Below are positions 1-64,000 of a stretch of 64,000 bases of DNA, one piece after another. Origin of the DNA: Candidatus Eiseniibacteriota bacterium (GTDB lineage: Bacteria; Eisenbacteria; RBG-16-71-46; CAZAMP01); assembly GCA_965224245.1 (NCBI GenBank), contig OZ245046.1:1952001-2016000 (forward strand), written 5' to 3'. Position numbers and translations under genes: made by a program. The number at the start of each line of letters is the position of its first letter. Position 1 is the stretch's first letter. The notes under the pieces were generated by a model. It did not search any database. It worked only from the letters and a program-made list of their open reading frames with translations, and was not told the DNA's origin.

Positions 1-390
1 AAAGCGGGACCCGTACACGACGTCGGCCCGACCATCCAGAATGGGCTCCAGGAGTCGCGTGTACTCGCTCGGGTCGTACTCCAGGTCGGCGTCCTGGATC
101 AGGATGATGTCGCCCCGCGCCTCGGCGAAGCCGGTGCGAAGCGCCGCGCCCTTGCCCTGGTTGGTCTCGTGGCAAAGGAAGCGGAAGCGCCCCGATCCCG
201 ACAGCTCCCGGAGCTTCTCGGCGGTTCCGTCGTGTGAGGCGTCGTCCACGATCACGATCTCGCGCTGGATCCCCTCGGGGAGAGACGCGCGTTCGATGCG
301 TCCGAGGATGCGCTCGACGGTCGCGACCTCGTTGTAGACCGGTACGACGATCGTCACCAGACCGATCCGCAACTCCCGCTCCTCGGTCAT
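1..390 (-). CDS. Glycosyltransferase family 2, polyprenol-phosphate mannose synthase-like (partial; 3' end lies outside the window)
   Basis: Not in the ORF track. Manual translation from ATG at 390 gives [21 protein letters not shown]...[12 protein letters not shown]...[12 protein letters not shown]...[13 protein letters not shown]...DVVYGSRF, the classic GT2/DPM1 motifs. GGAGG SD upstream. Confidence 0.92.
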
Positions 391-479
391 CCCAGGCACC
401 CTCCCTCGCCCGCGCGCACGCGCCTCTGCGCGCATCATCCCGACCCGCGGCCTCGCGGGAACCCGACACGGAGCCCCGG

Positions 480-509
480 AGTATAGTCAGCCACCGGCGA
501 TTGTGTCAA
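480..509 (-). promoter_or_regulatory. sigma70-type promoter for the GT2 gene (TTGACA-N18-TATACT)
   Basis: Minus strand: perfect -35 TTGACA at 509-504 and TATACT at 485-480, about 90 nt upstream of the start codon. Confidence 0.7.
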
Positions 510-602
510 CGCAACGCCTGGCAAGCACTTACGGGCATCGATATCCGGAGCGTGCTAGACTGGAGCTCGCTCACCGACCGTGAAGACCAGGAGCATGCAC
601 GC

Positions 603-1523
603 ATGATGACGAACCGCACGGGACTGGCGATCCTGTTCGCGGCCGCCGCGGCCGCGGCTGCCGCGACCGTGGCCGCCGACGGCGCGACGCCGGGAAACGC
701 CGGCGCCGACACCGGCGTGCGCCTCGTCGCACGCACCGACAGGGCGTCGTACCAGTTCGGCGAGCCGGTCTGGCTGTACGTGACGATCGCGAACGGCGGG
801 TCCGCCGAGGTCACGGTCGAGAACCCCCATTGCTCGCGCACCCAGACCCGGATCGACATCACGAAACCGGGAGGGCCCACGCTGCCCATGACGGGGCCGG
901 CCAGCTGCTCCACGACCATCCTCGAGCGCATCGCGCCCGGACACGACATGATCTACGCGTTCGAGCTGCTCGAGTTCTACGGGGTCGACGGCGACGGCAC
1001 GTATCCGTTCGGCATTCTCGCACCCGGGGAGTACGTCGTTCGCTACCGGACGCACGATCACGCGACCGAGGACGTGCGGTTCACGGTCTCCGACCTCGAT
1101 CCCGCGGACACGATCGCGTTTCACGCCTACCTGCGTCTGCTCTCGGACGTGGGCGCCTCGACCCTCCGCGACTCGACCGAGCGATTCCGTGAGTTCGTGG
1201 CCACCTATCCATCGAGCCCGTTCGCGGCGGCCCTCCTTTGTCGTGCCGGCGTCGTCTCCGATCTCTTCTTCGATTCCGCGCAGGCCCGCGAGGACTTCGA
1301 GCAGCTGCTCTACCTCTACCCCGAGTCCGGCTATGCGTCGGTCGCGGTGCGCCACCTGGCGTTCGGGATGGGACGGCGCGCGGCCGCCGGTCTGGAGCTG
1401 CTGCGACGTGTCTCCGAGGAGCTGCCGGGAACGTTCGCGGCGGACATGGCCGCGCGTGTCGTCACGCGGCTCGAGGACGAGGTCGTGCGCCCCGGCAAAT
1501 CACTCGATCGACGAGACGGCTGA
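603..1523 (+). CDS. Secreted hypothetical protein: N-terminal Ig-like beta-sandwich plus C-terminal TPR/BamD-like helices
   Basis: Start moved to MMTNRTGLAILFAAAA (AGGAG SD, signal peptide). TDRASYQFGEPVWLYVTIANGG...PGEYVVRY looks Ig-like. FVATYPSSPFA and LLYLYPESGYA are TPR-like YPxS repeats. Confidence 0.7.
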   Translation: MMTNRTGLAILFAAAAAAAAATVAADGATPGNAGADTGVRLVARTDRASYQFGEPVWLYVTIANGGSAEVTVENPHCSRTQTRIDITKPGGPTLPMTGPASCSTTILERIAPGHDMIYAFELLEFYGVDGDGTYPFGILAPGEYVVRYRTHDHATEDVRFTVSDLDPADTIAFHAYLRLLSDVGASTLRDSTERFREFVATYPSSPFAAALLCRAGVVSDLFFDSAQAREDFEQLLYLYPESGYASVAVRHLAFGMGRRAAAGLELLRRVSEELPGTFAADMAARVVTRLEDEVVRPGKSLDRRDG

Positions 1524-1550
1524 CCGGCACCGCCATCGATCAGCCGGCGC

Positions 1551-2180
1551 TCACGGGCACCCGGTCAGGAAGAGCCGCTGGAACTCCACGAAGTCATCCA
1601 GCCCCACGCCCAGGTTGCACCCGACGAGATCCCCGCACGGCGCGAAGTCGAGCAGGAACAGCCCCTCGAACAGCACGAAGTCCCCGAGGGTCACGTGACC
1701 GTCCCCGTCCTGGTCGGGGGATCCAACGTAGTCGTAGCACGCGATCGGGTGTCCGCGAGCCTCGATGAGCACCGAACGCCCCTCGACGCAACAGCCGCCC
1801 AGCCGCGGCTCCAGCACGAGCCCGCCCTCGGCGTTCGTGATGCCCGTGATGACGATCCCACCGCCATCGTCGTCGCAGCTGGTGAGCCGCTCGCTGCACG
1901 TCGGCGAGAAGATCACCGATACCTCGACCCCCGCGAGCGGGGTGCCGTCCTCCGAGCGGATCACCATCTCCAGCGGCAGCTCACCGCCGGGGCTCACGCG
2001 CACGCACTCGGGCACGCGCGAAGCGGTCGGGCTGGGGCAGTCGGGGCAGGTGTCGCCTTCGATCGCACACTCCGGCTGGGCGGTGGAGGTCGACGGCGAC
2101 GACGTGAGGAGTCCGCCGAACGTCGTGGCGAACACGACGAGCGTGAGGCGGATCGATCGGGACACGGTCGAGCGACGCAT
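1551..2180 (-). CDS. Secreted Cys-rich protein with Ig-like domain and C-terminal dockerin/EF-hand-like duplicated motif
   Basis: Signal peptide. C-terminal SPDQDGDGHVTLGDFVLF...CGDLVGCNLGVGLDDFVEF duplicated DxxGDGxVxxxDF-type motif. AAGGA SD. Confidence 0.7.
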   Translation of the reverse strand: MRRSTVSRSIRLTLVVFATTFGGLLTSSPSTSTAQPECAIEGDTCPDCPSPTASRVPECVRVSPGGELPLEMVIRSEDGTPLAGVEVSVIFSPTCSERLTSCDDDGGGIVITGITNAEGGLVLEPRLGGCCVEGRSVLIEARGHPIACYDYVGSPDQDGDGHVTLGDFVLFEGLFLLDFAPCGDLVGCNLGVGLDDFVEFQRLFLTGCP

Positions 2181-2351
2181 TGGATCAGTCCTTCTGCGGG
2201 CGAAGCTCTGGATTCCGTGACCCCGGAATCATCCCACACCTGGCCGGATCGCGCCAGCTCGACGCCCGGTGCATCGTCGCGGCGGGCGACCCGATCCCGG
2301 CGGGGCCGTCCGCCGGGACGCCGTGGCCCGACGCCCGGCCGGCTCACGAGA

Positions 2352-2386
2352 ACGCCCCCCGCCGGCAGGAACGCCGTGGGGGGCGT
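2352..2386 (-). terminator. GC-rich hairpin downstream of tRNA-Glu (possible terminator)
   Basis: ACGCCCCCC (2352-2360) pairs with GGGGGGCGT (2378-2386). The U-tract is weak. Confidence 0.45.
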
Positions 2387-2392
2387 GAAGAG

Positions 2393-2467
2393 TGGCAGCC
2401 CTACGGGGAATCGAACCCCGGCTTCATGGCTGAGAACCATGCGTCCTAACCACTAGACCATAGGGCC
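2393..2467 (-). tRNA. tRNA-Glu (anticodon CTC)
   Basis: GGCCCTATGGTCTAGTGGTTAGGACGCATGGTTCTCAGCCATGAAGCCGGGGTTCGATTCCCCGTAGGGCTGCCA folds as a cloverleaf, with TTCGA T-loop and encoded CCA. Confidence 0.97.
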
Positions 2468-2520
2468 ACACATCGGCGTCGCGAGCGTAATCGCAAGCCA
2501 GAAGATCGGTTGTCACGACA

Positions 2521-2594
2521 TGGCTGGGGAGCAGGGACTCGAACCCCGATCTTACGGTCCAGAGCCGCATGTCCTACCATTGGACGACTCCCCA
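2521..2594 (-). tRNA. tRNA-Gln (anticodon CTG)
   Basis: TGGGGAGTCGTCCAATGGTAGGACATGCGGCTCTGGACCGTAAGATCGGGGTTCGAGTCCCTGCTCCCCAGCCA. U1-A72 pair typical of tRNA-Gln; encoded CCA. Confidence 0.97.
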
Positions 2595-2608
2595 CCCGAA
2601 CGCGGAAG

Positions 2609-2638
2609 ACGCTATCACAGGTTTTTCGAGGGCCTCAA
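2609..2638 (-). promoter_or_regulatory. Putative promoter for tRNA-Gln/tRNA-Glu (TTGAGG-N18-TAGCGT, extended TGn -10)
   Basis: Lies 15-45 nt upstream of the tRNA-Gln 5' end. Confidence 0.5.
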
Positions 2639-2659
2639 GCGCAACTTGAGCCGCGTGGT

Positions 2660-3859
2660 TCACGTGCGTGGCTCCCCGTCCCGATGCGCTCGTTCCAGAC
2701 GGGCGAGCGCTCTCGCGGGACCGAGCAGCTCCCAGACGCGAGCCAGCGACGGCGCCACCTCGCGGGCCGTGATCGCCCAGCGCAGGACCCGGCGGCAGTC
2801 GTGGAGCTCGCTCCGGCGCCCGGCCACGAGGCGGTTCAGGGCCTCCTGCAGCTCGGCGGCCGTTCCCGGCGCGGCCTCGAGGACCGCGGCGGCGACACGG
2901 GACAGCTGATCCCGATCGGCCGCGGGGATGGCCGGTACCCGCCACGGCTCGGCCAGGAAGCCGAGAAAGCGCGCGACGTCTCCGAACCGTCGGATCCGAG
3001 GCCGGATCGCCGCGAAGAGCGCCGGCCAGCGGTCGGGCGTCTCCCGTACCCCGGCGACCTCGAGTTCGTGCCCCAGACGTGCCATCACGCGCTCCTCGGG
3101 CATGTCGAGGATCGCGTCCCGGTTGGCGGCCCCCAGCGCCTCGAGATCGAAGGGGAGCACCGCCGCACCGACGCCGAGGAAGCCTCGGACCCCTTCCGGC
3201 TCGAGCCCTTCGTCTCGCAGGTCGGGCACCGCGTCCCTCCCGGATCCGCGCCAGAGCGGCGCGCCATCGGGGCCGACCACGATCGGCGCCTCCAGAGGAG
3301 AGGACACCGATCCGCCCAGCCGCTCGGCCAGTGCGTGGGCGAGGCGTACCGTCTCGCGCGAGCGGCGATCGGCGACCAGGCCGGCGCCCTCCCCGCGGAT
3401 CAGGAGCGTGAGGACGTCGAGCACGTCGGGACCGATCGGACGGTCCCGGTGGTCGGGCAGGCCGTCTCGCACGCGAAGCCCGCCGTCGCCGGCGGCGCCG
3501 AACGATCCGGACGCCGGGTCGCGATCGCGGCATCGACCGTCGTAGCGGGGCTCGCGGCCCTCCACCAGCGCGGAGGCGGCCAGCTCACGCAGGCGTTCGG
3601 GCGAGCAGGTACAGCGATAGGCGTGACCCCCGGCCAGGAGCGCCGCACCGCTCTCGGCGCGGCCGGTCTTCATCGCGGCCAGCGTGGACGCCGGCCGGGC
3701 CGCCTCGTAGAGCCACGAGAGGCCGTCCGGCGTGAGGACCGGGGCCTCGACACCGGGAGTCCACCAGAGGGGCGACTCCCGACCGCCCGCGGCCCGAACG
3801 AGCGCCGCCGCGCCGTCCAGCGAGAGCGACGGCGCGGCGGTCACCAGCGCGAGGGTCAT
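2660..3859 (-). CDS. gltX: Glutamyl-tRNA synthetase homologue with degenerate active site (probable pseudoenzyme)
   Basis: Keeps GluRS blocks AYRCTCSPERL, EGREPRYDGRCR, LIRGE, GPDG, LRDEGLEPEG and the anticodon domain LRWAITAREVAPSL...LLGPARALARL. Lacks RFAPSPTG/HIGH, RIEDTD and KLSKR. Sits directly upstream of tRNA-Gln/Glu. Confidence 0.85.
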   Translation of the reverse strand: MTLALVTAAPSLSLDGAAALVRAAGGRESPLWWTPGVEAPVLTPDGLSWLYEAARPASTLAAMKTGRAESGAALLAGGHAYRCTCSPERLRELAASALVEGREPRYDGRCRDRDPASGSFGAAGDGGLRVRDGLPDHRDRPIGPDVLDVLTLLIRGEGAGLVADRRSRETVRLAHALAERLGGSVSSPLEAPIVVGPDGAPLWRGSGRDAVPDLRDEGLEPEGVRGFLGVGAAVLPFDLEALGAANRDAILDMPEERVMARLGHELEVAGVRETPDRWPALFAAIRPRIRRFGDVARFLGFLAEPWRVPAIPAADRDQLSRVAAAVLEAAPGTAAELQEALNRLVAGRRSELHDCRRVLRWAITAREVAPSLARVWELLGPARALARLERAHRDGEPRT

Positions 3860-3865
3860 CGGGCG

Positions 3866-6800
3866 CTAGCGCGAGAGGACGAGCTTCTTGGACCGGACGT
3901 CGTCCCCCACCGAGAGTCGATAGACGTAGATGCCCGGCGAGAGCCGCCGGCCGGCCGCGTCGCGACCGTCCCAGGAGACGCCGTACGTCCCCGGTACCTG
4001 CACCTCGTTCACGAGCGCCGCGACCCGTCGCCCGGCCACGTCGAAGATCTCGAGCGACACCGGACGCCCGCCCGCGTCGCTCCCGTCGCCGACCGTGTAC
4101 TGGATGGTCGTCAGCGGGCTGAACGGGTTCGGGGCGTTCTGCATCAGCGTGGTGACGAGCGGTACGGACTTGACCCGGACCACGTGCGGCCCGCTGACCT
4201 CCGGGGCCACCCCCGTCCGGTATCCGATGATCCAGTAGCTCGCGCTCAGCCCGGCGGGCGCTTGCGTGTCCGTGAACCGGTACGTCCCGTCGGGGCTCGA
4301 CCCGCCGATCTCACCGATCAGCGAGCGCGGCGACGTTGCCGAGGCCCGCTCGATGCCGAAGTGCGAGTAGCCACCCTCGGCGTTCCAGCGAATGGAGACC
4401 TGACCCGGTGTGGTCGACGCCAGCGTCACGCTGCCGAGATCGATCGGCACGACTCCGTGTCCGCTGCCGTACACGCCCGTGTTCCGCGGATTGTGCCGGA
4501 ACTGCGGCCATGGGTTCTCGTCGAACACGAACGGTCCGGAGTCGGTCTGGAGCGAGACCACCCGGTCGAACGTGCCGATCACCACGATGTCCATCTTGCC
4601 GTTCCGATCCATGTCCCAGATCGCCGGTGCCCCGTAGACGATGCCGCCCACGTTGTACGGGAATCCGCCCACCACCGAGCCGTCGGCGTTCAGCGCGTAG
4701 ATGTCGCCGCCGCCGGTTCCGATGACGAACTCGGGCTCGGGATCCATGTCGATGTTGGCCATCGATCCGTTGAACAGGATCTGCGAGACGTCGTCGCCCT
4801 CGATGCCGAGGCTGAGCGGGTTCCAGCCGGCCAGGGGCTCTCCGGTCGCGGCCGTGTACGCGTACAGGAGACCAGTGTGCCAGCCGTGCACGACGTCGAC
4901 CTCGCCGTCGCCGTCGAAGTCTCCCAGGACCGGTGACGGAAGGAAGTCCTTGAACGGCCCCGAGTCCAGGAAGCCGTACTGCTGCGGCGGATACCCGGGC
5001 AGCGCGTCCCCGTTCTCGTCGATGCCGTGAAGCGCGTTGCCGTTGACGATGAACGTCTCGTACTCGCCGTCGCCGTCCACGTCACCGACGGCCGGAGACG
5101 ACGTGAAGGCGAGGAAGCCCGAGAACGAGGGCGTGTACGGCCAGCCCGGCGCCTCGCTGACCACGCCGCCGTCCAGCGACAGCGCGCGGACGAAGCCGGC
5201 GTTGCCGGCGCGCTCGCCGGCGATGATCTCGTCGCGACCGTCGCCGTCGAAGTCGACCAGCGAGACCGTGCCGTAGTTGTACCGGGAGCCACCGGCCGGC
5301 GACTTCCAGAGCACACCGTTGGTGATGGGATCGGCGTCGCCGTCGATCACCTCGGTGCCGTCGTGATTGAACGCGATCATCGTGCCCCGATAGGCATCGC
5401 CCGGGCCGCCGGCCCAGAAGACCACCTCGAGCTCGGGATCCTCGTCGATGTTCCCGATGACGGGGCTCGACCACAGAAGCTGCGAACTGGATCCGATCTG
5501 CCAGTCGCCGCCGCCCCAGGCCAGCGTTCCGTCGGCATGCCAGCACCACACGGTGCCCTTGTCCGCGTGCAGCATGACGATCTCGAGCTGACCGGCCGGA
5601 TCCAGGTCCATGTTGGCCACCGCGGCCTTGGCCCACCACCACGGCGCCACCGCGCCCGGACCGTCGGCGCCGGTTTCCTCGGCGAAGATTCCCAGGGTGG
5701 CCGGCCGACCGTCCCCGTCGACGAAGTCGGTGCCGTTTCCGCGCAGCACGTACGGGTAGCGCGCGCCGAAGATCAGCTCCTTGGTGGCGTCGACGCCCTC
5801 GTCCAGGTTGGCGAAGGTGACCGAGCCGCGGTTGTCGCTCCCGGAGATGTCCACCGGGAATCCGACCGTCGACGGCGGCGAGGTCGACGCGACCACCGTG
5901 TCCGCGAAGGCGCTCTCGTTGCCCGAGCTGTCGACGGCGGTGACCGTGAAGCTGAACTCGGTCAACGGGGCCAGTCCGAGCGCGGCGTGAAACGCACCGA
6001 TCACGGGCGTCTCGTTCACGCGCGTCAGCGTTCCCGCGTCCTCCCGATAGACGTTGTAGCCGAGGAGATCCTCCGCCTCCGACGGCGTCCAGACCACGCG
6101 AATGAAGCTCGGCGCCGGCTGGGCCCACACCGAGTCGGGCGGCGCGGGCGGGACGAAGTCGATCCGCTGCGTGCGCAAGCTCCCGAGCGCGTCGCGGTAC
6201 GTCAGGTCGACGAGCGGCTCGCCGGGCCCGATGACCTGATACACGAGGGGCTCGGACGTGGCGACGGCGCCCGGCGACAGATCGATCGCGCCGATCCCGT
6301 CCACGATCGACACCACGCCCGGGTCGACGGCCACGATCTCGACCTCGCCGGTCAGCGGTGTGCCGTTGCCGCGGTTGTATGCGCTCACCGTGAACGCGAC
6401 GTCGCCGCCCGCGGGCACGGCGGGGTTCAGCGCGACGTGCTCGATGCGCGGGTTCCCCACGATCAGCGTGACCTCGCGCGTCACCGTCCCCGCCCCCGAC
6501 GTGATCGAGACCGACATCGGAACCGTCACGTACGACGACTCCGCCGGCAGATCCGACGTGACGTCCACCGAGACCGCCGTCGACACCACCTCGGCGCCGA
6601 CCCCGACCGCGCCCGCGGTCGCTGACGGCGAGGTGACGGTCGCGTAGGGAGACGACGTGCTCGCCGTGATCGTGAGGCTGGACGCCGCGACCGCTCCCTC
6701 GTTTCGGATCCGGAACGCGAGCCCGAAGGACTCCCCGCGATCGGCGGCCCCCGAACCGTTGCCGGCGGCGTCGTCGACCTCGAGCCCGGCCACCACGAGA

Positions 6801-9085
6801 TGCTCGCCGGTCGCCGCGACGACCTGCGAGGCGAGCTGCGCGGGCAGGAACCCGTTCTTGGTCGCTGAGACGGTGAATTCACCCAGCGAGGACGGCGCGA
6901 AGTCGAACGTGACGTTACCCAGGGCATCGGTGACGCCGGTCAGGAACGCCTCGCCGTCCTTGTAGAGCGTCACGTCGACGTCGGGCTCGCCGGTGAACGT
7001 ACCCTGCTTGAAGATCCGCGGGGTGTAGGTGTCGCCGTCGAGCGGGAACGTCGTCGACGCGCTGACCACGAGCCCGGCGGGGACCGCCGGCCACAGCCGG
7101 AGCGTCGGATCGCCTAGCAGGATCAGGCTGTACAGCGTCCAGCGCTCGGTCCGGTCGCCGCCCGCGGCCACGGCGGCGAACTCCTCGCGCAGGCACTCCA
7201 GATGGGCGTCGCCCAGCGGCAGGTCCTGGATCAGCGCCTTGTCGAAGAAGCACTCCACGTGGGCGCGGGAGACGCGCGGGTAGTCGAGCTCGGTGGCCGC
7301 GATGCAGGCGAAGGCGCCGCCGGACCCGTTGACCCGGTTGTTCGACAGGAAGTGCTCGATGATGCAGTCGAAGTCGATGGCCCCCGAGTCACAGTTGATC
7401 GCGTAGATGAACGACGTGCGATCTCCGTTCTCGGCCGCGTCCGCATCCCCGGCGAGAAGCTTCTCGCCGGGGGCGCCGACCGCCATGTTGTCGCGAGAGC
7501 CGTGGCCGATGTGGACGACGATGTGCCGTCCCGTATCGAAGTCGTCGCGCGCGATCTGGGCACTCAGCGGCGCCGGAGTGTAGTCCGCGTCGGGCCAGCA
7601 CGTGTAGGCCTCGTAGAGCATGTTGGCGCCCGCGCGGAACCCGTCGGGCAGGCAGCACTGGTAAATCGGGTCGGCCAGGAGCGCGCCGTCGCCGATCGAG
7701 GACGTGAACTCCTCGCAGTCTCCGGACCACTCCTGCGGGAACAGCGCCTCGGCCCACATCGAGACGGTCTCGATGTAGCTGGCGTCGAAGCGAGACGGGT
7801 TGGCGCCGGAGTAGTTGAGCGTCTTCAGGACCATCGCCGTGGCTTCTTCGGCGTTCCCGGCGGGCAGGCGGCCCACGTAGATGTCCGGCTCGAGATCCGC
7901 TTCGTCGCCGGGATCACCGGCGATCGAGGGTCCCTCGCCGATGATGTGGTCGCCGTCGGCGTTCCAGTTTCCGTCGAGGCAGGCGAAGTAGTAGTCCGTC
8001 GCGAGATCCTGGCCCCGCGAGCGGGCGAAGCGGGTCGGCACGAAGCCCGTGTCCCCGCCGAGAAGGGCGTACGTCGTCCCCCAGTGGACGTAGGCGTCGC
8101 GCAGGAAGACGCGGATGCGCGCGGCCATGTCCTCGGCCTCGTAGTGCTCGGTGACCCAGTCGGTCGTCCGCACCAGCGTTCGCGTGCCCGTCTCGGTCCG
8201 GAAGTCGGCCAGATCCTGGAAGATGGACTCCCACTCGGCCGTGGTGATGATCACGAAGTCGACCGGGCTGCCGTCGAGCGACGGCGTCTCGCTGGGCCGA
8301 AACACGCCGTCGTCGCCGCGCGAGACGGACACGCCGCCCGCCGGCGGCGCCGAGCCGAGGAGCCAGTCCACGCGCGCCGCCACCTCGTCGCGCTCCTTCG
8401 CGTCCTCGTCGGCCGCGCGGCGGCGCCGCGTGGCGAGCTCCGGAGTGACCGGCACGGGCGCCGTCCGGATGCGGAGCGTGAACGTCTCGATCCACTCCAC
8501 CGTTCCGGTGGAGGGCTCGTAGCGTACGGGCTGGGTCTCGATCGCGACGATGCGATGACCACGGAAGTAGCCCACGGTCGCGCTCGACGGCGCGTGATCG
8601 GGCAGCCAGCCGTCGGCCGCGTAGTCGGCGGCGTCGGGCGGCACGACGTCGGGGAGATCGGGATCCGGCGTCGGGGCCACGCGCAGGCCGCTCCCGATCG
8701 ATCGGCTCGAGCCCGGGACGAGGTCGACCGACACGACCGTCTCGTTTGCGGGCAGCCCTACCCGGAAGACCACCGTGGGCAATGCCGGGGATCCGACCGG
8801 CTCCACCACCGACGCACCGGCGAGATCGATCTCCCAGCCGTTCGGGGTCTCGACCATGCCGAACGGGCGGTCCCGCAGGTCGACGACGCGCTCGTACTCC
8901 GCCGCGGATCCGGTCGAAGCCACCGCCGCGCCGAGCGTCGCGGCCAGAGCCAGGATCGAGCCGAGCGTCGCGTGCCGGCCGGGCGAGCGCCGGGTGCCGA
9001 GGCCCAGACGCGATGGAAGTGGGGAACGCAGATCACCGATGCGCACGGAGTCCTCCAGTCCGAGTCCGTGGGTTGGGGATGCCAC
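3866..9085 (-). CDS. C25 family (gingipain-like) cysteine peptidase with propeptide, FN3, FG-GAP/VCBS repeats and C-terminal FlgD-Ig/T9SS-like sorting domain
   Basis: VGSPALP propeptide; YALLGGD, TDYYFACLDG and IYVGRLP; catalytic HIGHG and AINCDSG; LILLGDP; FN3 segment DLLGYNVYR...VTAVDSSGNES; multiple (V/D)GDxDGDG repeats; CTD QNAPNPF...IFDVAGRRV...WDGRDAAGRRLSPGIYVYRL. Confidence 0.9.
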   Translation of the reverse strand: MASPTHGLGLEDSVRIGDLRSPLPSRLGLGTRRSPGRHATLGSILALAATLGAAVASTGSAAEYERVVDLRDRPFGMVETPNGWEIDLAGASVVEPVGSPALPTVVFRVGLPANETVVSVDLVPGSSRSIGSGLRVAPTPDPDLPDVVPPDAADYAADGWLPDHAPSSATVGYFRGHRIVAIETQPVRYEPSTGTVEWIETFTLRIRTAPVPVTPELATRRRRAADEDAKERDEVAARVDWLLGSAPPAGGVSVSRGDDGVFRPSETPSLDGSPVDFVIITTAEWESIFQDLADFRTETGTRTLVRTTDWVTEHYEAEDMAARIRVFLRDAYVHWGTTYALLGGDTGFVPTRFARSRGQDLATDYYFACLDGNWNADGDHIIGEGPSIAGDPGDEADLEPDIYVGRLPAGNAEEATAMVLKTLNYSGANPSRFDASYIETVSMWAEALFPQEWSGDCEEFTSSIGDGALLADPIYQCCLPDGFRAGANMLYEAYTCWPDADYTPAPLSAQIARDDFDTGRHIVVHIGHGSRDNMAVGAPGEKLLAGDADAAENGDRTSFIYAINCDSGAIDFDCIIEHFLSNNRVNGSGGAFACIAATELDYPRVSRAHVECFFDKALIQDLPLGDAHLECLREEFAAVAAGGDRTERWTLYSLILLGDPTLRLWPAVPAGLVVSASTTFPLDGDTYTPRIFKQGTFTGEPDVDVTLYKDGEAFLTGVTDALGNVTFDFAPSSLGEFTVSATKNGFLPAQLASQVVAATGEHLVVAGLEVDDAAGNGSGAADRGESFGLAFRIRNEGAVAASSLTITASTSSPYATVTSPSATAGAVGVGAEVVSTAVSVDVTSDLPAESSYVTVPMSVSITSGAGTVTREVTLIVGNPRIEHVALNPAVPAGGDVAFTVSAYNRGNGTPLTGEVEIVAVDPGVVSIVDGIGAIDLSPGAVATSEPLVYQVIGPGEPLVDLTYRDALGSLRTQRIDFVPPAPPDSVWAQPAPSFIRVVWTPSEAEDLLGYNVYREDAGTLTRVNETPVIGAFHAALGLAPLTEFSFTVTAVDSSGNESAFADTVVASTSPPSTVGFPVDISGSDNRGSVTFANLDEGVDATKELIFGARYPYVLRGNGTDFVDGDGRPATLGIFAEETGADGPGAVAPWWWAKAAVANMDLDPAGQLEIVMLHADKGTVWCWHADGTLAWGGGDWQIGSSSQLLWSSPVIGNIDEDPELEVVFWAGGPGDAYRGTMIAFNHDGTEVIDGDADPITNGVLWKSPAGGSRYNYGTVSLVDFDGDGRDEIIAGERAGNAGFVRALSLDGGVVSEAPGWPYTPSFSGFLAFTSSPAVGDVDGDGEYETFIVNGNALHGIDENGDALPGYPPQQYGFLDSGPFKDFLPSPVLGDFDGDGEVDVVHGWHTGLLYAYTAATGEPLAGWNPLSLGIEGDDVSQILFNGSMANIDMDPEPEFVIGTGGGDIYALNADGSVVGGFPYNVGGIVYGAPAIWDMDRNGKMDIVVIGTFDRVVSLQTDSGPFVFDENPWPQFRHNPRNTGVYGSGHGVVPIDLGSVTLASTTPGQVSIRWNAEGGYSHFGIERASATSPRSLIGEIGGSSPDGTYRFTDTQAPAGLSASYWIIGYRTGVAPEVSGPHVVRVKSVPLVTTLMQNAPNPFSPLTTIQYTVGDGSDAGGRPVSLEIFDVAGRRVAALVNEVQVPGTYGVSWDGRDAAGRRLSPGIYVYRLSVGDDVRSKKLVLSR

Positions 9086-9263
9086 GACTCAGGTGCTTCA
9101 CCAGGGGATGCCGCCATGGGCGGCGTCCCCGTCATTCGACTGATTTCGAAGAGCCGCACCCGCGGACGTCGCGGCACACCGAGTGCGGCCCGGGGCCGCT
9201 CGATCGTCGTTCGGTGTGAGGCCGCTCACCGGCGGGTGCCGATGGGTCGAATCGTGAACCAGG

Positions 9264-9293
9264 AGTGTATAGGCGGCTCCGGCGCAAAAGCAA
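9264..9293 (-). promoter_or_regulatory. Putative promoter for the C25 peptidase/pseudo-gltX unit (TTGCTT-N18-TACACT)
   Basis: Motif match in the divergent intergenic region. Confidence 0.45.
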
Positions 9294-9375
9294 CGCGCGC
9301 TCGGGGACGGGTCTGGAACCCCGGCGCGCGCCGGAAGTTCCAGCGAACTTATTCCATGGCAGCGGGTTCGTTCGT

Positions 9376-9405
9376 TTGACCCGGAAAAAGCGGGGTTGCT
9401 ACACT
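9376..9405 (+). promoter_or_regulatory. Putative promoter (TTGACC-N18-TACACT, extended TGn -10)
   Basis: Near-consensus elements about 70 nt upstream of ATG 9474. Confidence 0.65.
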
Positions 9406-9473
9406 CACCGGACTTTGTTTCGGCTCGCGTGTGCCGACACGCCGTGACACCTCGGGAAGAAGGACCGGTCTCC

Positions 9474-10298
9474 ATGCGCTGGACGTGTCTCGTGCTGGCA
9501 TTGGCCCTGGTGGGCAATGCTCGAGCGTTCAACTTCGAGGGGCTCTCCGACGCGGAGATCCGGCGTCAGGCCGGAGAGGCCTTCCGGGCCGACGCCGCCG
9601 CGTTCGACACGCCCGACGACCGCGCGGCAACGCTCGACGCCGTCCTCCAGATGCTGGAGACGCGGGCGGAGATCTTCGAGGCGCTCGGCGCCGCGCGCAG
9701 CCTCGACGAGATGGGCGACATCTGGTTCGCGGACAGCCTCGACGACTCGCTCACCTACCACCTGGGCGAGATCCTGATCCCGTACGAGGACGCCAACCCG
9801 AAGCCGATCCTGAACCCCGGCACCGAGCGCTTTCGCGAGACCCTGTCCACCGTCGGCTTCGTGCGCGAGTTCGCCACCGGCTTCCTGGTCAACCTCGAGC
9901 TGACGCAGTCGCTGTACATCCTCGCCGACTTTCGCGCGAACCGCAGCGCCGCCGAGATCGAGGCCGCCGAGGACGCCTTCCTGCGCCACTTCGCCCTCTA
10001 CGCCCGGCTCTACCGGGCCCAGCACACCGAGCTGATGGACCTGCACCAGTGCAACATCACGAACCTCGAGTGGGTCGTGGGGCGCGTCCGAAGCGAGACC
10101 GGCACCGACGACTTCGTCGTCACGAACCAGCTGTTCGCTTTCCGGGACACCGGGTTCTCGTACCTCCTGACGCTGACGTCCCCCACCACCGGGGAGTCGA
10201 TCCAGGCACACTACCCGCTGCCGTGGCTCACCGAGATGGACGAGGGATGGCAGAAGATGAAGGCGGCCGAGCGCGAGAAGGCCGGCGCCGGCGGCTAG
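9474..10298 (+). CDS. Secreted hypothetical protein
   Basis: Start moved to MRWTCLVLALALVGNARA (signal peptide, AxA cleavage site, AAGGA SD). Strong GC3 bias. No family recognised. Confidence 0.75.
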   Translation: MRWTCLVLALALVGNARAFNFEGLSDAEIRRQAGEAFRADAAAFDTPDDRAATLDAVLQMLETRAEIFEALGAARSLDEMGDIWFADSLDDSLTYHLGEILIPYEDANPKPILNPGTERFRETLSTVGFVREFATGFLVNLELTQSLYILADFRANRSAAEIEAAEDAFLRHFALYARLYRAQHTELMDLHQCNITNLEWVVGRVRSETGTDDFVVTNQLFAFRDTGFSYLLTLTSPTTGESIQAHYPLPWLTEMDEGWQKMKAAEREKAGAGG

Positions 10299-10328
10299 CT
10301 CGGCGCGCACCCGGGTCGCCGTCGCGCC

Positions 10329-10742
10329 TCAACGCTCCAGGACGACCACCGCCGCCGCATGATCGCGTCCGTGCGTGAGCGACACGTGGACCGCGCGGAC
10401 CCCGCGACGCGCGGCCAGCTCCCCTGCACGACCGGACAGATCGAGAGTGGGCGCGCCGCCCTCACCTCGCCGCACGCTGAGGTCGCGCCAGAGGACCCCC
10501 GACGCGAGTCCGGTGCCCAGCGCCTTCAGGCATGCCTCCTTGGCCGCGAAGCGCGCCGCGTAGTGCGCGGGCGCGTGGACGTCGTCGGCCGCGCAGCGCT
10601 CGTCGTCGTTGAACACTCGCGACACGAAGGCCGGCCCCCGGCGCGCGAGTATGCCGCGCATGCGGTCGAGCTCGACCAGGTCGATCCCGATGCCCACGAT
10701 CCCGGCGCTCGTTTGACCCTCTCCCGAACGCCGTGCTAGCAT
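10329..10742 (-). CDS. acpS: Holo-[acyl-carrier-protein] synthase
   Basis: IVGIGIDLVE...RVF...E...YAARFAAKEACLKALGTG...GAP...HVSLTH motifs. Start uncertain. Confidence 0.95.
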   Translation of the reverse strand: MLARRSGEGQTSAGIVGIGIDLVELDRMRGILARRGPAFVSRVFNDDERCAADDVHAPAHYAARFAAKEACLKALGTGLASGVLWRDLSVRRGEGGAPTLDLSGRAGELAARRGVRAVHVSLTHGRDHAAAVVVLER

Positions 10743-10797
10743 CGTTCGCACCTTTTCTCCACTGGAGATCTCCACCTTTTGACCCGGGGCTGCGCTC

Positions 10798-11994
10798 GTG
10801 GCACTGATCGAGAAGCTCGGCGCGTCGACGAAGTCGTCCCGCCTGTTGAGTCAGATTCTCGACGAGCGGTTCGTGCGCGACACCGCGCAACAGTACCACA
10901 TCGCCGTTCCGGGCTTCCGGGCGGGTCAGGCCCCGAGCGGGCTCACGGTACGCGCGATCCTCCGCGCGGCGACGCGGACGCGCAAGCTGCGCGCGCACCT
11001 CGAGGCCGAGCTGGCACGGCTGGCCGAGCGCGAACGCGGCCGGGTCGGCGAGACCGACGACGACGACGTGATCGAGACCCTCGACGCGCTGTCCGAGCTG
11101 CCGCGGGCGCGCGCCGTCGCCACCCTGCTGGCCGCACTCGACGACGTCCGCGATCCGGTGCGGAGCGCCGCGGAGGCGGTACGCGACGCCATCGAGTCCG
11201 GCGAGGTGACGCTGGCCCCTCCCCGACCTCAGCCTCGCGGGGACGCGCGTCCACGGACGCCGAGCGCCTCACAGACGCCCCCCACGACCGACGTGCGTCA
11301 GCTTCAGTCGCTCGTGGCCGATCGCGATCGACAGCTGCGCGTGCTCCGATCGGAATCGGCCAAGCTGGAGCAACGCGTGTCGCGCCTGCGCACACAGCTC
11401 GAGTCCGAGCGAGAGGCCCATCGACGCACGCGGACCGGTCGGCCGGCGGCCACGTCCGACCCGGCCGACCGCGACGACGAGCGGGTCGACGCGCGAGTCC
11501 TGCGCCGGACCCAGAAGGAGCTGCATCAGCTTCGCGGCGAGCACGTCAAGACCAAGCTCGCGCTCGACGCCGCGCTCCGCGACTACAGCCTCCTCGCATC
11601 CGGCATCCACGAGCTTCAGGATCTCGTCACGCACTTCGTGAACGGTCCCCGGCCCGAGGGCCCGGTGACACCGACCCGGCCGGCGCGGACGTCCACGCTT
11701 CCGGTCGAGAGCAAGCTGAAGCTGCCCTCCTCGGAGCACCACTGGCCGAAGGGGTTCCGCGGCTTTCTCCGGCGCCTGGCTGAGAATCCCCACGTGGAGC
11801 GGCTCCAGCCGCTGGACTTCTCGCGTGCGACCCAGACGCGCATCACGCTCGAGGTGCCGGACACCGCGCTGGTCGCGCAGTTCTCCGACGGGGATCTCGC
11901 CGCCCGCTTCCTGATCGCGACCACCGCGACCTCTCCCGCGACCCTCGCGTGGGTCCGTCGCGAGCTGGAGCACGCGGTGTTCGCGCCCGTCTGA
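10798..11994 (+). CDS. Hypothetical coiled-coil protein with a small C-terminal alpha/beta domain
   Basis: 398-aa ORF with coding-like GC3. Heptad-rich middle (LQSLVADRDRQLRVLRSESAKLEQRVSRLRTQLE). Ends 7 nt before the next gene. Confidence 0.7.
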   Translation: MALIEKLGASTKSSRLLSQILDERFVRDTAQQYHIAVPGFRAGQAPSGLTVRAILRAATRTRKLRAHLEAELARLAERERGRVGETDDDDVIETLDALSELPRARAVATLLAALDDVRDPVRSAAEAVRDAIESGEVTLAPPRPQPRGDARPRTPSASQTPPTTDVRQLQSLVADRDRQLRVLRSESAKLEQRVSRLRTQLESEREAHRRTRTGRPAATSDPADRDDERVDARVLRRTQKELHQLRGEHVKTKLALDAALRDYSLLASGIHELQDLVTHFVNGPRPEGPVTPTRPARTSTLPVESKLKLPSSEHHWPKGFRGFLRRLAENPHVERLQPLDFSRATQTRITLEVPDTALVAQFSDGDLAARFLIATTATSPATLAWVRRELEHAVFAPV

Positions 11995-12001
11995 GCGCGC
12001 C

Positions 12002-12997
12002 ATGGCTTCCCCGGCGGCTTCGGGCGCGCTCCCCGAGATCCGGATCGTGGACGCGCCCGATCCCGCCGAGTGGCGGTGCCTGGTCGACACCTGTCCGGAC
12101 GCCACGTTCTTTCACGACCGGGCGTGGGTGGAGCTGTACGTCCGCCATCACGGGGGGCGGATCCTCCACCTCGTCGCCCACGCCGACGGACGCCTCGTCG
12201 GCGGCATGATCGCCGTCCGGGTCAAGCGCGGCGTGTTCCACGCGATCGAGTCGCTACCGCTGGGGACCTACGGTGGACCGCTCGTCTCCCCCGACTTCCG
12301 CGACGCCGACACCCTGCGCGCCGCGCTGGTCGAGCGCTTCCTCCAGCTGGGCCGGCGCGGGACCTGCGTTCGCGTCCAGTGCGTGCTGCGCCGGGGCCCC
12401 GAGCTCCCCGGCTTCACGACCGCCCCGATCCACGTCATCCCGGTGGACCTCGGGTTCGAGCACTTCTGGCTGAAGGTCTTCCCCCGGAACCGGCGCAACG
12501 AGTGCAACCGCGCCGAGAAGCGCAACGTGGAGGTCCGGATCGGCATGTCGGACGCCGAGCTCGACGCCTTCTATCCCCTCCATCTCGACGCCCACGCGCG
12601 CTGGGCCATGCGCCCGCATCCGATCGGCTTCTTCGCCGAGCTCCGAGGGATCCCCGACGTCCGCGTGTTCACGGTGCTGCACGAGGACACCGTGCTCGGC
12701 GCGCACTTCTCGCTCCTGTCGCAGGACGAGCTCCTGATGTGGCATGGCGTGACGCGGCGAGAGGGATCCAAGACGTACTTTCCGAGCTCGATGCTGGTCA
12801 AACGCCAGGCCGAGGAGGCGGTACGTCTCGGGCTGGCTCGTCTGAATCTCGGCGGATCGGGTGGGCTCGCCGGCATCGAGAACTTCAAGAAGCTCGTGGG
12901 CGGCGAGAGCGCCGACACCTGCGTGCTCGAGCACAACGCCTGGCCGGCTCGCGTCTGGCACCGGGTCCGTCACCGGGGTATGTCGCGCGGGCTCTGA
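12002..12997 (+). CDS. FemAB/GNAT-family (BcsL/CelD-like) acyl- or aminoacyl-transferase
   Basis: ATFFHDRAW, SLPLGTYGGPL, RRNECNRAEKRNV and LNLGGS..GIENFKKLVGG motifs of FemAB-like GNAT proteins found in polysaccharide loci. Confidence 0.8.
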   Translation: MASPAASGALPEIRIVDAPDPAEWRCLVDTCPDATFFHDRAWVELYVRHHGGRILHLVAHADGRLVGGMIAVRVKRGVFHAIESLPLGTYGGPLVSPDFRDADTLRAALVERFLQLGRRGTCVRVQCVLRRGPELPGFTTAPIHVIPVDLGFEHFWLKVFPRNRRNECNRAEKRNVEVRIGMSDAELDAFYPLHLDAHARWAMRPHPIGFFAELRGIPDVRVFTVLHEDTVLGAHFSLLSQDELLMWHGVTRREGSKTYFPSSMLVKRQAEEAVRLGLARLNLGGSGGLAGIENFKKLVGGESADTCVLEHNAWPARVWHRVRHRGMSRGL

Positions 12998-14628
12998 TCG
13001 GTGTCCGCTTCGCTGACGACCGCCGACCACGTCTCGGCCGACACCTGCTCGTAGAGATCCACCGGAAGCTCGGGGAACACCCAGCTTCCGAGGCGTGGCA
13101 GACGCCGGTCGAGCGTGCGCTTGTAGAGCTCCGGCCCGTCGATGTACCAGCTTCGGTATCGAACCACCCAGAGCCGGCCGTCGCCCACGCCGTGCGCGCG
13201 AAGGCTCTTCTCGAGCCGGTCGGGTGCTTCGAAATGCCACCGGTAGATCGTCTCGACCGGAATCGCTCCGCCGCCCACCCAGCTGTAGTAGTGCACGAAC
13301 GGCTCGATGATCGTGTACACGAGAATGTGATCGTTCGGGCGCGCCTCGCGTTCGATCAGCTCGGCCGCCGCGCGCGCGTCCGGCCGCCAGAACCGGGTCT
13401 GCGTGGCCTGGTTGACCCGCGCGAGCCCCCCCAGCCCCAGCGCGGCCACGCCCAGCGCCAGCGCGAGCCCGCGCCGCCGGAGGCCCGCGAGCCCCGCCCC
13501 GAGGATCAGCATCCAGGCCATGAACCCCACCGAGGGATAGCGCACGTTGTAGACCTTGACGTTCAGGATGGCCAAGAGCGATGCACACACGATGGGCATC
13601 GCGAGCCACGAGACGAGCAACACCGCGAGATCCCGCCGGCGAGCGATCATCCGGAGGCCGATGAGCCCGAGCGCGCCGAACACGATCCCCACCACCGCCA
13701 TCACCGGGATGTGCGGCCGGAACGTCTCGAGCGTCAGCGAGCGATGCATCTCGTTCACCGACGGTCCGATCGTCAGTCCGGCCGAGTAGGCGTAGATCGA
13801 GTGCGCCGGCGCCAGCGGGGAGAACGTGTGATCGCCCCGGAGCCGCTCGGCGTCGGTGACCTCGCCGATGCCGACGATCGTGGACGGATCCACCGTGGTT
13901 CCGAACTCCAAGAAGTAGTTCGAGAGAGCGGCGAGCACCAGGAGCTGGGCGAGGACGAACCGCCGCAGCGGATAGCGGGCCCGCCGGAACACGCCGAGCG
14001 CGAGAAGCCCCTGCGTCGGGATCAGGAAGAGCCCGCCGAAGCTGGAGAGCCCGGCGCCGAGGTTGGCCAGCACCAGCAGGAGCCAGCTCCGGCGCGACCG
14101 CGTCTCCAGCTCGTGCGAGAACGCCCACATGCCCAGGATCCCCATCGCCATCAGCAGGATGTAGCCTCGCACCTCCATCGAGTACCACACGTGAAACGGG
14201 TTCACGGCGCACAGAAACGCCGCGGCACGGGCTCCGTTCTCGCCCACCCAGCGTCGCCCCGCGGCGTAGAGGATCGGGATCGATGCCGTCCCGATCGCCG
14301 CCGACAAGAGGCGCGCCGCCGCGTCCGAGACGCCGAACACCGCGCACCAGGCCACCAGCAGCGCCTTGTGCAACGGGCCGTGGAAGTTGTGCGAGAGGAC
14401 GTACCAGACGTCGGCACCGGGCTGACAGAGGAGCTTCATGGACTCGACCTCGTCCGCCCAGAAGCTCTGCTGTGCGTGCCCGATCACGCGAAACGCGGCC
14501 GCGACGAGCGTGGCGGCCAGGATCCACCGCCATCCCCCCAGAGCGGCCGGCCCGGGGTCGAAGACGAGGCCCTGGGAGCGTGGCGCGCCGGTCTCGCCCG
14601 TCGTGTCGGCTCCGGATGCGTGAGTCAC
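12970..14628 (-). CDS. GT-C fold membrane glycosyltransferase (GT39/ArnT/PMT-like)
   Basis: SFWADE, HGPLH, ARLLSA and NPFHVWYSMEVRGY motifs; multiple TM helices. GTG start at 14628 with AGGAG SD. Confidence 0.85.
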   Translation of the reverse strand: MTHASGADTTGETGAPRSQGLVFDPGPAALGGWRWILAATLVAAAFRVIGHAQQSFWADEVESMKLLCQPGADVWYVLSHNFHGPLHKALLVAWCAVFGVSDAAARLLSAAIGTASIPILYAAGRRWVGENGARAAAFLCAVNPFHVWYSMEVRGYILLMAMGILGMWAFSHELETRSRRSWLLLVLANLGAGLSSFGGLFLIPTQGLLALGVFRRARYPLRRFVLAQLLVLAALSNYFLEFGTTVDPSTIVGIGEVTDAERLRGDHTFSPLAPAHSIYAYSAGLTIGPSVNEMHRSLTLETFRPHIPVMAVVGIVFGALGLIGLRMIARRRDLAVLLVSWLAMPIVCASLLAILNVKVYNVRYPSVGFMAWMLILGAGLAGLRRRGLALALGVAALGLGGLARVNQATQTRFWRPDARAAAELIEREARPNDHILVYTIIEPFVHYYSWVGGGAIPVETIYRWHFEAPDRLEKSLRAHGVGDGRLWVVRYRSWYIDGPELYKRTLDRRLPRLGSWVFPELPVDLYEQVSAETWSAVVSEADTDQSPRDIPR

Positions 14629-14740
14629 GACCGATCTCCTGGTCCGTCCCTCTTGCGCCCGCCGACGCGGGCCTCCGCGCCGGCGGTCGCGGCGCACAGC
14701 GTACCGCCCTCACCCGCCCCGTGTAACCGATCACCTGAAA

Positions 14741-16258
14741 TCACGATCCGGTGATCCGCCTCACGAGCCGCGCCATCGCGCGCGCCGTCGCGCGCGAAAT
14801 CGCGGCCCGCTCGTCGCGTCGAAGGAATCGCGGATTGGCGCCGACGAGCACGGCCCCGTGCAACGCGACCACGCCGAGGCGCGCCCAGAGCGGCGGCCCC
14901 GACGCGACCCAGCCGCTGCCGTGCGCGATCGACGCGATCACCGCCGTCACCGTACCGATCCACGCCACGCGTCCCCACTCGTACGGGATGGGTCGAATCC
15001 GCTGGCTGAACGCGGCCATCGTCACCGCCATGACGCCGTACGCGACGAACGTCGCGATCGCCGCCCCCTGGATTCCGATCCGGGGCACGGCGGTCAGGTT
15101 GATCCCGACGTTGACGGCCAGCGCGATGCCCAGCGTCACCGCCATGTACTCGGTCCGATCGGCCATCGAGACGCCGCTGTTCAGGACGAAGTACGCCATC
15201 GTGAAGACGTAGCCGAAGGCCACCCACGGAAGCACCGCGAGCCCGCCCTCGAAGCCCACCGGCGCGAACACCGAGAACAGCTCGTGGGCCAGCATCGACG
15301 CGGCGAGCGCGATGACCGCGGTACCGGCCACCACGTAGGTCAGGACCCGCGCGATCACCGACTCCCCCTCGGGACGCTTCACCACCGACCACATCAGCGC
15401 CGGCCACGCGAGCGTGAACGGCTGCACGACAAAGACGTGAATGAACTTCGCCAGCCGGTAGCTGACGTCGTAGACGCCCACGTCGGTCATCGAGACCAGA
15501 CGGGGCAGGATCCACCGGTCACCGGCCTCCAGGAGGAACGACCCGCACGACGCCAGCATGATCGGAAGCCCGAAGCGCACGAGGGCGCGCACGCGCTCCC
15601 GGCTCGCCATCCGTACGTGCCGCGCGATCGGAGCGGCCAGGACCGCGTAGATCGAGAGGGTCGCCACCGCGTTGCCCACGAGCACGCCCTTGACGCCCCA
15701 TCCGAGGCGAACGACCAGAAAGACGTTCAGCGCGAGGTTGATCGCGAACCTGAGAAGGCCCACGAGCACGAACACGCCCGAGCGCTCGTGAACCCGCAAG
15801 CGGGCGAGCGGAACGATGACGCCCACCTCGCCGAACACCGCCACCAGCGCCAGCAGAACGAGCGGGCCCGTGTCCGGCATGCGCGTGATCGCCTCACCCA
15901 GCGGATCGCGGAGCGCCGCCAGCGTGGCCAGCACGCCGAGCGTCACCAGCGTCAGGTAGGCGAACGCGCTCCCCAGGATGCGCCGCCTCTCCGCCTCGTC
16001 CTCGGCCGCGAAGGTGAACCGGAAGACGCCGCTGGCGATGCCCGTGTTCAGGACCGTCACCAGGAATCCCGCCGTGGTCGCGAGGACGCCGATCACCCCC
16101 AGCTCGGACTTGGTCAACAGGCGCGTGTAGACCGGAAGGAGCACGATCTGGACGAGTCGGTTGGCGAGGTTGCCCATGCCGTACGTGAACGCGTGGCGAA
16201 ACACGCGACGGAAGTGGTGGAATCCGACCTCGGTGGCGTCCGTCTCCGGCGTCGTCAC
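14741..16258 (-). CDS. wzx: Wzx-type polysaccharide/oligosaccharide flippase
   Basis: LLPVYTRLL...ELG, DRWIL...VGVYDVSYRLA, GAAIAT; about 12-14 TM helices. Confidence 0.88.
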   Translation of the reverse strand: MTTPETDATEVGFHHFRRVFRHAFTYGMGNLANRLVQIVLLPVYTRLLTKSELGVIGVLATTAGFLVTVLNTGIASGVFRFTFAAEDEAERRRILGSAFAYLTLVTLGVLATLAALRDPLGEAITRMPDTGPLVLLALVAVFGEVGVIVPLARLRVHERSGVFVLVGLLRFAINLALNVFLVVRLGWGVKGVLVGNAVATLSIYAVLAAPIARHVRMASRERVRALVRFGLPIMLASCGSFLLEAGDRWILPRLVSMTDVGVYDVSYRLAKFIHVFVVQPFTLAWPALMWSVVKRPEGESVIARVLTYVVAGTAVIALAASMLAHELFSVFAPVGFEGGLAVLPWVAFGYVFTMAYFVLNSGVSMADRTEYMAVTLGIALAVNVGINLTAVPRIGIQGAAIATFVAYGVMAVTMAAFSQRIRPIPYEWGRVAWIGTVTAVIASIAHGSGWVASGPPLWARLGVVALHGAVLVGANPRFLRRDERAAISRATARAMARLVRRITGS

Positions 16259-17577
16259 ACGTTCGCTCCGGCCCGCGCGGGCACCTTGCGTCCTCGGCGG
16301 TCGGCCCGGAGCCGGGCCACTACCGCGTGAACGCGGCGGGAGAACGCATCGCGATCGAACCCGTCGAGCACGCGCCGCCGTCCCCGTGCCCCCAGCTCAC
16401 GACGCCGCTGGTCGTCCTCGAGGAGAAGCACGAGCCGGCGGGCCAGATCGTCCGGCGACGTGGGATCGACGAGGTAGCCGGTCTCGCCGTCGGCCAGCGC
16501 GTCGGCCACGCCGCCGCTCGCCCCGCCCAGCACGGGCTTTCCCGCGGCCGCCGCCTCCAGGAGCACGATGCCGAAGCCCTCGACGTTCTGCCCGATCTGG
16601 CGGCTGGCCATCACGAAGACGTCGCACGTGGCGTAGAGCGCGGGGAGGTCGGCCGAGTCGACGTATCCCCCCAGGACGACGTGCCCGGTGAGCCCCGACG
16701 AGACGATCTGCGTCTCCAGCGCGCCTGCGCACTCGCCGGTCCCGGTGATCAGGAGCTTCGCGGATGGGACGCGCCGGATCACGTCCGCGAATGCGCGCAC
16801 GAGCACGTCGTTGCCTTTTCGCGGATCCAGACGCCCGTGCGACAGCACGACCGGGCCCGAGCCCAGACCGAAGCGCTCACGGAGCGCCGGGCTCGGCGAT
16901 GCCGAGACGAACGGTCGCGGATCGATCCCGGGCGCGGTCATGACGATGCGATCGCCCGGGACCCCGAGCCCCTCGACGAGCCGCCGCGTGTACGCACTGA
17001 CCGCCCCGACGGCGGACGCGCCCCGGAGCACGCGGCCCAGGAGCGCGCCGAGGCGCCGGGTCCTGCTCCACTCGAGAAGCTCCGCGGCGTGCGTGAACAC
17101 CCCGTACGGGATGCCGTGCCGCTCGCGCAGGAGCAGCGCTGGGATTCCCGATGCCAGGGCCGTGCCCGCGAGCGTCACCTCGGGTTGGACCGACGCGTCC
17201 AGCGCGGCGCACTGGGCCGCGGCCCGTTTGAGCATGTGACGGTTGGCCGACACGACCGCGATCGAGGCCATCGCCACGTTGCCCGGCGGCGCGGTGCTCC
17301 CGGACGCATCGACCGCGTGGACCCCTCGACGCAGGCGCGCCCACGCGTCGCGGTAGCCGATCGATCGCGCGACGTCGGGATGACGGAGGATGCGGAACGG
17401 AGCCTGCGCGTCGAACGCCTCGGCCCCCGCCACGTCGGGTGCGACGACCTCGACTCCCTCGGGCGCGAGGGCGGTGGCGACCTCGAGCATGTACGACTCG
17501 ACCCCACCGATCTGTGGCGGGAACGACGAGTTCAGGATCAAGATCGACACGGACGCCTCACCCGGACGGTCACCCAC
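16255..17577 (-). CDS. Glycosyltransferase family 4 (PimB-like)
   Basis: FPPQIGGVESY, GRLDPRKG and EGFGIVLLEAAAAGKPV. Confidence 0.92.
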   Translation of the reverse strand: MGDRPGEASVSILILNSSFPPQIGGVESYMLEVATALAPEGVEVVAPDVAGAEAFDAQAPFRILRHPDVARSIGYRDAWARLRRGVHAVDASGSTAPPGNVAMASIAVVSANRHMLKRAAAQCAALDASVQPEVTLAGTALASGIPALLLRERHGIPYGVFTHAAELLEWSRTRRLGALLGRVLRGASAVGAVSAYTRRLVEGLGVPGDRIVMTAPGIDPRPFVSASPSPALRERFGLGSGPVVLSHGRLDPRKGNDVLVRAFADVIRRVPSAKLLITGTGECAGALETQIVSSGLTGHVVLGGYVDSADLPALYATCDVFVMASRQIGQNVEGFGIVLLEAAAAGKPVLGGASGGVADALADGETGYLVDPTSPDDLARRLVLLLEDDQRRRELGARGRRRVLDGFDRDAFSRRVHAVVARLRADRRGRKVPARAGANV

Positions 17578-17600
17578 GAGCCTCGGTCACTCGGCGCGCG

Positions 17601-17609
17601 AGTATAGCA
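17601..17609 (-). promoter_or_regulatory. Extended -10 promoter element (TGCTATACT) for the GT4-wzx-GT-C cassette
   Basis: TGnTATACT about 25 nt upstream of the GT4 start; no clear -35. Confidence 0.5.
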
Positions 17610-17694
17610 ACGGGCGAGCGCGCGTGCGCGCTGCAAGAACGGCATCGCACGGCGCGGCCGCCGTCACGGCCGCGCCCCGTCGTGTTGCTCGATC

Positions 17695-18825
17695 CTACCG
17701 CGCGGCGACGACCGTTCCGGTCGGCCAGTTGATCGTCCCGACCGTCCACCGGCTGCCGTTGGTGATCGCCCGCGGCCCGAAGGCCCCGATCCGGTTGCCG
17801 TCGAAGAACATCTCGACCCAGGCGTTCGAGGGACCGTTGCCGTGATCGGAGTAGTAGTGCACGGTCACCGCGTAGTCGCCCGCGTTGGTCGGCGTCACGT
17901 AGATGTTCTCCGGTCCGTAGCCGTCGACGTCGTCGACGTCGAGGATCGGGTTGCCGACCGCGCCGGCTTCGCCCCAGTCCAGCGTGCCGCCGGGACAGTT
18001 GGCGAAGTAGCAGTCGGTCTCGGCGCTCCCGTACGCTCCCCCGGGCTCCACCAGGTGGAGGTCCACGTCGGTCTGGTCGGTGTCCCAGTGCAGCTGCACG
18101 CGGATTCCCGCCTCGGTGCAGTTGGTGCGATCCACGTCGGTGCGATAGAAGGAACGCCCCTGGTCGTTCCGGAAGAACACGACCAGGCGCTGCCCCCCGC
18201 AGAAGAGCGGAACGTCCTGCTCGTACGCCCCGCCCGCGGCGATCAGGCGTCCCTGCGAACGAACCCACGCCCCGTCGTCGATGATCGCCCAGTAGCCGTC
18301 GCTGGCGCCGGTCACGGTGCCGGTGATGCGGATCTTCGTCGTGGTCGAGTCCACCACCTGGGAGAGCGGCATCGTGGAGTCGATCACGGGCTCGCCGGCG
18401 TCGCCGTTGAAGCCCTGACCGAGGCCGTCGGGGGCCCGGAGCTGGAAGAGAGCGGTGCTCGACGCGCTTCTCCATCCGGAGCGATCGGAGACCGACACGA
18501 CGCCGCTGGAGGCGTACGCCGGGATGACCGCGGTGAGCGCCGTTTCGCTGGCCTCGAGGATGGTCGCGGTGGCCCCGCCGATTCGCAGGACGTTGGCCTC
18601 CGGGTCGGCGGAGAAGCCGAACCCGGTCACCCGCAGCGTGTCGCCGGCGAGTCCGCGAGGAGGCGTGAAGTCGTCGAGCCCGATCGGATCGAGGTCGGTG
18701 CCTCCGCCGAGGTCGGGACGCTCGGGAACGGTCGGATCGTCGCACCCGAGCCCCATGACCAGCACCACGAGCCCCGCGGCGGCGGCCGTGAAGCGCACGC
18801 GGCGCGGCACGTCGACTGAGTTCAT
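17695..18825 (-). CDS. Lipoprotein with IPT/TIG domain and YfaP/DUF2135-like C-terminal domain
   Basis: True start MNSVDVPRR with AAGGAG SD; lipobox LGC. IPT segment FTPPRGLAGDTLRVTGFGF. YfaP-type IRVQLHWDTDQTDVDLHLVEP...LDVDDVDGYGPENI. Confidence 0.85.
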   Translation of the reverse strand: MNSVDVPRRVRFTAAAAGLVVLVMGLGCDDPTVPERPDLGGGTDLDPIGLDDFTPPRGLAGDTLRVTGFGFSADPEANVLRIGGATATILEASETALTAVIPAYASSGVVSVSDRSGWRSASSTALFQLRAPDGLGQGFNGDAGEPVIDSTMPLSQVVDSTTTKIRITGTVTGASDGYWAIIDDGAWVRSQGRLIAAGGAYEQDVPLFCGGQRLVVFFRNDQGRSFYRTDVDRTNCTEAGIRVQLHWDTDQTDVDLHLVEPGGAYGSAETDCYFANCPGGTLDWGEAGAVGNPILDVDDVDGYGPENIYVTPTNAGDYAVTVHYYSDHGNGPSNAWVEMFFDGNRIGAFGPRAITNGSRWTVGTINWPTGTVVAAR

Positions 18826-19224
18826 CGTTTGACACTCCTTGAACACGACGGTGGGCGGCGCCGTCGGGGCGACATCCCGTGAATCTCGGATCCTCGCGTC
18901 GGGCGCGCCCGGGGATCCATGCCCGGTCTCGTTCTGCGCGGCGCGTGGCTGCCACGTGACGCGAGGGTCACCGTCCAAAAAGATCGGACGGCACGGCGTT
19001 CGAATGGCGCGAGAGCATCGGCGAGCGCGCGACGCGGCCGAAACGAGCCAGTGCCCGGAATGTCGACGGTCTCGACCCGGCCGGTTGCAACCCGCGTGCG
19101 TCGCCGGTTGCGGGCCGGGCGGCCGGACCCCATCATGTCGCCGTCCGGGAACACCACCGCCGCCGGCCCGGCGCGAGCCCTCGGCGCCGGACCGTCCTGT
19201 CGGGGAACTCGAGGAGGATCGAGG

Positions 19225-20478
19225 ATGCACGCACGCACTTGGACCGCCCTGGCTCTCGCCGTCACCGTCGGGTGTGCCGGCCACGTGGACGTCGCCCCCG
19301 TTTTCCAGGAGTTCGATCGCTACGCGAGCGACCTCGAGGCGCTCGGCCCCACCGGCGACGCCTCCCGTGAGCTCGACGCCGGACGCCAGAAGCGCGCCCA
19401 GGCCGAAGCGCTCGTGGCCGACGGGAAGGACGAGCGCGCCCGGCGCGTGGCCGAGCGCGCCGTGATCGACGCCCGCGTCGCGCTGGCCGCGCAGAGCCTC
19501 GGGGTCGCGTCCGCCCGGGCCGATGCGTGCCGGCTCGAGACCGAGCGGGCCCACGAGCGGTGGCGGGACGCCGCGTATCAGCTCGAGCAGACCGAGGGCT
19601 TCATCGGGAAGAAGGCGACCCTCACCGCCGATCCGCCCGAGATGCGTCCGCGTCCCCCGGAGCTTCCGGCGCCCATGCCAGCCGACGAGGCCCCCGTCCC
19701 GCCGACCGAGGCGCCCGCCGAGCGCTTTGACGAGTGGCACCGCACGGCGCGAGAGCTTGGCGTGCCGACCGCCGATCTGGAGCACGCGTTTCACGAGGCA
19801 GAGGCCGCGCTGAGGGCGAAGGACGTCTCGGTCGAGGAGGCCGAGCACCAAATCTACGTCGCGGCGGGCGTCGTGCGGACCCTCGAGCGCCGGGTGCGCA
19901 CCGAGGTCGCCGAGCGCGTGTGCCCGGACGAGGCCCGCCGCGCGGGGCTCCTGGCCGACGCGCGGGCCGATGCCTTGCGCGCGACCGTCGAGCTGGAGCG
20001 AGGCCTTCGGGGTGACCTCCGGCGCGAGCTCGACCGGCTCCGCGAAGAGGCCACGTCCCGCCAGGACGAGCTCTACGACGCGCTCAGCCAGATGGAAGGC
20101 GAGTTCGCCCGGATCCGGCGTGACGCGCGGGGCACGATCGTGAGCCTGGCCGACATCCTGTTCGACTTCGACGAGGCCACACTGCGACGCAACGTCGAGT
20201 TCAACCTGGTCAAGATCGCCACCATCCTGAACCAGTTCGGCGAGATGAACATCGTCGTCGAGGGACACACCGACAGCATCGGGACCGACGCGTACAACCT
20301 GGATCTCTTGAAGCGCCGCGCAAAAGCGGTCTACGACTTTCTCGTGTCCCAGGGCGTCGTCGAGTCCCGCCTGAGCTGGGACGGGTTCGGCGAGGCACGC
20401 CCCGTGGCCGGCAACGAGACCGAGGAGGGGCGGCAGAGCAACCGGCGGGTGGATCTGGTCATCCAGGACGGGTCGTGA
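19225..20478 (+). CDS. OmpA-family peptidoglycan-binding lipoprotein with N-terminal coiled coil (DUF4398-like)
   Basis: Start MHARTWTALALAVTVGC (lipobox, GAGGAGG SD). OmpA_C motifs ILFDFDEATL, VEGHTDSIG..YNLDL..RRA and NRRVDL. Confidence 0.92.
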   Translation: MHARTWTALALAVTVGCAGHVDVAPVFQEFDRYASDLEALGPTGDASRELDAGRQKRAQAEALVADGKDERARRVAERAVIDARVALAAQSLGVASARADACRLETERAHERWRDAAYQLEQTEGFIGKKATLTADPPEMRPRPPELPAPMPADEAPVPPTEAPAERFDEWHRTARELGVPTADLEHAFHEAEAALRAKDVSVEEAEHQIYVAAGVVRTLERRVRTEVAERVCPDEARRAGLLADARADALRATVELERGLRGDLRRELDRLREEATSRQDELYDALSQMEGEFARIRRDARGTIVSLADILFDFDEATLRRNVEFNLVKIATILNQFGEMNIVVEGHTDSIGTDAYNLDLLKRRAKAVYDFLVSQGVVESRLSWDGFGEARPVAGNETEEGRQSNRRVDLVIQDGS

Positions 20479-20673
20479 TGCCGGGACGGGTCCCGGGCGC
20501 GACGTGCCGGGCATCGCCACCACGCGGCGAGATCCGGGAGCACATCGTGCGCGCGTCCCCGGTGGGGCTCGTCGACGCAGAGCCGGCCGCGGGGCACGGG
20601 ATCCGGAAGGGTCATCCGTCACCCGTACCCCGCGTTCCCATCGGCACACACCGGGTGGCGCGCGCCCGGGACG

Positions 20674-23600
20674 TCACTCGACGAGGAGGAGCTTCCCTGT
20701 CGAGACGCCGTGTGCATGCTCCAGCCTGACGAGGTACATGCCGGGCGCGACGCGGGCCCCGGCATCATCTCGTCCGTCCCAGCTCCAGCGTCGCCGTCCC
20801 ACGTCGAGATGCCCATCGTGCAGCGTCGTGACCTCCCGTCCGCCGACGTCGAACACACGGACGGTGGCGGGTCCCGGCGTCGGGATCTCGACCTCCAGGG
20901 CGGTGCGTGCGCTGAACGGGTTCGGCGTCGCGACCATGGACGGCACGACGGGCGCCACCGGCGAGGTCGGCGCTGCCAGAAGGTCCTCGGGTCCCACGAA
21001 GCGCCCGAAGATCTCGACGTCCCCGTCGACCCATGGGTACTCGTGCGAATCGCCTTGCCAGGCTACGAGGAACGTGCCGGGATGCGACGGACGGGGAATC
21101 GCAGGCCGCTGGCCGGCGTACTGCGGCTGACCCAACCCACCCATCAAGCTGATGTGGGTGCTCGACCCGAGCATTGACCGCCCCGACACGTCGAGGGACT
21201 GGCCCAGGATCTCGGACCCTTCGAACAGGTCGTCTTCGTCCCACACCACGAGCGCCTCGTCCGCATACGCGGAGTAGCCGATCGCCACCCTGTACACGAT
21301 GAAGCGCGTATCCCGCACGACGATCTCCGGGCCGTCGGGTAGCCCGCTCACGGCGTCCACGAACTGCGCCCAGACCCGGTATCTGCCACCGTGCCGCGTG
21401 GTCCAGGCCACGATGTGCGCGTCGTGACCGGGAACGAAGACCGCGTCGAGGTCGAAGAGCCCGGCACCGGCGTCGCCGGTGTCGGTGATCCGCACGTTGC
21501 CGCCGATCGGCGCCGCGGTGGTGGCATCGAGCCGCTGGCCGTACACCTCGGGCCAGTCGGGGCTGAACACGTCGGAGATCCAGGTGACGAGGTAGAACCC
21601 GTTCGTGGAGTCATACGTGATCTGAGGGCGCTCACCGTCCGGATCCACGGCCTCATCGGATCCCGAGAAGCTGATCCGGGATTGCGGGCCGAGATCACCG
21701 GTCGCGGACAGTCTCCGGCCATGGATCTCGTACTTGGTCGGGGTGTCGTTCGCGCCTTGCCAGACCACGTAGAACTCCCGGTCGCCCGAGTTGTACGCGA
21801 CCGACGGGTGGGTTGCGTGGTAGTCCGGATCGTCCGCACCCATCTCACTGATCCGAATGGTGTCGGTCAGCGGATCGCCCTGCGCATCGAGAATGCGACC
21901 GAAGATCTCCGGCTTCGTCGCCACCCGCTCGTCGTTCATCCAGATCACCGCGTACACGCCGTCGTCGGGGTCGTGGGTGACCGAGGGCCTGTGCGCCCCC
22001 CAGACACCGATGCCGTCCGAGATCTGAAACGCCGGGCCGATGGGGTCCCGGGTCGTGCCATCGATCCGCTGTCCCCACAGTAGAAATCCGCCCCAGGACT
22101 CCGGCCCTCCGGCCCACACGACGAGATACTCGCGGTCGACGGCGTTGTAGGCCGAAGCGGCACGGATGGCGTTGACGTTTTGGCCGAGAGATCCCATCGT
22201 GCTGATCACGGTGGGGGTGTCATCCAGCTCTCCGGACGTGGCGTCGATGCCGAGGCCGAACACCTCGTCGTCGCCGCTGGCCTGATAGCCGACGTCCGAC
22301 TGCCCCTGCCAGACGATCTGGACACGCTCCGGGCCCGCGGCGTAGGCGGCGACCGGAACACGCTGCCGGTAGTCGGTCGAGCCGTCGGGACCCATCGTGC
22401 TCAGCCGCAGATCCCCGCCGATCTCGGCCCCGAGTCCGTCCAGCCCCTGGCCGAAGATCTCTCGGTCGTCGTTCACGAGCGTGCCCGTGTCGTCGTCGCC
22501 GGACCAGACGACCAGGTAGCGATCGACCGGCGGAGCATAGATGACCGACGGGTAGTCGAAGGCGTCGTACGACGGGTCGCCATCGGGTCCCATGTCGCTG
22601 ATGCGGGATTCGGTCCCGATCCCGGCGAGGTCCGAGTCGAGTCGAAGGGCGAAGATCTCGTACTCGTCGTCGGCGAGGGACCCCTCACCGGGATCCGCAC
22701 GGAACACGACGAGATACTCACCCGCGCTGGGGTTGTAGGTCACGTCGACCGACGTCGCGTCGGCCTGCGGGGCACCATCGACCCCGACGTGCGTGAGACG
22801 CTCGTTGACGCCCACCAGAGCCCCCGTCCCGCCCGCGATGCGCTGCCCGAACACCTCCCGCTCGCCGGGTACGAGCGGTGGCGTGTCGTCGGTCCCGATC
22901 CAGACGGCGAGGAACAGGTTGAGGTCGGGATCGTAGGTGAGGGCGGGTCGCACGGCATCGAAGGCAGGATCGAGGTCCGGGCCCTGTTGGCTGATGGCGA
23001 AGTCGACGCCGATCTCGGCCGCCGAGGTTCCGTCGAGGCGCTGTCCGAAGATCTCGAACTCGTCGTCACCGACGAAGTGACCGTCGTCACCGGACCAGAT
23101 GACGAGGTACTCGTTGTCGATCGGGTCGTGCTCGACCGCGGGCCGTATCGCCGCGAAGCGGGTGATGCCGTCGTTTCCCATGTCGCTGATCCGGAAGCTG
23201 GTCCCGATGAGCTCCCCGGTCGCCGCGAGGATGCGCTGGCCCATGATCTCGAACTCGTCGAGGGCCAGCTCGTCGCTCGACCACACCACCAGAAACTCGT
23301 CCTCGAGCACGTTGTAGACGACGTCGGGATGGTCTGCTCGCGAGCCGGTGGGCCACGTGTCGCTGATCCGGAACTGCGGGGCCACCGGATCTCCCGTCGT
23401 GGCGTCGACGAGACGACCCCAGATGTTGAACTCCTCGTCGGCGCCGGTGCCGTCGTCGTCGCCGTACCAGACGACGAGGAACCTGGCGCGCGAAGCGTCC
23501 AGCGCGATGGCCGGGTCACGTCCGTCCGAGAGATGATCGGCGCCCATGTAGCTGATGGGAAACATCTCGGCCTCGATGACCGGGTCGATGAGGATCGGCA

Positions 23601-24222
23601 GCGTCGCGCGGGCGAGCACGTCGCCCGCGATCACGATGGACGTCTCCGTGGCGGAGACGAGGAGGTCCGCGGCGATCACGTTCCCGTCACCGTCGAAGGC
23701 GGTCACGTCTCCCAGCGAGACGCCCGACCCCTGGGCTCTCCACGCCCATCCCGAGCTCGTCGTGCGAAACGACGCGTCGCTGCCGACGCGACCGCGGATC
23801 ACGAGGTCGCCGGCCGCCGGCGTGTCGTGCAGGACGAACCGCTGCTCGATGGCCGTTCCCCCGAGCACGTACTCCTCGGTCACGACACCCCGTGCGTACT
23901 CGACCCGGTCTTCGATCGGCACCGGCACGACGGGTGCCGCATCGGCCAGGATCTCGTCGCCCATGGTGCAGTCGAGGAACGACCAGCTCCAGGTCAGCGC
24001 GCTGCCCTGGGGAGAGAACGAGAGACCGGCGCTCGAGAAGACCGCGTCGTGGAACCGGGTGCTGACGTCGATCCCGTCACGGGGCGACGGCGCCTCCACC
24101 GGCACGTCGATCACGGGGTTCGGGGATGGAGGACTCGACGAGCCCGCGAGTCCGCGCAGGACGAGCAGGGCCGCGATGACCACTGCCCCGCGCACCGCGG
24201 GTCCAGATCGTGGGGGTCTCAT
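20674..24222 (-). CDS. Large secreted repeat protein (14 beta-propeller-like repeats) with FlgD-Ig/T9SS-like C-terminal domain
   Basis: Signal peptide; 14 repeats of consensus PxVxY..xxEYLVVW..D....EIFGQRLD..G..IG..FRIS; CTD TPNPFS...VFDVGGREV...WDGRDDAGARVAPGMYLVRL. AGGAG SD. Confidence 0.85.
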   Translation of the reverse strand: MRPPRSGPAVRGAVVIAALLVLRGLAGSSSPPSPNPVIDVPVEAPSPRDGIDVSTRFHDAVFSSAGLSFSPQGSALTWSWSFLDCTMGDEILADAAPVVPVPIEDRVEYARGVVTEEYVLGGTAIEQRFVLHDTPAAGDLVIRGRVGSDASFRTTSSGWAWRAQGSGVSLGDVTAFDGDGNVIAADLLVSATETSIVIAGDVLARATLPILIDPVIEAEMFPISYMGADHLSDGRDPAIALDASRARFLVVWYGDDDGTGADEEFNIWGRLVDATTGDPVAPQFRISDTWPTGSRADHPDVVYNVLEDEFLVVWSSDELALDEFEIMGQRILAATGELIGTSFRISDMGNDGITRFAAIRPAVEHDPIDNEYLVIWSGDDGHFVGDDEFEIFGQRLDGTSAAEIGVDFAISQQGPDLDPAFDAVRPALTYDPDLNLFLAVWIGTDDTPPLVPGEREVFGQRIAGGTGALVGVNERLTHVGVDGAPQADATSVDVTYNPSAGEYLVVFRADPGEGSLADDEYEIFALRLDSDLAGIGTESRISDMGPDGDPSYDAFDYPSVIYAPPVDRYLVVWSGDDDTGTLVNDDREIFGQGLDGLGAEIGGDLRLSTMGPDGSTDYRQRVPVAAYAAGPERVQIVWQGQSDVGYQASGDDEVFGLGIDATSGELDDTPTVISTMGSLGQNVNAIRAASAYNAVDREYLVVWAGGPESWGGFLLWGQRIDGTTRDPIGPAFQISDGIGVWGAHRPSVTHDPDDGVYAVIWMNDERVATKPEIFGRILDAQGDPLTDTIRISEMGADDPDYHATHPSVAYNSGDREFYVVWQGANDTPTKYEIHGRRLSATGDLGPQSRISFSGSDEAVDPDGERPQITYDSTNGFYLVTWISDVFSPDWPEVYGQRLDATTAAPIGGNVRITDTGDAGAGLFDLDAVFVPGHDAHIVAWTTRHGGRYRVWAQFVDAVSGLPDGPEIVVRDTRFIVYRVAIGYSAYADEALVVWDEDDLFEGSEILGQSLDVSGRSMLGSSTHISLMGGLGQPQYAGQRPAIPRPSHPGTFLVAWQGDSHEYPWVDGDVEIFGRFVGPEDLLAAPTSPVAPVVPSMVATPNPFSARTALEVEIPTPGPATVRVFDVGGREVTTLHDGHLDVGRRRWSWDGRDDAGARVAPGMYLVRLEHAHGVSTGKLLLVE

Positions 24223-24487
24223 GACAAGCTCCTGTCGATGAGGGACGTGACGGGATGCGGCGATGCGCCGACATCCGCTCTCACGCGAGACCCCGCAAGA
24301 TGAGGGCGAAACCCTTCACGAGAAGCGCCCGTCGGGTGCCATGCCGTCGCGCGTCCCTCACGACGTACGGGCTGGAGCGCGCCGCGGAGGGCGCGGCGGT
24401 TTCGGGGCCAGAGGCCAGACCCCGAGTGGCAGGAGGAAGAGGGAGGACGGAATCGACCGGTCGAGGGGACGCTCGAGGGGTGCAAGC

Positions 24488-24577
24488 TGGTGCCGGGACC
24501 GGGAATCGAACCCGGACGGCCCTAGTGGGGCCAGCGGATTTTAAGTCCGCTGCGTCTACCAGTTCCGCCATCCCGGC
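24488..24577 (-). tRNA. tRNA-Leu (anticodon TAA)
   Basis: GCCGGGATGGCGGAACTGGTAGACGCAGCGGACTTAAAATCCGCTGGCCCCACTAGGGCCGTCCGGGTTCGATTCCCGGTCCCGGCACCA; long variable arm, encoded CCA. Confidence 0.97.
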
Positions 24578-24591
24578 GCGGAGACCGCGTG

Positions 24592-24620
24592 AGGCTACCG
24601 CGAGGACGTACGAAACCCAA
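24592..24620 (-). promoter_or_regulatory. Putative promoter for tRNA-Leu (TTGGGT-N17-TAGCCT)
   Basis: Correct spacing, 15-43 nt upstream of the tRNA 5' end. Confidence 0.45.
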
Positions 24621-24637
24621 GCAGGCGTGGGGGTGGG

Positions 24638-24709
24638 TCAGCGCCCGTCCTCGGCGCCGCGTAACACGAACAGCGCCGTGAGCACCATCAAGACCAGCAT
24701 CTCTCGCAT
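24638..24709 (-). CDS. Unannotated 23-aa hydrophobic small protein or leader peptide (MREMLVLMVLTALFVLRGAEDGR)
   Basis: ATG at 24709 with a perfect AGGAGG SD 6 nt upstream; TGA at 24640-24638; contains a TTA codon. Below the ORF-track size cutoff. Confidence 0.55.
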   Translation of the reverse strand: MREMLVLMVLTALFVLRGAEDGR

Positions 24710-24781
24710 GATTTTCCTCCTGGGAGGAGTATCGGCGGGTCCTGGCGGACTCCTGAGCGCCGGGTCGGGAAGCGCGTCGAC

Positions 24782-24807
24782 AAAAAAGCGCCCCCTCGAA
24801 GGGGGCG
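24782..24807 (-). terminator. Intrinsic terminator after tRNA-Cys
   Basis: CGCCCCCT-TCG-AGGGGGCG stem-loop followed by CTTTTTT on the minus strand. Confidence 0.85.
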
Positions 24808-24814
24808 GGAGAAG

Positions 24815-24890
24815 TGGAGGCGGCTACCAGATTCGAACTGGTGAATGACGGTTTTGCAGACCGTTCCCTTAGCCACTTGGGTAAGCCGCC
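24815..24890 (-). tRNA. tRNA-Cys (anticodon GCA)
   Basis: GGCGGCTTACCCAAGTGGCTAAGGGAACGGTCTGCAAAACCGTCATTCACCAGTTCGAATCTGGTAGCCGCCTCCA. Confidence 0.97.
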
Positions 24891-24941
24891 CCACGAAGCT
24901 CCGACGGCCGGCGGGGCTCGCACAAGAGCGCGAGGAAGAAA

Positions 24942-25017
24942 TGGAGCGGAAGACGGGACTCGAACCCGCGACAACTACCTTGGCAAGGTAGAGCTCTACC
25001 AGCTGAGCTACTTCCGC
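24942..25017 (-). tRNA. tRNA-Gly (anticodon GCC)
   Basis: GCGGAAGTAGCTCAGCTGGTAGAGCTCTACCTTGCCAAGGTAGTTGTCGCGGGTTCGAGTCCCGTCTTCCGCTCCA. Confidence 0.97.
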
Positions 25018-25077
25018 TTCCGAAAGGCCGTGTTCGCGGCGGCTAACTGACTACCCACCTTGAACTTCGAGCCTCCG

Positions 25078-25107
25078 ATGGTAATGAGGGGGCCGGCGCG
25101 GTGTCAA
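25078..25107 (-). promoter_or_regulatory. Promoter for tRNA-Gly-Cys (TTGACA-N18-TACCAT)
   Basis: Perfect -35 at 25107-25102 and -10 at 25083-25078. Confidence 0.7.
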
Positions 25108-25308
25108 CCCCTTTTTCGAGCCCCGGAGCTCGCCGAGGCCCCGGGCGCCCGCCCAGCGGCTCGGGACGCCCGCCTCGCGTGCCTGGGCGTCTGCCGTTCG
25201 CGGGCGGCGGACGCCCCCGGGAAACAGCCGTGAATTGACGCCGGACCCCGGTCCGGCGACACTCGCGCCGGTCCAGCCGCGCCATCGCCCGGGAGATCGA
25301 GGGACGAC

Positions 25309-26301
25309 ATGCCCATCATCGTGCAGAAGTACGGCGGGACGTCGGTCGACGGTCCCGACCGGCTGAAGGACGTCGCGGCTCGGGTCGTGCGGACCCGGAG
25401 AGCGGGATACGACGTCATCGCCGTGGTGTCCGCGATGGGCGGCACCACCGACGACATGATCGCGCTCGCCCGCCGCCTCAACCCCTCCCCGCCTCAGCGC
25501 GAGCTCGACATGCTCGTCACCGCGGGCGAGCGAGTCACGATGGCGCTGCTGGCCATGGCCATCGACGACCTCGGCGAGCGCGTGATCTCGTTCACGGGCT
25601 CGCAGAGCGGCATCATCACGACGTCCTCGCACGGCAACGCCGCCATCGAGGAGGTTCGCCCCCATCGCCTGCGAGAGTCCCTCGACGACGGACGCATCGT
25701 GATCGTGGCCGGCTATCAGGGCGTCAGCCGCGACAAGGAGGTGACGACGCTGGGCCGCGGCGGCACCGACCTGACCGCGGTCGCGCTCGCCGAGGCGTTC
25801 GATGCCGATTGCCAGCTCTACAAGGACGTCGACGGCATCCTGACCGCCGACCCGCACGTGTGTCCCGATGCCGCGCGTCTGGACACGATTCCCTGGCCGG
25901 CGATGATCGACTACGCGGCGGCCGGCGCCGGGGTCCTCTATACCGAGGCCGCGCGGTTCGCGCGCGATCGCGGTGTTCCCCTGTGGGTCGGATGCAGCCT
26001 CCGCGAGAGCCAGGGCACCCGGATCACCGAGGAGCCGGTGAACGCGGAGCGGCTGTTCGGCGTGTCGATCGCCCCCGAGGGCTCGCGCGTCGCGGTGACC
26101 CTGATCGGCGGGCACGCCGCACTCGAGCGGGCCGTTCACGCGGTGCGACGGGACGGCGTCGGCGATGGAGAGCCGTTCGGCGAGACCGGTCGCCGCTGGA
26201 TCCTGGCCGATCGCGAGGCGGCCGAGGGTCTCGCCCGCGCGCTGCACCGGGTCGTCATCGATCCGACGCGCGCAGCTCCTCTGCCGCCGTCTCCGGCGTG
26301 A
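25309..26301 (+). CDS. lysC: Aspartate kinase (short form, regulatory ACT region reduced)
   Basis: IVQKYGGTSV, VVSAMGGTTD, RELDMLVTAGE, AGYQG...TTLGRGGTD and DVDGILTADP; only 330 aa. Confidence 0.88.
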   Translation: MPIIVQKYGGTSVDGPDRLKDVAARVVRTRRAGYDVIAVVSAMGGTTDDMIALARRLNPSPPQRELDMLVTAGERVTMALLAMAIDDLGERVISFTGSQSGIITTSSHGNAAIEEVRPHRLRESLDDGRIVIVAGYQGVSRDKEVTTLGRGGTDLTAVALAEAFDADCQLYKDVDGILTADPHVCPDAARLDTIPWPAMIDYAAAGAGVLYTEAARFARDRGVPLWVGCSLRESQGTRITEEPVNAERLFGVSIAPEGSRVAVTLIGGHAALERAVHAVRRDGVGDGEPFGETGRRWILADREAAEGLARALHRVVIDPTRAAPLPPSPA

Positions 26302-27175
26302 CGGGGTTGATCGTCATCCCGCTGGCGATCTCGAACCCGGCCAGCCTCCCGAGCCTCGGCCAGGTCTCCAGGATCGGGTGCACGACACGCTCGGACTCCG
26401 GGTCGGGCGGAAAGCTCCACGTGACGTTGTGCGCCACCGGCCCCAGGAGGCGCTCGGTGCGCCGTGCCACGTCGCCGAGCACGTGCGCCAGCTCCGCGAG
26501 CCCCGGCGCGGGCGCGTGCTCGATCCGGCTCACGCGCACCTCGTAAGGGAATCGCGACACGAACGGGCAGAACGCCACCACGGACCCGGTCGCCACGACG
26601 ACGCGTTCGCCGGCGCGGATCTCCCGTCGCGTGTCCGTACAGTCCGCGCAGACACCGTCGGCTCGCCACGTCTCCCACGCGGTGGCCACGGTCCGCGCCA
26701 GGTGAGACGGTGGCTCCTCGAGCGCCACGATCTGCGTGTGCGGGTGCTCGATCGTCGCGCCGGCCGGCTCGCCGTGGTTCTTGAACGCGATCACGATCCG
26801 GCCGCGGGCGCGGTGGTGCTCGACCCGTTCGTGGAGCACGTCCAGGAACCCCTCGAGCGCACCGGCCGGCATCGTGGCCAGCCGTGCGTCGTGATCGTCG
26901 GACTCCACGATGACCTCGTGTACACCCGCGGGCTCGGCCACCGCCGGGTACTTGTTCGGGATCACCCGGATGGTCCACGCGCTCGACGGGCGACTCACGC
27001 CCGGCGGGCGCTCCAGGATCGCGGGTGGTGTCAGCCTCTCGTGACCGGGACAGAACGGGCACGGCTCGCCCGTGCGTTCGGGGGGGACCGCGCGCCAGTA
27101 GCGGGGCCGGTCGGCACGTGCCCGGGCCATCAGCACGGCCCGGTCCCGGAGCGCGTCGCGTCGGATCTGGCTCAT
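26255..27175 (-). CDS. galT: Galactose-1-phosphate uridylyltransferase (GalT/HIT family)
   Basis: CPFCPGHE, IRVIPNKYPA, GVHEVIVES, FKNHGEPAGATIEHPHTQ (HxHxQ), LAGFEIASGMTINPVTPE. Start moved to MSQIRRD. Confidence 0.88.
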   Translation of the reverse strand: MSQIRRDALRDRAVLMARARADRPRYWRAVPPERTGEPCPFCPGHERLTPPAILERPPGVSRPSSAWTIRVIPNKYPAVAEPAGVHEVIVESDDHDARLATMPAGALEGFLDVLHERVEHHRARGRIVIAFKNHGEPAGATIEHPHTQIVALEEPPSHLARTVATAWETWRADGVCADCTDTRREIRAGERVVVATGSVVAFCPFVSRFPYEVRVSRIEHAPAPGLAELAHVLGDVARRTERLLGPVAHNVTWSFPPDPESERVVHPILETWPRLGRLAGFEIASGMTINPVTPETAAEELRASDR

Positions 27176-27212
27176 GCTCCCCGGCGCCTTCCGCACCCGC
27201 GCCGCGTGACGC

Positions 27213-28487
27213 TCACGATCCCGCCTGGGCGGGCCGGTCGGATGCCGCGCGTGCCTCGTAGGCGGCGCGCAGCGCATCCTCGTACGCCGGCGTCATCGCG
27301 ACGCCGCGTCGCGACATCACCCGCCGTGCCGTGGCCACGAAGCGTGACCAGTCGGTCGAACAGGCCACGCCGCGAGTGCCCCACGCGAACGGGGCGATCG
27401 ACCTGGGCGTGAGCCCGGCCTCGCCGAATACGTTCGCGCCGGTGCCGACGATCGTGCCCGTCCCCAGGAGGGTGCCGATCGCCGTCTTCACGTGATCGCC
27501 GGCAAGCGTGCCCAGCTTCGTGAGACCGGTGGAGACGGCGGCGCCGTCGATCTCGAGACGGACCTCCCCGTAGCTGTTCTTGAGATCCGAGCACGTCGTC
27601 ATCGCGCCCAGGTTCACCCACTCGCCGAGAACCGAGTGTCCGATGAAGCCGTCGTGGGCCTTGTTCGAGTAGCCGTGAACGATCGACTCGGCCAGCTCTC
27701 CCCGAAGCTTGCACCGGGGCCCGACCCCGACGTACGGGCCGATCGCACCGCCGAGGAGCGTGGTGCCGGGGCCGATTGAAGCCGGACCGGCGAGCCACGC
27801 ATGTCCGGTCACGACGACGTCGTCGTCGAGCGCAATGGGTCCCTCGCGCGCGTCCAGGGTGCTCCCGGGATCGATCCGCACGCCGGCGCCGACGTGCACC
27901 GGATGTTCGCCCAGAACATTCACGCCGGGCGCGCTCTCGGGGGCGAGCGGAACGAGTGCACCGAGAAGCGCATCGGCGGGGATCAGCCGGTCGAGATGAG
28001 CGACGAGATCCGTCGCGCCCCGGATCACGATGGGGTGCCGCGATGCGCCCTCGCCGGCGCCGGCCACGGGAGCCAGCGTTCTCACGGTCTCGGCGCGATC
28101 GGCCAGCGCCTCGGCGAGCGCGAGTCCGCCGGGCAACATCTCCCCCTCCGGCAGGCGCGCCGCCACGATCTCGTCGCCGGCCAGGAGACGGAAGGGCTCG
28201 TCCTGGCTCAGGAGCGCGTGCCACAGCGCCGGCGTCAGCACGAGAGCGCCATCCAGGAAGAGCGTGTCGCCGCACGGCACCTCCCGCGGGGCGGCCGCGC
28301 GGTCTCCCCGCTCGAGGGCCACCACGTGGGCACGACCGGCGACGAGCGCCGGCTCGTCTCCGGTGATCCGAGCCACGCGCTCGGCGAGGGTGTGACGGCC
28401 CGCCCGCAAGCCCCACGTGGGACGTAGATCGGTGAAGGGAGCCAGCCGGGCGGGCGATCGCTCGAATAGACACACGCGAAGCGACAT
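27213..28487 (-). CDS. GlmU-related putative sugar nucleotidyl/acetyltransferase (N-terminal NTP-transferase-like domain plus hexapeptide repeats)
   Basis: LAPFTDLRPTWGLRAG N-terminus; SNKAHDGFIGHSVLGEWVNLGA...SDLKNSYG...GDHVKTAIGT left-handed beta-helix. Confidence 0.85.
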   Translation of the reverse strand: MSLRVCLFERSPARLAPFTDLRPTWGLRAGRHTLAERVARITGDEPALVAGRAHVVALERGDRAAAPREVPCGDTLFLDGALVLTPALWHALLSQDEPFRLLAGDEIVAARLPEGEMLPGGLALAEALADRAETVRTLAPVAGAGEGASRHPIVIRGATDLVAHLDRLIPADALLGALVPLAPESAPGVNVLGEHPVHVGAGVRIDPGSTLDAREGPIALDDDVVVTGHAWLAGPASIGPGTTLLGGAIGPYVGVGPRCKLRGELAESIVHGYSNKAHDGFIGHSVLGEWVNLGAMTTCSDLKNSYGEVRLEIDGAAVSTGLTKLGTLAGDHVKTAIGTLLGTGTIVGTGANVFGEAGLTPRSIAPFAWGTRGVACSTDWSRFVATARRVMSRRGVAMTPAYEDALRAAYEARAASDRPAQAGS

Positions 28488-28588
28488 CGCTTTCCTCGAT
28501 GATTGGACGCCGGGGCACTTCTAGCACGGGCTCAGGGGGCGTTCAACCGACCCGTCGGTCCGGGCTCACGCCCCGCGATCGCGTCGGC

Positions 28589-29722
28589 TCACGACGTGCG
28601 CGCCATCGAACGCTCGGCGGGCCGAACACCCGCCGCATCGTGGTACAACGCCTCCAGCGCGTCCACGACGACGTCCCAGGAGTAGTTCTCCCGGATGAGG
28701 GTCCGGCAGCGCTCCTCGAAGGAGTTCACGAGCTCCTCGCGGGCGAGAAGCATCGCCATCTTGTCCCGGAGATCGGCCACGTTCTGGGACTCGAACGAGA
28801 CCGCGCAGTCCTCGACGACCTCCATGTTCTCGGGAATGTCACTGACCAGGACGCACTTCCCGAACGACAGCGCCTCCAGGAGCGCGATCGAGAGCCCCTC
28901 TAGCACGGACGGCTGCACCACGAACAGCGCGTTGGACCAGAGCTCGTCCAGGAGGTCACCGTACACGTAGTCGAGCATGACGATGCGGTCGTTTCCGCCG
29001 GCCAGGCGCTTGAGCTCGTCCACGTACCCATCGGAGAAGCTGGAGCCCCCGGCCATCACGAGCTTCACGTCGGTGTCCAGCTGGTTGAACGCCTCGATCA
29101 GGAAGTGGCAGCCCTTCTCGGGCACGAGGCGTCCCACGAACAGGACGTACTGCCCGTCTCCGAGGCCCTGTCGGCGGAGCTTGTTCGGCGGCCGGCGTTC
29201 GGGGATCAGCGTGCCGTTCGGAATGAACGTGGTGTCGATCCCGTAGCGGTCGGCGAAGTACTTCTCGAGCGTCTTCGACACGACGATCGTGCGATCCGGA
29301 AAGCGCAGGGCCGGTCGCTCGCAGAAGCGCAGGAAGCTCTTGGCGAACTTCCCCCACTTGTCGCGCTGCCAGTCCAGTCCGTGCACGGTGACCACGGTGC
29401 GCTTCCCCACCAGCCGCGGCAGCCCCGAGAACAACGACGGTCCGAGGGCGTGGTAGTGCACGATGTCGAAGTCACGGAACAGCGAGTCGATGCTCGCGAT
29501 CAGGCAGTGCGAGGCCGCGTCCAGGTGCTTGGTCTTCAGCGTCGGGTGCCGGATGAGTCGCACGCCCAGATGCGTGCCCCGCTGTCGGCTGTAGTGCATG
29601 CGCGTGTACACGCTCACGTCGTGGCCGCGACGGACGAGCCGGGACGCCAGCTCCTCGACGTGACGCTCGACGCCACCATAAGTGGCGGGCATCCCCTTCT
29701 GTCCGACCATCGCGATCTTCAT
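28589..29722 (-). CDS. Glycosyltransferase family 4
   Basis: MKIAMVGQKGMPATYGGVE, FVGRLVPEKG and EGLSIALLEALSFG. Confidence 0.93.
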   Translation of the reverse strand: MKIAMVGQKGMPATYGGVERHVEELASRLVRRGHDVSVYTRMHYSRQRGTHLGVRLIRHPTLKTKHLDAASHCLIASIDSLFRDFDIVHYHALGPSLFSGLPRLVGKRTVVTVHGLDWQRDKWGKFAKSFLRFCERPALRFPDRTIVVSKTLEKYFADRYGIDTTFIPNGTLIPERRPPNKLRRQGLGDGQYVLFVGRLVPEKGCHFLIEAFNQLDTDVKLVMAGGSSFSDGYVDELKRLAGGNDRIVMLDYVYGDLLDELWSNALFVVQPSVLEGLSIALLEALSFGKCVLVSDIPENMEVVEDCAVSFESQNVADLRDKMAMLLAREELVNSFEERCRTLIRENYSWDVVVDALEALYHDAAGVRPAERSMARTS

Positions 29723-30945
29723 GCGGCCAGACTCCGGTAGAGATCGGTGAGCGCCGACACGTGCCCCGGCGCGGCGAACTCGTCGTCGATGCGCGCGCGC
29801 GCGGCACGTCCCATGCGTTCCAGCGCCGCCGGGTCGGAGGCCATTCGCTCCCAGACGGCCGCCAGTCCCTCGGCGTCTCCCGACTCGAACAGCGCGCCGG
29901 TGTCCCCGTCACGCACGAGCTCGGGGATGCCGCCCACGTTCGCCCCGAGCACCGGCTTGCCCAGCGCGAACGCCTCCAGGATCGAGTACGGCAGATTCTC
30001 GTACCACTCCGACGGAACGATCACGAAGGCGGCCCGCCGGATCCGCTCGTGCAGCGCTTCGCCCGACTGATAGCCGTGCACGCGCACCCGCCCGTCGAGC
30101 GTGCGGACCTCCGTGCCGATCTCGTCCGCCAGCGGGCCCTCGCCCACGATGTCCAGGCGAGCCCCCGGCCGGGCGGCGCTCAACGCGCGCATCGCCTCCA
30201 GGAGCGTGCTCACCCCCTTCTCCCGGGACAGACGGCCCACGTACAGCGCGTACTCTCCGGGCCGGGGCTCGGGCGAGTATCGATCGGTGTGGAGGAAGTA
30301 CGGAAAGTGAACCAGCCGCTCGATCGCGATCCCGAACTCGGCGCACTTGTCGCGCATGAACGCGCTGGGACACAGAAAGCGTCCCACACGGTCGTAGCTG
30401 TGTCGCCGGGCGTGCCACGCCATCTCGACGAAGCCGAGGACGCTCTTGGCCAGCGACCCGTGATGGCAGCGCGTGCGGACGGCCTCGTGATGCCGGCCGG
30501 TCCGGCAGCGTTCGCAGACCTCGCCGTTCGCGAACAGCAGATAGGACGAGCAGATGAGCTTGTAGTCGTGCAGCGTCTGCACGACCGGCACCCCGGCGTC
30601 GCCGATCGCCTCCAGGATCGACGGCGTGAGCTGGTGCGCGATGTTGTGCAGGTGCGCGACGTCGGGCTTGGTGTCGTCGATGAGCCGGCGGATGCGCTGC
30701 TTGGCCTCGTCGCTATGCACGAACCGGACCGCGTCACGCACGCGCGAGAGCGGAGAGCCGCCGCCGTGGAAGTCGACCTCGGGGACGAAGTACGGCGCGA
30801 ACGGAGACGGCTCGTTCCGCGGATGCGTCATCGCGAACGACACCACCTCGTGCCCGGCGTCCACGAGCGCGCGGCTCAGATCGAAGAAGTAGCGCTCGGA
30901 GCCGCCCTTCACCCAGAAGAACTTGTTGATCTGAAGCACCCGCAT
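29719..30945 (-). CDS. Glycosyltransferase family 4
   Basis: Start MRVLQINKFF; TLHDYKLIC, YVGRLSREKG and PSEWYENLPYSILEAFALGKPV. Confidence 0.93.
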   Translation of the reverse strand: MRVLQINKFFWVKGGSERYFFDLSRALVDAGHEVVSFAMTHPRNEPSPFAPYFVPEVDFHGGGSPLSRVRDAVRFVHSDEAKQRIRRLIDDTKPDVAHLHNIAHQLTPSILEAIGDAGVPVVQTLHDYKLICSSYLLFANGEVCERCRTGRHHEAVRTRCHHGSLAKSVLGFVEMAWHARRHSYDRVGRFLCPSAFMRDKCAEFGIAIERLVHFPYFLHTDRYSPEPRPGEYALYVGRLSREKGVSTLLEAMRALSAARPGARLDIVGEGPLADEIGTEVRTLDGRVRVHGYQSGEALHERIRRAAFVIVPSEWYENLPYSILEAFALGKPVLGANVGGIPELVRDGDTGALFESGDAEGLAAVWERMASDPAALERMGRAARARIDDEFAAPGHVSALTDLYRSLAA

Positions 30946-30947
30946 CG

Positions 30948-32078
30948 CTACGTCCCCGGATCGAGCTCGTCGATCAATGCCTGTGTCTCGCCGACCACCC
31001 GCTCGACGCTGAACTCTCGCTCGATCCACCGGCGTCCCCGCTCACCGAGGTCCGCGCGCAGGGCGGGATCGGCCAGGACGGTGCCGAGAGCCGTGGCGAA
31101 CGCGTCGGGGTCCCCGGGAGGAACGAGGAGACCCGCTCCCCCCTGCTCGACGATCTCGTCCAGACTTCCCACGCGGGTCGCGATGGCCGGAACGCCCTGC
31201 GCGATGGCCTCCAGCAGCGAGTACGGCAACGTCTCCACGAGAGGCAACGACGTGAGAACGACGACGTCGAATGCCCCGACCAGCCGGGGCGCGTCGGGAC
31301 GCAGACCCAGAAAGCGCACGATGCCCGTGAGTCCGAGCCGCGCCGCCTCGGTCACCAGCTCCTCGCGACGCGGGCCGTCCCCGACCAGGAGCACCCGGAG
31401 TCGTGGGTTGTCGTCCTTCAGACGGGCCACCGCGTGAAAGAGCGTCTCGTGTGACTTCTCCGGCCGGAGCATCGCGACCATGCCCACCGCGACGTCGTCG
31501 GCGGCGAGCCCCAGCTCGGCCCGGATGGCCCGGCGCTCGGTCTTGCTCAGGGGACCGGTCGTATCGACGCCGTTGCGAATCGTCACGAGCTTGTGCGCCG
31601 GAACGCCGAGCTCGCGGAGGTAGCCGGCCTGGCCCCGCGCGGTCGCGATCACCCGGGAGAGCGACGGGATCGCCAGGCGGACCCCGACGGGCAGGCTGGA
31701 GCCACCGCCCCAGAGCCCGGTCGTGTGCATGACCATCAGCCGGACCGGCACGCCGGCCGCCCGCGCCGCGGGGGCTCCCCACGCGACGGCGTTGGTGTGG
31801 TCGAGGAAGTACACCGCGCGGGCCCCGCGATCCCGGAAGAACCGGTACAGCCGGAGGAACCCGCGTGGATCCCGCGCCCCGGGCGAGAGATCGGCCACGA
31901 CCCGGATGCCCTCGCGCTCGAGCATCTCGCCGATGACGCCGGCCTCGCGGAGACAGATCGTCTCCACGGTGGATCCGGTCCGGTGGAGACGGCGCATGAT
32001 CTCTAACGTGCCGCGCTCGGCGCCTCCCATTCTCAGCGTCGATGCGACCAACATGATGCGCTGTGCCATGGGGGTCAC
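30948..32078 (-). CDS. Glycosyltransferase family 4
   Basis: MGGAER, IRNGVD, VAMLRPEKSH and ETLPYSLLEAIAQGVP. Confidence 0.92.
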   Translation of the reverse strand: MTPMAQRIMLVASTLRMGGAERGTLEIMRRLHRTGSTVETICLREAGVIGEMLEREGIRVVADLSPGARDPRGFLRLYRFFRDRGARAVYFLDHTNAVAWGAPAARAAGVPVRLMVMHTTGLWGGGSSLPVGVRLAIPSLSRVIATARGQAGYLRELGVPAHKLVTIRNGVDTTGPLSKTERRAIRAELGLAADDVAVGMVAMLRPEKSHETLFHAVARLKDDNPRLRVLLVGDGPRREELVTEAARLGLTGIVRFLGLRPDAPRLVGAFDVVVLTSLPLVETLPYSLLEAIAQGVPAIATRVGSLDEIVEQGGAGLLVPPGDPDAFATALGTVLADPALRADLGERGRRWIEREFSVERVVGETQALIDELDPGT

Positions 32079-32079
32079 C

Positions 32080-33300
32080 TCATGCCGCCGGATGTCCGAC
32101 GCGCAGCTCGTCGAACAGCGAGAGCGTCCGGAGCCGGGTCGCCTCGGGCCCGTAGCGCCGCGACGCCAGCTCGCGTCCGGCGGTCCGGAGTCGCCGGGCC
32201 TCGTCGGGGTGTGTCAACAGATGCAGGATCGACTCGGCGAGCCCTTCGGGGCTGTCGGCTTCGAGATGGTGCTCGCCGGCCTTCAGCATCAATCCCGACA
32301 CCGCCACCGGCGTCGCGACGACCGCGGCGCCGATCGTGAGCGCCTCGAGGAGTCGGATCCGGAGCCCGCCCGCGAACCGGAGCGGCACCACGAAGACGCT
32401 CGTGCGCTGGATGAAGCGAACCAGATCGTCGACGTAGCCCAGGAACCGCACGTCACCGGCTCCGCTCCGCGCGAGGAGATCTTCCGGCGCGTCGCCGCCG
32501 GCGATCTCGAGCGTCGCGTCACCCACCCGCTCGCGCACGCGCGGCCAGATCTCATCGAGCAGGAACTCGATCGCGTCCACGTTGAACCGACCCTTGAACG
32601 AGCCGAGAAAGCCGACGACGTTGGGCGCGGGCTCGCTGTCCGAGGGCGGAGGGTCGAACGGCACACCCACCGGGAGGACGCGGACCTCGCCCTGGTAGGT
32701 CGGGCCGAACGCGTCCAGGAACGCCCTCCGATCCTCGTCGGTCAGCGCGAGAACGGTGTCGCACCGGCCGAGCGTCTCGATCTCGCGCCGGGACTCGCGG
32801 GCGAGACGCCAGGTGCGCCAGGCCGAGCCCCCCACCAGGTCGGACTCGAGGCGCCGGCGCACGAACTCGGCGTCGTGCGCCAGCACGACCACACGGCCCG
32901 AGCGGACGCGCGGCACCAGACGGGCCAGCTTCCAGTACTCGAGGAGCACCACGTCGAAGGCCGTCTCGCTCGTCCAGCGCTCCAGTGCGTCGGCGAACTC
33001 GGCGGGCGTCGAGTAGTAGTAGTCGCGGGGATACCCGGTGACGATCGCCGAGAGATCGTTGCGCACGCGGTAGGCGGCGCGGTGCGCCGGCGAGCGCCGG
33101 TTGGGCATCGGGATCGCCCGTACCTCGACGCCCCGGGACTGGAGCGCGTCGACCAGCGGCGCCTCGGCCCGGTTCTCGAGCATCGTGAGGTACGAGACGT
33201 CGTGAGCGGTCGTGAGTGCGTCCAGCAGGCCCAGCGTGACGCGGCGGCTACCCTGGTGCGGGGGCAGCGGGAGATACGGCTTCACGACCAGGATCTTCAT
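32080..33300 (-). CDS. Glycosyltransferase family 4
   Basis: PYLPLPPHQGS, GFLGSF...NVDAIEF and VVPLRFAGGLRIRLLEAL. Confidence 0.9.
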   Translation of the reverse strand: MKILVVKPYLPLPPHQGSRRVTLGLLDALTTAHDVSYLTMLENRAEAPLVDALQSRGVEVRAIPMPNRRSPAHRAAYRVRNDLSAIVTGYPRDYYYSTPAEFADALERWTSETAFDVVLLEYWKLARLVPRVRSGRVVVLAHDAEFVRRRLESDLVGGSAWRTWRLARESRREIETLGRCDTVLALTDEDRRAFLDAFGPTYQGEVRVLPVGVPFDPPPSDSEPAPNVVGFLGSFKGRFNVDAIEFLLDEIWPRVRERVGDATLEIAGGDAPEDLLARSGAGDVRFLGYVDDLVRFIQRTSVFVVPLRFAGGLRIRLLEALTIGAAVVATPVAVSGLMLKAGEHHLEADSPEGLAESILHLLTHPDEARRLRTAGRELASRRYGPEATRLRTLSLFDELRVGHPAA

Positions 33301-34388
33301 CGCCAGGTCTCTCGGTAGACGTCGATCGTGGCCCGAGCCATGTGATCGACGGTGAATCGGCGCTCGTACAGCGCCCGGGCCGAACGACCCATCGCGGCAC
33401 GCCGATCCGGGTCCGCGAGAAGCGTCCCCAGCGCGGCGGTCAGCGCGGGTGCATCGCCGCGGGGCACCAGGAGCGCCGCGTCGCTGCCCGCGTACATCTC
33501 GGGTATGCCGTAAATATCGGTGGCCACGGCCGCTCGCCCCATCGCCATCGCTTCCAGGAGCACCAGCGGGACGCCCTCCCGAGAGGACGGCAGCACGACG
33601 AGATCCGAGGCGGCGAGGACGCGCTCAGGGTCGGGACGCCGGCCGGTGAACGTGACCCGATCGGCGAGCCCGAGGTGGGCGGCGAGGTGGCGCAAATCGG
33701 CCTCGTCCTCGCCTTCCCCCACCACGGCCAGCCGCCAGGGCTGCCGCACGGGCGAGAGCGCCTCGAACAGGATCCGGTGTCCCTTGCGTGCGGTCAGCGC
33801 GCCGAGATGAACGACGAGGGGCTCGCCGTCGGCCGCGCCCAGCTCGCGGCGCACGCGCAGGCGATCGACCTCGTTCACCGGGGCGGGATCGGGCACCCCG
33901 TTGAACACGACGCGGATCGTCGCGTCACGGAGGCCGTGCCGCTCGGTCAGATCGCGACGGTTCGACTCGCTGAGCGTGATCACCCGATCCACTGCGCGGG
34001 TCATGGCGGCCCGGATTCGACCGCGCAGGCGCATCGGGTCGATCATGGTCAGGTGCTCGGTGGTCACGACCGCTCGCGCACCGGCGAGCCGGGCCAGGGG
34101 CGCGACGCCCGTGTACTGCGCAGCGTAGGAGTGCGGGAGGTTCAGATGCACCACGTCGGGTCGCCGGTGGCGAATCGACCGCCACAGCGCACGGACGAGA
34201 CCGCGTGTCGAATCGGGCGCCCGGTCGACCTCGACCCCCAGCGCGGTCAGGCGATCACACCACACGTCCAGCGCGCGCCGGGCGCGAGCCACGATCGCCA
34301 CCTGCCACCGCGTCGGGAAGCCGAGCGCCAGATACTCGAGATAGCGCTCGGCGCCGCCTTCGTACGGCGCATCGGAATAGAACAGCAC
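33297..34388 (-). CDS. Glycosyltransferase family 4
   Basis: GGAERY, VFNGV, LGALTARKGH and EGVPLVLLEAMAMG. Start set at the GTG of VLFYSD (uncertain). Confidence 0.9.
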   Translation of the reverse strand: MLFYSDAPYEGGAERYLEYLALGFPTRWQVAIVARARRALDVWCDRLTALGVEVDRAPDSTRGLVRALWRSIRHRRPDVVHLNLPHSYAAQYTGVAPLARLAGARAVVTTEHLTMIDPMRLRGRIRAAMTRAVDRVITLSESNRRDLTERHGLRDATIRVVFNGVPDPAPVNEVDRLRVRRELGAADGEPLVVHLGALTARKGHRILFEALSPVRQPWRLAVVGEGEDEADLRHLAAHLGLADRVTFTGRRPDPERVLAASDLVVLPSSREGVPLVLLEAMAMGRAAVATDIYGIPEMYAGSDAALLVPRGDAPALTAALGTLLADPDRRAAMGRSARALYERRFTVDHMARATIDVYRETWR

Positions 34389-34435
34389 GGTCCGAACCTC
34401 TCGGGTCGGGGATGGTCCGGCGCGAACGGCCTGGG

Positions 34436-35284
34436 TCAGAACGCACCTCGTCCGGAGATCACGGCCGGGATCGTTCGAAGCAGGATTCGGAGATCCAGCG
34501 CGAAGGAACGCCGGGACACGTACTCGAGGTCGAGTCGCATCCACTCCTCGAAGCCGATCAGGCTGCGACCGGAGATCTGCCACAGGCACGTGAGGCCCGG
34601 GCGAACCGCGAGCCGCCGGCGCTGCCAGGGCTCGTACTGGACGACCTCCTCGGGCTCGGGAGGGCGGGGACCGACCAGCGTCATGTGGCCCACGAGCACG
34701 TGTACCAGCTGGGGGAGCTCGTCGATGCTGGTACGACGCAGCCACCGGCCGACCCGGGTCATGCGGGGATCCCGCGAGAGCTTGAATACCGGACCGTCGA
34801 CCTCATTCAGATGGAGCAGCTTGGACTTGTCGCAATCGGCGCCGTTGGCCATGGAGCGGAACTTCCAGAACGTGAACGGTACCCCGCCGCGGCCGACGCG
34901 GGTACATCGGTACAGCACCGGTCCCGGTGAGTCGAGGCGGATCACGACGGCGATGATCACGAACAGCGGCAGCAGGATCGCCAGCGCGAGCGCCGCCACG
35001 ACGACGTCCAGCGCCCGCTTCCCGAAGCGGAGGTAGAACGAGTTGTCGGCCACGGTGTCGATCGCCGCGTCCGTCGCGTCCGGGCCACGACCGTTGTGTC
35101 GGGCCGAGCCGTTCAGGATCGGCGCCCCCGGTCGCGGGCCGTCGGCGCGGCCGACACGCGCAGCACCGGAGCCGGAGGGCTCGGCGGCGGTCGCGGGATC
35201 GGGCGCAGGGGGTGGTGGATTTGCGCCGGTGCGCTTGGAGGATGCCATCGACGGTGTGGACCCCAGGGTGTTTCTCGCGTACAT
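34436..35284 (-). CDS. Priming sugar-phosphate transferase (undecaprenyl-phosphate glycosylphosphotransferase, Bac_transf domain)
   Basis: KRALDVV...DSPGPV...FWKFRSM...DPRMTRVGRWLRRTSIDELPQL...GPRP...RPGLTCLWQISGRS. Small form with a single TM. Confidence 0.95.
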   Translation of the reverse strand: MYARNTLGSTPSMASSKRTGANPPPPAPDPATAAEPSGSGAARVGRADGPRPGAPILNGSARHNGRGPDATDAAIDTVADNSFYLRFGKRALDVVVAALALAILLPLFVIIAVVIRLDSPGPVLYRCTRVGRGGVPFTFWKFRSMANGADCDKSKLLHLNEVDGPVFKLSRDPRMTRVGRWLRRTSIDELPQLVHVLVGHMTLVGPRPPEPEEVVQYEPWQRRRLAVRPGLTCLWQISGRSLIGFEEWMRLDLEYVSRRSFALDLRILLRTIPAVISGRGAF

Positions 35285-35662
35285 GGCGACGCTCCGGGTG
35301 CTCTTGCGCTATCGAACTCGTAACGACACGATCGTCTGGTCGGCCCCGGCGAAACGGGACGTCGCAGGGAACCGTCAGGTGGGCGACAGAGTAAACCCGG
35401 GTGCGACACACCCGGTCAGACTGCCGGAACCTCGCCTGTCAGTGTCGAGACCGCCCAACAGTTCCGATAACAAGCGTCGTTACGCGTCCTCCCGGAGGTT
35501 TGAGACGGCAGGCGCCCGACGAAAGGGCTTTAGCTCGTCGGACCGACGTAGTATACCATAGCGCCAGAGGCCCACCAACAATCCGCGGGGCCACCAGCTG
35601 ACGCGAGCCGGTCCCGTCGCCGCTCGCAACCCTTCGCTGTGCAACGCGTTGGAGCGCCTCTC

Positions 35663-36343
35663 GTGATAGCCGGCAAGTCCGTGTCCCTCGTCCTCCCCTG
35701 CTACAACGAGGAAGAAGGCGTCCAGCGCGTGATCGCGTCGTTGCCCGATGGCATCGACGAGATCATCGTCGTCGACAACAACTGCACCGATCGCACGGCC
35801 GAGGTCGCCGCGGGCCTCGGCGCGACCGTCGTCCGCGAGTCCACCCCCGGCTACGGCGCCGCCTACAAGGCGGGCTTCCGGGCCGTGACCGGCGACGTCG
35901 TGGTGACCATGGACGGCGACGGCACGTATCCAACCGAATCCATCGTCCCTCTGGTCACGTCTCTGGAGGCGGATCGGCTCGATTTCATCTCGGGGTGCCG
36001 TTTTCCGCTGGCCAACTCGAGCGCGATGGCACCCATGAATCAGCTCGGCAACATGGTGCTCACGATCGCGGCGGCGATCCTGTTCCTGACCCCGCTGCGC
36101 GACTCGCAGTCAGGCATGTGGGTCTTCCGCCGCGAGGTCCTCGATCGGATCCACCTGGCGAGCGACGGCATGCCGCTCAGCGAGGAGATCAAGATCGAGG
36201 CGATCCGGCGGCGGGCCGTCCGGTTCGAGGAGCGGCACATCCCCTACCACCCGCGGGTCGGCGAGGTGAAGCTCCTGATGTGGCGCGACGGGCTCCGGAA
36301 CCTCCTGTACCTGGTGAAGCTCCGCTTCCGCTCCGCGTCCTGA
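35663..36343 (+). CDS. Glycosyltransferase family 2 (polyprenol-phosphate glycosyltransferase-like)
   Basis: LPCYNEEEG, IIVVDNNCTDRT, GYGAA, MDGDGTYP, DSQSGM and RVGEVKL. GTG start with GGAG SD. Confidence 0.92.
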   Translation: MIAGKSVSLVLPCYNEEEGVQRVIASLPDGIDEIIVVDNNCTDRTAEVAAGLGATVVRESTPGYGAAYKAGFRAVTGDVVVTMDGDGTYPTESIVPLVTSLEADRLDFISGCRFPLANSSAMAPMNQLGNMVLTIAAAILFLTPLRDSQSGMWVFRREVLDRIHLASDGMPLSEEIKIEAIRRRAVRFEERHIPYHPRVGEVKLLMWRDGLRNLLYLVKLRFRSAS

Positions 36344-36356
36344 TCGCGTCACCACG

Positions 36357-37793
36357 TCATCGACGCCCGCGTGCCGCCGCCTCCGGCTCGGTGCGCCGCG
36401 CGATCTTCCACAGGCCCATCGTCGCCCCCAGCATGAAGAACACGTAGTACGTGAACGTGAATCCGCGCTGGAAGTCGGTTCGCTGCTGCGAGACGACGAA
36501 CACGACCATCATCACGTGAAAGACCAGGAGGAGATCGCGCGTCGGGTTCACCCCGAGCCGACGCGCCCTCTCGGCCCAGGTCTTCCGGAGCACCGTGACC
36601 ATCGTCCACACGAACCCGACCAGCCCCGTGATGCCCACCGTGATCCAGTAGTACGCGAACGCGTTGTGCGGCCAGAAAACGAAGACGTCGCGATCGGGAA
36701 GACTGAGGCGATAGTACGGTCCCTCCCCCAGGAGCGGATTGTGGAGGAGGCGGTACTTGACGTGCTCGAACACACCGACCCGCGTCTCGGGCAGCACGCC
36801 GTAGAACTTCGTGTGAAACAGCCGGTAGAAGACCGAGAGAGTGCGGCCGGTCTGGGAGAGCACCGTATCCACCGCGATCAGCAGCGTCGCCACCGCGGCC
36901 GAGCCCACGACCAGAGTGCTGGTACCGATGCGACGGCGGGCCAGGAGCGCCAGATACACGATCCCGGTGAAGAGCCCGACCAGACCCCCTCGGTTGGACG
37001 TCAGGAACAGAACCACGAGCGCCCCCACGCCCATCGACGCGTAGAACAGCCTGGCCAGCCCGCGCCGGGAGGTCAGGAATAGGTACACGTGCAGCGGAAA
37101 GTGGATCGAGCAGAAGTCCGCGAGCATGTCGTGGCTGCCGAGAAGTCCGCCCGAACGGATGACGCCGCCTCCCAGCCGATAGCTGGCCTCGCCGATCTTG
37201 CCGAGGCCGGTGATCGAGATGCCGGTCGCCACCTCCACGATGGAGGTGACGTAGATGATCCCCGCCACCACGTGCATGGCGCGGACGAGCGCGATCACGT
37301 CCGAGTGGCGCTGCACGGCCGCGTAGGTCAGATAGAAGATCATCAGCGAGCCGATGTGGTTCTGGGTGTACCACCAGGCCTGTATCATGGGACCGCTCTC
37401 GCGGGTCACGCTGGGCCAGGACAGCGCATACCCCAGCGTCAGCACGATCAGCGCCACGTCGCACGGCGTTCGCTCCGGTGCCGGCGCGCGTCCCAGACGC
37501 GCGCGCGCCAGCCAGGACACGAAGGCCAGCGTCACCAGGACGAAGTTCGTGGGACCGATGACGATGTTGGCCGGAAACAGCGTCGCCACCAGGAAGATGC
37601 CGATGCCGGCGGACAGCGGCAGCGCGATGATTCCCCCGACCACCGCCATCCCCATGACGGCCTTCACCCAGCGCAGGTTCGTGTTGACGCCGAACACGTA
37701 GAAGACCCCGATCACGCCCAGGATCAGGGCCACCACCATGAACGGATACACGCGGGGGCTGTAGAGCCGCTCGCGTGCGACGTCGAGATTCAC
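36357..37793 (-). CDS. O-antigen ligase/Wzy polymerase family membrane protein
   Basis: Many TM helices; LTSNRGG, R...NPLLGEG and WPHNAF...GITG motifs typical of the Wzy_C/O-antigen ligase family. Confidence 0.85.
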   Translation of the reverse strand: MNLDVARERLYSPRVYPFMVVALILGVIGVFYVFGVNTNLRWVKAVMGMAVVGGIIALPLSAGIGIFLVATLFPANIVIGPTNFVLVTLAFVSWLARARLGRAPAPERTPCDVALIVLTLGYALSWPSVTRESGPMIQAWWYTQNHIGSLMIFYLTYAAVQRHSDVIALVRAMHVVAGIIYVTSIVEVATGISITGLGKIGEASYRLGGGVIRSGGLLGSHDMLADFCSIHFPLHVYLFLTSRRGLARLFYASMGVGALVVLFLTSNRGGLVGLFTGIVYLALLARRRIGTSTLVVGSAAVATLLIAVDTVLSQTGRTLSVFYRLFHTKFYGVLPETRVGVFEHVKYRLLHNPLLGEGPYYRLSLPDRDVFVFWPHNAFAYYWITVGITGLVGFVWTMVTVLRKTWAERARRLGVNPTRDLLLVFHVMMVVFVVSQQRTDFQRGFTFTYYVFFMLGATMGLWKIARRTEPEAAARGRR

Positions 37794-38806
37794 CGCCGGG
37801 TCTCCGTGACGGGGGCTTCGTCGACCGGTCCGGGGGAGTCCAGCGCGGACCTGAACGACACGTTCTCGCGAAGGAAGTACACCAGGCCCAGCAGTGTCAC
37901 CGGGGCGTACTGCCCGAACCAGTAGAACCACGACGCCGACACGGCGACCTTCTCGTCCACGCCGAAGGGCTCGACGGCCAGCGTGAAGAAGTACTGCATC
38001 GTCCCCAGGTAGCCCGGTGCCGATGGCAGCATCACCCCGATCGAGACGACACCGACCAGCAGGAGCGGGGCACCCAGGGGCAGATCCAGGGCGAAGGCCT
38101 CCAGGGACCAGTGGTACGCGGCCATGTAGCAGATCCAGACCCCGACCGACTCGAGCAGACAGAACACGGTGACCCGCGGGCTCCGGAGGATCTCGAGACC
38201 GTTCCGGAACGAGTCCAGGAGTCTCGCGACGCGATCTCCCCAGCGCGACGTTCCCCCCGGCAGCACCCGGACGACGGACCCCGTGCTCTCGGTCCGCCGG
38301 GCCACGACCGCCAGCGCGGCGAGAACCGCCACCGACACCACCGCGAAGACGCGCAGGGGGGTGTGGATCTCGGAGGGCAGGCCGTGCGTGACGGCACCGA
38401 TGGCGAGGATGCCCACCAGCGCCAGCACGTCGAACACGCGCTCGACGGCGACCGTCGCCAGTGCGGCGCTGCGGCTGATGGACTCCTTGCGTCCGATCAC
38501 GACCGCCCGCACGACCTCGCCCGCCCGCATCGGCAAGACGTTGTTGGCCATGAAGCCGATCGAAACGGCAGAGAACGCGCTGCCGAACGGGACGCGCTTG
38601 ATCGGAGCCAGGATGAGCTGCCAGCGATGTGCCCGGACCACGAGCGACACGATCACGGCGACCATCGCCGGGATCAGGTACAGGTGCTCGGCGCCCGCGA
38701 GCTCTGCCATGAGCTCGCCCACCGTGACCTCCCGCATGGAGAAGTACAGGCAGATCGCGCTCAGCACGAGCCCGAACACGATTCTGAGGAGGTGGCGTCG
38801 GGTCAC
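37790..38806 (-). CDS. Lysylphosphatidylglycerol-synthase-TM (UPF0104) flippase-like membrane protein
   Basis: RAHRWQ, ANNVLPMRAGEVVR, VERVFD and LPSAPGYLG motifs. True start VTRRHLLR. Confidence 0.9.
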   Translation of the reverse strand: MTRRHLLRIVFGLVLSAICLYFSMREVTVGELMAELAGAEHLYLIPAMVAVIVSLVVRAHRWQLILAPIKRVPFGSAFSAVSIGFMANNVLPMRAGEVVRAVVIGRKESISRSAALATVAVERVFDVLALVGILAIGAVTHGLPSEIHTPLRVFAVVSVAVLAALAVVARRTESTGSVVRVLPGGTSRWGDRVARLLDSFRNGLEILRSPRVTVFCLLESVGVWICYMAAYHWSLEAFALDLPLGAPLLLVGVVSIGVMLPSAPGYLGTMQYFFTLAVEPFGVDEKVAVSASWFYWFGQYAPVTLLGLVYFLRENVSFRSALDSPGPVDEAPVTETRR

Positions 38807-40338
38807 GATGGCACCCTCCCGAACCACGCGAGCGCCCGTCGCACCCGGTGACCGGGCACGAGCCGGATCAGGCCGGCGTCGTCGGCGCGAAAGACGCCGA
38901 CCGCCTTCATGCCGGCCGCGAGCAGCACGGTCGCCGCCAGCGCGGCCCACAGGAGCGAGGCGGCGTCCGATACGCGGTCGCGCACCAGCCACAGCACGAT
39001 GAGTCCCGACGATCCGGCGTAGGCCCGCACCAGGAACCCCCAGGGTATCGACACGACGTAGCCGAGGCGCTCGAGGATCCGACTGTAGCAGAGCGGCATG
39101 GCCGCCACCGCCAGCGTCACGGGGATCACCGCCCCCCATCGCCAGTCCCAGGGGATCAGCACCGCGTTCAAACCCACGTTCAGGATCGCCGCCCCGATCC
39201 AGACCGCGAGGTTCAGCCACGTCTTCTCCAGAATGTATAACGTCATGCTGAGCGGTGTTCCGAAGAAGCTGACGCACTGCACCAGGAAGAAGACCTGGGC
39301 CAGGAAGGCCCCGGGCGCGTACTCCTGCCCGTAGGCGACCACGAGCGCCCGGTCGCCCAGCACCGCTCCTCCCACGCTGAGCGGCGCGGCGATCAGGAAC
39401 AGGAGCTTGAAGTACGTGGTCAGGAGGCGGCGCGCGCGCTCCTGGTCGATCGTGAACACCGCGGAGTAGGACGCCATGACCACCGGCCAGATGGCCGTGG
39501 GGATGAACTCCAGGATCAGCTGCGGGAAGCCGTACGCGACGCCGAAGCACCCGTTCTCGAAGTCTCCCCAGTGGTAGTTGATGAAGAACGACTCCGAGTT
39601 GCGCCAGACGACGGTGTGGCACAGCCGGATGAAGACGAACGGCACGCTGTAGGCGAGCACGCGCCTCAGCGTCAGCGGCAGGAGCTCCCGATCGCCGGTC
39701 GTCCCCGACCGAGTCCAGAGCCCGGCCGCGAGCACGCCGAACGCCGCGACGTTGGCCACCGCACCGGCCACCAGGACACCGACCACGCCCCCGCCCATCT
39801 GGAAGCTCGTCAGGAGCGATCCCAGGAACAGCACCTGCCACAGCAAGGAGGCCCCGGCCAGGAACCGCATCTCGAGCAGCGCCTGGTAGACCTGCGTGGC
39901 GACGTCGAACGCGAGCCGACAGATCAACAGCCACATGGCCACGACGATCAGGGACGCCTTGGCGTCGGTCCGGGCCAGGGTGGTCAGCCAGTCCGGAGTT
40001 CCGGCCACCACGGCGAGCGTCGCCAGCCACCCCAGCACCTGGAAGCCGAGGGTCCACCCGAGAAACCGGCGCAGCGCGGCGCGTGAGCGCCCCAGACGCA
40101 GCTCGGGCAGAAACCGGAGCGCCGCCTGTCCCATCCCCACCGACGCCAGCGCCGACGCGATCTCCATCGCCGACATCGCCAGGAAGTACTGGCCGACCGC
40201 GTCGGCACCGAGCACGCGACGGATCAGGAGATGCGCGACGAACATCAGCGCGAAACGGAGCACCTTCAGCGCCGCCCCCCAGGCCACCGCGTGGCCCGCG
40301 CGCTGGGCGGTCTCGGCGATTGCGTCGCGCGGGGTCAT
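38803..40338 (-). CDS. wzx: Wzx-type flippase
   Basis: RVLGADAVGQY..., about 13 TM helices, MOP-family pattern. Start MTPRDAIAE. Confidence 0.82.
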   Translation of the reverse strand: MTPRDAIAETAQRAGHAVAWGAALKVLRFALMFVAHLLIRRVLGADAVGQYFLAMSAMEIASALASVGMGQAALRFLPELRLGRSRAALRRFLGWTLGFQVLGWLATLAVVAGTPDWLTTLARTDAKASLIVVAMWLLICRLAFDVATQVYQALLEMRFLAGASLLWQVLFLGSLLTSFQMGGGVVGVLVAGAVANVAAFGVLAAGLWTRSGTTGDRELLPLTLRRVLAYSVPFVFIRLCHTVVWRNSESFFINYHWGDFENGCFGVAYGFPQLILEFIPTAIWPVVMASYSAVFTIDQERARRLLTTYFKLLFLIAAPLSVGGAVLGDRALVVAYGQEYAPGAFLAQVFFLVQCVSFFGTPLSMTLYILEKTWLNLAVWIGAAILNVGLNAVLIPWDWRWGAVIPVTLAVAAMPLCYSRILERLGYVVSIPWGFLVRAYAGSSGLIVLWLVRDRVSDAASLLWAALAATVLLAAGMKAVGVFRADDAGLIRLVPGHRVRRALAWFGRVPS

Positions 40339-41507
40339 CGTGAGAAGCGTGCGTCGGCCGGCGGGGTGGAGCCCGCCAGCCAGCGCACCTCGTCGACGAA
40401 GAGCGACTTCAGGTCGAGAATGGAGCGCGGTGGCGAGGCCGGTGGGCTCGACGTGAACAGCCACGCATCTGCGCTGGAGTCCTCGGGTCCGTATCCGTGC
40501 ATGGCCGCGCACGCGCGTTCGCCCATGTAGGACGGTGCGATCACGTGTCCCGCCTCGAGGAGGTATGTCGCCTCGCCGTACCGGTGATCGGGAAAGTCGA
40601 TGCCGTACGCCTCGACGTCCTCGGCGCTCAGCCAGCGGCCCCAGGACGTGTCCGGGAGCGCGAGGTGAATGGCCTCCCGAGCGCCCGGTCGCCGGAACCA
40701 GAACCTGGCCATCGTGCTGTCCGAGAACACGAGGTAGTCGCGCGGAACCCGGAGGTCGGTGGCGGCCAGCGCACCGTGAACGTCGTGAACGGCCGTCACG
40801 TCGGTCATGCCGTGATCGCTGAACACGAACAGATGCAGCTCGCGATCGGCGGCCGCACGCCGGATCTCGCCGATCCAGGTCTCGTAGGTCCGCAGCTTGG
40901 CGGCGACGCGCTCGTCTCCCACGCCCGCGCGATGCATCAGCGCGTCCAGCTCGGCACTGTAGAGGAGCAGAAACGACGAACGCCCCGCCGAGAGATCGGC
41001 GAGCAGCTCACCGTAGGCACGCTCCTCGGGGACCCGCCACGACCAGATGCGATGGTCCAGCCCCGACCTTGCCACGACGTCCAGAAACGTCTCGTGCGGC
41101 GGAACGCCCCCGGGCGCGAAGATGTCGTGCCGCTGGCAGAGGTCGAACTCCGACAGGACGTTCAGCGGCAGATCGTAGAGCTCGAAGTAGCCGCCGATCC
41201 TCCGGCTCAGGCGCCGTTTCAGGAACTGACGGAGCTTGCCCCGGCCCTTCGTGTGGTGCGCGAGGAGCATCAACGGTCGGTACGCGCGAAAGACGCCCTG
41301 GCCGAGATCGCGCCGGTACATCGAGAAGTGCCCGTGCTCGCGCGGCAGGCGTCCGGTCAGCAGTGACGGAATGGCGGACGAGGAGTAGCCGATCACGGTC
41401 CGGAGTCGATGGTGCGAGCCGGGCTCGCCGGCGAGGAAACCGTGCCGGGTCACCACGTCGGCGCCCAGGGCGTCGATGAACAGCACCACCGTGGCTCGTC
41501 CGGTCAC
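40335..41507 (-). CDS. Alkaline-phosphatase superfamily protein (nucleotide pyrophosphatase/phosphodiesterase-like), no signal peptide
   Basis: FIDALG, GYSSSAIPSLLTG, ELDALMH, FSDHGM and MHGY metal-ligand motifs. Confidence 0.85.
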   Translation of the reverse strand: MTGRATVVLFIDALGADVVTRHGFLAGEPGSHHRLRTVIGYSSSAIPSLLTGRLPREHGHFSMYRRDLGQGVFRAYRPLMLLAHHTKGRGKLRQFLKRRLSRRIGGYFELYDLPLNVLSEFDLCQRHDIFAPGGVPPHETFLDVVARSGLDHRIWSWRVPEERAYGELLADLSAGRSSFLLLYSAELDALMHRAGVGDERVAAKLRTYETWIGEIRRAAADRELHLFVFSDHGMTDVTAVHDVHGALAATDLRVPRDYLVFSDSTMARFWFRRPGAREAIHLALPDTSWGRWLSAEDVEAYGIDFPDHRYGEATYLLEAGHVIAPSYMGERACAAMHGYGPEDSSADAWLFTSSPPASPPRSILDLKSLFVDEVRWLAGSTPPADARFSR

Positions 41508-41509
41508 GG

Positions 41510-42823
41510 TCAGATCCGCGGCAGCCAGTATCGCCAGAGCCGGACGACACCCTCGCGCACCGACTCGCCGGATGTCCAGTCGTCGTGAGGCAGGGGGTAC
41601 CAGCGTTCGAGCGACCGGACGAGATCCGGATCGATGTAGACCGGCGGCGGACCGTCGACGCTGCGAAGGAAGAGGATGAAGGCCGTGAGATAGGTGATCT
41701 CCACCGGCGACAGACGGAACGCGACCCCCACGCCCCGCTTCCAGACGTGGAGCGTCGCGCCATCGGCGTAGTTCGCCAGCCAGCGCCACTCACGGACGCG
41801 CGACCGGAGGCTGCCCCAGCCACTGGATCGCCCGAGCGCGCTCGGCTCGGGGCGCCCGTCCGCGTCGAGGAGGCGGTGCGGCATCAGCGCCTCCAGGCAC
41901 GCCTCGAGCAACCGCCGCGCCTCGGTCCAGACGCCGCCGTGGAGGGCGCGTCCCTCCTCCCCGAGGGGCTCGGCCGCGTAGCGCGCCTGGAGCTTCTCGA
42001 CGCTGGGTTCGAAGCGAAACTCCGTCCAGAACTCGACCGCCTCGATCAGCGCGTTGCGCGAGCGATGCAGCTTCGGCGGCAACGCACGATCGCCGAGGAG
42101 CGCCGGGAGGCGATCGGCCCGCTTCCGATAGCCCGACACGTACGCGCCTTCCGGTACCAGGAGCGCGGTCGGGAGATCGCAGAAGAGCTTGGCCAGACGA
42201 AAGTAGTCGATCAGCTCGGGATGCTCGCCGGGAGGGTGCGCCAGGAGCTCGAGCACGCGGTTGCCCAGGAGACGGATCGACTCCTCCCACGTGAGGTCCT
42301 CGGCCGTGATCGGCGGGAAGCTCAGACGCACGTCCCGATCACCCCAGACGACCTTGGCCTGGTTGATCATCTCGAGCGTGCCGGGCTTCGGCGCCTGCGA
42401 GCGGAGCTCCTCCTCGGTGAAGAAAGCGATGTTGACCTCCGGCGGACCCGACCAGTCGCGATCGGCGCTCAGCAGGCGCACGCGCTCGCGGATCGTGTCC
42501 CGCAGCACGCGTTCCGCGTCGGGTACGCGCGTGTCGGCGACCACGCCCAGATCGAGATCGCTGAAGAAGCGCCATCCGTCGGAACCGCGTGTGGCCGCCC
42601 ACTCACCGGTGACCGCGCTCCCGGTCAGAAACAGCGCGCGCGGCCAGTGCACCGAGCTGACCACGTCCCGGAGCAGCTCCAGCGTGGCATCGAGCTCGCG
42701 TTGCACGGCGCCCTCGGGCGTGTCGCCGTTCAGCACGGGGACGCCCTGCCCGGGCGGGGTGCCCTCCGGTGTCGACCGGACACGCGAGTGCGATGACGTG
42801 GGTTGGGAGTCGCGGCCGTTCAT
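41510..42823 (-). CDS. Pol-beta-superfamily nucleotidyltransferase-domain protein with C-terminal helical domain
   Basis: LFLTGSAVTGE...FFSDLDLGVV matches hGS...DxD, followed by a VVWGD motif and a helical substrate-binding-like region. Confidence 0.72.
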   Translation of the reverse strand: MNGRDSQPTSSHSRVRSTPEGTPPGQGVPVLNGDTPEGAVQRELDATLELLRDVVSSVHWPRALFLTGSAVTGEWAATRGSDGWRFFSDLDLGVVADTRVPDAERVLRDTIRERVRLLSADRDWSGPPEVNIAFFTEEELRSQAPKPGTLEMINQAKVVWGDRDVRLSFPPITAEDLTWEESIRLLGNRVLELLAHPPGEHPELIDYFRLAKLFCDLPTALLVPEGAYVSGYRKRADRLPALLGDRALPPKLHRSRNALIEAVEFWTEFRFEPSVEKLQARYAAEPLGEEGRALHGGVWTEARRLLEACLEALMPHRLLDADGRPEPSALGRSSGWGSLRSRVREWRWLANYADGATLHVWKRGVGVAFRLSPVEITYLTAFILFLRSVDGPPPVYIDPDLVRSLERWYPLPHDDWTSGESVREGVVRLWRYWLPRI

Positions 42824-42839
42824 TCCGATCCGTGGACGT

Positions 42840-43829
42840 TCAGCGCCAAAAACGCCCGCGCCGAGCGCGGTTGATCACCGTACCGAGAATCTGCGAATCG
42901 TGCTGCTCGAGCAGGTCTCGTGTGCGCCGCGCGTCGGCCTTCGGGGTTCGCTCGGAGGCCAGAACGACCACGACGCCGTCACACGTGCCGGCGAGCTGCG
43001 CCGACTCCGGCGCGATCAGGACCGGTGCGGCGTCCAGGATCATGTAGTCGAAGCGATCCTCGAGGCCCGCCAGGATCGGTCCGACACGCTCGAACATCTT
43101 GGGGCCATTGTAGCTGCCGCTACCCCGGGACAAGTAGGTCAATCCGTTCCGATCGGTCGGGACCAGGACGTCGCCCAGGGACGCCTCGCTGGCCGCGAGC
43201 TGGATCAGACCGGCCTCGCGCCCGGGCAACACCCCCGGCCGCTCGCTGGCCCGGGACTGCGCGTCGATCAGCAGGACCTCGACGCCGGGGTCCCGGACGA
43301 GCAGCGTGGCCACGGCCAGGGCGATGGTGCTGGCGCCTGCCCCGGACTCGACGGCGGTGAAGAGCACGCTCTTGGGGTCGCTCGACCCCGTGGCCTGAAT
43401 CACGGCGGCGATGCGGTTGACCTGCTCCCAGAAACGCTTGTCGAAGCGGTCGAGACGCGGGAGCGCGACGGGGTCGGCCTCGAGCCGGAGCGGCTCCCGC
43501 TTGCGAGGGACGGGGTCGCGCGAGGCGACCGGCTCGGCGGCCAAAGACGGGATCGGGATGTTGACCCGCTCGCGCTCGGGCTCCGCCGGCTCGTCGAGGT
43601 CCTCCACGTCCATCTCCGGTGCCGGCGCGGGCACGCGCCGGACCTCGTCCCGGCCCGGGCGGCGCTCGAGGGTGAGGTCGGGGTCGATCGGACGGGGCTC
43701 CTCGGCAGCGCGGTCCCGGGGCATGGCCTGCCCGTCCTCGCCTCCCGAGTCGGCGTCCGGAAGCTCTCGTCGAACGCCTCGCCGGCGTTCGGTCGCGCTC
43801 TTGCGGAGCGCGTCGTAGATCTTGCTCAA
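42840..43829 (-). CDS. CpsD/CapB-family BY-kinase homologue with degenerate Walker A
   Basis: MSKIYDAL N-terminus; SVLFTAVESGAGAST (Walker A without Lys), LLIDAQ, FDYMILDAAP, CDGVVVV and ILGTVIN. Confidence 0.82.
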   Translation of the reverse strand: MSKIYDALRKSATERRRGVRRELPDADSGGEDGQAMPRDRAAEEPRPIDPDLTLERRPGRDEVRRVPAPAPEMDVEDLDEPAEPERERVNIPIPSLAAEPVASRDPVPRKREPLRLEADPVALPRLDRFDKRFWEQVNRIAAVIQATGSSDPKSVLFTAVESGAGASTIALAVATLLVRDPGVEVLLIDAQSRASERPGVLPGREAGLIQLAASEASLGDVLVPTDRNGLTYLSRGSGSYNGPKMFERVGPILAGLEDRFDYMILDAAPVLIAPESAQLAGTCDGVVVVLASERTPKADARRTRDLLEQHDSQILGTVINRARRGRFWR

Positions 43830-43835
43830 CGCGAC

Positions 43836-44687
43836 CTATCCCGCGCGCAAGACGAGGTCCGTCCGTCGCTCCACGCTGCCGCGTTCGAGCTCCTGAACGG
43901 CGGTTCGAACGATGTCCTCGCCGAGCACGCGCTTTTCCTCCACGTACCCAACCAACAGGGCCCGGTCGCATAGCACGTTGATGAGACGCGGCACGCCACC
44001 GGCGTAGTACCGCACCCACTCGAACGCCTCGTCGCTGAAGCGTACGACCGGCTCACCCTCGCTGGCGACCTGGATGCGATGCTCGATGTACGCACGCTCG
44101 TCCTCTGCCGACAGCGGGCGGATCGAGCAGATGCCGGGGATGCGTTGCCGGAGCTGTCGCAGCTCGTGCATCGCCAGGTTGTTCCGGAGCTCGGGCTGAC
44201 CCGCGAGCACGATCGTCAGGAGCTTCCGGTCGTCGGTCTCGAGGTTCGAGAGCTGGCGGAGCTCCTCCAGCACGCCCGGAGAGAGGTTCTGGGCCTCGTC
44301 GATGATCAGAACGACGTCGCGATCGGCCATCGCGGCCTTCAGCAGGTGACGGTTGAGGTCCATCAGGAGCTCGGCCTTCGTCTTGTTGCGGGCGGGCAGG
44401 CCGAGGTCCTCGAGCGCCATCATCAGCAGCTGGCGAAACGAGAGGCTGCTCGACAGGATGAGCGCGGTCTCGATGTGGCTCCCGTACTGCTTCAGGAAGG
44501 TGCGCAAGCAGATGGTCTTCCCGACGCCGACCTCGCCGGTCAGGACCAGGAACCCCTTGCGTTCGGCGACACCGTACTGAAGGTAAGCGAGGGCGTCGTT
44601 GTGATCGCGACTCTCGAAAAGAAAGCGAGGGTCGGGCGTCACGTTGAACGGGTTGTCCGTCAGTCCGAAGAACTCATGGTACATCAA
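43836..44687 (-). CDS. ExeA/GspA-family AAA+ ATPase (polysaccharide-locus associated)
   Basis: MYHEFFGLTDNPFNVTPDPRF, GEVGVGKT, LIIDEAQNL, LAGQPEL, QLRQRI and GGVPRLINVLCDRAL. Confidence 0.93.
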   Translation of the reverse strand: MMYHEFFGLTDNPFNVTPDPRFLFESRDHNDALAYLQYGVAERKGFLVLTGEVGVGKTICLRTFLKQYGSHIETALILSSSLSFRQLLMMALEDLGLPARNKTKAELLMDLNRHLLKAAMADRDVVLIIDEAQNLSPGVLEELRQLSNLETDDRKLLTIVLAGQPELRNNLAMHELRQLRQRIPGICSIRPLSAEDERAYIEHRIQVASEGEPVVRFSDEAFEWVRYYAGGVPRLINVLCDRALLVGYVEEKRVLGEDIVRTAVQELERGSVERRTDLVLRAG

Positions 44688-46075
44688 CGCTTCCCAGTCC
44701 GGGCGACGGACGCGAGGACCGGCGCGCCAAAGATGTCCTCGGCCTCCCGCGTCGTCTTCACGGAGGGATCGAGGCCATCGATGATGAAGGCCAGCCCGAG
44801 CGCCACGACCAGCGCGAAGAGCGGCACCACGAGCGTTCGGATCAGATCGCCGGTGTGGACGCGGAGTGGGCTCGAAGCGGCCGCGAAGAGCGTGACGGCG
44901 CGGCTGGGAGCGGAGGCGTTCTGGATGTCGGCCGCCGCGGCGCCGGTGACGAGCTGCCGGTAGTTCTCGGACAACGCCTCGATCTCGAGATTGACCTGCG
45001 TGAGCTCGGATTCGCGTTCGGGAAAACGGCTCAGCTCGACCAGGATGTCGTCGAGCTCCCCGGTGAGCGTGGCCTCGCGCGCCCGAAGCGTGGACAGAGA
45101 GGCCTCCAGCGACCGCTCGTACCGGGCCGAGGCGTCGGCCAGCATCGTCTCCTGCGCGGTGAGCTGCTCGCGCAGCTCCGAGAGCTGTGGGTGGTCGGCG
45201 GTGTACCGGCTCGCCAGCTCGTTCTCCCGAGAGCGCAGCGCGATCAACGACTCGAGAATGCGTCGCACCTCGAGTCCCGTCCCCTCCTCGGCTCCCAGCA
45301 CCGGGATGAACGCGACGTCGTCGCTGCCGGTCTCGCGGAAACGCCGCAGCGCCCGGAGACGGGACTCCTCCATCGCGCGTTCCTCGCGAGCGTGCACGAG
45401 CGTCGCCCGAATCGACCCGAGCAGCTTCCCCGTCTCGGCACGCTGCTCCCCGATGCTGGCCCAGCCGGCCTCCTCGAGAATGCCCTGGCGCTGCTCGGCG
45501 AGGTCGGCCAGGCGGTCACGCACGTGCGCGATCTCGCCGTCGAAGAACGCCGAGATGTTGGGCGTCTCGTGCACGTCGTTCCGGTAATCGATGTACGCGC
45601 GCGTGAGCGCGGTCACCCCCCGTTGCGCGAGATCGGGATCCCGGTTCTGGAACAGCACGAGCATGACGTTCGACCCTTCGACCGGTCGCGCCGAGACCTT
45701 GCCGAAGTTGATCGTCAGCGGCTCGCCGTGCGCGTCGAGCACGCCCTCGGCGGCCAGGAGCGAATCGGCGCGCAGGCGGACCGGGTCGCTGAAGACCGTC
45801 TGAACCTCCGAGGCGACTTCTTCCTCCCAGCTCATGACCCGGACACGGGCGTTGAGGCTGCTCTCGCGCTCGCCGCGCCGCAGGAGGACCTTGGATTCGC
45901 TTCGGTAGGTGACCGTGGCGGTGGCGTAGGTGTAGACGCTCCATCCCAGCACGGCCAGGAAGATCGGAAGCCAGATGAGCTTGCGCCGGGACAGCATCGC
46001 GATCGAGTCCTCGATGCCGGACGCCCGATCCGCGCTCCAGGTGGCTTCCCGACTATCGGATAAATCGACTGCCAC
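44684..46075 (-). CDS. Polysaccharide co-polymerase/chain-length determinant (Wzz/Wzc N-terminal, GumC-like)
   Basis: Two TM helices flanking a periplasmic coiled coil; ends DPSVKT..EAEDIFGAPVLASV; no fused kinase domain. Confidence 0.85.
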   Translation of the reverse strand: MAVDLSDSREATWSADRASGIEDSIAMLSRRKLIWLPIFLAVLGWSVYTYATATVTYRSESKVLLRRGERESSLNARVRVMSWEEEVASEVQTVFSDPVRLRADSLLAAEGVLDAHGEPLTINFGKVSARPVEGSNVMLVLFQNRDPDLAQRGVTALTRAYIDYRNDVHETPNISAFFDGEIAHVRDRLADLAEQRQGILEEAGWASIGEQRAETGKLLGSIRATLVHAREERAMEESRLRALRRFRETGSDDVAFIPVLGAEEGTGLEVRRILESLIALRSRENELASRYTADHPQLSELREQLTAQETMLADASARYERSLEASLSTLRAREATLTGELDDILVELSRFPERESELTQVNLEIEALSENYRQLVTGAAAADIQNASAPSRAVTLFAAASSPLRVHTGDLIRTLVVPLFALVVALGLAFIIDGLDPSVKTTREAEDIFGAPVLASVARTGKR

Positions 46076-46838
46076 TGATCACCTGCACCTTGTCGAGGTT
46101 GAAGGCCTCCCAGCCGTCCAAGTAGAAGGCGAAGGCCGGACGCATGCGGTTGAAGAACTGATCGACGAAGATACCGACGTCGGCGATGAACGTGCGCGGC
46201 ACGTGTATGATGTCCAGGTGCTGTACCAGTGGATCGCCAAAGTCACCCTCGCCTCTCAGCACACGCTTGATGTTCACCTGATGCACGCTGGCCTGTAGAT
46301 CGTTGACGCGCCGCAACAGCAGGACGTCGTCCGCGTTGGCGGTCGTCAGCAATCCCCCGGCGGCCGCGATGGCCCCGAGCACGGTCTGGCCGGCTTCGAT
46401 CGAGTAGGCTCCGGGGACTCGAACTTCACCGGTGACGAACACTCGCGACGGCCCGAAGCTCTCGATGCTCACGGCGACCGCAGGACGTCGGAGGAACGAC
46501 GCGAGTGACGTCTCGATGCTCTGTCGCAACTCCTCCACGGTGAGGCCGGACGCCGGTACGGTTCCGACCCACGGTATCGTGATCCGACCGTCCGTTTGCA
46601 CCTCGGCGGCGGATCCCAGAGAACTATCGGTCAGTACGCGAATCGCGACACGATCTCCGGACTTCAGGCGGTACTCGCGCCGTGTGTCCGGAGTGACACG
46701 CTCACCCGATGTCGGCGTCACTTCCAGCAGTGCCGTCGTCGGGAGACCGGTCGGCTGTTTCGATCCGGCACAACCCAGCGACACGGACAATACCAATGCC
46801 GCGAGCGTGACCCGCACGAACAACTTACGACTCCTCAT
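46053..46838 (-). CDS. wza: Polysaccharide export lipoprotein (OPX/Wza family)
   Basis: Lipobox LGC; YRLKSGD...DGRITIPWVG...ASGLT polysaccharide-export motif; SLBB segment VTGEVRVPGAY...AIAAAGG. Confidence 0.92.
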   Translation of the reverse strand: MRSRKLFVRVTLAALVLSVSLGCAGSKQPTGLPTTALLEVTPTSGERVTPDTRREYRLKSGDRVAIRVLTDSSLGSAAEVQTDGRITIPWVGTVPASGLTVEELRQSIETSLASFLRRPAVAVSIESFGPSRVFVTGEVRVPGAYSIEAGQTVLGAIAAAGGLLTTANADDVLLLRRVNDLQASVHQVNIKRVLRGEGDFGDPLVQHLDIIHVPRTFIADVGIFVDQFFNRMRPAFAFYLDGWEAFNLDKVQVISGSRFIR

Positions 46839-47006
46839 TCACGTCGATCCATTGACACGTCGAGAAGCCGGACGCCGGCCTAACAGCCCGCGATTGGCAT
46901 GGATAGATAGTACCAATCGCATACAGTCCTGGTCAAATCGCCCGGGTCCGACTCTAGTACACACCTCGACTATTCCAAGTTCGGTCGTTGCAAAGAGTTC
47001 TTGAGT

Positions 47007-47951
47007 TCAGCCCCCAAGGCGACAGAGCACCGCATCGGTCAACAGAGGCACCAAAATCTCGTGGTGGCCGGTCAACGCCACCGAGTGGCCCCCTTCCAGC
47101 GTCGGGCGCGACAGGACGTTCTGTCGTGGACGGTAGTGCTGGATGAAATCGAGATTCGCGGTCGTGACGCGCCGCGCCGGCGTACCGAGGTTTCGAGCGA
47201 CGTTCAACGCCTTCACGAAAACCTCGGGAAGAATGACGGCCGACCCCAGATTGAGCACGACGCCGTCGTCGACGTCGGTGAGCGCGGCCGCCAGGATGCG
47301 AAAGTCTCGGAGCGTGGCCTCCCCGATCGCCGCGCCGTCGCACGAGGGGTGTTGATGCACGATGTCGGTCCCGATCGCCACGTGAAGCGTCAGGGGAACG
47401 CCGGAGCGGTAGGCGGCGGCGATCAGGCTGTGCTCGACGTGCGGTGGGCTCATCTCGACCAGCGTGCGCCCGAGCGCCTCCCCGAAGCCCTCGCCACGGC
47501 GGCAAGCCTCGCGCGCGGTCTCGTTGAGCAGCTCGGCGGTCTCCCTGGCGACGCCGAAATCTCCCTCTACCAGACCCTTCTCGACGCGTTCGGACGTGCG
47601 TCCGATCAGCGCGATCTCGGTGTCGTGGATCGCCACCGAGCCATTGGCGGCCAGCGCCGTCACCACGCCCTCGGCCGCCAGCCTCGACAGGCACGGCGTG
47701 ACGCCGGTCTTGACCACGTGACCGCCGAGCATGACGACCACGGCGCGCCTCGCCCGGCGGGCGGCGACCATGCGGTCGGCCAGGAGCCGGATCTCGCGTC
47801 CCGCGAGGATGTCCGGGAGCGCGGCCAGCGGATCGGAACCCTTTCCCAGCGCATCGGCCCGGACGAAATCGGCCACCGACACGATGCTCTCGCGCTCGGC
47901 CAGCGCTCGCGTGCGGATCCCGGAGAGATCGGCTTCCGGGTATCTACCCAT
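47007..47951 (-). CDS. Conserved hypothetical protein, possible deoxyhypusine-synthase-like fold
   Basis: MLGGHVVKTG, ANGSVAIHDTEIAL, HVAIGTDIVH, NLGSAVILPEVF and GHHEI motifs. Confidence 0.7.
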   Translation of the reverse strand: MGRYPEADLSGIRTRALAERESIVSVADFVRADALGKGSDPLAALPDILAGREIRLLADRMVAARRARRAVVVMLGGHVVKTGVTPCLSRLAAEGVVTALAANGSVAIHDTEIALIGRTSERVEKGLVEGDFGVARETAELLNETAREACRRGEGFGEALGRTLVEMSPPHVEHSLIAAAYRSGVPLTLHVAIGTDIVHQHPSCDGAAIGEATLRDFRILAAALTDVDDGVVLNLGSAVILPEVFVKALNVARNLGTPARRVTTANLDFIQHYRPRQNVLSRPTLEGGHSVALTGHHEILVPLLTDAVLCRLGG

Positions 47952-48804
47952 TCTGGGCGACCCCTTCGGTCAGCTCGGTGAGCGAGAGCACGATCGAGCC
48001 GAAGAAGACCTTGATCTTGAACTGGACGGGCAGCTTGCGCGCGTCGTCGGTCAGGTACATGACCAGCTTGCCCTTCTTGTGGTCGTACAGCCCCGAGTCC
48101 AGCAGGATGAGCGGCTCGACGACCAGGCAGTCGAACTTCCCGGCGTCGGTGTCGACGCGCTCGCGCCCGAGCACGTGCAGCTCCATGTCCACGTTCTTCT
48201 TGTCGGCATGTACACGAAAAACCGCCTGTCGCCCCGGTGACAGATCCAGCGTTCGAATGTAGAAGAGCGCCGACAGCACGTCCTGCGCCTCGGGATCCAG
48301 CGGGATCGCGGCACCGTCGTGATAGGTCGCGACCCGGTTCACCTGATCCAGATCGATGACCTGATTCGCACGGAACTTCCCCTCCTGCAAGTTTTTTCGG
48401 AATCGCCAGGGCAGAAGGTAGTCGACGTCGAGGAAGCTCTCCATCCGATCCTCCACGCGGAAGATGGACGAGAAGAAGTCGCTCGAGCGCGCCGTGCCCA
48501 CGAGCGGCAGGCACGGCCGCCCCTCCACGACGACCGGAGCCCCGACCTCCAGCCGACATTCGCCAGCCCGGATCGGACCGTACTTGACGCTGTAGGTGAG
48601 ACGCTCGCCGGCGAAGAAGGCCGTGTTCTCACGCGGGATGAAGGCATCGAGGCGCGCGCTCCGCCGCTGGTCGGCGTCGATCACGCTGGGGACGTCACCG
48701 AAGTCGAGATCGACGTCGACGGGCTGCGCGGTGAGCGGGGTCGCACCGGTGGCCGCGAGAACGACGGTCGAGGCGAGCGCTCGGATGGCTGAGGTCCACG
48801 TCAT
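47944..48804 (-). CDS. DUF3108-domain exported protein
   Basis: Signal peptide; GERLTYSVKYG, QDVLSALFYIR, GKFDC and YLTDDARKLPV motifs. Confidence 0.82.
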   Translation of the reverse strand: MTWTSAIRALASTVVLAATGATPLTAQPVDVDLDFGDVPSVIDADQRRSARLDAFIPRENTAFFAGERLTYSVKYGPIRAGECRLEVGAPVVVEGRPCLPLVGTARSSDFFSSIFRVEDRMESFLDVDYLLPWRFRKNLQEGKFRANQVIDLDQVNRVATYHDGAAIPLDPEAQDVLSALFYIRTLDLSPGRQAVFRVHADKKNVDMELHVLGRERVDTDAGKFDCLVVEPLILLDSGLYDHKKGKLVMYLTDDARKLPVQFKIKVFFGSIVLSLTELTEGVAQNG

Positions 48805-48864
48805 CGGGGCCTCCCCCGGCTGGTGTTCACGGTCCGCTCGGGCGGTGTCACGACGCGGGCGCCG

Positions 48865-49308
48865 TCACCGACCGGTGTGGCCGAAACCGCCGGCTCCGCG
48901 CGGGGTGTCCGCCAGGGCCTCGCTCTCGACGAAACGAACCGCGCACACGCGCTGGATGACCAGCTGTGCGATCCGGGCCCCGACCTCCACGTGAAACGGA
49001 TCGGAGCTCACGTTGAACAGGATCACCCCGATCTCGCCCCGGTAGTCCGAGTCAATCGTGCCCGGGGCGTTCAACAGCCCGATGCCGTGTCGTAGCGCGA
49101 GACCGCTCCGGGGCCGAACCTGGCCCTCGTAGCCCGGCGGGATCGCGACGGCCAGGCCGGTGGGCACCAGCGTGACCCTCCCCGGCTCGATCGTGCGCGC
49201 CTCCGATGCCGCGAGGTCGAAGCCAGCCGCTCCGTCGGTCATGGCCCGCGGTGGCGTGGCCGTCTTCGAGAGCGTTCGGAACGCGACCGTAATCGGCGTT
49301 GCCTCCAT
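48865..49308 (-). CDS. dut: dUTP diphosphatase
   Basis: [31 protein letters not shown] and [10 protein letters not shown]. Start MEATPI. Confidence 0.97.
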
Positions 49309-49429
49309 GAACCCCTTCCGGATGCGCTTGTTCCGCCGCATCGCGGCGGCCGGGGACGGGATCCACACGCGCCGGGCGCCCGCTCTCGCGGAACGCCCGG
49401 CCGTCCGTGCCGGATCGGTGGGACCGGGG

Positions 49430-51520
49430 CTACTCGGCGACCTCGGCCAGCGCGGCCTTGCGGCTGAGCCGGATCTTGCCCGAGTCGTCGACACCGATCA
49501 CCTTCACCACGACCTCGTCCCCTTCCCGGACGATGTCCTCCACCGCGCCCACTCGGTGTGGCGCGAGCTCGGAGATGTGAACGAGTCCGTCGCGTCCGGG
49601 GAGGATCTCGACGAAGGCGCCGAAGTTGACCACGCGCTTGACGACACCCTTGTAGGCGCGGCCAATCTCCGGATCGGCGGTGATCGCCCGGATCACGTCG
49701 ATCGCCCGCTCGGCCGAGGCCTTGTCCGACGACGCAACCTTGACCGTGCCGTCGTCGCTGATGTCGATCTGGCACCCGGTCTCCTCGGTGATCTTCTTGA
49801 TCATGCGGCCACCGGGGCCGATGACCTCGCCGATCTTGTCCGGGGAGATCCGGATGAGCTCGATCCGGGGCGCGAACGGCGAGAGGTCGGCTCTCGGCGC
49901 CGCGATGGCCTGCTCCATGGCGTCGAGGATCGACAGTCGCGCCGTGCGCGCCTGCTCGAGCGCCTGCACGAGAACATCGCGCGAGAGTCCGCCGATCTTG
50001 TTGTCCATCTGCATCGCGGTGATCCCGCCGCGGGTCCCGGTGACCTTGAAGTCCATGTCTCCGAGGTGGTCCTCGACGCCCTGGATGTCGGTCAGGACCG
50101 CCGTGCGCGTCCCGTCGCTGACGAGGCCCATCGCGATGCCGGCCACCGGAGCCTCGATCGGCACGCCGGCGTCCATCAGTGCCAGGCTCCCGCCACAGAC
50201 CGACGCCATCGACGACGAGCCGTTCGACTCGAGGATCTCGGACACGATGCGGATCGTGTACGGGAAGCGATCGTCCTGGGGGATGATCGGGGCCAGCGCC
50301 CGCTCGGCCAGCGCCCCGTGACCGATCTCCCGGCGACCCGGGCCGCGGTTCGGACGCACCTCGCCCACCGAGAACGACGGGAAGTTGTAGTGGAGCATGT
50401 AGCTCTTCCACGACTGCCCCTCGAGCGACTCGATGCGCTGCTCGTCCGACGCCGTCCCCAGCGTGGTCACGGCCAGCGCCTGGGTCTGGCCGCGCTGGAA
50501 CACGGCCGAGCCATGCGTACGCGGCAGAACGCCCACCTCGATCTCGATCGGACGGATCTCCTCGTACGAGCGGCCGTCGACACGCTTCTTCTCGCCGAGC
50601 ACGAGCTCGCGGACGAGCTCCTTCTCCAGCGTGCCCAGCACGGCCTTGACGTCGGTCTCGCCGTCCTCGAAGTCCGCGCCGACCGCCTCCAGCGTGGCAG
50701 TCTTGACCGCATCGATCGCGGCCGCGCGCGCCTCCTTGCCGTCGGTCCGGTTGGCCTCGGCCAGGCGATCCGACGCGAACTGGCGTACGGCGGACTCGAT
50801 CCGGGAATCCACTTCACGCGGGGTGAAGTCGTGCTTGGGCTTGGCCGTCATCTCGGCCAGGCGCCGCTGCAGCGCGTTCAGCTCGCGGATGTAGCCCGCG
50901 GCGGCGTCGAACGCATCGACGATCTCGTTCTCGGATACCTGCTCGCAGCCACCCTCGACCATGACGATGCTGTCGTCGGTTCCGGCGACCACCAGGTCCA
51001 TCGTGCTGTAGTCCTGGTCGGGCAGCGTGGGGTTCACCACGAACGCGCCGTCCTTCTTGCCCATGCGCACCGCGGACACGAACTCGGGAAACGGGATGTC
51101 CGAGATCGCCAGGCCCGCGCTGGCGCCGAGGAGGCAGAGCACGTCGGGATCGTTCTCCTGATCCACGGACAGCACCTGACAGATCACCTGCACGTCCCGG
51201 CGGTAGCCCTTGGGGAAGAAAGGACGCAGGGAACGGTCGATCAGGCGTGCGGTCAGGGTCTCCTTCTCGGAGGGTCGGCCCTCGCGCTTGAAGAACCCGC
51301 CGGGGATCTTGCCCGCGGCGTACGTCTTCTCACGGTAGTCCACGAACAACGGTAGGAAGTCGATATCCAGCTCGTGCTTCGAGGCCGTGACCGCGACCAG
51401 GACGACGGAGTCCCCGTAGCGACACAGGACGGCACCCCCGGCCTGCTTCGCGTAGCGTCCGGTCTCGATCGAGAGCGTACGTCCACCGAGTGAACATTCG
51501 ACGGTCTGTGCTTGCATCAA
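49430..51520 (-). CDS. pnp: Polyribonucleotide nucleotidyltransferase (PNPase)
   Basis: [28 protein letters not shown] and [12 protein letters not shown] and S1 domains. Confidence 0.98.
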
Positions 51521-51626
51521 TTACTCCAGTTACTCCACGTCACGTTGAGAGAGAAGCTCGAGGAACCGCCCGTTTGCGGGCATGAGGTGGCACGCATGCG
51601 CGTGCATCGGTCCTCGGGCAGGGGGG

Positions 51627-51896
51627 TCATCGGCGCAAACCGAGCTTCTTGATGAGCGCGCGGTAGCGTTCGACCTCGGTGTCCTTCAGATACTGCAGGA
51701 GTCGACGGCGCTGCCCGACCATCCGCAAGAGTCCGCGCCGACTGTGGTGGTCGGTCTTGTGGACGCGAAAGTGTTCGGTCAGCTGGTTGATCTTCTCGGT
51801 CAGGAGCGCGACCTGGACCTCGGGAGACCCGGAGTCGTTCTCGTGAAGTCGATGTTCGTCGATTATCGTGCGCTTCTGTTCCTTGTGCAGTGCCAC
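51627..51896 (-). CDS. rpsO: 30S ribosomal protein S15
   Basis: [13 protein letters not shown]...[19 protein letters not shown]...LGLRR; GTG start with GAGGAGG SD. Confidence 0.98.
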
Positions 51897-52066
51897 GTGA
51901 GCACCCTCCTCGCGCACGGCGCCGCAGGCGCCGTGCATCATCGGCCGACGCGCCCCGAGGCGGCCGACCCCGGTCAGGACCCGAGAACCCCTCGCGCCGC
52001 CCTGACCTGAAGCGCGGGGAACAGACGCCGCCCGGCGCCTGCGTGTACGAACCGTTCATCCCATGA

Positions 52067-52100
52067 GTGACGCGGTGGCCCGGGGCCACGACCGCGTCAC
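52067..52100 (-). terminator. Hairpin at the ribF stop codon
   Basis: GTGACGCGGT (52067-52076) pairs perfectly with ACCGCGTCAC (52091-52100). No U-tract. Confidence 0.4.
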
Positions 52101-53020
52101 GCGGTCTTGATCTCCATCTCGGACAGGACGTCCCTGGCGTTGGCCACGTCCTCGGCGATCGCCATCCGGAGCGACGCCTCGCTCTTGAACCGGCGCTCGG
52201 GGCGCAGACGCTCGATGAAGTCGAGCTGCAAGGCCTCGCCCAGGACGTCGCCATCATAGTCGAGGATGTGCGCCTCCACGGAAAGGTCCTTTCCGTCGAA
52301 TGTGGGCCGAGTACCCACGTTGGCTACCGCCATCATCGGCTTGGTGCCCTTGGAGGCGATGCAGGCATACACCCCCTTCGCGGGCAGGACCCGGCTCGGC
52401 GCCAGGCGGAGGTTGGCGGTCGGAAACCCGAGCTGACGTCCCCGACCCTGTCCTTTCACGATCACACCCCGCACGAAGTACGGCTGGCCGAGAAACCGAG
52501 CCGCCTCGACGACCCGGCCGTCCTGGAGCGAGCGGCGGATCCGAGTGGACGAGATCCGAACCCCCTCGATCTTGGCGTGCTCGATCTCGTCGACCTCGAA
52601 GTCGTACTCGAGTCCGATCGTCCGCAGCACGTTGACGGTGCCCTTGCGGTCGCGCCCCATCGCGAATCCCTCGCCCACCACCAGATGGCGCACCTCGAAG
52701 CTCGGGAGCACGACGCGTCCCATGAACTCCGCCGCGCTCTGGGTGGCGACCTGCTCGTCGAAGCGAAGAACCACGACGTAGTCGGCCCCCAGCTTGAGGA
52801 GCAGCTCGCGCTTCTCGTCGGTGGAGGAGAGCAGCGGGACGTGCGCCTTCTTCTTGAGGACGACGTCGGGGTGCGGATCGAAGGTCAGCACGACGCTCGC
52901 GCCGCGATTCGCCTCGGCCAGCGACACCGCCCGGCGCACGACCGCCTGGTGACCCAGATGGACGCCGTCGAACACCCCGATCGCGAGATACGCGTTACGG
53001 ATGGGATCGAGTCCTGCCAT
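52097..53020 (-). CDS. ribF: Bifunctional riboflavin kinase/FAD synthetase
   Basis: IGVFDGVHLGH, TFDPHP, ISSTRIR, GRQLGFPTAN and NVGTRPTF. Confidence 0.97.
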   Translation of the reverse strand: MAGLDPIRNAYLAIGVFDGVHLGHQAVVRRAVSLAEANRGASVVLTFDPHPDVVLKKKAHVPLLSSTDEKRELLLKLGADYVVVLRFDEQVATQSAAEFMGRVVLPSFEVRHLVVGEGFAMGRDRKGTVNVLRTIGLEYDFEVDEIEHAKIEGVRISSTRIRRSLQDGRVVEAARFLGQPYFVRGVIVKGQGRGRQLGFPTANLRLAPSRVLPAKGVYACIASKGTKPMMAVANVGTRPTFDGKDLSVEAHILDYDGDVLGEALQLDFIERLRPERRFKSEASLRMAIAEDVANARDVLSEMEIKTA

Positions 53021-53122
53021 GTGTACATCTACCCCACGAGTTCCGTACCCGACGCGACCCGAGACGACCGAAGATCACCGGCGCCGGGAGCTCGCGAGCG
53101 AGCCCCCGGTGCGTCGGCGCCG

Positions 53123-54109
53123 TCAGATCACCCGGACCAGCTCGATCCGTTGCCCGGGACTCTCGACGTTCCGCTCGTCGACGGATCGTCCCACGGCCAC
53201 GAGATCGCCTGCCGGATCCAATAACTGCACCAACTGCTCCCCCTCGGGAACAGCATTGAAGTCCAACATGTCGGCCGGGGACGGATAGCCGCCGCACCGG
53301 ACCTTCCGGACGCCGCTGGGCGTGAGACGCAGAGCCACGAACGACTCCAGTGCCTCGGACAGCGAGAGCCCGTGTCGCGCGAGCGCCTCGCGTGGCGACA
53401 GCTGCACCAGGGACTCCAGCGTCGCCGCGTGCTCGATCGTGCACGATCCGATGCGCGTGCGGCGGAGCCCCGAGAGATGCGCTCCGACCCCGAGGCGCGC
53501 GCCGAACTCCAGCGCGAGCGTGCGGACGTACGTGCCCTTCGAGCAGCTCGTGCGGAACCGCACGTCCGGGGGCTCATGAGACAGTACCTCGAACGCGTCC
53601 ACGCGGATCCGTCGAGACGCGCGTTCGACCTCGATTCCTCGCCGGCTCAGCTTGTAGAGCGGCGTCCCCTTGTGCTTGACGGCCGACGTCATCGGCGGCA
53701 CCTGATCCTGCTCGCCCACCAGCGACTCCGCCACGCGGCGGACGTCGGCCTCGGTCACGTGGGCCACGCTCTCGGTGCGGGTGACGTCGCCGTGCGGATC
53801 TCCCGAGGACGTCTCGACGCCCAGCCGGAGAACCCCCTCGTACTCCTTGTCGAGCGCGGACAGCATCGGAAACAGCTTCGTGGCCCGCCCCACGAGCATC
53901 AGGAGCAGACCGGTCGCGAACGGATCGAGCGTGCCCGCGTGGCCGATCCGCTTGATGCCGAGGAACCGACGCAGCTGCAGCACGACGTCGTGAGACGTGC
54001 ACTCCTCGTGCTTGTCGATCAAGAGTACGCGGTGCGCCATGGCCCCCAGGGCGGCCGATGCGCCGGAGCCGGGCTCGGTCCGGCGCCGGGTGGCCGACGA
54101 TCCCGTCAT
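53123..54109 (-). CDS. truB: tRNA pseudouridine(55) synthase
   Basis: TSHDVV, GHAGTLDPFATG, QVPPMTSAVK and CSKGTYVRTLA. Confidence 0.97.
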   Translation of the reverse strand: MTGSSATRRRTEPGSGASAALGAMAHRVLLIDKHEECTSHDVVLQLRRFLGIKRIGHAGTLDPFATGLLLMLVGRATKLFPMLSALDKEYEGVLRLGVETSSGDPHGDVTRTESVAHVTEADVRRVAESLVGEQDQVPPMTSAVKHKGTPLYKLSRRGIEVERASRRIRVDAFEVLSHEPPDVRFRTSCSKGTYVRTLALEFGARLGVGAHLSGLRRTRIGSCTIEHAATLESLVQLSPREALARHGLSLSEALESFVALRLTPSGVRKVRCGGYPSPADMLDFNAVPEGEQLVQLLDPAGDLVAVGRSVDERNVESPGQRIELVRVI

Positions 54110-54543
54110 CGCGCACGCTCCTGCCCGGCGTCCACCGCCGACGCGTCGTCGTCCGGGGCCTCCGACCCGTCCCCGGCGTCGTCTCGACGGGCCTCGCCGA
54201 GCAGCGCCTCGATGCGGGACTGGGCCGCGAGCCGGTCGTCGTGGACGACGCGCAGCTCGGGGACGTGGCGCATCCGCATCACGCGTCCGAGCTCGGTGCG
54301 CAGGAACCCTGCCGCGTTCCGCACGATGTCCACCCGCTCGCCGTCGGGGATGTCGCCCTCGCCGATCACGGTCACCCAGACCGTGGCCACGCGCATGTCC
54401 ACGTTCAGCTCGACCTCGGAGATCGAGATCATCCCGACGCGCGGATCGCGGACCCGTCGCTGCACCAGCTCGTTCAGGCGGCGGCGCATCTGATCGGCCA
54501 CGCGCTTGCGATGCTGGTCGTGTCGAGACTGATGAGCGCTCAA
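54106..54543 (-). CDS. rbfA: Ribosome-binding factor A
   Basis: RVADQM...RDPRVG..ISEVEL..DMRVATV...AAGFLR...MRHVPEL; expected position in the operon. Confidence 0.93.
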   Translation of the reverse strand: MSAHQSRHDQHRKRVADQMRRRLNELVQRRVRDPRVGMISISEVELNVDMRVATVWVTVIGEGDIPDGERVDIVRNAAGFLRTELGRVMRMRHVPELRVVHDDRLAAQSRIEALLGEARRDDAGDGSEAPDDDASAVDAGQERAR

Positions 54544-54565
54544 TCGAAGCTCCCGCCTCCGGGCG

Positions 54566-54862
54566 TCACTCGAACGACCACGGAACGACGTCCTGTCGAT
54601 AATCGACGATTTGTCCCTCTCGGGAGCCCTCGGCCACGCGACGTATCGCGCGGAGCGTCTCCTCGAGAACGCCGGGATCGCCCCCGACGATCGCGACCCC
54701 CATGGTCGCTCGCTGCCAGCGATCGTGATCGTCGATCTCGCTCACGGCCGCCGCGTAGCGGCTGCAGATGCGGCCCTTGATCGAGTTGACCACCGACCGC
54801 TTGGCCTTCAGAGACCCCGAATGCGGGATGAAGACCGTGAACTCGGCCACGCCGACGAACAT
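54566..54862 (-). CDS. DUF503 (YlxP) family protein
   Basis: SLKAKRSVV..IK...AVSEIDDHDRWQ; lies between infB and rbfA. Confidence 0.92.
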   Translation of the reverse strand: MFVGVAEFTVFIPHSGSLKAKRSVVNSIKGRICSRYAAAVSEIDDHDRWQRATMGVAIVGGDPGVLEETLRAIRRVAEGSREGQIVDYRQDVVPWSFE

Positions 54863-57049
54863 CTACGAAATCTTGCGGAAGACCTCTTCCGTCTCGAAGA
54901 ACTGTATGACGTCCCCTACTTGCAGCTTGTCGAAGCCGTCGAGGCTGATGCCGCACTCCAGACCCGATTCCACCTCCTTTACCTCGTCCTTGAAGCGCCG
55001 AAGGGAGCGAATGCGTCCGGTGTACACGACCTCGCCCTCCCGGAGCACGCGTGCCCGCGAGGTCGCGGTGGCTCGCCCGCTGGCCAGGTACGACCCGGCC
55101 ACGGTGCCCTTCTTCGGGATCCGGAACAGCTGCCGGACCTCGGCCTCCGCGCGCACGTGCTCGATCTCCTCGGGCTTCAACAGGCCTTCCATGGCGAGCT
55201 TGAGGTCGTTCACAGCCTCGTAGATCACCTCGTAGATGCGGATCTCGACCTTCTCGCGCTCGGCCGCCTCGGTGGCCCGGGGCTCGCGCTTGACGTGGAA
55301 GCCGAAGATGATGGCGCTGGACGCCGCGGCCAGAAGCACGTCCGACTCGTTGATCGTGCCCACGCCGCGGTGCACGATGCGCACCTGGACTTCCTCCATC
55401 GAGAGCTTCTCGAACGAGTCGCACAGCACCTCGACCGAGCCCTGGGTATCGGCCTTGACGATGATGTTGAGCTCCTGCATCTCGCCGGACTCGATGTGCT
55501 GGCGCAGGTTGCCGATGCCGACCACGCGACGCATGCGCTGCTCGCGCGTGATCTGCTGGCGCTTGGTCACGATCTCGCGCGCCTGATGGTCGTCCTTGAG
55601 CACCTGGAAGCTGTCCCCGGCCTGCGGGATTCCCGACCAGCCGAGGATCTCGACCGGCGTGGCCGGACCGGCCTCGGAGATGCGCCGTCCGTGGTCGTCC
55701 TGGAGCGCTCGCACCTTGCCGCCCACGGCCCCACACACGAACGCGTCGCCGACGTGGAGCGTGCCGTCCCCGACGAGCACCGTGACCACCGCGCCACGTC
55801 CCCGGTCCACGTGCGCCTCGACGACCACGCCGCGGGCGCGCTTCGACGGGCTCGCCACGAGCTCCTTCATCTCGGCGACCAGGAGGAGCATGTCGAGCAG
55901 AGCGTCGATGCCCTCGCCCGTCTTGGCCGAGATGTCGGCGAAGACCGTGTCGCCGCCCCAATCCTCGGGCACCACGTTGTGCTGGGCGAGGTCCTGACGC
56001 ACACGCTCGGGCTTGGCGTCGGGAAGATCGATCTTGTTCACGGCCACGACGATCGGGACGCCGGCGGCTCGGGCGTGATTGATCGCCTCGAGCGTCTGCG
56101 GCATGACGCTGTCGTTGGCGGCCACCACCAGCACGACGATGTCGGTGACCTCGGCGCCGCGGGCCCGCATGGCCGTGAACGCCTCGTGACCGGGGGTATC
56201 CAGGAAGACCAAACGTCCCTTCGAGGCCTGGACCGCGTAGGCGCCGATGTGCTGCGTGATCCCGCCGGACTCGCCGGCAACGACCTTCGTCTCTCGGATG
56301 TAGTCCAGAAGCGACGTCTTGCCGTGGTCGACGTGTCCCATGACCGTGACCACCGGCGAGCGCGTCACGAGCTCGGCGTCCTCTTCCTCGGCCACGATGT
56401 CCTCGATGACCTCGGCGCCGTACGCCTGTCCGAACTCGATCTCGACGTCCATCTCGCCCGCAATGAGCTCGATCACGTCCTTCTCGAGACGCTTGTTGAT
56501 GTTGGCCATGATCCCGAGCATCAGGCACTGCTTGATCAGGTCGTTGGCGTCGACGTCGAGCGCGTTGGCCAGCTCGCCGAGCGTCATGAACTCGGTCACC
56601 TTGATCGGCGCGTCACTCTCGACGACGGTGGCGCGCTCCTTGCGGGTGCGCTTGCCCTTGCGCTTCTGGCCGCCCATCGTCGCCAGCGTCTCGCGCACGT
56701 TGCGCTCGACGGCGGCCTGATCGACGCCCCGACGACGCCGATTGCGCCGGCGCTTCTTCGCGTCCTTCTTGAGCGGATCCGCCGCGGGCGTGGCCGGCTT
56801 CGGCGGCTCGACTTTCTTGCGCGCGATCTCCGCCTGCACCTTCTGCTTGCGCTCGGTGTCCTTTCGAACCGCCTCGCGCTGCTTGGACAGATTCTCGCGA
56901 ATCCGGAGCATCGTGGGCTCGTCCACGGTGCTCATGTGGCTTTTGACGTCGATCTTCATCTCATGTAGAAGCTTGACCAGCGCCTCGCTAGACAGGCGAA
57001 GCTCTCGGGCCAGCTCGTAGACACGGACTTTCTTCACGGTCACCCCCAT
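54863..57049 (-). CDS. infB: Translation initiation factor IF-2
   Basis: [41 protein letters not shown] and [12 protein letters not shown]. Confidence 0.98.
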
Positions 57050-57050
57050 C

Positions 57051-58598
57051 TCAGCTGGCTCCCCGCTCGGGCGCCTCACTCACTTCGGCTCCCGCGATGG
57101 TCGACTCCTCGGTCGACTCGTCGCCCGTCACCTCGGGGATCGCGACGGGATCCGCCTCGGAGGCGGTGGTGGTATCGTCATCGGTGGACCCGCCGGCGTC
57201 GCCGTCGGCGGCGTCGACCGGCTCGTCGTGCGTGATCGACGGGGCGGTCTCGGACTCGCCGCTCGCGAGCTCGGGCGTGCCCGGCTCGCCATCATCGTCG
57301 GCCTCGGCGCCGTCGACCTCGGCGCCTCGCTCGGCGCGGACGGCCGCGAGACGCGACTCGTACAGCTCACCGACGGCGTCCAGCACCTTCTGCGCCGTCT
57401 TGGGCCCGATGCCCTCGATGGCCTGGAGGCCGTCGGTGTCGGCCCTCAACACGTCGCGAGCGGTCTCGAGTCCCGCCTGAATCAACCACTCCGTCACCCG
57501 GGGTCCGATCTCCTCGGTGAGATCCTCGATGTCGAAGTCGGCGACATCCTCGTCGTCGCGTTCCTCGACCACCTGTTGATCGCTGACGAGCTCGATGTTC
57601 CATCCGGTCAGTCGCATGGCGAGGCGGACGTTCTGGCCGCCCTTGCCGATGGCCAGCGAGAGCTGGTCCTCGGCCACCACGACCGTGACCGCCCCCTGCT
57701 CCTCGTCGATGTCGACGCGCTGGACCTTGGCCGGGCTCAGCGCCCGGGTCACGAAGAGCGCCGGATCCGACGACCACGGCACGATGTCGATGCGCTCGCC
57801 GCCGAGCTCGCGGACGATGTTCTGAACGCGTGAGCCCTTGACCCCCACGCAGGCGCCGACCGCATCGACGCGATCGTCGTGCGAGTACACGCCCACCTTG
57901 GAGCGGCTACCCGCCTCGCGCGCGATGGAGCGGATCTCGACGATGCGCTCGGAGATCTCGGGAACCTCGTTCTCGAACAGACGGCGCAGAAAGTCGGGAT
58001 GGCTCCGCGACAGGACGACCTGCGGGCCCTTCGAGAGGCGATCCACCTCCATCAACAGCGCCGTGATGTGATCGCCCTGCCGGAAGCGATCGCGATGCAG
58101 AGCCTCGCGCTCGGGGAGAATCGCCTCGATGGACTCGACCTGCACGAGCACGTTGCGCCGATCCACCTGCTGGACGATGCCGGTGATGAGCTCACCCTCG
58201 CGGCCGTGGAACTCGGCGTACACGCGATCGCGCTCGGCCTCGCGCACGCGCTGAACGAGGACGTGCTTGGTCGCCGACGCCGCGCTGCGGCCGAGCTCGG
58301 TGACGTCGAGCTCCTCGACGAGCTGATCGCCGATGCCGAGCGCCGCGTCGATCTCGCGCGCGTCCTCGAGCTGGATCTCCTGCGCCTCGTCCGAGACGTG
58401 ACCGACGACGGTTCGAATGCGCTTTCCCTCGATCAGACCCCGGTCCCGGTCGAAGTTCATCTCGATGTTGGACGACGGGCCGTACCGACGCCGCGCGGCC
58501 TGGAGCATGCCGGCCATCAGCGTCTCGATCAGGACCTCGCGATCGACGTTCTTCTCGCGTGCTATCTGATTAAGAGCTTCCAGAAGCTCGTAGTTCAT
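57051..58598 (-). CDS. nusA: Transcription termination/antitermination factor NusA
   Basis: [25 protein letters not shown] and [13 protein letters not shown]-terminal HhH and acidic tail. Confidence 0.97.
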
Positions 58599-58602
58599 CG
58601 AC

Positions 58603-59112
58603 TCAGCCTTTTCGCTTCCACGGATCGATGGCGACCCGTGCGCTCTTCACCTCGGTCAACGGCAGCCGAACGGTTTCTCCGCCGTCCACGCTGACGACGA
58701 TGTGGTCTCCCTGTCGCCCGACGAGCGACCCGGTATACTGCCGGCGCGAGCCGAATGTGTCGGCCATCCGGACGACCACCTGCTCGCCGGTGAACCAGTC
58801 GTAGTGCTCCGGCTTTCGGAGCGGCCTGTCCAGCCCCGGTGACGAGACCTCCAGCACGTACGAGAACGGAACGACGTCCTCGGCGTCGAGGATGTCTTCG
58901 ATCTGCCGACTGATCCGCGCGCAGTCCGCCACGGTGACACCGACCGGACGTTTCCGTCCGTCCTCGTCCACCTCGACGCGATCGACGCGCACGCACACCA
59001 CGCGCCGCTTGCCGCGCGCAATCATCTGGACGTCCACCAGCTCGACGTGTTCGCGTTCGAGCCGCGGCTCGAGCAGCGCCAACACGCGGCCGGCCAGATC
59101 CATCGAGACCAT
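58603..59112 (-). CDS. rimP: Ribosome maturation factor RimP
   Basis: GVTVADCARISR...LD...YVLEVSSPGLDRPL. Start MVSMDLA. Confidence 0.95.
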   Translation of the reverse strand: MVSMDLAGRVLALLEPRLEREHVELVDVQMIARGKRRVVCVRVDRVEVDEDGRKRPVGVTVADCARISRQIEDILDAEDVVPFSYVLEVSSPGLDRPLRKPEHYDWFTGEQVVVRMADTFGSRRQYTGSLVGRQGDHIVVSVDGGETVRLPLTEVKSARVAIDPWKRKG

Positions 59113-59356
59113 GCCCTTTCCGCGAGCTCTGCCGGCGCCGGCGAGCACACCCGCCGGGCACGACGAAAACGCCACCCTCGGGTCTCGATGACCCGCGAGC
59201 GGCCGGAATGCGAGCCCGCTGACGTGAAGCGCCTCGAATGGATGGTGCGAGGTGTCCCCGAGAGGACGCCGCCGGAGGTGCTGAGCTTCATCGATCGCTG
59301 ACCTGGGATCGCCCGAACGCGAGCGCCGTACAGACGTGCCGCTCGGCGCCCGACGG

Positions 59357-59385
59357 AACCTACACCAAGCCCGCGAGGTCGTCAA
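59357..59385 (-). promoter_or_regulatory. Promoter of the rimP-nusA-infB operon (TTGACG-N17-TAGGTT)
   Basis: Near-consensus elements in an AT-richer patch; implies a 5' leader of about 240 nt. Confidence 0.65.
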
Positions 59386-59577
59386 TAGGTCACGTTGTAA
59401 CAGATTGCCAGATAGCCAGTTACGTTCTATTCCCCATTCCCGCGACCGCGCGGGGACGCGGCCGTGGGTCGGACGCCCGGGACGCTCTGGCGTCCTCGGC
59501 GCCCGGGCCGCCGGGCCTGCGGCGGAGCGGTACCCGAACCGTGGATCGGGCGATCTCCGCGTCACGCGCCGGCGGCG

Positions 59578-62500
59578 CTAGAAGCGGAACGATGCGGACA
59601 GGGTCAGCCCGAGGCTCCGGCGCGTATTCGAGATCTTCTTGTTGTCGCGGTTCTCGGTGTACTGGAGCCGCGCATTGCCCTGGACGGTGGACGTGAAGTT
59701 GTACCCGGCGTCCAGCGACACGCGCAGATCCCGGTTGGACTGGGTCAGGCCCGCGTCCTCCAGGAACGCGTTGCTCTCGTTCAGCGACAGACGCTTCTGG
59801 CTGGCGATCGAGATCGATCCGGCCACGTCGATCTGCGTGGAGATCCACCGCGTGGCCCCGAACGGCATCTTCACCCGCCGCCGGTAGTTGATCGTGTGCT
59901 GCACGTCCAGCGAGAAGCTGGAGCGCTCGTCGCGCTGAATCGACTTCGAGGTGGCGTTGTTCGTGGTCTCGCCGACGTTGCGGTCCATCTTGAGGGTCAC
60001 CCGCATGCCGCTCTTCAGCGTGGCGTCGAACTGGGCCAGCGGGGTCCAGTCCGTGGTGACGCGCACGGATCGATCCGGCGTCGTCTGATCTCCGGTCACG
60101 TCCTCCGATCGCGAGTACCGCGTGGAGAGCCCTACGCGCCGGAAGCGCGACTCGAGAAACGGGATGCCTTCCTGCAGCCCGTTCAGCGTGAACTGCAGAT
60201 CCGGCCAGCGCGTCCGATCGCTGATCGAGAGCGTCGGCGACGATATCGATCCGTCGATTCCCTTCTGGATCGTGGTGGTCTCCGACGAGTCGTCGGTGTA
60301 GGTCACCTTCACGTCCAGCGATGCACCCAGCCGCTTGCCGGCCACCCGGATCCGGGAGAGCTTCACGCCACTGGAGAGATTCAGGTTCTGCGTGTCGCCG
60401 AACCGCGACTGATTGGTGTTCAGGGTCCGGATGTCGGAGTCGAGCTCGCTGGTGAGGCCGAGCTGGTAGCTGAAGGACGGCATCCGGTCCACGAGCGAGT
60501 GCCGGTTCGAGTTGCCGTCGGTGTACTGCACGTTCACGTCGAGCAGCGAGACGTTCATGCCGAAGCCCCCGTCTCGCCTCCCCGATGCACCCGGCGTCGC
60601 CTGGCCGTCGTCGTCACGTCCCGCGCGGGAGCGCCCGCGAGGTCCGCCGCCGACCCGACGGCCTCGCGGCTCGTCCGAGCCCGCCTCTTCCTCACCGTCG
60701 GAGTCGACGTCCGCCGGCTTGGGATCGTTGCGCGTGATTTCCCTGAGCCACCGGCCGAAGGCCGAGAGCGGGATCGAAGCGCCGGTGCGAATGGTCGTCG
60801 AGTTCTCGACGGATTGCGGCGTCCGCGTGGAGAATCCCTGATCCGACCGGGAGATCTGGGTGCGGCTGGAGAACCGGCTGCTCCAGTTGATGTTCGGGCG
60901 AAACGGGGCCACGACGCGATTGAACGCCGACGTGAACGCCGCCCCGAGAGGCGATCCGAGTGCACCCTCGCGAATCGGTACGAACGTGTGGTTGAGGCTC
61001 AGCGACTCGGTGCGCTGGGTCTCCAGACCGAGGTCCAGGCCGGCGACCTTCCCCCCCTCCTGCCGGAGGTCCCGGCTCGACGAGAACTGATAGTTGACCG
61101 CCGGCTTCGTGAGGAGCTGATACGACGTGCGCCAGTCGGCGGTGTGCGTCTTGTTCACGTTCTCGTTCGTCAGGGTGAGGGGCTCGTCCACCGACGACCC
61201 CGATCGAGACCAGCGCTTCTGCTCGGACCGGGAAATCGAGGTCGAGGCCGAGAAGTTCTTGGGCAGATAGTCGAGCTGCATCCCGAGCGGCAGCGGGATG
61301 AACCGGTGCCGGGGCGTCGTGAAGTTGTAGTTGATGCCGGCGTTCCACGTCCGGGTGGTATCCGCCCGGTCGGGCTGCTGGTTGCGACGGACGTCCTGCG
61401 AGTAGCTCCCGCTGAAGCCGTCCAGTGTGTATCGCAGGAACGGGTTCCGTGACGGGGAGCGGCTGTAGCTCACCGAGAAGCGCCGCGTGGAGTTCCGGGT
61501 CACGTTCAGGTCGGCGTTCTCCCCGTCGAAGATCAGGTCCGTCCCCGGCCGGAACTTCGGCTCGTTCGTGTTGCGCGAGAACCGGTACGAGACCGGCAGC
61601 TGCAGGCCGAGCCGCGGCACGAAGCGGTCCACGTTCACCGAGCTGTCGAACGACAGCGAACGCGTCTTGACGCCGCCGGCGCGCACCTCCCCCACACGCA
61701 GGAAGTCGGCCTCCTGCCCCGAGTACGAGAAGTTGACCGACCCCAGATCCGAGAGCTTCGTGTCCACGCGGAACTCGCTCGCGGTGGCCGCATTGCGCTG
61801 GACGTCATCGAGACGCAGCTCGTTGACCCAGACCCCGGCGCTGCGCACGAACTCCCCCGACACGTTCTTCGCGCCGAGACTGATCTGACGCACGTCGGCG
61901 AAGGACGGACTCCCCCGGACGACGAGCCACGATCCGTCCTCCTGGATCTCCTTGATGTAGCGTTGATCGCCGGACATCTTCTGCTTGAGCGCACTGAAGC
62001 TCGCGATCGGGATCTCCACCATCGTCCACCCGCCGCCTCGATCGTCGGGTCGGAGCTTCTTGCGGTACTCGTAGTAGTTGAGGCCGTCGGTGGTGCCGAA
62101 CTGGATGAAGAACTCGAGCTCCAGGTCGCCCACCGAAGGGCGGCCCACCTGCGTGAAGAACTCGATGGTGTCGTAGCGCGTGTAGTCCTGCTTCTGAGCG
62201 AACCTCCGATACGCGGTGCCCGAGTACCCGTCGGGGAAGTTCAGCAGGTCGAGAGACACGTACCCCTCGAACTCCTCGCCCTGACGGTCCCGAGACTGGC
62301 GAAGGTCGAACGCCGGCTCGTAGATGTCGCCGTTGTCCTTGTTGTTGACCACCGACACCGCGAACTTCTGACCCAGCGCCAGCTCGCCCGGATCGGCGGG
62401 CTCTCCGGCGGGATTCAGTATGGGCGCCTCGGGGGCTCCGGTCTGCCAGCGGTTTCCGATGAACTCCACGGTGGCGATCTGGATCGGGGCCGCGGCGCCG

Positions 62501-64000
62501 ATCCCCTCGAACCAGACCCGGACGTGCTTGACCTGCGTGTAGTCCGGGAATCCCTCGCGAGAGAACTCGAAGTCGGCTCCCAGCGGGATTCGAATGCGGC
62601 GCCAGCCGTTGTCCGGGTCGATGTCGAACTCGTCGCCGAAGTCGCGCTGGATGTCCGTGATCACGATGTTCGTGTCGACCGAGGCCAGCTCGAAGCGATA
62701 CGTGAAGTAGTCGTCGGTGACGTCGAGACCGAGATCGCCGTTCAGGTCCTCGGTATCCAGGAGGTTGTTCTGCTCGGTTCCGTTGATGAACTCGAAGGCC
62801 TCCAGGTTCGCTTCCGGGTCGTCCTCCTCGTCGGGTCGCGAGCCCTCGATGCCCCAGTCGTCGAAGTTCGGATCCGTCTCCTCGGTCCCGTCGAACTCGT
62901 TGTCGAGGCCCGTATCCTCGTTGCACGTCACGTCCAGGTCGAGGCACTCGTCGAGCCGGCCGTCGCGGGTCACGACGTCCTCGGTGTCGAGAAAGCCGAA
63001 GCCCTTCCCGGGTGCGGTGGGGATGAAGTTGTCGCCATCGGGGCCGGTCCGCCACCACACCGCGTCCTCGGAGACCTGGCCGATGTCGAGGTACATCACG
63101 CCTTCCTCGAACACCGCCGGGTTGTTGAAGTCGTTGATCCAGACGTCGAGGAACTGCGCGGTCGAGAGATCCTCGCCCCGGTTCGAGATGGACTGCGTGA
63201 GACCGAACCAGTTCTCCTGCGGGCGGACGACGGTGCCGTCGTCGAGAGTCTCGTTGGGGAGGAGCCACCACTCCAGGACGCGGACCGCGTCGTCGCGCTC
63301 CTCGCTCGAGAGCTCCGGGTTCAGGTCGCCGCGCAGCGTGGCACGCCGCGGAACGTACCAGGCCATGCGTCCGCGCCGCCGGGCCGCCTCCACGTTGGTC
63401 AGGCCGTCGCGATCCAGAAACAACGTGGGCACGCTCGGAAACTTCCAGGCGGTCCGCGTCAGGTTCAGCTCGCGCGCCTCGCGGGCGTCGTCGAACGTGT
63501 CGATGTAGCCGAAGTCCTTCGTGTTCGGATTGGGCAGACTCAGCCCGACGGCGCCCGACATCGTGATCTGCGAGCGCGACGCCGGGGTGTAGAGCGGCAG
63601 CCGGCCCAGGAGATCGGTCAGGAACACCGACTCGGTCTTGTAGTCGCCGGCCAGCTCCCCGATGATCGTGCGCGTCGGCTCCTCACCCAGCTTCACCCGG
63701 CGGTCGGGATTGCCCTTGCTCTCGTACAGCCACGTCGACGAAAGGCCGTAGTCGCCTCCCTCCGGCCGCAACGACGCCGAGAAGCCGGCCAGCGTGGTTG
63801 ACGTCGCGCCGAACGTCGGCGCGAAGGCGAAGGTCACGTTCACCGGCTCGTCGGGCCGGACGTTGGCCGACTCTCGAATGGTCACGGTGCCGAACTCGTA
63901 GTCGATGTCGTAGTCGCTCCCCCGGTTGAGCGTCCGACTCCCGGCGGTGACGACCTCGGAGTTCTCGAGGATGTTGAACGCGTTGAGCTCGATGACGTTG
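59578..64000 (-). CDS. sprA: SprA/Sov-like type IX secretion system outer-membrane translocon (partial; 5' end lies outside the window)
   Basis: The frame stays open to the window end (NAFNILENSEVVTAGSRTLNRGSDYDIDYEFGTVTI). Also KLGEEP, YIDTFD, DIGQVSED, LDTEDLNGD, WRRIRIPL, RGSPSF and VWVNELRL, a long beta-strand-rich C-terminus and a terminal Phe. Confidence 0.88.
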   Translation of the reverse strand, partial: NVIELNAFNILENSEVVTAGSRTLNRGSDYDIDYEFGTVTIRESANVRPDEPVNVTFAFAPTFGATSTTLAGFSASLRPEGGDYGLSSTWLYESKGNPDRRVKLGEEPTRTIIGELAGDYKTESVFLTDLLGRLPLYTPASRSQITMSGAVGLSLPNPNTKDFGYIDTFDDAREARELNLTRTAWKFPSVPTLFLDRDGLTNVEAARRRGRMAWYVPRRATLRGDLNPELSSEERDDAVRVLEWWLLPNETLDDGTVVRPQENWFGLTQSISNRGEDLSTAQFLDVWINDFNNPAVFEEGVMYLDIGQVSEDAVWWRTGPDGDNFIPTAPGKGFGFLDTEDVVTRDGRLDECLDLDVTCNEDTGLDNEFDGTEETDPNFDDWGIEGSRPDEEDDPEANLEAFEFINGTEQNNLLDTEDLNGDLGLDVTDDYFTYRFELASVDTNIVITDIQRDFGDEFDIDPDNGWRRIRIPLGADFEFSREGFPDYTQVKHVRVWFEGIGAAAPIQIATVEFIGNRWQTGAPEAPILNPAGEPADPGELALGQKFAVSVVNNKDNGDIYEPAFDLRQSRDRQGEEFEGYVSLDLLNFPDGYSGTAYRRFAQKQDYTRYDTIEFFTQVGRPSVGDLELEFFIQFGTTDGLNYYEYRKKLRPDDRGGGWTMVEIPIASFSALKQKMSGDQRYIKEIQEDGSWLVVRGSPSFADVRQISLGAKNVSGEFVRSAGVWVNELRLDDVQRNAATASEFRVDTKLSDLGSVNFSYSGQEADFLRVGEVRAGGVKTRSLSFDSSVNVDRFVPRLGLQLPVSYRFSRNTNEPKFRPGTDLIFDGENADLNVTRNSTRRFSVSYSRSPSRNPFLRYTLDGFSGSYSQDVRRNQQPDRADTTRTWNAGINYNFTTPRHRFIPLPLGMQLDYLPKNFSASTSISRSEQKRWSRSGSSVDEPLTLTNENVNKTHTADWRTSYQLLTKPAVNYQFSSSRDLRQEGGKVAGLDLGLETQRTESLSLNHTFVPIREGALGSPLGAAFTSAFNRVVAPFRPNINWSSRFSSRTQISRSDQGFSTRTPQSVENSTTIRTGASIPLSAFGRWLREITRNDPKPADVDSDGEEEAGSDEPRGRRVGGGPRGRSRAGRDDDGQATPGASGRRDGGFGMNVSLLDVNVQYTDGNSNRHSLVDRMPSFSYQLGLTSELDSDIRTLNTNQSRFGDTQNLNLSSGVKLSRIRVAGKRLGASLDVKVTYTDDSSETTTIQKGIDGSISSPTLSISDRTRWPDLQFTLNGLQEGIPFLESRFRRVGLSTRYSRSEDVTGDQTTPDRSVRVTTDWTPLAQFDATLKSGMRVTLKMDRNVGETTNNATSKSIQRDERSSFSLDVQHTINYRRRVKMPFGATRWISTQIDVAGSISIASQKRLSLNESNAFLEDAGLTQSNRDLRVSLDAGYNFTSTVQGNARLQYTENRDNKKISNTRRSLGLTLSASFRF

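Follow-up and report, generated by a model that had tools for sequence, protein, structure and literature searches.

The GluRS homologue that lies beside tRNA-Gln and tRNA-Glu genes in the window (the whole stretch of 64,000 nucleotides analysed here) is, on the balance of the sequence comparisons, best read as a non-catalytic GluRS derivative under selection, which probably binds tRNA(Glu), and possibly tRNA(Gln), by its anticodon arm without charging it. The original prediction of a repurposed non-catalytic protein is thus preferred to a decaying pseudogene and to a divergent active enzyme, because the genome has a motif-complete gltX at another locus, an orthologue with the same motif loss is intact and constrained, and a wider intact family has been found. 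Derivation from a synthetase, loss of the catalytic signatures and maintenance by selection are all observed, as in a pseudo-synthetase, and the protein is therefore called pseudo-GluRS below. The locus consists of the following features.

2660..3859, minus strand: pseudo-GluRS ORF (P0001), 399 aa plus stop, ATG start, collinear with GluRS
2521..2594, minus strand: tRNA-Gln(CTG), called by ARAGORN, the sole gene of this isoacceptor genome-wide
2393..2467, minus strand: tRNA-Glu(CTC), called by ARAGORN, the sole gene of this isoacceptor genome-wide
3866..9085, minus strand: gene of a 1739-aa protein upstream of pseudo-GluRS, marking the ancestral gltX slot by synteny

The stop of the 1739-aa gene is separated from the ATG of pseudo-GluRS by 6 nt, and tRNA-Gln(CTG) and then tRNA-Glu(CTC) follow directly downstream. 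The ORF contains zero internal stops. Its length alone is no proof of a gene, because in DNA of 70% GC the opposite strand of the same stretch holds an ORF of 808 aa; the support for a real gene comes from homology and conservation rather than from the open frame. ORF calling, ARAGORN and alignment agree on the uninterrupted 399-aa, GluRS-collinear frame beside the two tRNA genes that had been proposed, and all the sequence strings quoted with that proposal occur in the protein. An assembled contig of the probable source sample covers the stretch with 0 differences. Reads of four sequencing runs revealed no variants of the organism within the ORF, the remaining pieces being tRNAs of other organisms, and a search of sequencing runs found no RNA run containing the stretch.

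Class I synthetases cannot form the adenylate without HIGH and KMSKS, and the glutamate pocket is lined by the RIEDTD, PTY..VVDD and IRGxDH motifs. The corresponding columns were set by alignment of pseudo-GluRS with 13 motif-complete GluRS, and three remnants are recognisable.

3812..3841, minus strand: TAAPSLSLDG (residues 7-16), the remnant of RFAPSPTG..HIGH, with no HIGH
3383..3400, minus strand: IRGEGA (residues 154-159), the remnant of IRGxDH, which the family does not conserve
3245..3274, minus strand: GPDGAPLWRG (residues 196-205), a new family motif replacing GPDGxKLSKR

In the HIGH column after PSPTG the protein reads TAAPSLSLDGAA, and in the KMSKS columns (K[LMI]SKR) it reads APLWRG, and the RIEDTD and PTY..VVDD stretches have given way to other sequence or to gaps. 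The loss of catalytic signatures noticed originally is thus borne out by this alignment and also by TIGR00464, the GluRS model, which gives the protein 40.7 bits where its cut-off asks for 289.95. The homology to GluRS, though real, is weak. The tRNA-synt_1c domain (PF00749) is touched in residues 73-113 only, at 19.4 bits and under its cut-off of 23.4. Pseudo-GluRS is about 70-130 residues shorter than GluRS. Nevertheless, its domain order and overall fold are those of bacterial GluRS (TIGR00464; PF00749 and PF19269; PDB 1J09/1N78, 2CFO, 4GRI). AF2 models reached a pLDDT of 91.8 when the alignment included GluRS and of 90.3 when it was restricted to the family, and the best Foldseek matches of the model are the bacterial GluRS 2cfo, 4gri and 1j09 (TM 0.73-0.76), so that in the predicted structure the GluRS fold is retained overall.

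A real gltX had been expected elsewhere in the genome, and it was found 730 kb away: a motif-complete gene of 534 aa with PSPTGYLHIGG and KLSKR, matched at 441.5 bits in frame, with its stop overlapping the start of glnS (576 aa). Relatives of the class carry GluRS in the slot upstream of tRNA-Gln and tRNA-Glu that pseudo-GluRS has here. The order of a homologue of the big protein, a motif-complete gltX, tRNA-Gln(CTG) and tRNA-Glu(CTC) is seen in four of the five tRNA-adjacent class relatives (L011, L012, L016 and L022), the fifth (L020) having glnS upstream instead. Pseudo-GluRS occupies the ancestral gltX slot. It is on this synteny that an origin from the local gltX is based, because the stem of the family in the GluRS-family tree, about 4 changes per site, is too long and leaves pseudo-GluRS unplaced among the GluRS clades; a phylogenetic placing of the family's origin was accordingly given up.

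When 1.84 billion representatives were searched with a profile, 15 clusters came back at E <= 4.4e-28, and the next match, at 4e-17, is a real GluRS, leaving a gap of 11 orders of E-value. Members share 33-46% identity with the pseudo-GluRS of the window; six are about 400 aa long (399 to 407) and five about 270-320 aa, all with open frames. HIGH is found at its site in 0/17 family sequences, the lone HxGx string (in P0103) being placed in a C-terminal helix, and KMSKS is likewise found in 0/17. PF00749 is touched by one of the 16 members, under the cut-off. The family shares motifs that are new compared with GluRS, namely GPDGAPLWR and RRVLRWAxTGQxVAP, and GPDG[AS]PLWR is present in 8 of the 13 sequences that cover the KMSKS site. 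In the tree, 11 members form one clade (SH-aLRT 100), separate from all 31 real GluRS. Long and short forms interleave within this clade, even though little of the catalytic domain is left in the short ones, which do retain a conserved N-terminal strand-helix. As members share both the motif loss and deletions relative to GluRS, the loss predates their radiation, and judged by these sequences the family has a single origin.

The family is rare, with 2 of 206 genomes of the phylum carrying it, and where its members carry a name in the sources, it is 'hypothetical protein'. So far it is known from uncultured bacteria, with a narrow distribution. A scan of genome contigs gave 13 pattern matches and one relative (on the contig of the only other genome of the same family), and a first scan of metagenome contigs gave 12 pattern matches and no relative. 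In a second metagenome scan, one of 24 matches (L037) passed tblastn; it is an unrelated ORF that has only the VGPDGAPLW string in common and no tRNA nearby, and it was discarded. The ESM Atlas returned only ordinary GluRS clusters (score 0.92). A link to defence systems was also dropped, as PADLOC gave no hits for two members. No print description of the family was found in the literature searched.

The tRNA-contacting parts that pseudo-GluRS retains are listed here.

3527..3622, minus strand: CxC...YDGxC putative zinc/acceptor-arm segment (residues 80-111), from alignment and Pfam
2687..3037, minus strand: anticodon-binding domain (PF19269, Anticodon_2; residues 275-391), from Pfam
2993..3007, minus strand: IRPRI (residues 285-289), in which Arg288 corresponds to Thermus GluRS Arg358 in the HMMER alignment to 1g59_A
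2744..2794, minus strand: RRVLRWAITAREVAPSL (residues 356-372), the most conserved motif of the family

The zinc/acceptor segment had been stressed in the original prediction. It is present, with AYRCTCSPERL (residues 80-90) and EPRYDGRCR (residues 103-111) both falling on the zinc-motif columns, and it matches the CxC..YDGxC segment of the class's own tRNA-adjacent gltX. All six long-form members keep it, including the three cysteines of the motif, but it is dispensable, as five full-length members of the short form are without it. The anticodon-binding domain, which was also said to be kept, reaches E 2.4e-9 with PF19269 (38.1 bits, the cut-off being 23.6), and PF19269 is matched in all 16 family members examined. 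In PMC12088422, anticodon-contact roles are ascribed to R435, P445 and L447 of Thermus GluRS and to R358, the residue that binds C36. By HMMER alignment to 1g59_A, R360, P370 and L372 of pseudo-GluRS correspond to R435, P445 and L447. R357, R360, T364 and P370 are invariant in 16/16 members, and at the Arg288 column 13 of the 16 have R, two have K and one has E. Binding of the anticodon arm is suggested because the conserved core consists of the anticodon-binding domain and the stem-contact region, with contact-aligned residues invariant or nearly so. These residues are also structural positions in every GluRS, and their conservation could reflect folding alone.

A possible, though rather unlikely, alternative is a regulatory or scaffold subunit that works through protein contacts in the manner of HisZ and HisG, with GluRS, GlnRS, GluTR or another enzyme as partner and with tRNA binding absent or secondary. 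Non-catalytic synthetase paralogues of such logic are known, HisZ, described in PMC9437257, being one of them, and P. aeruginosa GluRS dimerises via its anticodon-binding domain according to PMC12088422; GPDGAPLWR at the KMSKS loop and the N-terminal strand-helix could together form a protein interface. Against this, the strongest conservation lies on the anticodon-facing helices, no conserved neighbour hints at a partner beyond the tRNAs and a probably secreted protein, and no partner co-occurs consistently in the two genomes compared, the window genome (G000, 97.4% complete) and the only same-family genome (G001). GatB_N was not found in the search of G000 and is present in G001, and the gatA match in G000 is far under the cut-off (173 vs 481 bits). 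Conversely, hemA passes the cut-off in G000 and not in G001. Both transamidosome and heme roles therefore lack support: the suggestion of a GatCAB adaptor was abandoned, as was that of a channel for charged tRNA to other pathways as far as the heme route is concerned.

Selection was assessed with the G001 orthologue, which is matched across residues 3-388 (E 1.2e-45), contains no stops and has the same neighbours, including a homologue of the big protein directly upstream. Identity between the two genomes is 38.5% for pseudo-GluRS vs 65% for gltX and 67% for glnS. Codon positions 1, 2 and 3 of the pseudo-GluRS pair are identical at 0.546, 0.551 and 0.387, composition alone predicting 0.33 at the third, which is saturated, and the protein-guided alignment favours positions 1 and 2. 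All gaps are in frame, and 88 of 142 identical residues are encoded by different codons. The NG86 omega, from one pair with saturated dS, is 0.46 for pseudo-GluRS; the neighbouring gene has 0.42, gltX 0.26 and glnS 0.24. The codon test is limited to this pair because DNA is available for just two family members. GC1/GC2/GC3 values of 0.82/0.58/0.865 indicate that coding periodicity is kept. The check on an orthologue that had been proposed thus came out in favour of selection, the G001 copy being intact, sharing the motif loss and showing neither the frameshifts nor the neutral dN/dS that decay would produce.

A decaying gltX whose frame stays open since stops are rare at 70% GC is an improbable explanation and has largely been refuted. 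It would agree with the abundance of long spurious ORFs such as that on the opposite strand, with the disappearance of all catalytic motifs, with fast evolution and with GC1 and GC2 that are higher, and GC3 that is lower, than in neighbouring genes, a shift that fits relaxed constraint. Stops, frameshifts and neutrality are nevertheless absent from the two members with DNA, and the syntenic orthologue is intact at 38% identity although third positions are saturated and gaps stay in frame. The frame is also open in G001, whose GC content is just 63%. Moreover, about 15 diverged clusters keep open frames of matching length (six long forms of 399 to 407 aa), new motifs are conserved family-wide, and the common motif loss and deletions are older than the divergence of the members. 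Finally, a highly divergent but active ligase with an unusual active site, GluQRS/MshC-like and acting on a tRNA or another acceptor, is hardly credible: the overall fold, the conserved GPDG with Arg at the second KMSKS lysine position and the three cysteines of the long forms would suit it, but the columns of the HIGH histidines, the first KMSKS lysine, RIEDTD, PTY..VVDD and IRGxDH are changed, deleted or unconserved, the clade also includes short forms in which most of the catalytic domain is missing, and adenylate formation by this class depends on HIGH and KMSKS.

The preferred reading, a selected non-catalytic GluRS derivative, can be compared with several known systems. Besides sharing domain order and fold with GluRS, pseudo-GluRS differs from it in being without HIGH and KMSKS, the pocket motifs being lost or unconserved. 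GluQRS/YadB is likewise a paralogue that arose from GluRS and serves a purpose other than normal charging. In YadB the catalytic core is active and the anticodon-binding domain is absent, which is the opposite pattern to pseudo-GluRS, and the GluQRS models score pseudo-GluRS at 14.6 (TIGR03838, cut-off 276.7) and 15.5 (NF004314, cut-off 256). The Gcn2 HisRS-like domain, a synthetase paralogue without adenylation that binds uncharged tRNA, and HisZ are both class II and HisRS-derived, with no sequence relation to pseudo-GluRS. Both have known partners, unlike pseudo-GluRS, for which only candidates can be named. YadB is described as a paralogue of the GluRS catalytic domain (PMC3542578), and it is the sole GluRS-derived aaRS-like protein in the table of a 2022 review (PMC9437257). 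As is predicted for pseudo-GluRS, adenylation has been lost in HisZ, which that review presents as a synthetase paralogue kept for binding or regulation. GluRS2 of bacteria with duplicated GluRS is also a second copy with a role unlike that of the main enzyme. The H. pylori type is tRNA(Gln)-specific, the T. maritima type was called non-functional by Dasgupta and Basu (2014; PMC3927822), and in some genomes GluRS2 coexists with GlnRS. Unlike pseudo-GluRS, GluRS2 is, in the descriptions compared, full-length GluRS.

The history of the locus may be reconstructed as follows. The ancestral gltX of the class would have sat between the gene of a large surface-type protein and tRNA-Gln(CTG)/tRNA-Glu(CTC). 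Charging would then have passed, in the family to which the window belongs, to a second gltX that overlaps glnS, and the tRNA-adjacent copy would have lost HIGH, KMSKS and the glutamate/ATP pocket and undergone a burst of change, followed by purifying selection as a small family. The present protein would bind the anticodon arm of tRNA(Glu), possibly also of tRNA(Gln), without charging, and the bound tRNA could be sequestered, protected, presented or sensed. Tentatively, an undescribed pseudo-synthetase might recognise the major tRNA(Glu), and possibly tRNA(Gln), by the anticodon, its gene sharing a locus with theirs, and serve as a sensor or buffer of charging or availability, or shield their anticodon loops from damage. 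As a sensor or buffer it would parallel, in bacteria, the dead HisRS-like tRNA sensor of Gcn2.

Known dead copies of tRNA synthetases come from few enzymes, and none in the searched literature is GluRS-derived and keeps the anticodon-binding half, YadB being the mirror image of pseudo-GluRS. The case shows a route by which such a protein may arise: the old gltX kept its slot, lost its chemistry and retained the tRNA-reading end, while the gltX of the glnS operon charges. Besides translation, heme synthesis and some pathways to peptide natural products draw on tRNA(Glu). If binding of tRNA(Glu) holds true, pseudo-GluRS would offer a minimal module of natural origin for reading anticodons and would be a new participant in the handling of tRNA(Glu).

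The pseudo-GluRS (P0001) is encoded on the reverse strand, between the gene for a large protein and two tRNA genes, in the following arrangement.

3866-9085, (-), gene for the 1739-aa big protein, upstream of pseudo-GluRS
2660-3859, (-), pseudo-GluRS ORF, 399 aa, ATG start, uninterrupted
2521-2594, (-), tRNA-Gln(CTG), 65 nt downstream of the pseudo-GluRS ORF
2393-2467, (-), tRNA-Glu(CTC), after tRNA-Gln(CTG)
2510-4936, (+), antisense 808-aa ORF, opposite pseudo-GluRS and the big gene

The length of the ORF is no evidence in itself, because the DNA is 70% GC and the 808-aa ORF, a typical high-GC shadow ORF and no gene candidate, spans the same place. The 6-nt spacing from the big-protein stop to the pseudo-GluRS ATG suggests that the two genes may be co-transcribed, and a search of the stretch from the big gene to the tRNAs gave no promoter-like or terminator-like site. 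The big protein contains repeat-rich regions and resembles a secreted or surface protein; in its conserved C-terminal part it shows ~51% identity to the homologue in G001, which is the family's only other genome. Among the 55 tRNAs detected by ARAGORN in the whole of G000, the window's own genome, the two beside pseudo-GluRS have no second copy of their isoacceptor, and one gene each for the UUC and UUG isoacceptors lies away from this locus. One gene for tRNA-SeC(TCA) was also present, so the organism probably uses selenocysteine.

The original prediction of an intact-ORF GluRS homologue with lost catalytic signatures was borne out by Pfam, TIGR00464 and an alignment with 13 GluRS, and all of its motif strings were located (residues 7-16, 80-90, 103-111, 154-159 and 196-205). 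The bacterial GluRS anticodon-binding domain lies at residues 275-391 (Pfam, E 2.4e-9, above cut-off), whereas the catalytic-domain model matched residues 73-113 only (19.4 bits, cut-off 23.4). TIGR00464 scored 40.7 bits against 289.95, and the YadB models about 15 bits. The alignment comprised the window protein, its close relative P0002, the G001 orthologue and 13 motif-complete GluRS taken from 11 of 19 relatives' loci, G000's own gltX and two database matches. In pseudo-GluRS, the PSPTG/HIGH columns read TAAPSLSLDGAA, KLSKR becomes PLWRG, IRGxDH becomes IRGEGA, and the RIEDTD and PTY..VVDD regions are substituted or missing. Its large deletions recur in P0002 and in the G001 orthologue.

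A motif-complete gltX was predicted to exist elsewhere in the genome, and G000 (6.94 Mb, 27 contigs, 97.4% complete) does carry one about 730 kb from the window. Its 534-aa product contains RFAPSPTGYLHIGG and KLSKR and reaches 441.5 bits in frame. The gltX stop overlaps the start of a 576-aa glnS by 4 nt, an arrangement that forms a predicted gltX-glnS operon.

G000:C1:1221837-1225168 (extracted loci L001:1486-3090; L005:1396-3126), gltX-glnS pair

The working gltX lacks the Cys zinc motif and has a ~30-aa insertion straight after KLSKR. The pair also occurs in G001 and in several class relatives, e.g. G007 and G034. GatB_N was not found in G000 at its 97.4% completeness, and the control recovered it from 12 of 14 genomes; with the gatA match far below its cut-off and both GlnRS and AsnRS present, G000 appears to use direct routes to Gln-tRNA and Asn-tRNA. 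In G001, GatB accompanies GlnRS and AsnRS, which suggests a loss of the amidotransferase route inside the window's family. Both pathways are common in the class: in a search of G000 plus 40 relatives, GatB was found in 34 of the 41 genomes and GlnRS passed its cut-off in 26. The glnS match of one relative (G012:C1:103815-105402) consists of pieces in different frames, three of them each with one in-frame TGA, and may be a broken gene or an assembly error.

Shared motif loss and dN/dS below 1 were expected of a related-genome orthologue. The syntenic copy in G001 (E 1.2e-45, residues 3-388) has no stops, lacks HIGH and KMSKS, and follows the big protein's gene, with tRNA-Gln and then tRNA-Glu downstream.

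Amino acid identity and NG86 omega, G000 vs G001; saturation of dS inflates every omega
Real gltX: identity 65%, omega 0.26
glnS: identity 67%, omega 0.24
Big neighbour, C-terminal part: identity 51%, omega 0.42
Pseudo-GluRS: identity 38.5%, omega 0.46

Codon-aligned identity of pseudo-GluRS at positions 1/2/3 is 0.546/0.551/0.387, where composition predicts 0.33 at position 3, and different codons are used at 88 of 142 identical residues; an alignment guided by the proteins is biased towards positions 1 and 2, and the useful figure is omega relative to the neighbouring gene. Codon periodicity is retained yet skewed, as in a fast-evolving gene (GC1/GC2/GC3 0.82/0.58/0.865 vs 0.71/0.44/0.90 for gltX). 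Decay of the gene is opposed by the stop-free syntenic orthologue and by an omega near that of the neighbour.

The wider family was recovered by sequence searches. Of 94 matches in a word-indexed search, one was a close relative (P0002, 293 aa, E 6.9e-39) and the other 93 were ordinary GluRS of 24-33% identity. When a profile of the window protein, its G001 orthologue and P0002 was searched against 1.84 billion representatives, 15 clusters were retrieved (E 1.6e-200 to 4.4e-28); the first sequence past the gap, P0110 (4e-17), carries PLSKRHG and is therefore a real GluRS. Six long forms including P0249 (399-407 aa) all have CxC..YDGxC, five full-length short forms (269-321 aa) lack this segment, and six further sequences are probable fragments. 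HIGH and KMSKS are each absent at their sites from all 17 family sequences. PF19269 was matched by 16/16 members scanned, and PF00749 was touched by the window protein only. Family motifs are [VI][VI]GPDGAPLWR, GYEPeGVRrFL and RRVLRWA[IL]TGQxVAPPLxxVWDLLG, with R357, R360, T364, P370, V375, W376, G380 and R387 invariant (16/16). Where a source names members, they are 'hypothetical protein', and the distribution is narrow (2/206 genomes of the phylum, E <= 1e-18).

A 42-row tree (11 family members, five tRNA-adjacent gltX, 12 other relatives' gltX and 14 database GluRS; six fragments and L013, a frame without PSPTG, were left out) recovered the pseudo-GluRS family as a single clade (SH-aLRT 100) with a stem of ~4 changes per site and no resolved place among the GluRS clades. 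Long forms intermingle with short ones in this clade, and the zinc segment was therefore lost repeatedly. The G000 and G001 copies of working gltX cluster with the tRNA-adjacent gltX clade (support 95). In a tRNA scan of 18 relatives' gltX loci, tRNA-Gln(CTG) lies just downstream of the gltX homologue at five, followed by tRNA-Glu(CTC) at four of these. Such gltX are motif-complete (PSPTG..HVGG, [KR]LSKR) and share the CxC..YDGRC segment with pseudo-GluRS. A big-protein homologue is directly upstream in 4/5 (L011, L012, L016 and L022), and glnS replaces it in L020. Ancestrally, the class thus had the gene order big protein, gltX, tRNA-Gln, tRNA-Glu, in which the pseudo-GluRS ORF takes the position of gltX.

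AlphaFold2 gave a model from a 53-row alignment including GluRS (pLDDT 91.8, pTM 0.88), and 16 family rows alone gave the same secondary structure (pLDDT 90.3, pTM 0.85). The top Foldseek matches, spanning the full length, were to bacterial GluRS (2cfo, 4gri and 1j09; query-normalised TM 0.73-0.76). Residue equivalences were counted along a HMMER alignment of the family profile with Thermus thermophilus GluRS (1g59_A).

R360, Thermus GluRS R435
P370, Thermus GluRS P445
L372, Thermus GluRS L447
R288, Thermus GluRS R358

According to the available part of PMC12088422, Arg358 binds C36, the base-34 pocket has Leu447 and Phe448 as its floor, and a highly conserved arginine, which from the offsets there would be residue 435, stacks on U35 and hydrogen-bonds C34. 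The R288 column holds R in 13/16, K in 2/16 and E in 1/16 members. Because discrimination by Arg358 differs between lineages (PMC3927822, available part), no Glu-versus-Gln specificity is assigned to pseudo-GluRS. Every GluRS also has the aligned positions as structural hallmarks; they therefore fit tRNA binding without proving it.

The pseudo-GluRS protein is selected and GluRS-folded and lacks catalytic motifs. As a universal core, the family has the anticodon-binding domain together with the stem-contact region and what remains of the KMSKS loop; the zinc module on the acceptor side is optional. The core of the original prediction, a repurposed non-catalytic protein, is supported, unlike its specific roles. 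Co-occurrence is poor both for a GatCAB adaptor (GatB in G001, not found in G000) and for a heme channel (hemA over cut-off in G000, not in G001). Gcn2, which carries a dead HisRS-like domain, is another analogue of pseudo-GluRS, besides HisZ. HisZ is the nearest functional one (PMC9437257, available part). In the accessible portion of that 2022 review, the table of aaRS-like proteins lists only YadB/GluQRS as GluRS-derived, and its architecture is opposite to that of pseudo-GluRS. No GluRS paralogue without HIGH/KMSKS but with the anticodon domain was found in the main texts of the openly accessible papers searched, among them the available parts of PMC5388404 and PMC3927822. Pseudo-GluRS is a new GluRS-derived addition to the known class of pseudo-synthetases; that it is a selected, narrowly distributed family is well supported, and pseudo-GluRS probably binds the anticodon arm of tRNA(Glu), perhaps also of tRNA(Gln).
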